From IMG/VR virus record IMGVR_UViG_2695420644_000002: a stretch of DNA of 11,469 nucleotides. One strand, written 5' to 3'. Below, one piece after another: positions 1 to 11,469 of the stretch. This stretch comes from a virus. Lineage: Duplodnaviria > Heunggongvirae > Uroviricota > Caudoviricetes. The translations under genes were made by a program, and so were the position numbers. The notes under the pieces are model-generated. The model was not told the origin of the DNA. It did no database searches and was given only the letters and a program-made list of their open reading frames with translations. Within the stretch, counting starts at the first letter, position 1, and every line of letters begins with the position of its first letter.

Positions 1-1
1 G

Positions 2-154
2 GAAGCCTTCTCCGGACGCTCACAGGCTATCCGGGAAGCCGTCGGGGAAGACGCCTCGCTGAAATCCCGGGATGTGGCGGCACTGGATACGCGTAAATCC
101 AAACAGCACGTCGATCCTGAAGTCAGAATGGCTGAATGGATGCAGACGCTGTGA
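2..154 (+). CDS. 3' end of an unidentified ORF (partial, runs off the window start)
   Basis: Frame 2 is open from base 2 and translates [50 protein letters not shown] with TGA at 152-154. GC-rich third codon positions look coding. Product not recognised; a 50-codon open frame is not strongly significant by itself. Confidence 0.3.
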
Positions 155-393
155 GCAAGGTCACGGAAATCGTTACCAGTAATCCAGGCGATATAGAAAA
201 GTGTGTCGCCTTTTTTCACGGTATAGGTACTGCCGCTATAACTGCCTTTCGGAATGTTCCCATACTGACGGTTATAGACGATGCGTCCGTTTTCCATCTG
301 TACCGGCTGCTGAGCTACTGGCTGCACTGGCTGGATTTGCGGTTGTTGAGTAGCCTGAATTTGTGGCTGCTGTACCGGCTGAATTTGCGGTTG
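154..393 (-). CDS. nlpD: NlpD (LysM-domain murein hydrolase activator lipoprotein), internal fragment
   Basis: Minus-strand translation gives ...[80 protein letters not shown]: the Q/P-rich repeat tract followed by the LysM motif of E. coli NlpD. The match stops at both ends (N run at 396-398; divergence after DLA near 153). Confidence 0.8.
300..393 (-). repeat. Imperfect tandem repeats encoding the QPQIQPV tract inside the nlpD fragment
   Basis: Repeated units such as ctggatttgcggttg / ctgaatttgcggttg / ctgaatttgtggctg on the plus strand. This is a native feature of nlpD, not a separate element. Confidence 0.6.
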
Positions 394-400
394 CTNNNCG

Positions 401-1006
401 AATATGCTCGCGCTTAACCACTTGCATAAAACCGATATTGGCGCGCTCCGGAAAACGCTCGTGGCTTTCCAGAACAGGACCAAGCGTTTCTACCGCCGCG
501 GTATCGACATCATCGACCTGAATCACGCAATGCGGATTTCCCATCGACACCACGCCGCATAAGATTGTCTGCTCGGCGGCGCGCATAATATAGGTCTTTT
601 CCGCTTTGTTAGCGCGAAACGGCACGGCGGAAGGTTCGAAGTTGGGTTCGCCCATATTTACGCGGACCAGATCATCATCGGTGACGGTCAGAACCATCCG
701 CCCGTTGGCGGTGCTGACGCGGATATCACGCTTATTGGTCAGTCCTTTCAGACGCACAAAACGGGCAAAGCAGCGCGCACCGTTGCCGCACTGCGCCACT
801 TCACTGCCATCAGCATTGAAAATGCGATAGTGAAAATCCAGTTCAGGATCATACGGCGGCTCAACCACCAGCAGTTGGTCAAACCCTACCCCCAGGTGCC
901 GATCAGCCAGGCGACGAATCAGCTCCGGTGAAAAAAAGACATTCTGCGTTACCGCGTCGACGACCATAAAATCGTTGCCAAGGCCATGCATTTTCGAGAA
1001 CTGCAT
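401..1006 (-). CDS. dapF: Diaminopimelate epimerase DapF, 5' end intact, 3'-truncated at the N run
   Basis: Translation [80 protein letters not shown]...[10 protein letters not shown] matches E. coli DapF over about 200 residues. GGAG lies 6 nt upstream of the ATG at 1006. The frame runs into NNN at 396-398 and the sequence beyond is nlpD. Confidence 0.9.
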
Positions 1007-1042
1007 CATTTACTCCAATCACGCGGGTACAGAAACTGACTT

Positions 1043-1246
1043 TTAGTAATTCACCTGGGATGGACCATCGCCAGTGGCGCGATCGTTTTTATCCGGCACC
1101 GTGGATTGCGTTTGCGTCTCTACCGGTTTGGTCGGCGGCGGTGCGTTTTTATCTGCAGGCGGGAAATAGAGCGGACCTTTCAGACCGCAGCCCGTCAGGC
1201 TGAAGAGAGTAAGTAATACAGTGAGTGCCTTAAACACGTTTTTCAT
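1043..1246 (-). CDS. yifL: Small lipoprotein YifL
   Basis: 67-aa ORF MKNVFKALTVLLTLFSLTGCGLKGPLYFPP... with a lipobox (LTGC) and a Pro/Thr-rich tail, lying immediately upstream of dapF as in the E. coli yifL-dapF operon. Confidence 0.85.
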   Translation of the reverse strand: MKNVFKALTVLLTLFSLTGCGLKGPLYFPPADKNAPPPTKPVETQTQSTVPDKNDRATGDGPSQVNY

Positions 1247-1524
1247 TATGGATTGCCTGTAAAGTTCATCGCTTTCTGCTTTCTATCATCGCAGGAGAAG
1301 ACGTAAAAGCAAGCGTTTAGCGACTCTTTATGAAGTCTGAAAAGTGAGGAAATGCTGCGAGTATAACGCTTACTCGTGGGGATTTATGTTTTGCTGGTAG
1401 TTTCGTGATCGGCACCTCGCGCCAGGATGGCTTTATGCACTATCGCAATGTGGTTTGTTTGTTGTCTTTTTTAGTTCCGTCAGCGTGAGGATGCTCGCTC
1501 GGTAAACCTGATCATAATGTNNAN

Positions 1525-1677
1525 AAACGCTTGCTGTTGCCAGAACGGCAGTTCTCCGCCGCTTTCGTCACTGCTATTGAACGGCGAGTTGACGACATTG
1601 AGCGAGTCACCGCGTTTTTCAGAAAAGCCCATCGCCTCGCGGGTCAGATCTTCAATTTGCTTCATCTGTTCGTTGCT
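1525..1677 (-). CDS. fliF: Flagellar M-ring protein FliF, short internal fragment
   Basis: Minus-strand translation PLSNMKQIEDLTREAMGFSEKRGDSLNVVNSPFNSSDESGGELPFWQQQAF resembles the C-terminal region of enterobacterial FliF. Bounded by the N run at 1521-1524 and an in-frame stop at 1678-1680 that would not be present in an intact gene. Confidence 0.55.
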
Positions 1678-1680
1678 GAG

Positions 1681-2067
1681 AGGCTACGTGATGCAGATGC
1701 ACTGGTGGAAAAATCAATCTGGCTGATTGGTGGTGATGGCTGGGCTTACGATATCGGCTTTGGCGGTCTGGATCATGTATTGAGTTTGACGGAAAACGTC
1801 AACATTCTGGTGCTGGATACGCAATGCTATTCCAACACCGGTGGTCAGGCGTCGAAAGCGACACCGCTGGGTGCAGTAACTAAATTTGGCGAGCACGGCA
1901 AACGTAAAGCGCGTAAAGATCTTGGCGTCAGTATGATGATGTACGGTCATGTTTATGTGGCGCAGATTTCTCTCGGCGCGCAGCTGAACCAGACGGTGAA
2001 AGCGATTCAGGAAGCGGAAGCGTATCCGGGGCCATCGCTGATCATTGCTTATAGCCCGTGTGAAGAG
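1681..2067 (+). CDS. ydbK: Pyruvate:flavodoxin/ferredoxin oxidoreductase (PFOR), TPP-binding domain fragment
   Basis: Translation [98 protein letters not shown]...[12 protein letters not shown] carries the GDGW...YSNTGGQ thiamine-diphosphate motif region of PFOR. Only about 129 codons of a protein over 1100 aa are present, flanked by unrelated sequence. Confidence 0.7.
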
Positions 2068-3039
2068 TACTTTGGTCTGCTGTGAACCCAGGGTGATGAT
2101 GGTGGTATAGATCGCGCTGGAGAAGAAGCCCAGAGCGAGAATTGACCACGCCATATGTGCTGGTGTTCCGGTGTTAAAGACGTACATCAGAATCGCAGCC
2201 AGACCAGCCAGTACGGTCAGAATGCGTTGCAAATCAAAGAAGCGAAGAATAAAGCTGAACGCCCACATGCCGACCATGTATGACATCCAGAAGTTACTCA
2301 CCAGCGTGCCCGCGTCGTTCAGGCTCATGCCCAGGCCTTTGGCATACTCAGGCACCCAGGAGATAAAACCTAACTGACCGAGGATGTAGCACAACGCCGC
2401 AACAGAGAGAAACAGTACGCCGATCCCCCACTTTTCTTTCTCTACCGGAGCATCCGTTTTTGGCGCATGTTTGCCCAGCGCCGGGAACTCACAGCCGAAG
2501 GTCAGAATAAAAATAGCGACATCCACCAGCCCGATGCAGGCATAAACCCAGTACCACTCAATGCTGCGCGCCAGTAGAAACGCGGCGATCATTGGGAAAA
2601 TCATCCCAGCCATACTGAAGAAGGAGTCGGTAAATAACAGGCGGGAACCGCGCTGACGCCCTTCATACATTTGTGTTACCAGGAATGTACCAATCGACAT
2701 GGTGATGCCGCTGACCACCCCGAGAATGAACATCGCCGCCGAGAACAGCGCCAGGCTGTGGCTGAACATCAAACCGGCAACCGCCAGCACCATCAGGAGA
2801 AAGCCAAAACGTAACTGCGTTTTCAACGGGACGATTTCCATCAGCCAGGCGTTGAGGAAGATAGAGATTAAAATGCCGGCGTTGAGGAAGGTGAAGGTAT
2901 TACTCATACTGGAAACAGGCAGATTGAAATAATCGGCGATATTTCCCATCACCATCCCGGTGACAATAACCAACGCACCAGTCAGTGCGTAGGAGAGAAA
3001 GCTAATCCATGTGAGCTTGATGCGATTGCTGTTAGTCAT
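2068..3039 (-). CDS. tsgA: MFS transporter TsgA, 5' end intact, 3'-truncated
   Basis: Translation [44 protein letters not shown]...[16 protein letters not shown] matches E. coli TsgA for about 324 residues. The remainder of the computed 441-aa ORF is antisense to the ydbK fragment, so the gene is cut near 2067. Confidence 0.85.
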
Positions 3040-3691
3040 GATTGGCCTGCGTTCAAAAATAAAATGGCATAGCGGGATATGCCGCGAGCGGGCGATTTTA
3101 GGTGATTTTGTGATCTGTTTAAATGTTTTATTGCAATCGGTTGCTAAATTGCATTTTAAGAGTGGTGCCTCCAGGTGACGTTAACCAGTTAACAATTAAC
3201 GCCGGATACAGAGAATCCACCCATAACACTGTTTTTGGTTTTAACTGTTCCGCGTGCGCTCAGCCGCATTCACCACATCACAAAATTCACTTTAAAAAGG
3301 GCGGCAGAGCAGTCACGGAGTAAAACTGATACCGCCAAACGTCACCAGAAAATTGATAACAGAGGGCGTTGCAGCGGGGTTGTCACTTAAGCGTATGGTC
3401 AACCTGACAACCCGGTGTCCTCAACGGGGAANGNNTAACCCCGCCATACTTACCGCCGCGCCATTTCGCGGGTTGCCACAACCGGAAGCGCACGGTCGAC
3501 GAAAATTTAACGACAGGCTATCTATGAACCAGCTACCTCGCCGTGCGCTTTCGCGTTATGGTCTGACTTTTCAGGGAAATATCCTTTCAGTAAACTGTCA
3601 GTTCCGGATGCGCACCCGTGTCCGGCGCACGCACTCCACCTCACCCGTGGAGAACTCCTTAATTACTAACCTTAGCTTTGTTGATTAGCTA

Positions 3692-3910
3692 CTAACGCGG
3701 GTATGTAATCATTCTGGCAATGCTTAATGCCGCTGCTTTTTCCAGATTGGTGATATCCTGCTCCAGAGCGGACAGATTTTCAGCCTGCTTAGCCCTGGCT
3801 TCATTAGCCCATTTCAGATCCTGCGCTGCATTAATTTTCTGGCGCATCCACTCATAAAGTTCATCATCGGTATAGTCTGGCGCGATGATGACGGGTTCTC
3901 GTTTCTGCAT
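3692..3910 (-). CDS. Hypothetical prophage small protein (72 aa), predicted helical C-terminal half
   Basis: ATG at 3910 preceded by GAGGAA 7 nt upstream; product MQKREPVIIAPDYTDDELYEWMRQKINAAQDLKWANEARAKQAENLSALEQDITNLEKAAALSIARMITYPR. Last gene of a leftward three-gene string downstream of the repressor. Function not recognised; a size similarity to Rac KilR (73 aa) is only a coincidence-level hint. Confidence 0.55.
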   Translation of the reverse strand: MQKREPVIIAPDYTDDELYEWMRQKINAAQDLKWANEARAKQAENLSALEQDITNLEKAAALSIARMITYPR

Positions 3911-3939
3911 ACTGATTCCTCGCGGTGCTGTTTCGCTTA

Positions 3940-4068
3940 TCAGCCGTTAGATTTTGCCGAACTGGAAAGCGCCTGTTTAAACTCACTGAAGCTGAGAGCT
4001 TCTTCGCCTTCGGCAAGGCCTTCGAAGTATTCTTCGTAAGCCTTTTCCATGATTGTGTCGAAATCCAT
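3940..4068 (-). CDS. Hypothetical prophage small acidic protein (42 aa)
   Basis: Not in the supplied ORF track (below its length cutoff). ATG at 4068 with AGGTGAG 6-7 nt upstream and TGA at 3940-3942; product MDFDTIMEKAYEEYFEGLAEGEEALSFSEFKQALSSSAKSNG (10 acidic vs 3 basic residues). Starts 1 nt after the stop of the upstream ORF. Confidence 0.45.
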   Translation of the reverse strand: MDFDTIMEKAYEEYFEGLAEGEEALSFSEFKQALSSSAKSNG

Positions 4069-4069
4069 A

Positions 4070-4225
4070 TCACTCACCTGAGTTTCTTTCCAGCCAGCGA
4101 CGGGCACCATTTTCGGTTTTAAACGTTTTGCTTTTGGTATACGTCATTGCGGTGAACGTGCCGTCCTGGTTTGGAAACACGCCGTACACCAGAGATTCGT
4201 TGTTGCCAAGATCGATAGTATCCAT
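4070..4225 (-). CDS. Hypothetical prophage small protein (51 aa), Rac ydaF/ydaG-neighbourhood type
   Basis: Likely start is the ATG at 4225 with GAGG 5-8 nt upstream, giving MDTIDLGNNESLVYGVFPNQDGTFTAMTYTKSKTFKTENGARRWLERNSGE. The track ORF 4070..4303 begins at a TTG and is probably an over-extension. Confidence 0.5.
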   Translation of the reverse strand: MDTIDLGNNESLVYGVFPNQDGTFTAMTYTKSKTFKTENGARRWLERNSGE

Positions 4226-4303
4226 GCTGACCTCATTTCCCCTTAACGCTGGGGTAGCGGAACTGTTTGCTGAGAACACCGTGCGGTGTGTTGATGCAAA
4301 CAA

Positions 4304-4400
4304 GATTAGCCATGACTAACATATCGGTCAAGTGATTTTGTATGCTATAGCTAACATAATTGATGTGGTAAAAGATAACTCATTGATGATGTTATCTTTT
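4304..4400. promoter_or_regulatory. Operator/promoter-like region between the repressor gene and the leftward small ORFs (OL/PL-like), with a 10-bp inverted repeat over the repressor stop codon
   Basis: ATGACTAACA at 4312-4321 recurs at 4858-4867 on the other side of the repressor; GATTAGC at 4304-4310; TAGCTAACA at 4348-4356. Perfect inverted repeat AAAAGATAAC (4370-4379) / GTTATCTTTT (4391-4400) with an 11-nt loop. Possible leftward -35 TTGACC (minus strand, 4331..4326) and weak -10 TAATCT (4308..4303). Confidence 0.35.
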
Positions 4401-4799
4401 ATTTGTCCGCTGACGGGCTTTTAGTAATTCTTCAAAGAGTTTATTGAAGTTTTTTACTCGAGCTCGCATTTCGGCGAGCTGGGTATCCTGTTCTGATTCT
4501 GGCAGTGCATTAAACAGCTCAAGGAGCTCTAGTTCTTTGGGGGATAAGGCAACTGGCTTCTCAACAGGTGGTGTTGGTTGCTTGTCTTCATCGCCAAATA
4601 GAATCCATGTTGGTGAGCATTGCAATACTTTGCTGAGGGCAAAAAGGTTCTTCCCTGTAGGTTCACTATCACCCCGTTCCCATTGTGATACAGACACATG
4701 GGAGATTTTCAGGGCTTTAGCAAGAGACCTTTGGGTGTGTTTGAGGTTTTTCCGACGATACCTGATGCGTTCGCCGATAGTTAAATTTTTTGTTTCCAT
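4392..4799 (-). CDS. Prophage repressor, HTH XRE/cI-like (RacR-like), no peptidase domain
   Basis: 135-aa product METKNLTIGERIRYRRKNLKHTQRSLAKALKISHVSVSQWERGDSEPTGKNLFALSKVLQCSPTWILFGDE... shows the classic phage-repressor HTH signature (Q-x-x-V-S-x-WE-x-G...L-x-C-S-P-x-W-I/L). Divergent from a Cro-like gene across an 83-bp intergenic region containing palindromes. Confidence 0.8.
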   Translation of the reverse strand: METKNLTIGERIRYRRKNLKHTQRSLAKALKISHVSVSQWERGDSEPTGKNLFALSKVLQCSPTWILFGDEDKQPTPPVEKPVALSPKELELLELFNALPESEQDTQLAEMRARVKNFNKLFEELLKARQRTNKR

Positions 4800-4882
4800 A
4801 GTTAGCTAATGCTAAATCGTATTGACTATGTTTTTGTTAACATCTATCTTGTTAGTTATGACTAACAATAAAGGTGTTTTAA
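4800..4882. promoter_or_regulatory. Divergent promoter/operator region between the repressor and the Cro-like gene (OR-like)
   Basis: Candidate rightward sigma70 promoter: -35 TTGACT 4822-4827, 17-bp spacer, -10 TATCTT 4845-4850, then AAGGTG 6 nt before the ATG at 4883. Perfect inverted repeat TTGTTAG-N6-CTAACAA at 4849-4868 overlaps the -10. Palindrome TTAGCTAA at 4802-4809 abuts the repressor start codon. Confidence 0.5.
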
Positions 4883-5113
4883 ATGCTTAAAACTGACGCT
4901 CTTTTGTATTTCGGTTCAAAAACAAAACTTGCACAAGCAGCAGGTATTCGTTTGGCTTCGCTTTATAGCTGGAAAGGGGATTTAGTTCCCGAAGGTCGCG
5001 CGATGCGTCTACAGGAGGCATCTGGCGGGGAGCTTCAGTATGATCCCAAAGTTTATGATGAATATCGTAAGACGAAGCGGGCGGGGCGGTTGAACAATGA
5101 AAATCACTCCTGA
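4883..5113 (+). CDS. YdaS-family Cro-like HTH protein
   Basis: 76-aa product MLKTDALLYFGSKTKLAQAAGIRLASLYSWKGDLVPEGRAMRLQEASGGELQYDPKVY... fits the YdaS/Cro-like pattern (KLA..G.....L..W......P...A..L......GG.L). First rightward gene opposite the repressor, with an AAGGTG RBS. Confidence 0.65.
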   Translation: MLKTDALLYFGSKTKLAQAAGIRLASLYSWKGDLVPEGRAMRLQEASGGELQYDPKVYDEYRKTKRAGRLNNENHS

Positions 5114-5618
5114 ACAGGCTCGTGAGGCTCTGGATGCCTGGATATGTCGACCAGGAATGACACAGGAGCAGGCGACGATATTAATCACTGAAGCATTCTG
5201 GGCTTTGAAAGAGCGCCCGAACATCGATGTTCAGCGTGTCACATATGAAGGTGGCGCGATTGATCAGCGAGCGCTTGGCGTTAATCGAGTGAAGATATTT
5301 GAACGCTGGAAGGCTATCGACACCAGGGATAAGCGTGAAAAGTTCACGGCGCTAGTGCCTGCAATTATGGAGGCTATCCGGATTAATGATTTCAGGTTGT
5401 ATCGTGAAATTACTGACGGAAAAAGCATCACGTGCATGATCGCCGGGTTAAACAAAGAATATGGCGATGTGGTGGAGTCCGGACTGCTTTTTGCTGATCC
5501 TGCCGTAGTGGATCGTGAAACTGACGAACTTATAGAAAAAGCAATTGCTTTCAAACTTGCGTATCGACAGCAATACCAACAAAAAGCTGGATGGAATTAT
5601 GAGCCTTCTTTTTGCTGA
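5097..5618 (+). CDS. YdaT-family protein (prophage cII-position regulator, reported toxic on ectopic expression in Rac)
   Basis: 173-aa product MKITPEQAREALDAWICRPGMTQEQATILITEAF...VKIFERWKAIDTRDKREKFTALVPAIMEAI... aligns with my recollection of K-12 YdaT (MKI...W..P.G...KIF.RW....LLPAI). Overlaps the preceding gene by 17 nt and the next by 20 nt. Confidence 0.6.
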   Translation: MKITPEQAREALDAWICRPGMTQEQATILITEAFWALKERPNIDVQRVTYEGGAIDQRALGVNRVKIFERWKAIDTRDKREKFTALVPAIMEAIRINDFRLYREITDGKSITCMIAGLNKEYGDVVESGLLFADPAVVDRETDELIEKAIAFKLAYRQQYQQKAGWNYEPSFC

Positions 5619-6203
5619 ACGCCCACTGGTTATAAACACGCAGCTGGCAATGAAAATTGGCTTAAACGAAGCCATTGTTTTGCAACAACTGCACTACTGG
5701 TTGAGAGATACCAACTCCGGCATGGAATGTGATGGTGTTCGCTGGATTTATAACACAACGGAACAATGGCTGGAACAGTTCCCATTCTGGTCAGAGTCAA
5801 CGTTAAAGCGCGCGTTTGCAAGTCTGAAAACGCTGGGGCTTTTGCGTTGTGAAAAGCTCAATAAATCAAAGCGCGATATGACCAATTTCTACACGATCAA
5901 CTATGGGAGCGAGCTTTTAGATGGTGGCAAATTGAGCGAATCCATCGGTTCAAAATGCGCCGCTCCATCAGGTCAAAATGACACGATGGAAGAGGTCAAA
6001 ATGAAACGCTCCATTGGTTCAAAACGACCCAATGTCATCGGGTCAAAATGGCCTGATGATCTTACAGAGAATACAACAGAGATTACTACAGAGAATAAAA
6101 ACACTTTTCGTCCGGAAGCTTCGCAACCGGACCCGCAGACGACTGAACAGGATTTTTTAACCCGGAACTCCGACGCGGTTGTGTTTAGTGCGAAAAAACG
6201 CCA
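5599..6203 (+). CDS. Lambda O-like replication initiator (Rac ydaU position), 3'-truncated at N 6204
   Basis: Probable start ATG 5599: MSLLFAERPLVINTQLAMKIGLNEAIVLQQLHYWLRDTNSG...LKTLGLLRCEK..., an N-terminal winged-helix-like domain followed by a low-complexity linker encoded by the iteron array (repeated IGSK motifs). The track ORF starts further upstream at 5545. The frame continues into unrelated terminase sequence after the N at 6204. Confidence 0.6.
5941..6099. repeat. Iteron array: five direct repeats at 23-24 bp spacing plus three 12-bp repeats (candidate prophage replication origin inside the O-like gene)
   Basis: Core TCAAAATG at 5950-5957, 5973-5980, 5996-6003 and 6043-6050, with variant TCAAAACG at 6019-6026; unit consensus about tccatcGGTyCAAAATGac. 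Followed by ACAGAGA(A/T)TA repeats at 6064, 6076 and 6088 in a 68% AT stretch. Confidence 0.6.
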
Positions 6204-6205
6204 NA

Positions 6206-6592
6206 GGGGCATCCGTCTACGGAAAGCCTGTGGCCAGCATGCCACGTAAGCGAAACAAAAACGGGGTTTACCTTACCGAAATTGGTACGGATACCGCGAA
6301 AGAGCAGATTTATAACCGCTTCACACTGACGCCGGAAGGGGATGAACCGCTTCCCGGTGCCGTTCACTTCCCGAATAACCCGGATATTTTTGATCTGACC
6401 GAAGCGCAGCAGCTGACTGCTGAAGAGCAGGTCGAAAAATGGGTGGATGGCAGGAAAAAAATACTGTGGGACAGCAAAAAGCGACGCAATGAGGCGCTCG
6501 ACTGCTTCGTTTATGCGCTGGCGGCGCTGCGCATCAGTATTTCCCGCTGGCAGCTGGATCTCAGTGCACTGCTGGCGAGCCTGCAGGAAGAG
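6206..6592 (+). CDS. Lambda-type terminase large subunit (gpA-like), C-terminal fragment
   Basis: Translation ...KPVASMPRKRNKNGVYLTEIGTDTAKEQIYNRFTLTPEGDEPLPGAVHFPNNPDIFDLTEAQQLTAEEQVEKWVDGRKKILWDSKKRRNEALDCFVYALAALRISISRWQLDLSALLASLQEE matches the C-terminal region of phage lambda terminase large subunit as I recall it. Bounded by N at 6204 and NN at 6594-6595, so it lacks both its N-terminal ATPase part and its last ~25 codons. Confidence 0.8.
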
Positions 6593-6595
6593 ANN

Positions 6596-7255
6596 GCCAT
6601 GCTCGACTATCCGGAAGTGGTCGTGCGCTTAACGCTGTGGTGTATCGTTGTTGGCCTCTATCCAACCTTGCTGATGACGTTAATCGGCGTGCTGTGGTTT
6701 CCCAGTCGTGCCATTTCGCAAATGCATCAGGCGCTTAATGATCGGCTTGATGATGCCATTAGTCACCTGACAGACAGCCTCGCACCGCTACCCGAAACGC
6801 GGATTGAAAGAGAGGCGCTGGCGCTACAAAAACTCAATGTCTTTTGCCTCGCGGACGATGCCAACTGGCGAACTCAAAACGCATGGTGGCAAAGCTGCGT
6901 GGCAACGGTAACCTACATTTACTCGACGCTGAATCGCTACGATCCCACCTCTTTTGCTGATTCTCAGGCAATTATTGAATTCCGACAAAAATTAGCTTCA
7001 GAAATCAACAAGCTGCAGCATGCCGTTGCTGAAGGTCAGTGCTGGCAAAGCGACTGGCGGATCAGTGAAAGTGAAGCGATGGCGGCACGGGAATGTAACC
7101 TGGAGAATATCTGCCAGACGTTGTTACAACTGGGTCAGATGGACCCGAATACGCCGCCAACGCCCGCAGCCAAACCGCCATCAATGGCCGCCGATGCTTT
7201 TACCAATCCAGACTATATGCGCTACGCGGTAAAAACGCTGCTCGCCTGTTTGATC
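6596..7255 (+). CDS. FUSC-family (fusaric acid resistance / aromatic acid exporter-like) inner membrane protein, internal fragment
   Basis: Translation AMLDYPEVVVRLTLWCIVVGLYPTLLMTLIGVLWFP...PDYMRYAVKTLLACLI: a hydrophobic segment, a long soluble linker, then the characteristic start of the second membrane domain. Which E. coli paralogue is not determinable from memory. Confidence 0.55.
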
Positions 7256-7258
7256 NGT

Positions 7259-7873
7259 TGCGCCGTAGCCCTGTACCACGTTCAGCACGCCCGCCGGAAT
7301 ACCGGCTTCCAGCGCCAGCTCACCCAGGCGGTCAGCGGTCAGCGGGGAGAGTTCTGACATCTTCAGCACCGCAGTATTGCCCAGCGCAAGACACGGCGCG
7401 ACCTTCCATGTGGCGGTCATAAACGGCACGTTCCACGGCGATACCAGCGCACAAACGCCTACCGGTTGCACCAGCGTGTAGTTGAGCATCTTGTCGTCAA
7501 CCGGATAGGTCTTGCCGTTCATCTGCTGGCAGACTTCCGCGAAAAATTCAAAGTTGTGAGAAGCGCGTGGGATCAACACATTTTTGGTCTGATGGATCGG
7601 CAGGCCCGTGTCCGCGGTTTCCATCGCGGCGATCTCAGGCACGTTCTGGTCGATCAGATCGCCCAGACGGCGCATCAGGCGCGCACGCTCTTTCATCGGC
7701 AGATTGGCCCATTTCGGGAACGCCTCTTTCGCTGCCGCTACCGCCTGATTGATCTCCGCTTCACCGCCAGAGGCCACATCCGCCAGCACTTCACCCGTCG
7801 CCGGATTGGTGGTCTGGAAGTAGTCGTTACCTGCAACATTTTTGCCGTTGATCCAATGATTTACTTTTTTCAT
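7259..7873 (-). CDS. hpaE: 5-carboxymethyl-2-hydroxymuconate semialdehyde dehydrogenase HpaE, N-terminal ~205 codons (3'-truncated at N 7256)
   Basis: Translation MKKVNHWINGKNVAGNDYFQTTNPATGEVLADVASGGEAEINQAVAAAKEAFPKWANLPMKERARLMRRLGDLIDQNVPEIAAMETADTGLPIHQTKNV...VVQGYGA matches HpaE of the E. coli 4-hydroxyphenylacetate meta-cleavage operon. GAGGAA RBS; start ATG overlaps the hpaG stop (ATGA at 7870-7873). Confidence 0.9.
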
Positions 7874-9159
7874 TTCGCTGTTTCCTCACTCACAATTCGG
7901 TTCACCAGGCAGCCCACGCCTTCTACTTCCACCACTACTTCATCGCCAGGCACCACGTCAGATAAGCCTTTTGGTGTGCCGGTGGCGATCATGTCGCCCG
8001 GATTCAGGGTCATAAATTCGCTTAAGTAGGCGATCAGGAAGGGCACGCTGAAGATCAGATCGGCGGTGGTGCCTTGCTGGCGTAACTCGCCGTTGACGAA
8101 GGTGCGAAGGGTCAGATTATGCGGGTCCGGGATCGCCTCTTTCGGCACGATGGTTGAAAGCATCGGCGTCAGTCCGTCGCGGCTTTTTACCCGCAGGTTA
8201 GGGCGGTAGTAGTTTTCCAGATAGTCGCGAATGGCGTAGTCGTTACACACGGTGTAGCCCGCGACATAATCCATGGCATCGGCTTCGCTGACGTTACGCG
8301 CCTGTTTGCCAATAACTACCACCAGCTCCGCTTCATAGTGCATGTATTCAATATTGTTTGGACGCACGGAGGTCTGGTTATCGCCAGTGAGGGTATTTGG
8401 CGCTTTCAGGAACACCAGCGGTTCTTCCGGTGGCTTAAATTCCAGTTCGCTGGCGTGGTCGGCGTAGTTCAGGCCGAGGGCAAACAGCGTGCCGTGCGGG
8501 TGTGGCTGCGTTGGGAAGCTCTTGCGCGTGGTCACTTCACGTTCGTCCACTACCGGATTTTCCAGCGGCGGGAAACCTTCTGCGAGAACACGAACGCGAT
8601 CGCCTGGCTGTATTTCCACGCGCGCCTGTGGCGTGCCGAGCAGAATGGCATCGCCTGGATTCAGTGTGGCAAATTCGCTCAGGGCGCTCAGCAACTGCGC
8701 GGCGTTACGTTGTAAATCGGCGGTATTCCAGTGATCGGCAGGACGCCCGTTGATCTCGGTATAGATGGTCAGATTATCGACATTGCTGAGAGCCACGGTT
8801 TCGCCAATGGGGCAGAATCCATCACGACATTTTGCTTTGATTGCCGGGCGGTAAAAGCTCTCTTCCGGCAGGCTGACGTCGTTAGCCAGCGCATATCCGG
8901 CGATGTACTCTGCCGCATCTTCTTCACGTACTTTCGTCGCCGTTTTTCCCACAATCAGCGCAACAGTCGCACCGCTCAGTACCTTTTCACCCTGTGGAAA
9001 GGGAATCGGTTCACCGCAACCAATCACCGTATTGCGCGGTTTAATAAACCAGACCGCAGTTTTAGGCGGGGCTTTGTAGGGGGATTGCTGGAACGCTTCC
9101 TGCCATGCATCAAGTTGGCTGCGATGGTTCAACGCTACGGCGAAGATAGTGCCTTTCAT
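7870..9159 (-). CDS. hpaG: Bifunctional 2-oxo-hept-3-ene-1,7-dioate isomerase / 5-carboxymethyl-2-oxo-hex-3-ene-1,7-dioate decarboxylase HpaG (complete, 429 aa)
   Basis: Translation MKGTIFAVALNHRSQLDAWQEAFQQSPYKAPPKTAVWFIKPRNTVIGCGEPIPFPQGEKVLSGATVALIVGK... with two FAH-like repeats. ATG at 9159 has GAGGAG 5 nt upstream; the track ORF adds two codons from a GTG at 9165. Length matches HpaG. Confidence 0.9.
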   Translation of the reverse strand: MKGTIFAVALNHRSQLDAWQEAFQQSPYKAPPKTAVWFIKPRNTVIGCGEPIPFPQGEKVLSGATVALIVGKTATKVREEDAAEYIAGYALANDVSLPEESFYRPAIKAKCRDGFCPIGETVALSNVDNLTIYTEINGRPADHWNTADLQRNAAQLLSALSEFATLNPGDAILLGTPQARVEIQPGDRVRVLAEGFPPLENPVVDEREVTTRKSFPTQPHPHGTLFALGLNYADHASELEFKPPEEPLVFLKAPNTLTGDNQTSVRPNNIEYMHYEAELVVVIGKQARNVSEADAMDYVAGYTVCNDYAIRDYLENYYRPNLRVKSRDGLTPMLSTIVPKEAIPDPHNLTLRTFVNGELRQQGTTADLIFSVPFLIAYLSEFMTLNPGDMIATGTPKGLSDVVPGDEVVVEVEGVGCLVNRIVSEETAK

Positions 9160-9430
9160 TACCACTCCTCGGATTCGATCATCTTAATCATTAATATGTT
9201 AATGATTACTTTTATTCCCGATTGCGTAGTTTGGCAAAAGTAAGTGATGTAAATGTGATCTAATTAACAAACTATTTACATTTAAGGATAATAAAATATT
9301 AAATATCAGTAAGTTAATAAAATATCATCAATTTTGATAAAATCAGGAATTGCAGGGGCAGCGCAGTCCCGGTAACGTGACGATTAACTGTTTCTATATT
9401 AATGATTTTGAATTTTTCAGGGGAAAGATA
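9160..9430. promoter_or_regulatory. hpaG-hpaR divergent control region: HpaR operator-like palindrome, CRP-like site, AT-rich tract
   Basis: Perfect inverted repeat TAATCATTAA-TATG-TTAATGATTA at 9185-9208 just upstream of hpaG. CRP-like TGTGA-N6-TAACA at 9254-9269 (one mismatch to TGTGA-N6-TCACA). The whole region is strongly AT-rich. Confidence 0.55.
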
Positions 9431-9877
9431 ATGCACGACTCACTAACCATTGCGTTGCTCCAGGCGCGAGAAGCGGCGATGAGTTATTTTCGCCCAATCG
9501 TTAAACGGCATAATTTGACTGAGCAACAGTGGCGCATCGTGCGTATTCTGGCGGAAAGCCCATCAATGGATTTTCACGATCTGGCGTATCGCGCCTGCAT
9601 TTTGCGCCCAAGCCTGACCGGGATCCTCACGCGGATGGAACGCGACGGTTTAGTGTTGCGATTAAAGCCGATCAATGATCAGCGGAAGCTCTATATCTCG
9701 CTGACCAAAGAGGGGCAGGCGCTGTATAACCGCGCCCAGACACAGATTGAAGAAGCCTATCGGCAGATTGAAGCTCAGTTTACTGCCGAGAAAATGCAAC
9801 AGTTAACCCATCTGCTAGAGGAATTTATTGCTCTGGGTAATTCCCGACAAGAAGACATCCCGGGCGATAATGAATAA
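9431..9877 (+). CDS. hpaR: MarR-family repressor HpaR of the homoprotocatechuate (hpa) meta operon (complete, 148 aa)
   Basis: Translation MHDSLTIALLQAREAAMSYFRPIVKRHNLTEQQWRIVRILAESPSMDFHDLAYRACILRPSLTGILTRMERDGLVLRLKPINDQRKLYISLTKEGQALYNRAQ..., a MarR-type winged helix, divergent from hpaG. ATG at 9431 preceded by AGGGGAAAG; the track ORF starting at 9350 is an upstream over-extension. Confidence 0.9.
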   Translation: MHDSLTIALLQAREAAMSYFRPIVKRHNLTEQQWRIVRILAESPSMDFHDLAYRACILRPSLTGILTRMERDGLVLRLKPINDQRKLYISLTKEGQALYNRAQTQIEEAYRQIEAQFTAEKMQQLTHLLEEFIALGNSRQEDIPGDNE

Positions 9878-9904
9878 CTTTTTAGTATCTGATAACCAGC
9901 GCNT

Positions 9905-10861
9905 GAAACATGGCATTACGACTTCCATCATCGGCGCGGAGTGATTGTTGAAGGCGGCAAGATGAGTAACCTTGATGCGATGGATATTACCGCGCCGTAT
10001 ACGCCTGGAGCGCTGCGCGGCGGCAGCCATGTGCATGTCTTTAGCCCGAACGGTGAAAGGGTGAGCTTTACCTATAACGACCATGTAATGCATCAACTCG
10101 ATCCGGCGCTGGATTTGCGAAACGTCGGTGTTGCTGCACCGTTTGGCCCGGTCAATGTACAAAAGCAGCATCCGCGTGAGTACAGTGGTAGCCACTGGTG
10201 CGTGCTGGTGAGTAAAACCACGCCCACGCCGCAGCCAGGCAGTGATGAAATCAATCGTGCTTATGAAGAAGGATGGGTAGGAAATCACACGCTGGCGTTT
10301 ATTGGCGACACACTTTCGCCAAAGGGCGAGAAAGTGCCGGAGCTGTTTATCGTTGAGTTACCGCAAGATGAAGCTGGCTGGAAAGCGGCAGGTGATGCGC
10401 CGTTAAGTGGAACGGAAACCACCCTGCCCGCGCCACCGCGCGGCGTCGTGCAGCGACGTTTAACCTTTACCCACCATCGGGCTTATCCGGGGTTAGTCAA
10501 CGTCCCGCGCCACTGGGTGCGCTGTAATCCGCAGGGTACGCAAATCGCGTTTTTAATGCGTGATGATAACGGCATTGTGCAACTATGGCTTATCTCGCCA
10601 CAGGGCGGCGAGCCGCGCCAGTTAACCCATAACAAAACGGATATTCAGTCTGCATTTAACTGGCATCCATCAGGAGAATGGTTGGGCTTTGTGCTGGATA
10701 ATCGAATTGCTTGTGCCCATGCGCAAAGCGGCGAGGTTGAGTATTTAACCGAAAACCACGCCAATCCGCCTTCTGCGGATGCCGTGGTCTTCTCACCGGA
10801 TGGTCAATGGCTGGCGTGGATGGAAGGTGGCCAGCTGTGGATCACCGAAACTGATCGCTAA
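9905..10861 (+). CDS. yidR: YidR-like DUF3748 beta-propeller protein, 5'-truncated at N 9903
   Basis: Frame is open from 9896 through the N with no plausible start until the internal GTG at 9941 or ATG at 9962. Translation ETWHYDFHHRRGVIVEGGKMSNLDAMDITAPYTPGALRGGSHVHVFSPNGERVSFTYNDH...GQWLAWMEGGQLWITETDR; convergent with yidQ. The yidR symbol is from memory of the K-12 yidQ neighbourhood. Confidence 0.6.
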   Translation, partial: ETWHYDFHHRRGVIVEGGKMSNLDAMDITAPYTPGALRGGSHVHVFSPNGERVSFTYNDHVMHQLDPALDLRNVGVAAPFGPVNVQKQHPREYSGSHWCVLVSKTTPTPQPGSDEINRAYEEGWVGNHTLAFIGDTLSPKGEKVPELFIVELPQDEAGWKAAGDAPLSGTETTLPAPPRGVVQRRLTFTHHRAYPGLVNVPRHWVRCNPQGTQIAFLMRDDNGIVQLWLISPQGGEPRQLTHNKTDIQSAFNWHPSGEWLGFVLDNRIACAHAQSGEVEYLTENHANPPSADAVVFSPDGQWLAWMEGGQLWITETDR

Positions 10862-10862
10862 A

Positions 10863-11195
10863 TCAGTTATCAGGCATTCTGGCCGGTGGAATAACCGCAT
10901 TGGTGGCTTGCGCGTTGGCTTCGCTTTTTTCAACGCGTGAGCGCACCGAGCTGTCTTTGCGGAACACATCCCACGGCAGTAAAAGCGTGTCCATCACAGC
11001 GGTAAACGGCATATCGAGAATCGCCAGCGACTTAGTGCCCCAGTTGGTTTCATCGTCGCCAATCATGGTGGCGCTGGCGCGGGTGCCGGGATACGTTCCT
11101 TCTTTCCCCCCGGTATGGGACATCACGCTGGAGCATCCTCCGAGTAATGTCATTCCGCTGCATATCATGAACGCTAACAACACATTTCTTATCAT
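10863..11195 (-). CDS. yidQ: Outer-membrane lipoprotein YidQ (DUF1375), complete 110 aa
   Basis: Real start is the internal ATG at 11195: MIRNVLLAFMICSGMTLLGGCSSVMSHTGGKEGTYPG... with signal peptide and lipobox (LGGC). The 34-codon N-terminal extension in the track ORF (from 11297) is not supported. Stop codon lies 1 nt from the yidR stop. Confidence 0.8.
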   Translation of the reverse strand: MIRNVLLAFMICSGMTLLGGCSSVMSHTGGKEGTYPGTRASATMIGDDETNWGTKSLAILDMPFTAVMDTLLLPWDVFRKDSSVRSRVEKSEANAQATNAVIPPARMPDN

Positions 11196-11382
11196 AATAA
11201 ATTCATCTGTTGATCGTGGGTGTTGGCCTGATGAGTTATAGCGATCCCTTGCTGAAAATAACATCATCATTACGTCGCTCTGTGGCGGCAATCGCACTTT
11301 AACGTTTCGTGCTGCCCCCTCAGTCTATGCAATAGACCATAAACTGCAAAAAAAAGTCCGCTGATAAGGCTTGAAAAGTTCA

Positions 11383-11469
11383 TTCCAGCCGCTTGTTCAG
11401 TACATGGTAAAGACGCTGAGTTTCAACCTGATAACGTTCAATAGCGTAAGGAATGGTTTGGGGGGCTGC
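11383..11469 (-). CDS. yfcG: GST-like disulfide-bond oxidoreductase YfcG, short internal fragment (29 codons, runs off the window end)
   Basis: Minus-strand translation AAPQTIPYAIERYQVETQRLYHVLNKRLE matches my recollection of an internal YfcG segment, which continues NSPWLGG in the native protein. Here it is followed instead by TGA and the yidQ upstream region, so the gene is cut at about 11383. Confidence 0.55.

Follow-up and report, generated by a model that had tools for sequence, protein, structure and literature searches.

An 11,469-nt contig of a draft Escherichia coli assembly is very probably a technical chimera of 12 fragments

How a single stretch of DNA came to hold pieces of chromosome, F-type plasmid and prophage, 12 in all, is the question raised by the 11,469-nt sequence analyzed here in full, which we call the window. 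The window is the reverse complement of the whole of CCCC01000124.1 (11,469 bp), with identical Ns, and CCCC01000124.1 is a stand-alone contig of the unfinished draft whole-genome shotgun (WGS) E. coli assembly GCA_000937575.1. A preliminary description of the sequence had read it as a mosaic of at least 12 non-adjacent E. coli loci, produced either by an assembly, scaffolding or chimeric-read artifact or by deliberate concatenation, and had cautioned against interpreting gene neighborhoods over the breakpoints. Tiling recovered 12 fragments, and the draft-contig source, the uniqueness of the joins and the absence of recombination signals support an artificial origin. We conclude that the window is very probably a technical chimera, an artifact of some kind rather than a natural arrangement. 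Gene order across the joins is biologically meaningless, and the gene neighborhoods are not interpretable. The artifact may have arisen either in library preparation or in software.

The window was tiled by local BLAST against reference loci, with one HSP per fragment. The 12 fragments are 85 to 3041 nt long and match at 98.2 to 100% identity with E-values of 2e-39 to 0, each collinear with an E. coli locus of its own (Table 1). Judged by these alignments, the matches lie far beyond chance. That genes are cut in mid-ORF was borne out by the annotation tables of the matched loci, which show that 12 genes are interrupted in the window: traI, nlpD, dapF, fliF, ydbK, tsgA, an O-like replication gene, a terminase gene, mdtO, hpaE, yidR and yfcG. 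The opening segment, earlier called an unknown ORF, is plasmid traI, with both ends inside the ORF and matches at 3,225 plasmid places, and the gene earlier called FUSC is mdtO. The hpa locus had been described as absent from K-12, and 2,074 of the 5,426 complete E. coli genomes carry the hpa cluster. The DNA upstream of dapF and lptM in fragment 3 contains a DKNYY pseudogene remnant, and the T-run that adjoins the last join in fragment 11 has one T fewer than its counterparts in the eight best-matching genomes listed.

Table 1. Fragments, internal features and junctions of the window (x/y, join between positions x and y; left and right, source sequences on either side)
Feature	Position	Strand	Match or structure
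Fragment 1: traI internal piece (relaxase/helicase gene, F-type conjugative plasmid)	1-151	+	98.7% to pEC21Z151-89K traI
Join, traI/nlpD	151/152		Blunt, 0 nt common, N-free
Fragment 2: nlpD internal piece	152-395	-	100% to strain CP53 nlpD
Spacer NNN, nlpD/dapF	396-398		Left GGG, right AAA (differ 3/3); T395 and C399 common to both
Fragment 3: dapF/lptM and upstream DNA	399-1520	-	100% to CP53 over 1122 nt; dapF 5' 608 nt (399-1006), 3' 217 nt absent; lptM/yifL intact (1043-1246)
Spacer NNAN, dapF-upstream/fliF	1521-1524		Left TTAC, right CGAT; called A is the sole agreeing position
Fragment 4: fliF internal piece	1525-1684	-	98.2% to MG1655 fliF, reverse orientation
Join, fliF/ydbK	1684/1685		Imperfect 6-nt homology GC[A/T]ACG; N-free
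Fragment 5: ydbK internal piece	1685-2067	+	100% to MG1655 ydbK
Join, ydbK/tsgA	2067/2068		1 nt common (G2067); N-free
Fragment 6: tsgA and 123 nt of upstream intergenic DNA	2068-3162	-	100% to UMNK88; tsgA 5' 973 nt, start codon at 3039, 3' 209 nt absent
Join, tsgA/prophage	3162/3163		Blunt, 0 nt common, N-free
Fragment 7: Qin-type prophage immunity/replication region	3163-6203	mixed	Ungapped alignment to ATCC 8739
DicF RNA	3299-3350	-	76.7 bits
ydfC, ydfB, ydfA			In fragment 7
dicA	4392-4799	-	In fragment 7
dicC	4883-5113	+	In fragment 7
ydaT-family gene	5097-5618	+	In fragment 7
O-like replication gene	cut at 6203		In fragment 7; ~23-nt iterons at 5928-6058
N, O-like gene/terminase gene	6204		Imperfect 7-nt homology A[G/A][T/A]GGGG
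Fragment 8: lambdoid terminase large-subunit gene, internal piece	6205-6593	+	100% to SFE8 and many other strains
Spacer NN, terminase/mdtO	6594-6595		Left AT, right CC (differ 2/2); G6596 common
Fragment 9: mdtO internal piece (FUSC-family efflux permease)	6596-7255	+	100% to strain 720632
N within C-N-GTT, mdtO/hpaE	7256		Left T, right G; C7255 and GTT 7257-7259 common
Fragment 10: hpaE/hpaG/hpaR	7257-9902	mixed	100% over 2646 nt to WP8-S18-CRE-02; hpaE first 617 nt (7257-7873, -), hpaG intact (7870-9159, -), hpaR intact (9431-9877, +), then 25 nt
N, hpaR-downstream DNA/yidR	9903		Left C, right A; TG 9904-9905 common
Fragment 11: yidR/yidQ and upstream DNA	9904-11384	mixed	99.9% to CP53; yidR without first 257 nt (9904-10861, +), yidQ intact (10863-11195, -)
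Join, yidQ-upstream/yfcG	11384/11385		2 nt common (TT), or TTTCCAG with a 1-nt slip; N-free
Fragment 12: yfcG internal piece, to contig end	11385-11469	-	100% to MG1655 yfcG, reverse orientation

The arrangement was found nowhere else. A natural genome carrying the segments contiguously was sought among 5,426 complete E. coli genomes, and in no genome did a single place contain more than one fragment; coverage of the window at one place never reached 80%, and its highest value was 27%, a single fragment. The 40-mer spanning the tsgA/prophage join had no match in three public collections, and the 40-mers of the other four N-free junctions had none in the one public collection searched for each. 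Moreover, a chimeric ORF of 441 amino acids, made of the TsgA N terminus and antisense ydbK, occurs in only one contig among 153 billion gene positions. The source loci lie 0.1 to 3.5 Mb apart within single genomes, for example nlpD at 1.04 Mb, dapF at 4.52 Mb and yidR at 0.015 Mb in CP53, and ydbK at 1.44, fliF at 2.01, yfcG at 2.42 and nlpD at 2.87 Mb in MG1655; one fragment, traI, is plasmid borne. The loci are non-adjacent, as earlier claimed, but two of them are related: the O-like and terminase sides of position 6204 belong to one Qin-type prophage, in which they are collinear and 16.9 kb apart (strain 2014C-3075).

Ten of the 11 breakpoints proposed in the preliminary description were correct to within 7 nt, and the fliF/ydbK break, set at about 1678, is moved by alignment to 1684/1685. 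The exception is 3432-3435, which we reject as a junction. Positions 3163 to 6209 align to ATCC 8739 as a single ungapped 3047-nt match that runs through the site, where the reference reads GGAA in register, and that inside 3163-6203 differs only at three Ns; the true tsgA/prophage join is N-free and lies 270 nt upstream. Positions 3432-3435 read NGNN, an ambiguous consensus call, and fall within the loop of a short hairpin, CGGGG-AAGGAATAA-CCCCG. The surrounding multi-copy stretch matches at 8,957 places across 4,314 genomes, with as many as 8 in a single genome, and the spot itself varies naturally: CFT073 and KKo009 have an extra G there, and SMN013SH2 has G>A at 3432.

The 14 Ns of the window (396-398, 1521-1522, 1524, 3432, 3434-3435, 6204, 6594-6595, 7256 and 9903) were located as first described, but they coincide with six junctions and not with seven. 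Six of the 11 junctions carry one to four Ns and five are N-free. Exact overlap per join is 0 to 4 nt, and the longer homologies are imperfect. The two parental sequences differ at 10 of 10 junction-N positions, with exceptions to the rule of the other kind at 1685 and 6205, where the parents differ and the right-hand base is called. Because the junction Ns fall where the parents disagree, and because the lone off-junction cluster sits on a polymorphic, multi-copy prophage stretch, an N most likely marks conflicting reads. Within 2 to 3 nt of the joins the parents agree at 41 to 45% of positions versus 25% farther off (P of about 0.002 to 0.003), and a run-length test gave P values of 0.01 to 0.06. 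No repeat, IS end, recombination site (such as an att or lox-type site) or target-site duplication was found at any junction, nor do the junctions have a repeat family or motif in common. Rearrangement by a mobile element or site-specific system (IS, transposon, integron or invertase) was rejected, as the fragments abut directly or via one to four Ns with no element between them.

How the fragments were joined is a separate matter. The route that we put first, with about even confidence, is joining in vitro. The source would have been a single E. coli isolate, hpa-positive, other than K-12 and carrying an F-type plasmid and a Qin-type prophage. Its total DNA would have been fragmented, and about twelve unrelated pieces would have been joined end to end during library construction, either through ligation of one fragment to another or through template switching by a polymerase. 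The product, a molecule of about 11.5 kb, would then have been sequenced as a single long template or insert, and reads of the genuine loci would have been used to build or correct its consensus, leaving each fragment essentially error-free. Ns would remain where reads of the two parents, or of paralogous prophage copies, conflicted, and the assembler, unable to place the chimera in its main layout, would have emitted it as a separate contig. Physical joining is favored because the traI/nlpD, ydbK/tsgA and tsgA/prophage joins have 0 to 1 nt of overlap and are N-free, whereas an overlap assembler or scaffolder would need reads spanning them. Several observations count against joining in vitro, however. 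Parental similarity near the joins exceeds the expectation for blunt ligation and fits either annealing-assisted joining or overlap-seeking software; twelve fragments per molecule would be an extreme chimera; and the rule that Ns mark conflicts is imperfect, as at 1685 and 6205.

Alternatively, no chimeric molecule ever existed, and short contigs or read islands with no relation to each other were strung together by an assembler, scaffolder or gap closer, which merged ends on tiny imperfect overlaps and left Ns where the ends disagreed or a near-zero gap remained. We consider such a computational mis-join a serious, if tentative, possibility. It would account for the six of 11 joins that carry one to four Ns exactly at parental disagreements, for the imperfect 5- to 7-nt homologies (GC[A/T]ACG, A[G/A][T/A]GGGG, C[T/G]GTT and slipped TTTCCAG) and for the enrichment of parental similarity within 2 to 3 nt. 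Moreover, the record is a draft WGS contig whose N runs are short, as is typical of scaffolds split at long gaps only, and the 151- and 244-nt fragments are each about as long as a single read. Overlap merging cannot, however, yield the two N-free joins with zero overlap or the one with 1 nt, and a scaffolder would have left a gap. Fragment ends also fall inside single-copy genes, where normally covered contigs do not end, and false pair evidence would have had to arise repeatedly for 12 unrelated loci to be linked. Deliberate or pipeline concatenation, in which leftover contigs or reads were pasted into a "bin" record or the sequence was simulated or synthetic, appears very unlikely. Two blunt, N-free joins and source loci without order or pattern are what pasting might leave. 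Simple pasting is disfavored, however, because it explains neither the inconsistent separators (absent from five joins; N, NN, NNN or NNAN at six), nor the base called inside one spacer, nor the above-chance parental similarity near the joins.

Two further explanations would make the joined DNA biological. Contaminating E. coli DNA might have been concatenated in a eukaryotic cell by NHEJ or MMEJ and co-integrated with a transgene or array, with which microhomology of 0 to 4 nt is compatible; co-integration of E. coli genomic DNA with transgenes is documented, having been reported for 10 of 40 mouse lines (cited in bioRxiv 10.64898/2026.05.15.725597). Even so, this origin is still less probable than pasting. 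The 11.5 kb contain no vector, transgene or non-E. coli sequence, the pieces measure 85 to 3041 nt against documented DH5alpha blocks of 7 to 12 kb, and the donor, which carries hpa and traI and a fliF 98.2% identical to that of MG1655, is no K-12 cloning strain. A clonal, well-covered junction is also hard to reconcile with the Ns at the joins. Least probable of all is genuine rearrangement within E. coli, a chromothripsis-like event in which chromosome, F-type plasmid and prophage would have been shattered into at least 12 fragments, then rejoined by microhomology-assisted, Ku-independent end joining and maintained in the strain. Several joins do show short microhomologies, and a single phylogroup-A-like strain with a plasmid and a prophage could have supplied every fragment. 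It is established, however, that E. coli lacks Ku/LigD NHEJ and that alternative end joining is rare. Moreover, 11 joins would be packed into 11.5 kb, none of them present in the 5,426 complete genomes or the public collections searched, and the ambiguous bases are located at the joins. There is no complete replicon, as the O-like gene is truncated and its iterons therefore form no working origin, and genes such as dapF would be truncated unless second copies exist.

Whichever route produced it, the contig has consequences for databases. Gene callers have already made "proteins" of the joins, and the 441-amino-acid fusion of TsgA with antisense ydbK has been placed in a TsgA cluster of a large protein collection. 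Chimeric ORFs and false neighborhoods can give rise to spurious gene fusions and operon predictions, and can make genes of plasmid, prophage and chromosome appear linked. CCCC01000124.1 deserves flagging, as a matter of data hygiene with no biological import.

The window may be compared with three known kinds of chimera. Like E. coli DNA in eukaryotic transgene concatemers, it consists of non-neighboring pieces end-joined with little or no homology. The documented co-integrated DNA, however, comes as 7- to 12-kb blocks of DH5alpha, a K-12 cloning strain, adjoining vector and host DNA (bioRxiv 10.64898/2026.05.15.725597), whereas the window is made of small non-K-12 scraps with neither vector nor host sequence. 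Chimeras of phi29 multiple displacement amplification (MDA) likewise join non-adjacent sequence with short overlaps, and theirs are made by the polymerase. Most of them are inverted and intramolecular; their chimeric distance is usually below 10 kb, and their overlaps peak at 5 to 8 nt (PMC9984789). We rejected an MDA origin because 10 of the 11 joins link different loci, megabases apart where both neighbors could be placed in one genome, or another replicon; because even the nearest pair is 16.9 kb apart; and because exact overlaps are 0 to 4 nt. Chimeras of draft assemblies, namely ligation chimeras, chimeric long reads and scaffolding or gap-closing errors, differ from the window in its high number of fragments, 12 in 11.5 kb, and in its mixture of blunt N-free and N-containing joins, which no single standard error mode explains in full. 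The window nevertheless resembles them in being a stand-alone short WGS contig, in containing near-perfect copies of distant loci, in its unique, gene-internal joins free of recombination signals, and in its ambiguous bases.

A megablast with the whole window gave matches in every one of 5,426 complete E. coli genomes, in a median of 11 separate places, but none had a single place covering 80% of the window, and the best single place among them covered 27% (3163-6209). Segment-wise searches and local BLAST against fetched reference loci resolved twelve fragments that tile the window, every one a single collinear match to its own locus (see table), and annotation tables showed that the reading frames of twelve genes are cut internally. 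As twelve single collinear matches and twelve genes cut within their reading frames go far beyond chance, we conclude that the mosaic structure is real; it is not a biological feature. The preliminary description had already proposed a mosaic of genes cut mid-ORF and drawn from widely separated loci, and the fragments bear this out. Source loci lie far apart within single genomes, both in CP53 (nlpD at 1.04 Mb, dapF at 4.52 Mb, and yidR at 0.015 Mb) and in MG1655 (ydbK at 1.44 Mb, fliF at 2.01 Mb, yfcG at 2.42 Mb, and nlpD at 2.87 Mb). Moreover, one fragment is plasmid-borne, and the hpa cluster is accessory, being carried by 2,074 of the 5,426 genomes and missing from K-12.

Some details required correction. 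The start of the window, previously called an unknown ORF, is traI, and the fliF/ydbK join, put at about 1678, is located at 1684/1685. The 14 Ns, in nine runs, all lie where they had been reported, but the tsgA/prophage join assigned to those at 3432-3435 does not exist there, as 3163-6209 aligns to ATCC 8739 as a single ungapped stretch of 3,047 nt. The true site is 3162/3163, 270 nt upstream and without an N, and six junctions rather than seven coincide with Ns. We note that upstream of lptM there is a remnant of a DKNYY-family pseudogene (1405-1520); its annotation in strain CP53 is that of a frameshifted, partial gene, and in the window the join at 1520 truncates it.

Fragments of the window with their source loci, and open reading frames that cross joins
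Feature	Coordinates	Strand	Remark
traI of F-type plasmid	1-151		best identity 98.7%
nlpD	152-395		best identity 100%
dapF (5' part), lptM, upstream DNA	399-1520		best identity 100%
fliF	1525-1684		98.2% to MG1655
ydbK	1685-2067		best identity 100%
tsgA (5' part) and 123 nt upstream	2068-3162		best identity 100%
Qin-type prophage, DicF to O-like gene	3163-6203		mismatches to reference are Ns only
terminase large subunit	6205-6593		best identity 100%
mdtO	6596-7255		best identity 100%
hpaE (5' part), hpaG, hpaR	7257-9902		best identity 100%
yidR (3' part), yidQ	9904-11384		best identity 99.9%
yfcG	11385-11469		best identity 100%
TsgA N-terminus fused to antisense ydbK, 441 aa	1714-3039	-	TsgA cluster member in large protein collection
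ORF from terminase fragment through mdtO into antisense hpaE, 372 aa	6239-7357	+	
hpaE fragment into antisense mdtO, 230 aa	7181-7873	-	

The origin of the window was traced through a chimeric reading frame. Gene callers call three ORFs across joins, one of which begins at the native tsgA ATG and continues through antisense ydbK. A look-up among 153 billion gene positions placed that ORF on one contig only, record CCCC01000124.1 (11,469 bp) of NCBI draft assembly GCA_000937575.1. The window is the full-length reverse complement of that record with identical Ns, and thus represents an entire stand-alone contig of a draft assembly. The NCBI copy, consulted for IUPAC codes behind the Ns, also shows plain N. 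No entry was found for a second chimeric ORF (6179-7357) with that start, and a literature search on the accession and neighboring WGS prefixes returned nothing relevant. Protein collections already hold chimeric ORFs from CCCC01000124.1, and the record should be flagged.

The joins themselves are heterogeneous. From the first junction to the last, the fragments are separated by nothing, NNN, NNAN, nothing, nothing, nothing, N, NN, N, N, and nothing, and no repeat, insertion sequence end, or site common to the 11 junctions was found. Exact bases common to both parents, the genuine loci on either side of a join, number 0 to 4. Close to a join (within 2-3 nt), both parents carry the same base at 41-45% of positions, compared with 25% farther away (P of about 0.002-0.003), and a run-length test gave P values of 0.01-0.06; thus, microhomology at the joins is real but weak. 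Imperfect homologies of 5-7 nt occur at several joins (GC[A/T]ACG, A[G/A][T/A]GGGG, and C[T/G]GTT). At 10 of 10 junction Ns, the continuation of the left parent differs from the bases preceding the right parent, and the A of NNAN, the sole called spacer base, is the only position there at which the parents agree. We infer that N marks sites of conflict among the reads used for consensus and that, at junctions, the conflicting reads would be ones overhanging from both genuine parental loci. A fixed 5-nt overlap zone fits the Ns at 395-399, 1520-1524, 7255-7259, and partly 6203-6207 but fails at 6594-6596 and 9903-9905.

Other marks near the joins were considered. Restriction-site or 3C-type ligation was rejected, as no GATC, CATG, CCGG, or AATT is common to the joins. 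Three of 11 left-hand fragments end in or next to AAGAG (GAAGAG at 2062-2067, TAAGAG at 3157-3162, and GAAGAGA at 6587-6593), which forms the core of Illumina adapter AGATCGGAAGAGC; uncorrected for multiple testing, the recurrence has a P of about 0.016. All three ends are native genomic sequence, and we leave the recurrence as a curiosity rather than evidence of adapter-related breakpoints. Where the DNA upstream of yidQ meets yfcG (11380-11388), the T-run reads CATTCCAG versus CATTTCCAG in the eight best-matching genomes listed, one T shorter; either the join truly lies here, with TT microhomology, or a homopolymer error arose at an edge inside the contig where coverage was poor. Separately, the lengths of the first two fragments, exactly 151 nt (a read length standard for Illumina) and 244 nt, may suggest building blocks the size of a read or may be coincidental.

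Taking physical and computational routes together, the mosaic is very probably a technical artifact, as the preliminary description had suggested. A 40-mer across 3162/3163 was absent from species-representative genomes, JGI metagenome contigs, and viral contigs, and 40-mers across the other four N-free junctions were absent from the one of these collections in which each was searched. A purely computational mis-join would be in keeping with the Ns, with the imperfect homologies, and with a record that has the character of a draft scaffold; it is a serious possibility but one we place somewhat below even chances. Against it, joins 151/152 and 3162/3163 are blunt, with zero overlap and no N, and that at 2067 has one common base; an overlap-based assembler or scaffolder would not produce such joins without reads crossing them. 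These joins tip the balance toward a physical chimera made in vitro, read as a long template and then corrected, to which we give about an even chance. Fragments would be joined during library construction by fragment-to-fragment ligation or template switching, the chimeric molecule would be read as one long template, and reads of the genuine loci would then serve to correct its sequence.

Other routes to a mosaic fare worse. In MDA chimeras, the joined parts usually lie less than 10 kb apart, are mostly inverted, and share overlaps mostly of 5-8 nt (PMC9984789), and the joins here depart from those published patterns in distance, orientation, and overlap. Co-integration in a eukaryotic transgene array is documented as 7-12 kb blocks of DH5alpha adjoining vector and host DNA (bioRxiv 10.64898/2026.05.15.725597), whereas the window consists only of small scraps of a non-K-12 strain without foreign sequence. 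Shattering and rejoining in vivo in E. coli is a remote possibility, and nothing specific favors such an event.

The loci are non-adjacent, as had been claimed, but the prophage and terminase fragments come from one Qin-type prophage and are collinear, 16.9 kb apart, in strain 2014C-3075. The join at 6204 (3163-6203 to 6205-6593) is the only one between nearby sequences. Prophage DNA may have been over-represented in the sample, or the pairing may be due to chance (roughly 2% over 11 joins). Mate-pair circularization was rejected for this pair, as the jump is forward (deletion type, 16.9 kb) and a circularized fragment would run backward. Within the prophage fragment, the NGNN at 3432-3435, where ATCC 8739 has GGAA, lies in the loop of a small CGGGG/CCCCG hairpin away from any join. 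The surrounding stretch is multicopy in E. coli (8,957 places in 4,314 genomes), and paralogous prophage copies vary among genomes at exactly these positions, by an extra G or a G-to-A change. Probably, NGNN arose because the consensus was ambiguous across several copies of the prophage in the source strain. The only match in an Rfam scan was DicF (RF00039; 76.7 bits versus a gathering score of 48), a complete antisense small RNA on the minus strand (3299-3350) in its normal place between the dicB side and ydfC, and a normal part of the fragment. Finally, about five tandem iteron-like repeats of about 23 nt (5928-6058; consensus CATCNGGTCAAAATGA...) lie within the truncated O-like replication gene, the usual lambdoid layout in which the origin is embedded in the initiator gene.

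Follow-up and report, generated by a model that had tools for sequence, protein, structure and literature searches.

A DicA/DicC immunity switch, very probably of Qin type, with a full-length YdaT-family gene

Related immunity switches

Work on the immunity switch of the Qin prophage of Escherichia coli K-12 dates back to the 1980s, with further studies in 2012-2024; it covers the switch itself, the main operator, the antirepressor and the lethal output. The genes dicA, dicC and ydfX of this prophage (b1570, b1569 and b1568) are compared here with a locus at positions 4304-5618 of an 11,469-nt stretch of Caudoviricetes DNA (IMG/VR record IMGVR_UViG_2695420644_000002), the whole of which is called the window. 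The DicA and DicC proteins, the spacer between their genes, the operator Oc, the dicBp DNA and the ydfA-ydfB-ydfC-dicF series are the same in both; the third gene differs, being truncated in K-12 (ydfX, 96 aa) and intact in the window (173 aa). The order ydfC-ydfB-ydfA-dicA / dicC-YdaT family-O is shared with the Qin prophages of E. coli W and ATCC 8739 and with phage PhiR42_1, and no differences are listed inside the colinear piece.

Three more systems are related at a greater distance. The Rac prophage of K-12 (racR/ydaS-ydaT, b1356-b1358) has the same layout and logic, a third gene of the same Pfam family (PF06254), and a gene, ydaF, homologous to ydfA. It differs in the length of YdaT (140 aa vs. 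173), in sharing only a 29-residue conserved core with the 173-aa protein, and in having genes which do not overlap; toxicity has been reported for ydaS and ydaT in Rac, for dicB, dicF and ydfD in Qin. In P22 (c2/cro) the DNA-binding domain of C2 resembles the N-terminal domain of DicA, DicC falls in the P22_Cro family, and the operators are 8-N4-8 dyads as in Qin, but of different sequence; moreover, C2 carries an S24 autocleavage domain where DicA has a short helical C-terminus. The third system is paaR2/ydaS-ydaT of CP-933P, whose YdaT is a CII analogue, a tetramer with a POU domain (PMC9986795).

Identity of the locus

Three genes make up the locus: a 135-aa repressor gene (4392-4799, minus strand), a 76-aa Cro-like gene (4883-5113, plus strand) and a 173-aa YdaT-family gene (5097-5618, plus strand). 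The first two diverge from an 83-bp spacer (4800-4882), the last two overlap by 17 nt (5097-5113). The placement given for all of them in the earlier note agrees exactly with the list of open reading frames, and they are not chance frames, since each has significant family matches. The 173-aa gene overlaps by 20 nt the 5' part of an O-like/DnaD-like replication initiator gene (5599-6209, plus strand; PHROG 6493 at 2.6e-37, PHROG 391 at 7.6e-29), a 966-bp coding sequence in E. coli W, annotated as 'DNA replication protein O' in PhiR42_1, which in the window is interrupted by a mosaic junction, colinearity with E. coli W stopping at 6209. The two gene overlaps, 17 nt and 20 nt, fit an operon of the cro-cII-O type. 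The layout is that of a lambdoid immunity region: the repressor and Cro genes diverge, operator dyads at promoters flank the repressor gene, and a CII analogue and an O-like gene lie downstream of Cro.

The 135-aa repressor has the sequence of K-12 DicA (b1570; 100% identity, BLASTP), and matches over residues 4-135 of 135 the NCBIfam model NF007257, 'transcriptional repressor DicA' (234.3 bits vs. a cut-off of 101). It is a CI/P22 C2-type protein with an N-terminal helix-turn-helix (Pfam HTH_3, 60.8 bits), matched by structures of the P22 C2 N-terminal domain at 8e-20. No Pfam match to Peptidase_S24 was found in DicA, and direct reading of its 135 residues found neither an Ala-Gly nor a Cys-Gly dipeptide; the lack of a LexA-type cleavage module has also been described in the literature (10.1101/2023.04.14.536235). 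DicA is not SOS-inducible, because the short helical C-terminus replaces the S24 autocleavage domain. The 76-aa protein is 100% identical to K-12 DicC (b1569; BLASTP), and scores above the cut-offs of NCBIfam NF007282 (159.5 bits vs. 130) and Pfam P22_Cro (PF14549; 44.1 bits vs. 30.2). The prophage immunity switch proposed in the earlier note, a helix-turn-helix repressor devoid of a peptidase domain and divergent from a Cro-like gene, is thus borne out, and the Pfam search returned family matches for both rightward genes.

At the DNA level, the Qin prophages of E. coli W and ATCC 8739 are 100% identical to the window across 3436-6203, PhiR42_1 (PV340562; genes annotated cI/Cro/cII/O) 99.9% identical over the same interval. 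RefSeq names in the matching E. coli W locus are dicA, dicC and 'toxin YdaT family protein', and this copy adjoins rspAB/ynfA, i.e. lies in Qin, not in Rac. N positions aside, the window differs from K-12 within 3163-5376 at just two positions, 3543 and 4632, and both control regions (the spacer including Oc, and the dicBp region) are identical to K-12 DNA. The window is a mosaic, departing from E. coli W, ATCC 8739 and PhiR42_1 outside 3163-6209. Judged from its sequence, the locus at 4304-5618 very probably comes from a lambdoid prophage of the Qin type and is its immunity region, made up by the DicA/DicC switch and a CII-like gene; no observation speaks against this identification. The DicA/DicC switch of Qin is real, already known and ordinary.

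The earlier note had read the same genes as a diverged variant of the Rac RacR/YdaS/YdaT module, and on that reading the essential job of the repressor would be to silence two rightward 'toxin' genes. The architecture, a helix-turn-helix repressor divergent from Cro-like and YdaT-family genes, is indeed common to the two modules, the third protein truly belongs to the YdaT family, DicC and YdfX have been termed the Qin counterparts of YdaS and YdaT (PMC11879457), and the leftward operons of Rac and Qin have DNA in common, ydfA and ydaF being 87.5% identical. Membership of DicC in the YdaS family fails, as its match to Pfam YdaS_toxin (PF15943) is weak and below the gathering threshold (18.3 vs. 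30 bits, E = 0.0021), P22_Cro being the family matched instead. The alignment with K-12 proteins separates the modules further: neither the repressor and RacR nor the Cro-like protein and YdaS show any BLASTP similarity at E<=10, and similarity to YdaT is limited to 29 residues (41% identity), which refutes the identity of the locus as a diverged Rac copy. Rac-like architecture and a YdaT-family gene are what remains of the proposal; repressor and Cro identity do not, both proteins being complete matches to DicA and DicC, and in E. coli W the neighbouring rspAB/ynfA place the locus in Qin. A Rac-type module is accordingly very improbable here.

The Rac-type reading also conflicts with published work on where lethality lies. 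The growth-inhibiting genes described in Qin are the leftward dicB and dicF, and dicC with a truncated ydfX is tolerated in K-12. dicA can be deleted or depleted once leftward dicB/dicF are removed (bioRxiv 10.1101/2023.04.14.536235; PMC3441716). According to these studies, the lethal arm of Qin is the leftward dicBF operon, not the rightward genes. In the window the leftward operon, on the minus strand, includes ydfA (4070-4225; Pfam DUF1391, 96.8 bits; annotated by RefSeq in E. coli W), the first gene of the DicA-repressed operon, ydfB (3940-4068) and ydfC (3692-3910), named after RefSeq and identical in sequence in E. coli W and K-12, and the small RNA DicF, an ftsZ antisense regulator (3299-3350; Rfam RF00039, full length 1-52, 76.7 bits vs. 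a gathering score of 48). dicB is absent from the window.

Operators, promoters and the predicted switch

The DicA operator Oc, TTGTTAGTTATGACTAACAA, is found at 4849-4868. It is a perfect 8-N4-8 dyad, has no other match in the window (0.04 expected by chance), and on the opposite strand reads as the published Oc, 5'-TTGTTAGTCATAACTAACAA (PMC3441716). A consensus scan identified a sigma-70-like promoter, TTGACT-17-TATCTT, at 4822-4850 (plus strand), taken as the dicC promoter (PR analogue), the -10 of which overlaps Oc; putative -35 and -10 hexamers and the mapped dicC start site have been reported in this region (PMC3441716). Three operator-like dyads were spotted by eye in the spacer, at about 4800-4818, 4828-4846 and 4849-4868, and short palindromes are present at 4802-4809 (TTAGCT/AGCTAA) and 4835-4842 (TGTTAA/TTAACA). 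Three operators, Oa, Om and Oc, had been predicted from sequence, but DicA was found to bind in vivo at Oc only, repressing dicC and activating dicA (PMC3441716). We infer that Oa and Om are the first two spacer dyads. As two of the three predicted operators are unbound in vivo, a lambda-like three-operator picture may not hold.

A second control region, the dicB-operon promoter region (PL analogue), lies at about 4303-4357 (minus strand), between the repressor gene and ydfA; the left edge of the feature as noted, 4304, cuts it. Two operator-like sites, ATGTTAGTCATGGCTAATCT (4322-4303) and ATGTTAGCTATAGCATACAA (4357-4338), are found there, and direct repeats D1 and D2 tie them to the spacer operators. 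TGTTAGY half-sites number seven in the window vs. 1.8 expected, four residing within the two control regions, and those of dicBp at 4315-4321 and 4350-4356. A dyad search allowing up to 3 mismatches recovered Oc alone, the dicBp sites having by our own count about 5 mismatches each, and the dicB promoter was not flagged by the consensus scan; TTGACC at 4330-4325, chosen by eye, is tentatively its -35. Support for the dicBp sites comes from the clustering of half-sites and from the literature, repression of dicBp by DicA having been published (10.1101/2023.04.14.536235). An AT-rich hairpin spans the dicA stop codon (4369-4401, minus strand). Its two arms, of 11 nt each, are 100% complementary, the RNA folds with -11.8 kcal/mol (z = -5.0), and the hairpin may serve to separate dicA from dicBp as a terminator or insulator.

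The following steps have been demonstrated by experiment in K-12, on identical protein and operator sequences, and would apply here. DicA, as a CI/P22-C2-type repressor, would bind Oc over the -10 of the dicC promoter and, from there, turn off rightward transcription of dicC, the YdaT-family gene and the O-like gene while stimulating the weak dicA promoter; by repressing the leftward dicB promoter, downstream of dicA, it would keep ydfABC-dicF-dicB silent. DicC, the Cro analogue, would bind the same control regions and repress dicA. A ChIP peak of DicC has been reported on either side of dicA, together with a 48- to 84-fold repression of this gene (PMC11430063). The two proteins would form a bistable switch. 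The Rem antirepressor, temperature or urea would flip it, or it would flip spontaneously, RecA-mediated cleavage playing no part.

The full-length YdaT-family gene

The 173-aa protein agrees with K-12 YdfX at every one of its residues 1-93 (93/93, BLASTP), and K-12 DNA homology of the gene ends at window position 5376. The length of 173 aa, which the earlier note counted among the divergences from Rac YdaT, is that of the complete gene, of which K-12 retains ydfX as a truncated form. YdfX has been named the Qin homologue of YdaT (PMC11879457). The match of the single sequence to PF06254 is marginal (24.2 bits vs. a threshold of 21, E = 4.5e-5), but 13 of 14 family members match this family, the best at 8e-18, and PHROG 163, 'CII-like transcriptional activator', is matched at 5.5e-40. 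NCBIfam has no model for the protein. The family is small: an exhaustive HMMER search gathered 63 representatives at E<=1e-3, of which many are fragments.

A single-sequence search of the PDB gave marginal values (E about 0.06-0.08), so that a family profile was needed. The profile matched over residues 2-110 the structures 8bt1 (9.4e-16) and 3c4r (1.5e-15): about 110 N-terminal residues thus align at 1e-15 with the POU-like DNA-binding domain of the CP-933P protein. Foldseek, run on the model of the protein, also returned 8bt1 as top match (probability 1.00, TM 0.54, E 5e-3). The AlphaFold model, built on a shallow 8-sequence alignment, is useful for residues 1-110; helices predicted at 111-127 and 135-163 have pLDDT below 50. 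CP-933P YdaT and the 173-aa protein have in common the core N..IF.RW...T....K...L.PAI and a gene position following the Cro analogue, and differ in that identity is about 28% and the C-terminal model of the latter is of low confidence. The recognition-helix pair R70-W71 is invariant in the family alignment, and corresponds to R57/W58 of Rac YdaT (PMC11879457). On homology grounds the protein belongs to the YdaT (CII-analogue) family, and the assignment of the overlapping third gene in the earlier note was correct.

As a CII analogue, the protein would consist of an N-terminal POU-like helix-turn-helix domain and a helical C-terminal region, the latter probably tetramerising. It is most likely a sequence-specific regulator, which would feed back on the dicA/dicC decision as YdaT does in CP-933P and Rac. 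The YdaT box TTGATTN6AATCAA is not evident at the dicC/YdaT-family junction, where the genes overlap and therefore leave no intergenic site, and a search of 5060-5140 for a YdaT-box-like dyad gave nothing convincing. A 14-bp perfect palindrome at 5219-5232 was considered as a YdaT box and rejected, not being significant given the number of spacings tried.

K-12 and its derivatives have the truncated form only, the result of a single deletion of 4,799 bp which cut the gene after codon 93, leaving ydfX (96 aa), and also removed the O-like, DUF977 and methyltransferase genes. The ydfX stump retains residues 1-93 of the DNA-binding-like region of about 110 residues, and lacks the C-terminal helical half. 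Among 5,426 complete E. coli genomes, about 2,121 carry the gene intact. To our knowledge the full-length protein has never been studied, because K-12 has only the stump.

The protein might alternatively be mainly a toxin-like growth inhibitor held off by DicA, its truncation in K-12 having been selected for removing toxicity. The 'toxin' label in Pfam and RefSeq, the exclusive presence of the truncated form in K-12 strains, the lethality or toxicity of Rac YdaT on expression (PMC5700377, PMC11879457) and the toxicity of overproduced lambda CII, as cited in PMC5917428, all point this way. Yet the gene is kept intact in so many complete E. coli genomes and in a deposited complete phage genome, the K-12 deletion took replication genes too and was not aimed at the YdaT-family gene, and the solved relative binds DNA sequence-specifically as a tetramer and corresponds to CII in position and function (PMC9986795). 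A primary role as a toxin is therefore unlikely.

The value of the comparison is modest and lies in two corrections: the module is that of Qin (DicA/DicC) and not a diverged Rac, and it is the leftward dicBF arm that makes the repressor essential. The small point which remains is an intact CII-like gene, common in E. coli and absent from K-12. There is a reasonable, though less than even, chance that the full-length protein is a working CII analogue, setting DicA establishment or biasing the DicA/DicC switch. If so, the bistability and the frequency of spontaneous induction measured in K-12 would be the behaviour of a crippled circuit, and the switch would behave differently where the gene is intact, as it is in roughly 40% of E. 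coli genomes.

Assignment of the locus to Qin

The three-gene feature read in the earlier note as a Rac-like immunity switch is real, because all three ORFs have significant family matches, and its limits had been correctly set. ORF list and sequence agree on the architecture described there: a 135-aa repressor ORF on the minus strand (4392-4799), a divergent spacer of 83 bp (4800-4882), a 76-aa Cro-like ORF on the plus strand (4883-5113), and a 173-aa ORF (5097-5618) overlapping the latter by 17 nt. In Pfam the repressor matches HTH_3 (60.8 bits) and Phage_CI_repr, and no peptidase domain was detected in it. The 173-aa protein is indeed of the YdaT family, its YdaT_toxin score being narrowly above threshold (24.2 vs. 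21 bits). Assignment of the 76-aa protein to the YdaS family is not borne out, its YdaS_toxin score being below threshold (18.3 vs. 30 bits), and P22_Cro being the Pfam family matched instead (44.1 bits, threshold 30.2). The NCBIfam models for DicA and DicC recognize the repressor (234 bits, cut-off 101) and the 76-aa protein (159.5 bits, cut-off 130), respectively.

The three proteins were compared by BLASTP to those encoded by the Qin and Rac regions of E. coli K-12. Identity to DicA is 100% for the repressor and to DicC 100% for the Cro-like protein; the 173-aa protein shows 100% identity to YdfX over its residues 1-93. RacR and YdaS gave no alignment at all to the window proteins, and the sole match of K-12 YdaT spans 29 residues (41% identity). 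In DNA comparisons, interval 3436-6203 shows no difference (100% identity) from the Qin-type prophage carried by E. coli W, by ATCC 8739 and by many further strains. The RefSeq annotation of the E. coli W-type copy reads ydfC, ydfB, ydfA, dicA, dicC, a "toxin YdaT family protein", and then a hypothetical (O-like) gene. Identity to phage PhiR42_1, from ECOR13, is 99.9% over the same interval, the depositors' gene names being cI, Cro, cII and O. Both protein and DNA identities therefore assign the module to Qin, and not to a diverged Rac. The locus is the textbook, already known DicA/DicC switch of Qin, carrying the intact form of ydfX. "Rac-like" holds as an analogy, not as an identity, and what had been taken for a divergent variant of the Rac module is a different, equally well-known one. 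The only DNA similarity of K-12 Rac to the 3163-6209 piece is in the leftward operon, where ydaF is 87.5% identical to ydfA (4089-4216), and the kilS-kilR spacer 78.8% identical to the dicF-dicB spacer (3163-3304). Such leftward-only similarity is the usual lambdoid mosaic pattern; by sequence comparison, Qin and Rac have PL-operon modules in common, and unrelated immunity genes.

K-12 Qin is colinear with the window over 3163-5376 and, N positions aside, differs at 3543 and 4632 only, neither residing in a control region. At 5376 the K-12 prophage has lost, by deletion, 4,799 bp present in its E. coli W counterpart (4358-4359 in the K-12 Qin region, 10942-15740 in the E. coli W region). Gone with this segment are the 3'-terminal 242 nt of the YdaT-family gene, hence the 96-aa ydfX of K-12, as well as the genes for the O-like, DUF977 and SAM-methyltransferase proteins and a remnant of ISNCY. 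The intact gene is frequent in E. coli: among 5,426 complete genomes, 2,121 contain at least 80% of it. The dicA immunity core was found in one deposited phage only, and its flanks are common to HannyBb, mEp460 and PPompW phages.

Mosaic composition of the window

Of the window, only the 3163-6209 interval aligns colinearly, as a single piece, with any E. coli genome, and no complete E. coli genome accounts for more than 27% of the window at one location. This piece ends 39 bp before dicB, the DicB gene being absent from the window, and the O-like gene is interrupted at 6209. The flanks (1-3162 and 6210-11469) combine fragments of unrelated genes that are not linked in E. coli, including dapF, lptM, fliF, pyruvate:flavodoxin oxidoreductase, tsgA (fused to foreign sequence), mdtO and hpaE/G/R. 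The hpa genes presumably denote a non-K-12 background. Short N runs (396-398, 1521-1524, 3432-3435, 6204, 6594-6595, 7256, 9903) coincide with several of the apparent junctions or are close to them. ORF 6179-6593, following the Qin piece, carries what we take, by eye, to be the C terminus of a large terminase subunit of the lambda type, fused in frame to an mdtO fragment, a further indication that the joining is artificial or aberrant. Possible origins of the window are heavy rearrangement or engineering of a genome, chimeric assembly, or deliberate shuffling of the sequence.

Control elements and operation of the switch

The spacer hosts a perfect 8-N4-8 dyad, TTGTTAGTTATGACTAACAA, at 4849-4868, the sole such site in the window (0.04 expected by chance). 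It is the reverse complement of Oc, the operator demonstrated by Yun et al. to be the DicA binding site, and at which a single A-to-C change abolishes binding (PMC3441716). A consensus scan gave a promoter-like site directed toward dicC, TTGACT-17-TATCTT (4822-4850), and the -10 element of this site overlaps with the dyad. Two more dyad-like sequences in the spacer (about 4800-4818 and 4828-4846) are probably the predicted operators Oa and Om, neither of which bound DicA in the same study (PMC3441716). The interval between dicA and ydfA is the dicB promoter (dicBp) region, the PL analogue, and holds two sites (4303-4322 and 4338-4357) in which the TGTTAG(T/C) half-site recurs; of the seven copies of this motif present in the window, four fall within the two control regions, 1.8 being expected in the whole window. 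An AT-rich hairpin with an 11-bp stem spans the dicA stop codon (4369-4401, minus strand; RNA -11.8 kcal/mol, z = -5.0), and from its sequence might be a candidate terminator or insulator of dicA transcription versus the dicB promoter just downstream. The leftward operon includes, in full length, the small RNA DicF, which regulates ftsZ by antisense (3299-3350, minus strand; Rfam, 76.7 bits).

Since neither the proteins nor the control DNA differ from those of K-12, results published for that strain apply directly. Binding of DicA to Oc leads to repression of dicC and activation of dicA (PMC3441716); DicA also represses dicBp, which rises 22-fold upon dicA deletion, and DicC, by repressing dicA, is required for stable switching, thus forming a bistable CI/Cro-like switch (10.1101/2023.04.14.536235). 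DicC ChIP-seq peaks flank dicA on both sides, and DicC induction lowers dicA expression 48- to 84-fold (PMC11430063). DicA features neither an S24 domain (Pfam) nor an Ala-Gly site (sequence); induction proceeds via the Rem antirepressor, temperature or urea, and not via RecA. In published work the harmful outputs, dicB, dicF and ydfD, all belong to the leftward arm, so that the test earlier suggested, deletion of the repressor gene together with the two rightward genes, is misdirected. Both groups took away dicB/dicF to handle dicA mutants (PMC3441716; 10.1101/2023.04.14.536235).

The full-length YdaT-family protein

The 173-aa gene is the sole part of the locus outside the coverage of the K-12 work. 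K-12 YdfX retains residues 1-93 of a region of ~110 residues aligning with the YdaT DNA-binding domain, and lacks the remainder of the protein, including the C-terminal helical half. In published work YdfX already figures as the YdaT homologue of Qin, and DicC as the YdaS counterpart (PMC11879457).

No binding site for the 173-aa protein was found by dyad and palindrome search. A perfect 14-bp palindrome, GAACATCGATGTTC, resides inside the gene (5219-5232). It is not significant for the search space, but no other strong dyad occurs in the rightward genes, and it is a possible candidate regulator site.

The family is small, as judged by exhaustive HMMER search, and 13 of the 14 members aligned pass Pfam YdaT_toxin. 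Over positions 2-110, the profile derived from this 14-sequence alignment matches 8bt1 and 3c4r, the two YdaT structures solved, at about 1e-15. The AlphaFold model is usable over residues 1-110 (pLDDT about 70-86) and poor further on; its best Foldseek match in PDB is again 8bt1 (probability 1.00, TM 0.54), the next hits being well apart. PHROG 163, "CII-like transcriptional activator", matches residues 1-155 (5.5e-40). YdaT of CP-933P is a tetramer in which a four-helix bundle connects the POU-like HTH domains, and a CII analogue binding a dyad between ydaS and ydaT (PMC9986795). In its recognition helix, Rac YdaT uses an Arg-Trp pair that is conserved (PMC11879457); the equivalent pair, R70-W71, is invariant in the family alignment. 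PHROG, profile and model matches, along with the invariant pair, point to the 173-aa protein as a putative DNA-binding CII analogue.

Follow-up and report, generated by a model that had tools for sequence, protein, structure and literature searches.

Between the stop codon of a phage-type repressor gene and a set of small leftward open reading frames, a stretch of viral DNA of 11,469 nt (IMG/VR record IMGVR_UViG_2695420644_000002; the whole stretch is called the window below) carries a short interval in which repeated half-sites, a leftward promoter and a perfect inverted repeat lie close together. The original prediction described this interval as OL-like and left it undecided whether the inverted repeat is a weak terminator of the repressor transcript or a protein-binding site, and the question raised by the locus is what each of these elements does. 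Our answer, held with good confidence, is that positions 4303–4401 comprise two adjacent elements, i.e., the terminator hairpin of the repressor gene dicA, followed by the promoter dicBp with its DicA operators.

The sequence of 4230–4450 is 100% identical to the dicA–ydfA intergenic region of the Qin prophage carried by E. coli K-12, and the K-12 annotations at the matching locus are dicC, dicA, ydfA, ydfB, ydfC and dicB (gene names were carried over with the offset L002 = window + 1771). This identity and these annotations place the interval between dicA and ydfA of a Qin-type prophage, where dicBp is located. The gene order, taken from the K-12 annotation and from profile searches, is dicC / dicA / ydfA-ydfB-ydfC / DicF. 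The repressor gene dicA (4392..4799, minus strand; recognised as an ORF, by Pfam and by the K-12 annotation) encodes a 135-aa CI-like HTH repressor, which is identical to K-12 DicA and matches the Pfam families HTH_3 (E = 1.3e-16, 60.8 bits vs. a gathering score cut-off of 23) and Phage_CI_repr (26.6 vs. a cut-off of 22). On the plus strand lies dicC (4883..5113), the Cro analogue, which is supported by Pfam P22_Cro (E = 1.7e-11) and the K-12 annotation. The early-left operon, i.e., ydfA, ydfB, ydfC and DicF, lies downstream of dicA and reads away from the repressor gene; its first gene as part of the dicB operon is ydfA (DUF1391; 4070..4225, minus strand; Pfam DUF1391 E = 5.4e-28 and K-12 annotation), and the DicF RNA is found at 3299–3350 on the minus strand with 76.7 bits. 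The prophage segment stops at 3163, just past DicF, and the genes that come after DicF in K-12, dicB and ydfD, are missing.

The OL-like region that had been predicted past the repressor gene proves to be dicBp of a Qin-type prophage, directed leftward into ydfA-ydfB-ydfC-DicF. The dicBp region with the dicA hairpin is already known as a system, and the locus presents no new kind of element; the dicBp promoter–operator region was reportedly described for cryptic prophage Qin in E. coli K-12 by Bejar, Bouche and Bouche in 1988. The same dicBp region was treated more recently in Ragunathan et al. 2023 (PMC10448788), and how DicA, DicC and Rem regulate the system is being actively investigated. 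Compared with K-12 Qin, the 4230–4450 sequence and the flanking genes are the same, and the element itself shows no difference; the operon continues to dicB in K-12, whereas in the window it is cut at 3163. Two points are added here to the known picture. One is the placement, by comparative covariation, of two DicA operators at dicBp, where the location of the DicA site was given as "unknown" (PMC7567609), and the other is the connection of a published but undiscussed Term-seq 3′ end with the dicA hairpin.

The arrangement supports the view that the region is a lambdoid PL/OL-type control region with dicBp as the PL analogue. As in lambda, where t_imm follows cI-rexAB ahead of OL/PL, the repressor gene and the early-left operon are co-oriented with a terminator between them, repressor operators that agree with the ones at OR overlap the promoter, and the Cro analogue is divergent. 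However, no sequence homology to lambda exists, the operator is a palindrome of 18–20 bp (TGTTAGY-N4-RCTAACA) unlike that of lambda, and neither an N gene nor nutL can be seen downstream of dicBp. The P22 immC region (c2, cro, OL/PL) shares the divergent layout, but differs in the C-terminal domain of the repressor and in the operator sequence, and the early-left genes of the Qin-type locus are ydfABC-dicF-dicB. DicA itself is short (135 aa) and has been described as devoid of the RecA-cleavable C-terminal domain (PMC10448788).

The promoter was evaluated from its sequence and from its conservation. The leftward hexamers that had been proposed, TTGACC at 4331..4326 and TAATCT at 4308..4303 (both on the minus strand), are located exactly there as the −35 and −10 elements of dicBp with a spacer of 17 bp, and both hexamers recur at a fixed spacing in heteroimmune relatives. 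The promoter had also been called weak, in agreement with a match of 8 of 12 positions to the consensus; a simple promoter scan made no call, since TAATCT matches TATAAT at only three of six positions. To compare relatives, loci sharing DicA or the conserved ydfA leader were gathered, which include several immunity types. The −35/spacer/−10 frame is kept in 91 of the 94 distinct related upstream sequences, spanning at least three repressor specificities. Among these 91 sequences, the −35 hexamer is TTGACC in 67, TTGCCT in 12 and TTGACG in 10; 81 have a spacer of 17 bp and 10 one of 18 bp; and the −10 hexamer is TAAATT in 48, TAATCT in 36 and TAATAT in 5. The same frame is found in Citrobacter and Serratia relatives, as TTGCCA-17-TAATCT and TTGCAA-17-TAACAT.

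Downstream of the −10 element, the conserved motif CATCAA follows at a distance of 5–6 nt among the relatives, and in heteroimmune phages the sequence similarity starts exactly at this motif. The predicted start of dicBp is the C/A of CATCAA (4295..4296, minus strand), 7–8 nt past the −10 element. RNase III is reported to cut between positions 813 and 814, which yields a DicF species of ~190 nt (PMC10448788), and back-calculation from this numbering places +1 approximately 2–9 nt past the −10 element. We thus infer a start at about 4295/4296, with which the RNase III numbering is consistent, albeit approximately. The "1,608-nt transcript" figure of the same report (PMC10448788) was also considered for checking the start, and was set aside because its arithmetic is ambiguous.

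The 5′ leader of the ydfA-dicF-dicB operon (4226..4294, minus strand) is near-identical across immunity types; taken as 4226–4296, it is better conserved than the promoter and nearly identical in heteroimmune prophages. The Citrobacter and Serratia leaders keep small hairpins and a GTTCCGC...GCG motif. As an RNA, the leader folds no better than its shuffles (z = 0.34), and its conserved hairpins are all small; RNAalifold gives a weak consensus whose covariation term is slightly unfavourable (+0.53 kcal/mol). No Rfam hit was obtained for the leader at E ≤ 1, and a put- or nut-like antitermination RNA was rejected, as the leader shows no likeness to the HK022 PL–nun interval (putL). The conservation of the leader may simply mark the boundary of a recombination module.

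That DicA represses dicBp is established genetically, as dicBp is induced 22-fold on deletion of dicA and 165-fold by the Rem antirepressor, and the authors expect DicA operators overlapping dicBp (PMC10448788). In a Reg-Seq study, a DicA site at dicB was rated as low-evidence, with its location unknown (PMC7567609). The reference for locating such sites is Oc, the DicA operator between dicA and dicC, which reads TTGTTAGTTATGACTAACAA at 4849..4868 in the window. This is the reverse complement of TTGTTAGTCATAACTAACAA, a 20-mer which is bound by DicA in vivo and in which a single A-to-C change abolishes DicA binding, whereas two weaker look-alikes in the dicA–dicC region, Om and Oa, are unbound by DicA (PMC3441716).

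All three of the half-site-like sequences originally noticed, i.e., GATTAGC (4304–4310), ATGACTAACA (4312–4321) and TAGCTAACA (4348–4356), are present at these positions, and they belong to two predicted operators which match the DicA-bound Oc and covary with the repressor type. The putative proximal OL-type operator occupies 4304..4321 (GATTAGCCATGACTAACA on the plus strand, TGTTAGTCATGGCTAATC in the dicA sense). It fills the promoter spacer and overlaps the −10 element, in line with the original suggestion that the shared 10-mer would fall inside the promoter. When the window was searched with the Oc-type 18-mer TGTTAGTNATNACTAACA at no more than three mismatches, the only matches were 4304–4321 and 4850–4867, vs. 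a chance expectation of 0.04, and two matches were reached in 0 of 200 shuffles. Of the 16 positions that the Oc 18-mer specifies, the proximal site matches 13, and the two are also paired by the repeats D4 and I4 of a repeat search. The bare 7-mer half-site is not enriched in the window (30 matches vs. 22 ± 4.8 expected). The putative distal OL-type operator (4339..4356; TGTATGCTATAGCTAACA on the plus strand, TGTTAGCTATAGCATACA in the dicA sense) lies 7 bp upstream of the −35 element and coincides with the direct repeat D7 and the palindrome I6 of the repeat search; one of its half-sites is good, and the other is degenerate.

The comparison of immunity types carries the assignment of these two sites. 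In type A, to which the window belongs, Oc reads TTAGT-CATA-ACTAA, the distal site TTAGC-TATA-GCATA and the proximal site TTAGT-CATG-GCTAA, such that the inner base is a pyrimidine (TTAGY) in 6 of 6 half-sites. Types B and C show TTAGR ... YCTAA at Oc, the distal site and the proximal site, with a purine as the inner base in all 12 half-sites, and type D has a different core (TGAG-TTTT-CTCA) at each of the three sites, with Oc reading TTGAG-TTTT-CTCAA and the distal and proximal sites being close variants of it. The region of the recognition helix reads SHVSVSQWERG in type A, AHVTISQWERD in types B and C, and SGSSISLWESD in type D. Since the specificity bases at Oc and at both OL-type sites change jointly with the repressor type, the comparison supports reading both sites as putative repressor operators. 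In all types the proximal site takes up the spacer and runs into the −10 element, and the distal site abuts the −35 element in every immunity type, 35–36 bp centre to centre. Lambda OL has three operators (OL1–OL3), whereas only two Oc-like sites are recognisable here between 4226 and 4391. A separate observation concerns the "Oa"-like site by the repressor start codon (4800–4822; L091 and L095), which is identical in types B and C, whose Oc sequences differ; these two types also have the recognition-helix sequence AHVTISQWERDETQP in common. The identity of Oa fits with DicA not binding Oa and points to a mosaic joint within OR.

The distal site deserves more caution than the proximal one. Because 5 of its 16 specified positions differ from Oc, and because DicA leaves the weaker Om and Oa unbound (PMC3441716), the distal site is possibly weak or, by itself, without function. 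The same two observations, together with its failure to appear among the matches at up to three mismatches, would also be accounted for if only the proximal site worked and the distal, TAGCTAACA-containing site were a decayed, non-functional relic. Against this, the site is kept at the same position relative to the proximal one in every immunity type, its sequence changes with the repressor specificity, and in type B it is the best palindrome of all (TTGTTAGATCAATCTAACAA). A relic is thus conceivable but rather doubtful, and we continue with two putative operators, of which the distal is presumably the weaker.

Upstream of the promoter with respect to leftward transcription, i.e., at the 3′ end of dicA, lies the inverted repeat. 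The original prediction gave it as a perfect repeat of 10 bp with an 11-nt loop, formed by AAAAGATAAC (4370–4379) and GTTATCTTTT (4391–4400) on the plus strand. These arms and the loop are correct, but the length is not, as the perfect arms are 11 bp long (4369–4379 and 4391–4401), so that the dicA 3′-end hairpin covers 4369..4401 on the minus strand. The repeat spans the repressor stop, as had been stated, with the TAA of dicA (4394–4392, minus strand) inside the right arm; in the RNA, the 5′ arm of the hairpin holds the last two dicA codons and the stop codon. The core stem of the RNA is GAUAAC/GUUAUC, with AAAA before it and UUUU after it. By chance, a window would contain 0.185 perfect inverted repeats with arms of 10 bp or more and a loop of 3–20 nt, and at least one occurs in 16% of simulations; the inverted repeat alone is only modestly unusual, given this expectation. 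As minus-strand RNA, 4360–4410 folds with −12.2 kcal/mol (z = −5.6), which 0 of 200 shuffles reach, and the core stem alone, without the A/U-tract pairs, gives −5.2 kcal/mol. Apart from this repeat, the window holds just one inverted repeat that is perfect over 10 bp and has a short loop, at 9185–9208 (TAATCATTAA, 4 nt, TTAATGATTA); it lies in the hpaG–hpaR intergenic region and is plausibly an HpaR operator.

Both strands of the hairpin fold, and the layout of AAAA, stem and UUUU, as well as a 3′ end on the dicA strand, is shared with intrinsic terminators of the bidirectional type, from which the present hairpin differs in that its stem is unusually AU-rich and only 4 U follow on the dicA strand. 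The element may be bidirectional. In the plus-strand direction, a better T tract (TTTTATTTG) comes after this hairpin, and a second terminator-like hairpin on this strand (4405–4418, then TTTTAGTAAT) lies inside dicA in the antisense direction. However, for the strand opposite to dicA the Term-seq table contains no 3′ end whose coordinate starts with 16483, 16484 or 16485 (PMC7815308). A rightward antisense promoter with CATAAT (4354–4359) as the −10 element of a short hairpin RNA was considered and rejected, as the scan made no call, the hexamer is unconserved, relatives having CATGAT or CATTTT, and no 3′ end in this coordinate range is listed on that strand. The Rho-termination table of the same Term-seq study contains an antisense region at MG1655 1648695(−), opposite ydfA/ydfB, which by coordinate offset corresponds to about window 4038 (+) and implies a Rho-terminated antisense transcript toward dicBp (PMC7815308).

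The transcript end on the dicA strand is documented. In supplementary file 1 of Adams et al. 2021, a Term-seq study, the dicA 3′ end is classed as "primary" (PMC7815308). It is located at MG1655 1648368 (+), which is position 4365 on the minus strand of the window (...GUUAUCUUUUACCAC-3′); the mapping of coordinates from MG1655 to the window was checked, and the format of the Term-seq strings (50 nt + 3′ end + 10 nt) was confirmed on sgrS and thrL. This 3′ end is listed three times in the file, which has three growth-condition tabs, with read counts of 4704 and 2354 in two of the entries (PMC7815308). The end lies 9 nt past the GUUAUC of the core stem, and 4 nt past the extended 11-bp stem.

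Variation within the repressor subfamily, for which 20 distinct sequences were compared, indicates what is preserved in the hairpin. The non-coding 3′ arm is invariant save for one C-to-T change, and the flank downstream of it diverges freely. In two sister forms, loop changes add three stem pairs, GCA...TGC (−10.4 kcal/mol) in one and ACA...TGT (−8.9 kcal/mol) in the other, and the two forms differ from one another by one compensatory G-C to A-U pair. Three pair positions vary one-sidedly, and two of these, in the core arms, give G-U pairs only in the dicA-sense RNA; this covariation sample is shallow, with few independent events among close relatives, and its statistics are weak. Types C and D possess unrelated hairpins with A- and U-tract flanks in the same interval, where no equivalent hairpin was found in the type B E. 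coli relatives, in Citrobacter or in Serratia.

Returning to the alternative between a weak terminator and a protein site, the reading as a weak intrinsic terminator or 3′-end-defining hairpin of the dicA transcript is favoured, because the Term-seq end adjoins the hairpin, the variants pair only in dicA-sense RNA, and other immunity types have analogous hairpins. The contrary reading takes the 11 bp not as an RNA element but as a DNA palindrome bound by a dimeric protein, be it DicA, DicC or a host factor; in its favour, the palindrome is perfect and the regulatory region around it is AT-rich. Symmetrical changes are expected of the binding sites of dimers as well, and TGTTATC loosely resembles the half-site TGTTAGT. 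However, the arms are everted relative to the operator half-sites and stand 11 bp apart, and this failure of orientation led us to reject the hairpin as an operator; a Fur-box-like reading of GATAAC...GTTATC was likewise dropped on inspection, as the spacing is 11 bp, not 1 bp. Moreover, two independent variants, an A-to-G change in the 5′ arm and a C-to-T change in the 3′ arm, would spoil the DNA symmetry but remain paired, as G-U, in the dicA-sense RNA only. The loops of the variants turn into additional stem pairs, a transcript 3′ end maps beside the palindrome, and the hairpins in the same slot of other immunity types have no sequence in common with the operators of those types. We therefore regard a protein-binding site in place of an RNA hairpin as very improbable.

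How the 3′ end at 4365 arises is a narrower question. Judged by the usual criteria, the hairpin makes a poor intrinsic terminator. Its stem is not G+C-rich, and the terminator scan, which needs at least three G-C pairs, did not call the hairpin, whose weak core (−5.2 kcal/mol) contains two; the U tract UUUUACCAC has 4 U and continues with non-U bases (ACCAC). These features would also suit a hairpin which only blocks 3′-to-5′ exonucleases, such that 4365 is left by the processing of transcripts that extend further, whether Rho-terminated or read-through, and an end 4 nt past the 11-bp stem is at a distance which is typical of exonuclease stalling, too. Yet the 9 nt between the core stem and the end fit intrinsic termination as well, the sister variants combine stronger stems with 5–6 U, and in types C and D the corresponding slot holds classic A-tract/stem/U-tract hairpins. 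In addition, dicA is missing from the table of Rho termination regions in the same study (file 2, PMC7815308), although this is a thresholded list and absence from it is weak evidence. Exonuclease trimming thus appears unlikely as the origin of the end, and intrinsic termination at the hairpin is the inferred source.

A more speculative idea starts from the hairpin of the window and K-12 being the weakest of its family (core −5.2 vs. −8.9 and −10.4 kcal/mol; U4 vs. U5–U6). Together with the position of the dicA stop codon within the 5′ arm, this makes it conceivable, though quite unlikely in our estimate, that the hairpin is a deliberately leaky, translation-sensitive terminator, in which a ribosome at the UAA masks the 5′ arm and allows read-through into ydfABC-dicF. 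If true, such read-through would pass dicBp even with DicA on its operators, and would supply DicF at a basal or stationary-phase level independently of Rem; Rem-independent basal or stationary-phase DicF has been reported (PMC10448788).

Taken as a terminator hairpin followed by an operator-controlled promoter, the interval probably works as follows. The leftward dicA mRNA ends at the AU-rich hairpin, mostly at 4365, ~9 nt past GUUAUC, and the hairpin would thereby shield the toxic dicB operon, whose dicB/DicF inhibit cell division, from transcription of the repressor gene, a role played by t_imm in lambda. About 35 bp further on, dicBp, as a sigma-70 promoter, would drive ydfA-ydfB-ydfC-DicF(-dicB). 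DicA dimers on the proximal operator (4304–4321) are predicted to cover the spacer and the −10 element and so to exclude RNA polymerase, while the weaker distal operator (4339–4356) by the −35 element probably assists repression, and the Cro-like DicC presumably competes at the same sites.

The window as a whole is a mosaic, in which prophage DNA is limited to 3163–6209. Its segments 399–1520, 3163–6209 and 7257–9905 comprise dapF/lptM, an MFS transporter gene, the 3-kb Qin-type piece and hpaG-hpaE-hpaR, and of these, dapF/lptM in one flank and hpaG-hpaE-hpaR in the other correspond to E. coli loci that are unlinked; no complete genome covers at least 80% of either flank. Because the flanks are unlinked in complete E. 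coli genomes, and Ns are present at 3432–3437, the window is suggested to be a chimeric or misassembled contig, which leaves the finding at dicBp unaffected. Two database entries met among the relatives are also worth recording. In phage PhiR42_1 (L001), a homologue of ydfA (DUF1391) at 6471–6680 is annotated as "head-DNA stabilization protein D", which is likely a database artefact, and the E. coli-type dicA region seen at 99% identity on a contig of 2.5 kb from a "Collinsella sp." MAG (L004) probably reflects contamination.

What the first reader, a model, noticed from the sequence alone, without database searches (positions are those of the whole stretch)
4800..4882. OR-like operator: perfect palindrome TTGTTAG-N6-CTAACAA over the putative Cro-like promoter
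The inverted repeat at 4849-4868 overlaps the candidate -10 (TATCTT 4845-4850) of the rightward promoter (-35 TTGACT 4822-4827). A second palindrome TTAGCTAA (4802-4809) abuts the repressor start codon. The 10-mer ATGACTAACA (4858-4867) is repeated exactly at 4312-4321 beyond the other end of the repressor gene, the arrangement expected for operator sets on both sides of a cI-like gene.
Basis: seen in the sequence. Interest (0 to 1): 0.5.

Follow-up and report, generated by a model that had tools for sequence, protein, structure and literature searches.

The report
Known DicA operator of Qin prophage

Summary
Every sequence element in the finding is present at the stated coordinates. Window 4200-4900 is identical, apart from one synonymous base, to the dicC-dicA-ydfA region of the Qin cryptic prophage of E. 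coli K-12 MG1655.

The palindrome at 4849-4868 is the reverse complement of TTGTTAGTCATAACTAACAA. That sequence is operator Oc, which Yun et al. 2012 (PMC3441716) showed to be bound by DicA using:
- an in vivo operator-swap assay;
- a single-base mutant that abolishes binding;
- EMSA with crude extract;
- 5'RACE of the dicC promoter.

The 10-mer at 4312-4321 lies in the −10/spacer of the leftward promoter dicBp. It belongs to an Oc-like site, which I call OL1 (4303-4322). A second such site, OL2 (4338-4357), sits upstream of the −35.

Comparison with seven relatives, including the annotated P22 OR/OL, supports this in two ways. The layout is co-linear across them. In seven of the eight loci, including this one, the operator type found on the cro side recurs on the other side of the repressor gene.

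TTAGCTAA is part of Oa, the equivalent of P22 OR3, and is not an operator in its own right. Yun et al. report that DicA alone did not bind Oa.

A third exact copy of the 10-mer is the start of tsgA and is a chance match.

Verdict: real, correctly interpreted, already known.

The parts
4849..4868 (.). Operator Oc (equivalent of P22 OR1): TTGTTAG-TTATGA-CTAACAA. This is the DicA binding site. It covers the last 2 nt of the dicCp -10 and the transcription start.
   Evidence: It is identical (reverse complement) to the Oc sequence TTGTTAGTCATAACTAACAA tested by Yun et al. 2012. The inactivating A>C mutant, Oc*, maps to window 4853. The arms vary at 1 of 14 columns in 6 E. coli variants (2 of 14 when Citrobacter and Serratia are added), against 3 of 6 (4 of 6) in the spacer.
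4822..4850 (+). dicC promoter dicCp (PR-like): -35 TTGACT 4822-4827, 17-bp spacer, -10 TATCTT 4845-4850. The inferred +1 is at about 4857.
   Evidence: Consensus scan. Yun et al. report a consensus dicC promoter, a -10 that overlaps Oc, and a 5'RACE +1 lying 11 nt after the -11 A. The coordinate 4857 is my inference from that statement. The -35 is invariant and T1, A2 and T6 of the -10 are kept in all relatives.
4824..4843 (.). Om (the slot of P22 OR2): in the dicA-sense strand, ATGTTAACAAAAACATAGTC. It has one good half-site (TGTTAA), and the other arm overlaps the dicCp -35.
   Evidence: It lies at -43 from the repressor ATG, the same position as the annotated P22 OR2. It matches the Oc pattern at only 7 of 14 positions, counted by eye. 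Yun et al. report no DicA binding (data not shown). I assigned the coordinates by co-linearity and could not check them against Bejar 1988.
4799..4818 (.). Oa (the slot of P22 OR3): TAGTTAG-CTAATG-CTAAATC.
   Evidence: It matches the Oc pattern at 10 of 14 positions. It lies at -18 from the ATG, as P22 OR3 does, and by my count shares 13 of 18 bases with P22 OR3. It varies at 1 of 20 columns among E. coli variants. Yun et al. report no DicA binding.
4392..4799 (-). dicA: a 135-aa repressor with an HTH_3 domain like the N-terminal domain of P22 C2. It has no peptidase (self-cleavage) domain.
   Evidence: Pfam HTH_3 1.3e-16 and Phage_CI_repr 7.5e-6, and nothing after residue 74. PDB chains of the P22 C2 N-terminal domain match at 8e-20 to 2e-19. 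RefSeq annotates it as dicA.
4883..5113 (+). dicC: a 76-aa Cro-like protein.
   Evidence: Pfam P22_Cro 1.7e-11. RefSeq annotates it as dicC.
5097..5618 (+). YdaT-family gene in the cII position, the second gene of the rightward operon controlled by Oc.
   Evidence: Pfam YdaT_toxin 4.5e-5. It is annotated cII in phage PhiR42_1.
4303..4322 (.). OL1: in the dicA-sense strand, ATGTTAG-TCATGG-CTAATCT.
   Evidence: It matches the Oc pattern at 10 of 14 positions. It occupies the same position as the annotated P22 OL1. The arms vary at 1 of 14 columns against 2 of 6 in the spacer.
4338..4357 (.). OL2: in the dicA-sense strand, ATGTTAG-CTATAG-CATACAA, just upstream of the dicBp -35.
   Evidence: It is the second-best match to the Oc pattern, 11 of 14, both in the window (tied there with one other site) and in the whole of phage PhiR42_1. 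It lies 35 bp from OL1, the same spacing as in P22 and 5 other relatives.
4303..4331 (-). dicBp (PL-like promoter of ydfABC-dicF-dicB): -35 TTGACC (4331-4326), 17-bp spacer, -10 TAATCT (4308-4303).
   Evidence: Read from the minus strand. It is co-linear with the annotated P22 PL, TTGACC-N17-TAAATT. Both hexamers are invariant in 6 E. coli variants. Deleting dicA raises dicBp-lacZ 22-fold (PMC10448788). The hexamer assignment is my inference; the consensus scan did not list it because the -10 matches only 3 of 6 positions.
4070..4225 (-). ydfA, the first gene of the dicBp operon.
   Evidence: Pfam DUF1391 5e-28. RefSeq coordinates were transferred from ATCC 8739.
3299..3350 (-). DicF sRNA, a downstream product of the dicBp operon that OL1 and OL2 control.
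   Evidence: Rfam RF00039, 76.7 bits, E = 6.5e-16.
4370..4400 (.). Perfect 10-bp inverted repeat AAAAGATAAC-N11-GTTATCTTTT over the dicA stop codon. It looks like a terminator hairpin separating dicA from dicBp.
   Evidence: Read from the sequence. In two natural variants the changes at 4380 and 4388-4390 lengthen the stem. The function is inferred.

Best explanation
The region 4799-4868 is the OR-type control region of the Qin (Kim) cryptic lambdoid prophage of E. coli.

Published, on a sequence identical to this one:
- A DicA dimer, whose HTH domain resembles the N-terminal domain of P22 C2, binds the 20-bp palindrome Oc (4849-4868).
- Bound there, DicA represses dicC and activates the weak divergent dicA promoter.
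- DicA represses dicBp, keeping the toxic division inhibitors DicF and DicB silent.
- DicA lacks a self-cleavage domain. It is inactivated by the antirepressor Rem, by high temperature or urea, or by Cnu(K9E)/H-NS.
- DicA and DicC form a bistable switch.

Inferred here:
- Oc runs from about -8 to +12 of the dicC promoter, so bound DicA blocks RNA polymerase.
- DicA also binds two Oc-like sites, OL1 and OL2 (4303-4322 and 4338-4357). They bracket the -35 and cover the -10 of dicBp.
- DicC (Cro-like) then acts on the same operator set, probably with a preference for Oa/Om, to shut off dicA.
For: Identity of the locus:
- Window 4200-4900 equals MG1655 Qin apart from one synonymous base.
- The region carries dicA, dicC and ydfA annotations at 100% identity in many genomes.
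- Oc is letter for letter the operator of Yun et al..

Published experiments:
- Oc cloned as the sole operator confers DicA-dependent repression in vivo.
- The Oc* point mutant abolishes this. Mutations clustered in Oc were also the only way the promoter fragment could be cloned on multicopy plasmids.
- Crude-extract EMSA shifts a 90-bp fragment.
- dicC rises 700-fold when dicA falls 10-fold, and dicA promoter activity needs DicA.
- Reg-Seq recovers the DicA site at dicC.
- Deleting dicA raises dicBp 22-fold. DicC is needed for stable switching, and Rem derepresses.

My tests:
- The half-site is concentrated in the two intergenic regions (P = 7.5e-6).
- In a 48.7-kb intact relative, the best two matches to the pattern are Oc and OL2.
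- The operator slots are co-linear with the annotated P22 OR1-3 and OL1-2 in 8 loci.
- Each relative's OR1-type sequence recurs as two sites about 35 bp apart in its own OL region. At most 1 of 1000 shuffles reaches this in 7 of 8 loci. The match is weaker in loci of other specificity.
- In natural variants, the arms of Oc, OL1 and OL2 vary at 3 of 42 columns against 9 of 18 in the central spacers (Fisher P = 4e-4).
Against: - No footprint with purified DicA exists in the papers I could read. The EMSA used crude extract because DicA was insoluble.
- The exact DicA site at dicBp is called 'unknown, low evidence' by the Reg-Seq authors. OL1 and OL2 are therefore sequence and comparative predictions.
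- DicA did not bind isolated Om or Oa in vivo (data not shown), so a three-operator cooperative model of the lambda type is not established.
- A 2025 preprint pulled down ArcA and YgbI, not DicA, on a dicCp repressor site.
- The variant analysis rests on 6 related E. coli sequences, which are not independent.
Confidence: 0.93

Rival explanations
1. Oc acts as the only functional DicA operator on the cro side. Om and Oa (including TTAGCTAA) are vestiges of a P22-like ancestor, or are sites used only by DicC. The switch would then be a simplified one-operator version of the lambda/P22 OR, not a three-operator cooperative one.
For: [quoted passage not shown]
- Om matches the Oc pattern at only 7 of 14 positions, and its poor arm is the dicCp -35.
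- DicA has a different C-terminal part from P22 C2: 135 aa against 216 aa, with no Pfam hit after residue 74. Cooperativity of the C2 type therefore cannot be assumed.
Against: - Om and Oa are the least variable parts of the intergenic region among E. coli variants, with 0 of 20 and 1 of 20 variable columns. They also keep their slots in all relatives. This conservation may, however, be due to the overlapping -35, the dicA promoter and the start codon.
- The negative result was 'data not shown', and each site was tested alone, where weak cooperative sites would fail.
Confidence: 0.35
2. The palindrome works mainly as a site for host regulators (ArcA, whose half-site is TGTTA, or YgbI, or the Cnu/H-NS complex) and not for DicA.
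For: - A 2025 Reg-Seq preprint found ArcA and YgbI enriched by DNA chromatography on a dicCp repressor site, and a motif match to ArcA.
- TGTTA occurs at 4836 and 4850 on the plus strand.
- Cnu(K9E)/H-NS antagonises DicA at Oc.
Against: - Oc-dependent repression in vivo disappears in a dicA deletion and is restored by a DicA plasmid.
- The two direct TGTTA copies are 14 bp apart, not the 11 bp typical of ArcA boxes (that figure is from my own knowledge).
- The operator sequence changes together with the repressor type in relatives. That is expected for a phage repressor site and not for a host factor site.
Confidence: 0.05
3. The inverted repeat acts as an RNA hairpin in the dicC leader, as an attenuator or a stability element, and not as a DNA operator.
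For: RNA 4840-4882 folds to -11.8 kcal/mol, z = -3.4 against shuffles, using the palindrome arms.
Against: - The published dicC start lies inside the palindrome (inferred at 4857). Only the right arm is transcribed, and RNA from 4857 on folds no better than shuffles (z = -0.6).
- Variants change the spacer but never make compensatory arm changes: the arms simply do not vary.
Confidence: 0.02

Closest known systems
Operator Oc of the dicA-dicC intergenic region, Qin (Kim) cryptic prophage, E. coli K-12 (Bejar et al. 1986 and 1988; Yun et al. 2012, PMC3441716)
   Same: It is the same 20-bp sequence in the same position, between identical dicA and dicC genes. Both intergenic regions are 100% identical to MG1655.
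   Different: Nothing in the element itself differs. In this window, the gene after dicC is a full-length YdaT-family gene, as in ATCC 8739, W and phage PhiR42_1, and not the K-12 ydfX/ydfW remnants.
OR1-OR2-OR3 and OL1-OL2 of Salmonella phage P22 (C2 repressor and Cro)
   Same: - The repressor and cro genes are divergent.
- The operator slots lie at about -68/-66, -43 and -18 from the repressor ATG.
- The PR -35 TTGACT is in the same place.
- PL is TTGACC-N17-TAAxxT, with one operator over the -10 and one 35 bp upstream.
- The DicA N-terminal domain is 59% identical to that of C2.

   Different: - The half-site is TGTTAG with a 6-bp centre, instead of ATTTAAG with a 4-bp centre.
- Om is degenerate.
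- I could not find a convincing third OL site; a terminator-like hairpin occupies that slot.
- DicA lacks the RecA-cleavable C-terminal domain and is controlled by an antirepressor.
Lambda OR/OL with CI and Cro
   Same: The logic is that of a bistable switch. The repressor blocks the cro promoter and activates its own. The same operator type recurs at the leftward promoter. Cro reinforces the induced state.
   Different: - There is no sequence similarity between the operators.
- Activation of dicA is attributed to DicA at Oc, the operator farthest from dicA, and not to the middle operator.
- Induction is through Rem or stress and not through RecA cleavage.

Membership tests
DicA operator Oc of prophage Qin | The 20-bp sequence TTGTTAGTCATAACTAACAA lies between divergent dicA and dicC. 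| tested here: met
   Window 4849-4868 is its exact reverse complement. The flanking genes are annotated dicA and dicC at 100% identity. The alignment with MG1655 is identical across the region.
DicA operator Oc of prophage Qin | The site overlaps the -10 and the start of the dicC promoter. | tested here: met
   The -10 TATCTT at 4845-4850 overlaps Oc by 2 nt. The published 5'RACE and -11A statement places +1 at about 4857, which is my inference.
DicA operator Oc of prophage Qin | DicA binds it in a sequence-specific way. | not testable with these tools
   This is published for the identical sequence: an in vivo operator assay, the Oc* mutant and a crude-extract EMSA. I found no purified-protein footprint.
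Lambdoid (P22-type) immunity-region operators | The repressor and cro genes are divergent, with a short intergenic region that carries both promoters. | tested here: met
   dicA is at 4392-4799 on the minus strand and dicC at 4883-5113 on the plus strand, 83 bp apart. Pfam gives HTH_3/Phage_CI_repr for dicA and P22_Cro for dicC.
Lambdoid (P22-type) immunity-region operators | There are three tandem operators of one sequence family on the cro side. | tested here: inconclusive
   The three slots are co-linear with the annotated P22 OR1-3. Oc matches its pattern at 14 of 14 positions, Oa at 10 of 14 and Om at only 7 of 14 (and my count). DicA did not bind Om or Oa alone.
Lambdoid (P22-type) immunity-region operators | The same operator family is repeated at the leftward early promoter beyond the repressor gene. 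| tested here: met
   OL1 is at 4303-4322 and OL2 at 4338-4357, around TTGACC-N17-TAATCT. The own-OR1 against own-OL test is reached by 0 of 1000 shuffles, and the same holds in 6 of the 7 relatives.
Lambdoid (P22-type) immunity-region operators | The repressor carries a LexA/S24-type self-cleaving C-terminal domain, giving SOS induction. | tested here: not met
   DicA is 135 aa with no peptidase domain in Pfam. The literature reports that it lacks the Ala-Gly site and is relieved by the antirepressor Rem. This concerns the repressor class and not the operator.

The most novel reading that the evidence does not exclude
The Qin switch may be a structurally reduced variant of the P22/lambda OR. 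DicA would use a single strong operator (Oc) both to repress dicC and to activate dicA from an unusually distant position. The fully conserved but DicA-refractory Oa/Om sites (including TTAGCTAA) would be DicC-specific. Asymmetry would then be encoded by half-site type (ATTTAG against TGTTAG) and not by graded affinity for one protein. A variant of this reading is that Oc and OL1/OL2, 546 bp apart, are bridged by DicA through its non-C2 C-terminal domain.
Probability: 0.25. Interest if true: 0.3.

Novelty: already known. Interest (0 to 1): 0.08.

Why it matters
It matters little as a discovery. The element, its binding protein and its regulatory logic have been in the literature since 1986-1988 and were tested in 2012 and 2023.

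The result is useful as a calibration, because a reader working from raw sequence alone correctly recognised a real operator and its partner sites.

One modest addition is made here. Comparative evidence places the DicA sites at dicBp, which controls the toxic division inhibitors DicB and DicF, at 4303-4322 and 4338-4357. A recent regulatory survey listed the location of this site as unknown.

Tried and rejected
- RNA-hairpin reading of the palindrome. The published transcription start lies inside it, and RNA from that start folds no better than shuffles.
- Third copy of the 10-mer at 3030-3039. It is the tsgA start codon, on a segment unrelated to Qin.
- TTAGCTAA as an independent 8-bp operator. 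It is not kept in the more distant relatives, whereas the TTAG-N6-CTAA register of Oa is.
- A third operator on the dicBp side. No site with 9 or more of 14 matches lies upstream of OL2; the slot holds an inverted-repeat hairpin. The literature summary speaks of three operators there, and I could not resolve this.
- Original papers. Bejar 1986 (PMC311701) is not held and Bejar 1988 is in a subscription journal. The Om and Oa coordinates are therefore my assignment by co-linearity with P22, not the authors' own.
- The genome-contig scan with DicA returned only 6 loci. Relatives came mainly from a tblastn search of the phage collection.
- Hairpins in the ydfA leader and a palindrome over the dicC ATG were folded. 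Neither is thermodynamically remarkable.
- An ArcA-box reading of the TGTTA repeats. The spacing does not fit, and repression depends on DicA.

Full report
**1. The observation**

Reading the window confirms every element at the stated coordinates:
- TTGTTAG-TTATGA-CTAACAA at 4849-4868.
- TTGACT at 4822-4827 and TATCTT at 4845-4850, with a 17-bp spacer. This is the only sigma-70-like site the consensus scan reports in 4150-4950.
- TTAGCTAA at 4802-4809.
- ATGACTAACA at 4858-4867 and 4312-4321.

A perfect 7-N6-7 palindrome alone is weak evidence. The window holds four, against 0.68 expected from shuffles. What lifts this one above chance is its context.
- It is the only 14/14 match to its own pattern in the window.
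- The next-best matches (11/14 and 10/14) include three sites in the two regions that flank the repressor gene.
- Four of the seven exact TGTTAG/CTAACA hexamers fall in those 250 bp (binomial P = 7.5e-6).

The 10-mer has a third exact copy at 3030-3039 on the minus strand. That copy is the Met-Thr-Asn start of tsgA, on a segment that is not linked to this prophage in real genomes. It is a chance match.

**2. What the locus is**

- Window 4200-5300 is 100% identical to many E. coli chromosomes, where the genes are annotated ydfA, dicA, dicC and a YdaT-family protein.
- It is 99.8% identical to the intact phage PhiR42_1, where the same genes are annotated cI, Cro and cII.
- Window 4200-4900 differs from K-12 MG1655 by one synonymous base in dicA. 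Both intergenic regions are identical to MG1655.
- Pfam gives HTH_3/Phage_CI_repr for the 135-aa repressor and nothing beyond residue 74. It gives P22_Cro for the 76-aa divergent gene, YdaT_toxin for the next gene, and DUF1391 for ydfA.
- The solved structures closest to DicA are the N-terminal domain of P22 C2.
- DicF RNA lies downstream on the minus strand at 3299-3350.

This is therefore the immunity region of the Qin (Kim) type cryptic lambdoid prophage. The Qin-type dicA-dicC intergenic region is present in 851 of 5,426 complete E. coli genomes.

**3. What is already published about this exact sequence**

Yun et al. 2012 (PMC3441716) give the operator Oc as 5'-TTGTTAGTCATAACTAACAA. This is the exact reverse complement of window 4849-4868. 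They report the following.
- The 122-bp promoter fragment could only be cloned on multicopy plasmids with point mutations clustered in Oc.
- Oc placed as the sole operator before an rpsL reporter gave repression that was lost in a dicA deletion and restored by a DicA plasmid.
- The A>C mutant Oc* (TTGTTAGTCATAACTCACAA), which maps to window 4853, abolished this repression.
- A crude-extract EMSA shifted a 90-bp fragment only when DicA was induced. DicA was mostly insoluble, so no purified-protein assay was done.
- The 5' end of dicC mRNA was mapped by 5'RACE, and the -10 overlaps Oc.
- dicC rises about 700-fold when dicA falls 10-fold, and dicA promoter activity requires DicA.
- Two further operators predicted from sequence by Bejar et al. 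1988, Om and Oa, did not bind DicA when tested alone (data not shown).

Other papers add to this.
- Reg-Seq treats the DicA site at dicC as a gold standard and recovers it. The same authors call the DicA site at dicB 'low evidence, location unknown'.
- Ragunathan et al. 2023 (PMC10448788) show that deleting dicA raises dicBp-lacZ 22-fold. They also show that DicC is needed for stable spontaneous switching, that the Qin antirepressor Rem relieves DicA, and that DicA lacks the RecA cleavage site.

**4. Independent tests done here**

(a) Co-linearity with P22.
- I stacked the region upstream of the repressor ATG for Qin, Citrobacter (73% DicA identity), Serratia (64%), PPompW (63%), BUCT708 (62%), HannyBb (57%), phiES15 (52%) and P22.
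- Palindromic sites appear in the same three slots, at about -68/-66, -43 and -18. These are exactly the annotated OR1, OR2 and OR3 of P22, which span -66 to -1.
- The cro-promoter -35 (AGTCAA on this strand) is invariant in position.
- In Qin the slots are Oc (window 4849-4868), Om (4824-4843) and Oa (4799-4818).
- The TTAG-N6-CTAA register is what BUCT708 and PPompW keep, not the 8-bp palindrome.

(b) The other side of the repressor gene.
- On the dicA-sense strand the sequence reads ATGTTAGCTATAGCATACAA-aatcac-TTGACC-gat-ATGTTAGTCATGGCTAATCT.
- That is a PL-like promoter, TTGACC-N17-TAATCT, co-linear with the annotated P22 PL, TTGACC-N17-TAAATT.
- One Oc-like site lies over the spacer and -10 (OL1, 4303-4322). 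Another lies upstream of the -35 (OL2, 4338-4357).

(c) Co-variation.
- The operator type differs between relatives:
  - TGTTAG..CTAACA in Qin, Citrobacter and BUCT708 (one arm is TGTAAG in Serratia);
  - CCTTAG..CTAAGG in PPompW;
  - ATTGAG..CTCAAT in HannyBb;
  - ATTAAAG..CTTAAAT in P22.
- Each locus's OR1-type sequence finds two sites about 35 bp apart in its own OL region. At most 1 of 1000 shuffles reaches this in 7 of 8 loci, and the score is lower in loci of other specificity.

(d) Natural variation.
- In six E. coli variants with 90-100% identical intergenic regions, the arms of Oc, OL1 and OL2 vary at 3 of 42 columns against 9 of 18 in the central spacers (Fisher P = 4e-4).
- Both promoters' -35 hexamers and the dicBp -10 are invariant.
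- The 10-mer itself is not conserved (ATGGCTAACA in several variants). The identity of the two copies in this window is therefore partly incidental, while the arm CTAACA is the conserved unit.

- In the 48.7-kb PhiR42_1 the best two matches to the Oc pattern are Oc and OL2.
- OL1 and Oa are among ten sites scoring 10/14.
- TTAGCTAA occurs once, within Oa.
- The 10-mer occurs three times: in OL1, in Oc, and as an isolated half-site inside the antirepressor gene rem.

**5. Mechanism**

Published for this sequence: DicA binds Oc, represses dicC, activates dicA and represses dicBp, and DicA and DicC behave as a bistable switch.

Inferred here:
- Oc spans about -8 to +12 of dicCp. I place +1 at about 4857 from the published statement that the -11 A lies 11 nt before the mapped start.
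- DicA represses dicBp through OL1 and OL2.
- DicC prefers Oa/Om, by analogy with Cro at OR3.
- A possible dicA -10, TAGCAT (window 4814-4809), sits where the annotated P22 PRM -10 lies. Its poor -35 fits the need for activation.

**6. Rivals**

- A reduced, one-operator switch with vestigial or DicC-only Om and Oa is compatible with the published negative binding result. On the other hand, Om and Oa are the most conserved parts of the intergenic region. That could equally reflect the overlapping -35, dicA promoter and start codon.
- Host factors such as ArcA or YgbI were pulled down on dicCp in a 2025 preprint. However, repression through Oc depends on DicA, and the operator co-varies with the phage repressor.
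- An RNA hairpin is excluded, because transcription starts inside the palindrome.

**7. Comparison and novelty**

The element is not merely similar to a known operator: it is the known operator. In architecture it is a P22-type OR/OL set with three differences:
- a different half-site (TGTTAG with a 6-bp centre, against ATTTAAG with a 4-bp centre);
- a degenerate middle operator;
- a repressor without a self-cleavage domain.

Novelty: already known. The only modest addition is comparative support for the positions of the DicA sites at dicBp.

**8. Caveats**

- I could not read Bejar 1986 or 1988. The Om and Oa coordinates and the count of two, not three, dicBp operators are my own assignments.
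- The variant set is small and phylogenetically related.
- The window itself is a patchwork of unlinked E. coli segments. The whole control region lies inside one intact segment, 3163-6209, so the finding is unaffected.

Noticed in passing
window 1-11469; N runs at 396-398, 1521-1524, 3432-3435, 6204, 6594-6595, 7256, 9903: The window is a patchwork of E. coli segments that are unlinked in real genomes: dapF/lptM (399-1520), tsgA (about 2060-3162), Qin immunity region (3163-6209) and hpaG/E/R (7257-9905). None of 5,426 complete genomes holds 80% or more of the window in one place. Several junctions coincide with short N runs. The 441-aa 'MFS' ORF at 1714-3039 is a chimera that begins with tsgA. 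dicB is absent, because the Qin homology stops 38 bp upstream of its start.
   Followed up: partly
window 3299-3350 (-): A complete DicF sRNA gene (Rfam RF00039, 76.7 bits), downstream of ydfC in the dicBp operon.
   Followed up: yes
window 4370-4400: A perfect 10-bp inverted repeat, AAAAGATAAC-N11-GTTATCTTTT, spans the dicA stop codon. In two natural variants the changes at 4380 and 4388-4390 extend the stem (GATAACGCA...TGCGTTATC). It is probably a bidirectional terminator-like hairpin that insulates dicA from dicBp.
   Followed up: partly
window 4237-4252 and 4278-4291 (transcribed from the - strand): The ydfA leader holds two small hairpins, ACACCGCACGGUGU and CCCCAGCGUUAAGGGG. They sit where P22 has nutL. 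They are identical in PPompW and HannyBb, and Citrobacter and phiES15 have different sequences there that still form a hairpin. One E. coli variant loses one base on each side of the second stem. The folding energy is not better than shuffles.
   Followed up: partly
window 4876-4893: A perfect 7-N4-7 palindrome, GTTTTAAATGCTTAAAAC, is centred on the dicC start codon. RNA folding from the dicC start is unremarkable (z = -0.6), and one variant breaks an arm without compensation.
   Followed up: partly
L015 (phage PhiR42_1) 15228-15238: The 11-mer TTGTTAGTCAT, which is the left arm of Oc plus four spacer bases, occurs inside rem, the gene for the DicA antirepressor. The other arm is absent, so it is only a half-site and possibly a chance match.
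   Followed up: partly
window 4883-5618 compared with L014 (MG1655): Here, as in ATCC 8739, W and phage PhiR42_1, dicC is followed by a full 173-aa YdaT-family gene in the cII position. K-12 has only the short ydfX and ydfW remnants there.
   Followed up: no

Follow-up and report, generated by a model that had tools for sequence, protein, structure and literature searches.

Chimeric contigs in draft short-read assemblies join unlinked loci end to end, break in the middle of genes and carry short runs of N at the joins; each junction occurs in a single record, and gene finders call false fusion ORFs across them. The stretch of DNA that we analyzed at its full length of 11,469 nucleotides (hereafter the window) resembles such contigs in each of these respects, but it departs from the usual case in packing 11 joins into 11.5 kb, in having pieces as short as 81–158 bp and in showing a bias toward AGAG at its breakpoints. 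Four properties that mark a chimeric contig, namely unlinked loci, unique junctions, breakpoints blind to gene boundaries and Ns at positions where the joined sequences conflict, were all found here.

Cryptic lambdoid prophages of the Qin/Rac type, which are commonly eroded by internal deletions, offer a second comparison. Positions 3163–6203 are genuine Qin-like sequence, and the gene for the terminase large subunit (terL), a fragment of which follows in the window, lies downstream in the same type of prophage. Unlike a deletion scar in such a prophage, however, the junction between the O-like replication gene and terL has an N at a base on which its two sides disagree, gives way to mdtO 389 bp further on and was found in no other genome. 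A third comparison is with natural multidomain fusions, which the window resembles in that a single frame spans the TerL nuclease domain and the mid-region of MdtO, both in their native frames. Unlike such fusions, this frame is built from internal fragments cut through domains, begins out of frame in one gene and ends antisense to another (hpaE), and has no homologue by exact-sequence look-up in a protein collection.

These comparisons, together with the evidence below, lead us to regard the window as a contig from a draft Escherichia coli genome that is very probably chimeric, misassembled by joins made in silico. The apparent fusion of replication, terminase and membrane-transporter genes that drew attention to it is almost certainly a genome-assembly error.

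Twelve pieces from unlinked loci

The window is the reverse complement of a complete public whole-genome shotgun contig, CCCC01000124.1 of assembly GCA_000937575.1. An exact look-up of a chimeric ORF that begins in tsgA (described below) returned this contig and no other, and a search of the literature for the assembly accession (CCCC01, GCA_000937575) found nothing relevant. Local BLAST comparisons with native loci taken from complete genomes, supplemented by further searches, divided the window into 12 E. coli pieces of 81–3041 bp that are 98.7–100% identical to their native loci. In K-12 terms the 12 source loci lie megabases apart, and one of them is plasmid-borne. Most of the 11 junctions between the pieces fall in mid-gene, and the breakpoints ignore the limits of genes and domains: the O-like gene is cut at codon 201 of 321, terL is represented by codons 491–619 of 641, mdtO by codons 144–363 of 683, and hpaE is broken at about codon 205 of 488.

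The first piece (1–151, plus strand) lies inside the coding sequence of traI, the relaxase gene of conjugative F-type plasmids, and matches more than 4,000 plasmids at 98.7% identity. It directly abuts an internal, chromosomal fragment of nlpD (152–395, minus strand; 100% identical to nlpD of strain CP53), and positions 1–395 contain no N. The third piece (399–1520, minus strand; 100% identity) comprises the 5′ part of dapF, lptM and the remnant of a DKNYY pseudogene, and is followed by a 158-bp internal fragment of fliF (1525–1682, minus strand) and by 385 bp from the interior of ydbK, encoding pyruvate-flavodoxin oxidoreductase (1683–2067, plus strand; 100% identical to MG1655). Piece 6 (2068–3162, minus strand) carries codons 1 to about 324 of tsgA with the upstream region of that gene. 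Reading from tsgA into the neighboring piece, a false 441-aa ORF (1714–3039, minus strand) continues from TsgA codon 1 to about codon 324 into antisense ydbK and contains no N.

Piece 7 (3163–6203, plus strand), the early region of a Qin-like cryptic prophage, is, apart from its Ns, 100% identical to positions 20001–23041 of a locus from strain 2014C-3075 (L001). It contains ydfC, ydfB and ydfA, an intact gene for the antisense sRNA DicF (3299–3350, minus strand; Rfam RF00039, 76.7 bits), dicA (4392–4799, minus strand), dicC (4883–5113), a YdaT-family gene (5097–5618) and the O-like replication initiator gene (5599–6203, plus strand; PHROGs family phrog_391), which is cut after codon 201 of 321. 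An iteron-like array lies within the O-like gene (5927–6058, plus strand) and consists of five copies of a GGTCAAAATG core with a period of ~23 nt, an arrangement that resembles the lambda origin inside gene O; this array is native to the prophage piece, which is genuine, and has no part in the artefact. A second pair of repeats, 14 nt long, is found at 6063–6100. The genuine biology in the window (the Qin-like early region, DicF, dicA and dicC, the YdaT-family gene and the O-like gene with its iterons) is already known.

Pieces 8 and 9, the fragments of terL (6205–6593, plus strand) and mdtO (6596–7255, plus strand), each retain their native frame. Beyond them, piece 10 (7257–9902, minus strand) holds the 5′ part of hpaE (7257–7873, minus strand), hpaG (7870–9159, minus strand) and hpaR (9431–9877, plus strand), and piece 11 (9904–11388, plus strand) holds yidR without its 5′ end (to 10861, plus strand), yidQ (10863–11195, minus strand) and some of the sequence that lies upstream of ibpA. 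The last piece is an 81-bp fragment of yfcG (11389–11469, minus strand), and its junction falls within a TTCCAG hexamer shared by the two sides.

We then asked whether the same order of sequences occurs anywhere else, counting as a spanning place any single location that covered at least 80% of either positions 5400–7500 or the whole window. Of 5,426 complete genomes of E. coli, none contained such a place, and none had a place that spanned any of the junctions: by megablast, positions 5400–7500 were covered to at most 39% at any one place, with the best matches stopping at 6209, and the best single-place coverage of the whole window was 27%. Among 50,697 phage records we found neither a join of the O-like gene to terL nor any record spanning the junction at 6204 or the one at 6594–6595. 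Sequence patterns across 6204 and across 3162/3163 were likewise absent from three contig collections (genome_contigs, viral_contigs and metagenome_contigs). Natural fusion or adjacency was therefore rejected as a candidate, there being no instance in the complete E. coli genomes, the phage records, species-representative genomes, or viral or metagenome contigs.

The 6179–7357 reading frame and its parts

The ORF at 6179–7357 (plus strand; 392 aa, with a TTG start) is present in the window as the preliminary description had reported, and it crosses the Ns at 6204, 6594–6595 and 7256. That description had it built from three unrelated pieces set apart by N and NN. The Ns and the lack of relationship between the sequences flanking 6204 and 6594–6595 held up, but a fourth piece had been overlooked, since the last 33 codons and the stop codon, after the N at 7256, are antisense to hpaE. 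Nor does the ORF contain O-like protein: although the O-like gene is indeed the source of its beginning, the contribution amounts to 25 nt (6179–6203), which are read as the eight N-terminal codons in a different frame (the O-like gene runs from 5599 in frame 1, the ORF from 6179 in frame 2). The terL and mdtO fragments, by comparison, are both in their native frames and happen to be in phase with each other. Such phasing is expected by chance one time in three, and the flanking sequences likewise happen to be free of stop codons. The 392-aa frame is thus an accidental by-product of the joins, running from 25 nt of out-of-frame O-like sequence through N, terL, NN, mdtO and N to antisense hpaE. 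In the gene calls that accompany the public contig it appears as a 372-aa gene at 6239–7357 with no Pfam match. The fusion protein predicted across the O-like/terL junction (with X as either Q or H) was absent from ~15 billion proteins in an exact-sequence look-up; the intact 321-aa O-like protein was found in the same kind of look-up on at least 1000 contigs.

The O-like gene itself retains 201 of its 321 codons in the window, after which its frame continues for 15 out-of-frame codons into the terL piece before reaching a stop at 6247–6249. The intact 321-aa homologue matches phrog_391 ('replication initiation O-like') with an E value of 1e-91, whereas the fragment in the window matches at 7.6e-29 and covers only profile positions 11–182 of 298. 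The native gene is a member of phrog_391, and the copy in the window is an incomplete representation of it, cut at a false join. PHROGs alone identifies the protein, which matched no family in Pfam or NCBIfam. The last 20 residues of the intact protein (whose gene lies at L001 22437–23402) are weakly similar to the C terminus of the primosomal protein DnaT (NCBIfam PRK02854), with an E value of 0.006 that falls far short of the cut-off; the copy in the window lacks these residues.

What had been called a terminase C terminus (6205–6593) corresponds to codons 491–619 of the 641 in a lambda-type terminase large subunit and is 100% identical over its 389 nt to 8 genomes. Its assignment to terminase was sound: the encoded segment matches the GpA nuclease domain (PF20454) with an E value of 1.4e-19 and 70.9 bits against a cut-off of 22.5. 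It covers only profile positions 194–286 of 294, however, and is a fragment that lacks the last 22 codons of the gene, so it is not the true C terminus. The piece that had been placed in the FUSC family (6596–7255) is a fragment of MdtO, codons 144–363 of 683 (NCBIfam PRK11427, E 7.6e-120). Its similarity to the Pfam FUSC family is sub-threshold (E 0.009, 15.1 bits against a cut-off of 30.9), and its 401.5 bits fall below the cut-off of 821 for the NCBIfam MdtO equivalog. Its nucleotide sequence matches mdtO of K-12 MG1655 (record NZ_CP032667.1) at 100% identity; mdtO is a chromosomal gene with no link to any prophage.

The native arrangement is preserved in strain 2014C-3075, where the O-like gene and terL lie on the same strand of one Qin-like prophage. 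Between the last O-like base kept in the window (L001 23041) and the first terL base kept (39995), 16,953 bp are skipped. This interval encodes a DUF977 protein, a methyltransferase, relBE, hokD, ydfU, the antiterminator ydfT, csp genes, essD/rrrQ/rzpQ, nohA and the first 490 codons of terL. The preliminary description had held that lambdoid gene order keeps replication and terminase apart and that the adjacency of an O-like gene, a terminase and a host membrane protein is no natural prophage layout; the gene-filled interval in this intact prophage bears out the first point, and the interval together with the chromosomal location of mdtO bears out the second. As it had also anticipated, BLAST searches with the three pieces separately placed them apart in native genomes, and the counterexample that it had named, a prophage containing this exact junction natively, did not turn up in the complete E. 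coli genomes, phage records or contig collections that we searched. On the misassembly reading, the cell does not have these three sequences side by side. Two features go beyond what had been described: the whole contig is a 12-piece patchwork, and the ORF reads its O-like part in the wrong frame.

N characters and sequence at the junctions

The window contains 14 N characters at seven sites (396–398; 1521–1522 and 1524; 3432 and 3434–3435; 6204; 6594–6595; 7256; and 9903), six of which coincide exactly with junctions between pieces (P about 1e-13). When the two native continuations at every junction were aligned to the window, each of the 11 Ns located at junctions fell at a position where the two native sequences differ from each other, and nine of the 12 bases bounding the N runs were common to both (P about 4e-4). 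At 396–398, NNN replaces ggg on the nlpD side and aaa on the dapF side, and the bounding T and C agree in both. At 1521–1524 the sequence reads NNAN, and the called A at 1523 is the sole position at which the dapF-side and fliF-side natives agree. The N at 6204 stands for G on the O side and A on the terL side, with A6203 and the GGGG at 6206–6209 common to the two; the native continuation of the O-like gene past 6203 is GTGGGGTAGC, and the native sequence preceding 6204 on the terL side is CCCCATTAA. The pattern recurs at 6594–6595 (at in terL, cc in mdtO, with the next base G in common), at 7256 (T in mdtO, G on the hpaE side, with the flanking C and GTT in common) and at 9903 (C on one side, A on the other, with the following TG in common). 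Because Ns occupy the positions at which the natives disagree, they point to a consensus drawn over conflicting sequences rather than to unanimous reads of a real, single-copy junction.

The one N site away from a break in synteny is the cluster NGNN at 3432–3435 (native GGAA), where the sequence on both sides is natively contiguous in L001. The Ns are therefore not exclusively marks of junctions. This cluster may reflect either the correct joining of two adjacent units or a conflict with, or collapse of, a paralogous prophage copy.

At no junction do the native sequences overlap by more than 0–6 nt. Repeats of the length that genuine recombination, or a path through an assembly graph by way of a repeat, would require are thus missing from the flanks, and both repeat-mediated recombination and a graph mis-join were rejected on this ground. 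Neither did we find an adapter or linker remnant of 8 nt or more at the junctions when they were checked against TruSeq, Nextera, 454, Ion and SMART sequences; these gave 7-mer matches only, and 40% of random 30-nt windows contain such a match.

A native AGAG stands immediately 5′ of four of the 11 junctions (left sides at 1682, 2067, 3162 and 6592; P about 3e-8, given a background of 36 AGAG in 11,469 nt). The left ends concerned are GCTGAGAG, GTGAAGAG, TTTAAGAG and GGAAGAG; in the orientation of the public record the pieces at these junctions begin with CTCT. No adapter remnant accounts for the bias, which suggests that some technical step acted systematically. Switching of templates at AGAG microhomology was considered and set aside, as the right-hand natives have no AGAG before the junction. 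A type IIS restriction site was also considered, GAAGAG being the EarI site in reverse, but this enzyme would make its cut on the opposite side of the site, and the idea was dropped on that basis.

How the joins may have arisen

Among the explanations that we weighed, the preferred one is that software would have joined some twelve short units end to end, each assembled correctly but drawn from a place unlinked to the others, whether in the chromosome, in a Qin/lambda-type prophage or on an F-type plasmid. The joining step would most likely have been scaffolding, gap closing or the merging of contigs, with a subsequent consensus call in which either forced overlaps of a few bases or the meeting of reads from two true loci could have left conflicting bases to be written as N. 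We infer that a program, and not the formation of chimeric DNA molecules, was responsible for the joins and that reads spanning the junctions are lacking. The sizes of the pieces (81–3041 bp) also fit assembled units better than they fit sheared library fragments.

The junction between the O-like gene and terL deserves separate consideration, as it is the only one of the 11 whose two sides are collinear in a single locus. Collinearity of this sort would arise by chance at any of the 11 junctions with a probability of ~2%, and it hints that either a deletion is real here or a scaffolder followed a true long-range link. If this join alone were real, illegitimate recombination would have removed 16,953 bp of the prophage, from O codon 202 to terL codon 490, and 3163–6593 would be a genuine unit whose two ends were then falsely joined, as those of the other pieces were. 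The strain would then carry a strain-specific fusion of the origin-bearing 5′ two-thirds of an initiator gene to the 3′ quarter of terL. A single prophage does contain the two sides, which share a strand and follow the order expected of a deletion; both are 100% identical to strain 2014C-3075, they have A6203 and the GGGG at 6206–6209 in common, and the loss of internal segments is frequent among cryptic lambdoid prophages. The N at 6204, however, sits exactly at the discordant base (G versus A), as Ns do at five junctions that are certainly false, which implies that reads of both native continuations were present. Base 6205 is of the terL type, moreover, so a crossover within the shared GGGG is precluded and the usable microhomology is at most 1 nt, and the terL piece ends after 389 bp at the false mdtO join rather than at the end of the gene. 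The junction is also absent from the 5,426 complete genomes, the phage records and the three contig collections, as is the predicted fusion protein from the ~15 billion proteins. Thus, although the collinear sides of a deletion scar are found here, native continuation on both sides of the scar and an unambiguous, independent occurrence of the junction are not, and we consider a real deletion unlikely. Circularization during mate-pair library construction was discarded as a source of this join: it would put the downstream piece first, whereas the observed order, as deduced from the coordinates, is that of a deletion.

It is also conceivable that the joins existed in physical DNA made in the laboratory (ligation concatemers, chimeric clones or amplification chimeras) and were then faithfully assembled. 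End-to-end joins with overlaps of 0–6 nt are what blunt ligation would produce, and the AGAG at four of the 11 left ends could reflect an enzymatic or priming step. Eleven consecutive joins, each unique, would nevertheless all have needed enough read support to be assembled, and the Ns at discordant positions speak of conflicting rather than unanimous reads. The size range of 81–3041 bp is moreover unlike that of a size-selected library, and no junction retains a linker or adapter remnant of at least 8 nt. We therefore regard physical chimeras as very improbable, less probable still than a deletion at the O-like/terL junction; even if they were the source, the ORF fusion would be an artefact.

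The fusion at 6179–7357 has no biological significance and is not a real feature, and the value of the window is instead that of a quality flag. That CCCC01000124.1 is a patchwork makes the remainder of GCA_000937575.1 suspect. Scans for unusual gene neighborhoods or fusions should filter out contigs of this kind, for which a run of 1–4 Ns at a break in synteny serves as a signal. The contig gives rise to at least three false proteins: the 372-aa TerL–MdtO–antisense-HpaE protein, the 441-aa TsgA–antisense-YdbK protein and a truncated O-like protein of 216 aa. Assembly chimeras are, moreover, leaking into protein databases, as at least the 441-aa protein (P0001) is already held in a large public protein collection, where it occurs on one contig only.

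Follow-up and report, generated by a model that had tools for sequence, protein, structure and literature searches.

Within a stretch of DNA of 11,469 nt (the window, at its full length), a gene for an O-like replication initiator carries two sets of direct repeats. This raises the question whether these repeats form a replication origin and, if so, to which prophage it belongs. An earlier note on this DNA had read them as a lambda-like candidate origin and had suggested a link to the Rac prophage. Here it is concluded, with a probability of roughly 80%, that positions 5920-6132 are the replication origin of a lambdoid prophage of the Qin/mEp460 type, located in the part of its single initiator gene that encodes a linker predicted to be disordered.

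The window is pieced together from fragments that are unrelated to one another and does not represent one continuous natural sequence. Runs of N occur at 396-398, 1521-1524, 3432-3435, 6204, 6594-6595, 7256 and 9903, and most of them fall where a block stops, the blocks corresponding to E. coli chromosomal regions that have no relation to each other. Among the blocks are a dapF/lptM block that maps to the E. coli chromosome (399-1520), a prophage block of the Qin type with 99.8% identity to E. coli ATCC 8739 (3163-6209), a fragment of a terminase large-subunit gene (about 6239-6592) and the hpa operon (7257-9905). The prophage block is joined to unrelated DNA at 6204-6212, with an N at 6204 and the homology to intact initiator genes stopping at 6209.

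The annotation of this block in ATCC 8739 lists dicB, ydfC, ydfB, ydfA, dicA, dicC, a YdaT-family gene and a 321-aa 'hypothetical protein'. The CI-like repressor gene dicA (4392-4799, minus strand) and the Cro-like gene dicC (4883-5113, plus strand) match genes annotated under the same names at L001:5993-6400 and L001:6484-6714, L001 being a locus with an intact copy of the initiator gene, and the DicF RNA was placed by Rfam at 3299-3350 on the minus strand. Because dicA, dicC, DicF and ydfA-C all lie in the block 3163-6209, the prophage is of the Qin type and not Rac. Qin of K-12 MG1655 matches the window with 99.8% identity over 3163-5376. The match ends within the YdaT-like gene, which survives in K-12 as the remnant ydfX, and the initiator gene with its repeats has therefore been lost from K-12 Qin. 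The K-12 Rac region (racR-ydaS-ydaT-ydaU-ydaV) has only 66 bp in common with the block, and neither iteron nor 12-mer cores were found when they were looked for in that region. Thus, although the Rac origin oriJ is likewise an E. coli prophage origin near a repressor and YdaT-like region, it belongs to another prophage that has no such cores, and the proposed link with oriJ is not supported. A query spanning the region was matched over at least 80% of its length in about 1,700 of 5,426 complete E. coli genomes, and the same module, with 97-100% identity, contains the sole replication gene of the phage genomes mEp460_ev081 and PhiR42_1.

The initiator gene is present in the window as its 5' two-thirds (5599-6209, plus strand, aa 1-203; 99.8% identity to ATCC 8739), matching intact copies up to 6209 and continuing into foreign sequence; the intact gene is found at L001:7200-8165 and encodes 321 aa. 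Since the break at about 6209 coincides with an N-marked join, it most likely arose by assembly or concatenation and not by a biological deletion, and the window copy, being cut at this join, cannot fire alone. The gene upstream (5097-5618, plus strand) overlaps the initiator start by 20 nt and matches Pfam YdaT_toxin and PHROG 163 (CII-like activator, 5.5e-40). With this CII-like gene the order is CI-like, Cro-like, CII-like and initiator, corresponding to cI-cro-cII-O in lambda. A P/DnaC-like gene had been expected downstream in the earlier note; instead, the neighbour in ATCC 8739, mEp460_ev081 and PhiR42_1 is a DUF977/Ren-like gene (LygF), and no P, DnaC or DnaB homologue was found downstream in any of the three.

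The intact initiator was assigned to PHROG 391 ('replication initiation O-like', 1e-91); it had no Pfam match at the curated cut-off, and NCBIfam returned only a match to a C-terminal tail. Residues 147-294 of the intact copy in L001 form a C-terminal domain with 34% identity to lambda O (E 1e-26), which is absent from the window. The last 20 residues, QRCVNHISEPDTEIPPGFRG, have 14 of 20 positions in common with the C-terminus of E. coli DnaT. By BLASTP, the N-terminal part was not similar to lambda O, the N-domain was matched by neither a Pfam nor an NCBIfam model, and no significant Pfam match was obtained for any of the N-domains of 11 initiators that were scanned. An AlphaFold2 model of modest quality showed helices and strands of the N-domain at aa 14-78 (pLDDT 57-74), a C-domain with pLDDT 66-84 and, between them, a linker at aa 86-174 that is predicted to be disordered (pLDDT 24-44). 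With this low-confidence model, the best Foldseek matches of the N-domain were the N-domains of RepA_N initiators (4pql and 4pt7; weak, E 0.05-0.17), followed by winged-helix regulators, all weak as well (E 0.05 or worse). A DnaD-like protein of a Staphylococcus phage has an N-domain 42% identical to that of the initiator (E 8e-31), and its gene carries the same GGTCAAAATG iterons at equal spacing after the N-domain. From the model, the structural matches and homology, the region 5599-5913 (plus strand) is taken to encode a winged-helix-like domain that would be the iteron binder. The repeats encode aa 108-178 of the 321-aa initiator, almost wholly within the predicted disordered linker.

Five copies of the iteron pattern GKTCAAAAYG are present in the window (5948, 5971, 5994, 6017 and 6041) at an expectation of 0.21, and none of 200 shuffled sequences reached this number. 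The corresponding TCAAAAYG cores begin at 5950, 5973, 5996, 6019 and 6043, exactly where the earlier note had placed them, and the repeat search returned the same five copies with spacings of 23, 23, 23 and 24. Tandem Repeats Finder, suggested there as a check, reported a period of 23 at 5941-6014 and a period of 12 at 6064-6097. Each iteron spans 23 bp and is internally dyad-symmetric, as exemplified by iteron 2. The units are iteron 1, CATCGGTTCAAAATGCGCCGCTC (5943-5965); iteron 2, CATCAGGTCAAAATGACACGATG (5966-5988); iteron 3, GAAGAGGTCAAAATGAAACGCTC (5989-6011); iteron 4, CATTGGTTCAAAACGACCCAATG (6012-6034); and iteron 5, CATCGGGTCAAAATGGCCTGATG (6036-6058). Self-complementarity reaches 16/23 in iterons 2, 4 and 5, and the dyads are weak in iterons 0, 1 and 3. 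Iteron 0 is a degenerate unit with the core GGCAAATTG at about 5920-5942, one period (23 bp) ahead of iteron 1 and in register with it (67% match, 12/23 dyad), and it is better kept in a Klebsiella phage (L005). The array thus consists of five iterons and probably a sixth, degenerate one.

The last iteron is followed by a GATC (Dam site) at 6058-6061, which stands directly before the 12-mer array in 19 of 47 sampled initiator genes. The first 12-mer begins 5 bp past the last iteron. Three 12-bp repeats, ACAGAGAATACA, ACAGAGATTACT and ACAGAGAATAAA, occupy 6064-6099 on the plus strand; the pattern ACAGAGAWTA was found at 6064, 6076 and 6088, as noted before, with 0.01 copies expected in the window. 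The AT enrichment described for this stretch is seen as a dip of the GC content to 0.35 at 6050-6109. The block itself is merely moderately A+T-rich (about 30-35% GC), and it is the least stable 36-bp window of the gene, with -39.8 kcal/mol vs a mean of -48.8 (sd 3.7). An inverted repeat, GTCCGG-N11-CCGGAC with arms of 6 bp, lies 3' of the 12-mers at 6110-6132. By position it is the counterpart of GTCAGAG...CTCTGAC in lambda, and any function it has in the origin is putative.

The occurrence of the 12-mer in other phages and prophages was determined by sequence searches. In IMG/VR, ACAGAGAWTACWACAGAGA was found at at least 120 loci, and in almost every locus listed the 12-mer lies directly 3' of an iteron array, the iterons belonging to many unrelated families. 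Among GTDB genomes, 76 of the 120 matches listed lie in genes of the same N-domain superfamily, and the hosts among the matches listed include Gamma-, Beta- and Alphaproteobacteria, Desulfuromonas, Smithella and many Bacillota, as well as Chloroflexota, a cyanobacterium, Fibrobacterota and Gracilibacteria. The native 61-nt segment retrieved 104 records of isolated phages (Acinetobacter, Staphylococcus, Bacillus, Klebsiella, Stx phages and others). Among the matches listed, nearly all functionally annotated records name a replication-initiation, DnaD-like or primosomal gene, and three a transcriptional regulator. As judged from these sequences, the 12-mer stands behind iterons of unrelated families in phages from at least seven phyla. 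Preserved nearly to the letter, it is found in phages of Pseudomonadota, Bacillota, Chloroflexota, Cyanobacteriota, Desulfobacterota-type lineages, Fibrobacterota and Patescibacteria, and the iterons alongside it diverge freely. Some iteron and 12-mer arrays were observed outside long ORFs (L212, L226, L271 and L284); these may be non-coding origins and equally well decayed genes, and they were not counted as evidence. The rep gene of TP901-1, with its experimentally studied intragenic origin, was considered as a carrier of the motif and rejected, as its A-rich repeat is another one and ACAGAGA is absent. A literature search, with older paywalled literature outside its reach, yielded no description of the 12-mer sequence or of the peptide TEITTE.

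The N-domains of the genes with 12-mers form one superfamily by single linkage. The parts after the 12-mer belong to several unrelated C-terminal families, namely lambda-O-C, Phg_2220_C, a 'YSPEFEQAWQEYPKR' type and a 'WxDYLKHRKAKR' type. A tie of the 12-mer to one C-domain family was ruled out, as seeds of the lambda-O-type C-domain recovered only 18 of 120 ORFs, which shows that the C-terminal domains are diverse. For a reverse test, loci were taken by protein similarity of the N-domain alone, and a diverse sample was obtained by using a consensus sequence as the first query. All 58 distinct loci had dyad-symmetric iterons followed by CAGAGA repeats. CAGAGA occurred 144 times in the 330 nt after the N-domain, once in the N-domain coding region and nine times in the next 330 nt. 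The spacing was 12 nt in 55 cases and 11 nt in 19, and the latter changes the reading frame.

An intragenic origin had been proposed in analogy to lambda, and most of this comparison holds. The initiator gene of lambda likewise contains the origin, which lies in the part encoding the linker that connects the DNA-binding domain with the C-terminal domain. In both origins, 4-6 iterons of roughly 18-23 bp, each dyad-symmetric and with TCAAAA as its central A-tract, recur at a spacing of about 20-24 bp, followed on the 3' side by an A-rich, purine-skewed region of low stability and then by an inverted repeat. When the linkers were aligned, the AT-rich region of lambda came to lie opposite the 12-mers and its inverted repeat opposite GTCCGG...CCGGAC, and the C-terminal domains are homologous, as described above. 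The part of the comparison that did not hold is the N-domain, which has no detectable relation to that of lambda O (Pfam Phage_rep_O). In addition, the iteron arms are not alike, and three ACAGAGAnTAC 12-mers of exact period are present here, whereas the A-rich part of lambda reads ACAAAAGACACT...AAAAGAAAAG. Unlike lambda, the module has no P gene (helicase loader), and its initiator ends in a DnaT-like tail.

Classical origin-defective mutations of lambda are ori95 and ori96. They are in-frame deletions of 12 and 15 bp in the AT-rich region, and the O protein carrying the deletion complements in trans (PMC6022878). The minimal unwinding unit of lambda consists of two iterons and the AT-rich region, and lambda O binds single-stranded AT-rich DNA (PMC7466680). 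The annotated rep_origin in gene 18 of P22 resembles the present locus in having iterons, A-rich repeats (ACAAAAGACAAT, twice) and a GC-rich inverted repeat, all intragenic, and some genes with 12-mers have a P22-like CCCCCTAACCCCC...GGGGG downstream; however, the iterons and the repeat sequence of P22 are different and P22 has its own DnaB-like helicase (gene 12). Iterons inside the rep coding sequence are also found in RepA_N plasmid replicons (RepA of pSK41 and pTZ2162). The N-terminal domains of this group gave the weak structural matches to the initiator model mentioned above, but these replicons are plasmids and not phages, and the initiator has no Pfam RepA_N match. Unwinding repeats are further known from oriC and RK2 oriV; the RK2 repeats are sequence-specifically required and one strand of them is bound by Rep (PMC10797057, PMC4081077). 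Like these 13-mers, the 12-mers are short tandem repeats (~12-13 bp) that coincide with the stability minimum and adjoin what are presumed here to be initiator sites. The 13-mers, however, vary between replicons, whereas here one sequence is found in at least seven phyla beside unrelated iterons. On the basis of the low stability, the corresponding position of the high-AT region in lambda and the parallels with P22 and RK2/oriC, 5920-6132 is read as iterons, an unwinding element and an inverted repeat. In this arrangement, the 12-mers most likely act as a repeat-type DNA unwinding element, by analogy with the origins compared here.

The main competitor of an unwinding role is that the 12-mers serve mainly as a recombination linker, by which N-terminal modules (origin specificity) and C-terminal modules (helicase recruitment) are swapped. 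The motif indeed lies exactly at the junction between the module of N-domain plus iterons and the several C-terminal families. However, 36 bp is short for homologous recombination, and in lambda and P22 this place is taken by the AT-rich part of the origin, as defined by experiment or annotated. Moreover, the constraint is position-specific: variable positions of the 12-mer are 8 and 12 only, and a pattern in which 8 is free and others are fixed points to recognition or a structural code and not to mere identity. A function mainly in recombination is thus considered unlikely, and the two roles are mutually compatible.

That the repeats are a feature of the protein alone, a repetitive linker peptide (IGSK; TENTTEITTEN) under amino-acid selection with no role as DNA, was examined by codon usage. 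Being in frame, the repeats give rise to repeated peptides, including IGSK, which occurs three times in the translation and had been pointed out as a repeated motif in the earlier note, and the 12-mer is translated as T-E-x-T in 195 of 211 long ORFs. Nevertheless, the pattern over codon positions is the opposite of that expected from selection on the protein. In 18 non-redundant relatives with the same iteron type, the mean pairwise divergence at third codon positions was 0.175 in the iterons vs 0.388 in the N-domain, and at codon positions 1+2 it was 0.153 vs 0.091, so that within the iterons the third position is conserved to the same degree as the first two. Where both members of a pair encode the same amino acid, synonymous-codon differences decreased from 0.35 in the N-domain to 0.08 in the iterons. 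The low divergence at third positions together with the higher divergence at positions 1+2 indicates selection on the nucleotide sequence and not on the peptide.

For the 12-mers, a codon-blind pattern (T-E-x-T-T-E-x-T-T-E) was used to avoid circularity, and its matches were classed by a protein-homology network with the repeat region masked; sorting the matches by upstream repeats was dropped, as it was contaminated by low-complexity T/E-rich proteins. In the resulting 47 distinct initiator genes, Glu in the 12-mer array was encoded by GAG in 141 of 141 cases vs 418 of 936 (45%) elsewhere in the same genes, and Thr by ACA or ACT only, with ACC in 0 of 248 cases vs 27% elsewhere. Unrelated T/E-rich proteins caught by the pattern preferred GAA for Glu instead (87/110). 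At the free positions of the 12-mer, 3 was A (94/94), 6 was G (94/94), 7 was A (94/94) and 9 was T (91/94). While the wobble bases are thus fixed, position 8, a second codon position, varied (A28/C13/G10/T43), and the encoded residue with it (N, T, S or I). The motif is also kept in other frames and at the 11-nt spacing: in L231 from Halomonas and in L264 the initiator reads this DNA as LQRLLQR, and in two other initiators the reading frame shifts inside the array. The segment is, in addition, predicted to be disordered. Taken as codon-level patterns, these data indicate that both repeat classes are constrained as DNA and not as protein, and a purely peptide-level explanation is very improbable. 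The earlier note had named repeats that are not conserved as DNA in homologous genes as speaking against an origin; the repeats were found to be conserved at this level. Conservation of the DNA demonstrates constraint and does not by itself tell which function is constrained.

Plasmid iterons are also used in autoregulation and handcuffing, and an array serving as an operator or handcuffing site for autoregulation of the initiator or copy-number control, and not for initiation, is conceivable on that general ground, but it is just as improbable here, with the repeats located mid-gene, 340 nt past the start codon, no promoter-like site found in a search of 5400-6300, and the adjoining low-stability repeats and inverted repeat fitting the anatomy of an origin.

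For the reading of 5920-6132 as a replication origin, a mechanism can be proposed by analogy with lambda and iteron plasmids, starting from the observed anatomy, homologies, nucleotide constraint and low stability. Dimers of the N-terminal winged-helix domain of the initiator would bind the five or six 23-bp dyad-symmetric A-tract iterons. The nucleoprotein complex would then strain the adjoining 36-bp ACAGAGAnTAC block, which would open as the unwinding element. The lambda-O-like C-domain and the DnaT-like tail may bring in the host DnaB/DnaC directly, a step that is proposed because no phage loader gene is present.

The strict conservation of the 12-mer across phyla suggests that it does more than melt easily. 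As far as the sequence comparison goes, it implies a requirement for a particular sequence and not just for A+T content. Tentatively, ACAGAGAnTACw might be a universal, sequence-specific origin element that is read by a conserved partner, either a single-strand-binding surface of the winged-helix superfamily or the host replicative helicase or primase; this broader proposal is held with considerably less confidence than the origin itself, and is rather doubted than favoured. Primase trinucleotides, single-strand motifs of DnaA and the 12-nt footprint of the DnaB hexamer were weighed as candidates for reading the 12-mer, and none of them is claimed.

Among lambdoid prophages, an iteron origin within a gene is the textbook case, and the one described here is a hitherto uncharacterised representative that differs in its N-domain and lacks a loader gene. 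For the Qin/mEp460 family of lambdoid prophages an origin can now, with good probability, be assigned and the attribution to Rac is corrected; the module represents a one-gene replicon without a phage loader. Beyond this family, the 12-bp repeat provides a compact DNA signature by which, throughout a very large superfamily of initiators from phages, the presumed unwinding side of an intragenic origin is marked. If it were indeed a universal origin element, it would be a sequence tag by which origins could be located in thousands of uncharacterised phages. If the 12-mer were read sequence-specifically, it would be a phage counterpart of the DnaA-trios or the RK2 13-mers, but one conserved across phyla, and the question how iteron-type initiators choose and open the adjoining DNA and pass it to the helicase would become testable with one sequence in many hosts.

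The iterons of the Staphylococcus aureus phage vB_SauS_fPfSau02 (retrieved locus L003:1490-1620) are GGTCAAAATG, the same as those of the E. coli prophage, and the N-domain of its protein shares 42% identity with the E. coli prophage initiator. On this comparison, the initiator and its putative binding site are conserved as a pair between phyla. The initiator superfamily that shares the N-terminal domain is very large. In 10 representative initiators (L002-L095), no significant Pfam-A match was obtained for the N-terminal domain, and only one C-terminal domain type, Phg_2220_C, was covered by Pfam-A. The weak matches of these representatives below threshold were to the winged-helix families GntR, HTH_36 and TFIIE_alpha.

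In homologous initiator genes of four loci, L231 (Halomonas; oriented motif position 3924), L264 (position 864), L208 and L241, the conserved DNA of the 12-mers is read either in a different frame, as LQRLLQR, or with a frame shift inside the array. In Bacillota phages the distance from the first 12-mer unit to the next is often 11 nt, and this spacing alters the frame too. Iteron-like repeats followed by 12-mers were also found without any surrounding long ORF in L226 (about 1600-1790), L271 (about 100-290), L212/L252 and L284, and no recognizable initiator gene was found near these arrays. They may represent origins that lie in non-coding DNA, or else prophage genes that have decayed.

A GATC (Dam) site at 6058-6061 of the window directly precedes the first 12-mer, as is the case in 19 of 47 sampled arrays, and many enterobacterial versions of the junction read GATCTT, GATCCT or GATCAT followed by ACAGAGA. 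This arrangement recalls the 13-mers of oriC, which start with GATC. Control by methylation or SeqA is possible.

The window contains short N runs at 396-398, 1521-1524, 3432-3435, 6204, 6594-6595, 7256 and 9903, the majority of which coincide with joins of blocks drawn from unrelated chromosomal regions (dapF/lptM, a Qin-type prophage, a terminase fragment and the hpa operon). It looks like a concatenation or misassembly of fragments, so gene truncations at these joins should not be taken for biology. The terminase fragment (6239-6592, + strand; PHROG 15, 1e-49) is an isolated piece of a lambda-type large subunit and has a join on either side.

The Qin-type identity of the prophage block was confirmed by a match to the small RNA DicF at 3299-3350 on the minus strand (Rfam RF00039, 76.7 bits). 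Homology of K-12 MG1655 Qin to the window stops at 5376, within a CII-like/YdaT-family gene, of which K-12 ydfX is the remnant. The initiator gene and the candidate origin are deleted from K-12 Qin and retained in many other E. coli strains.

The intact homologue carries a DnaT-like tail (L001:8103-8162, E. coli ATCC 8739) that is absent from the window. Since this tail, the final 20 residues of the initiator, matches the C-terminal end of E. coli DnaT (SEPDxxIPPGFRG) at 14 of 20 positions, it is suggested that it mimics this restart primosome protein, which would allow DnaB/DnaC to be recruited without a phage loader.
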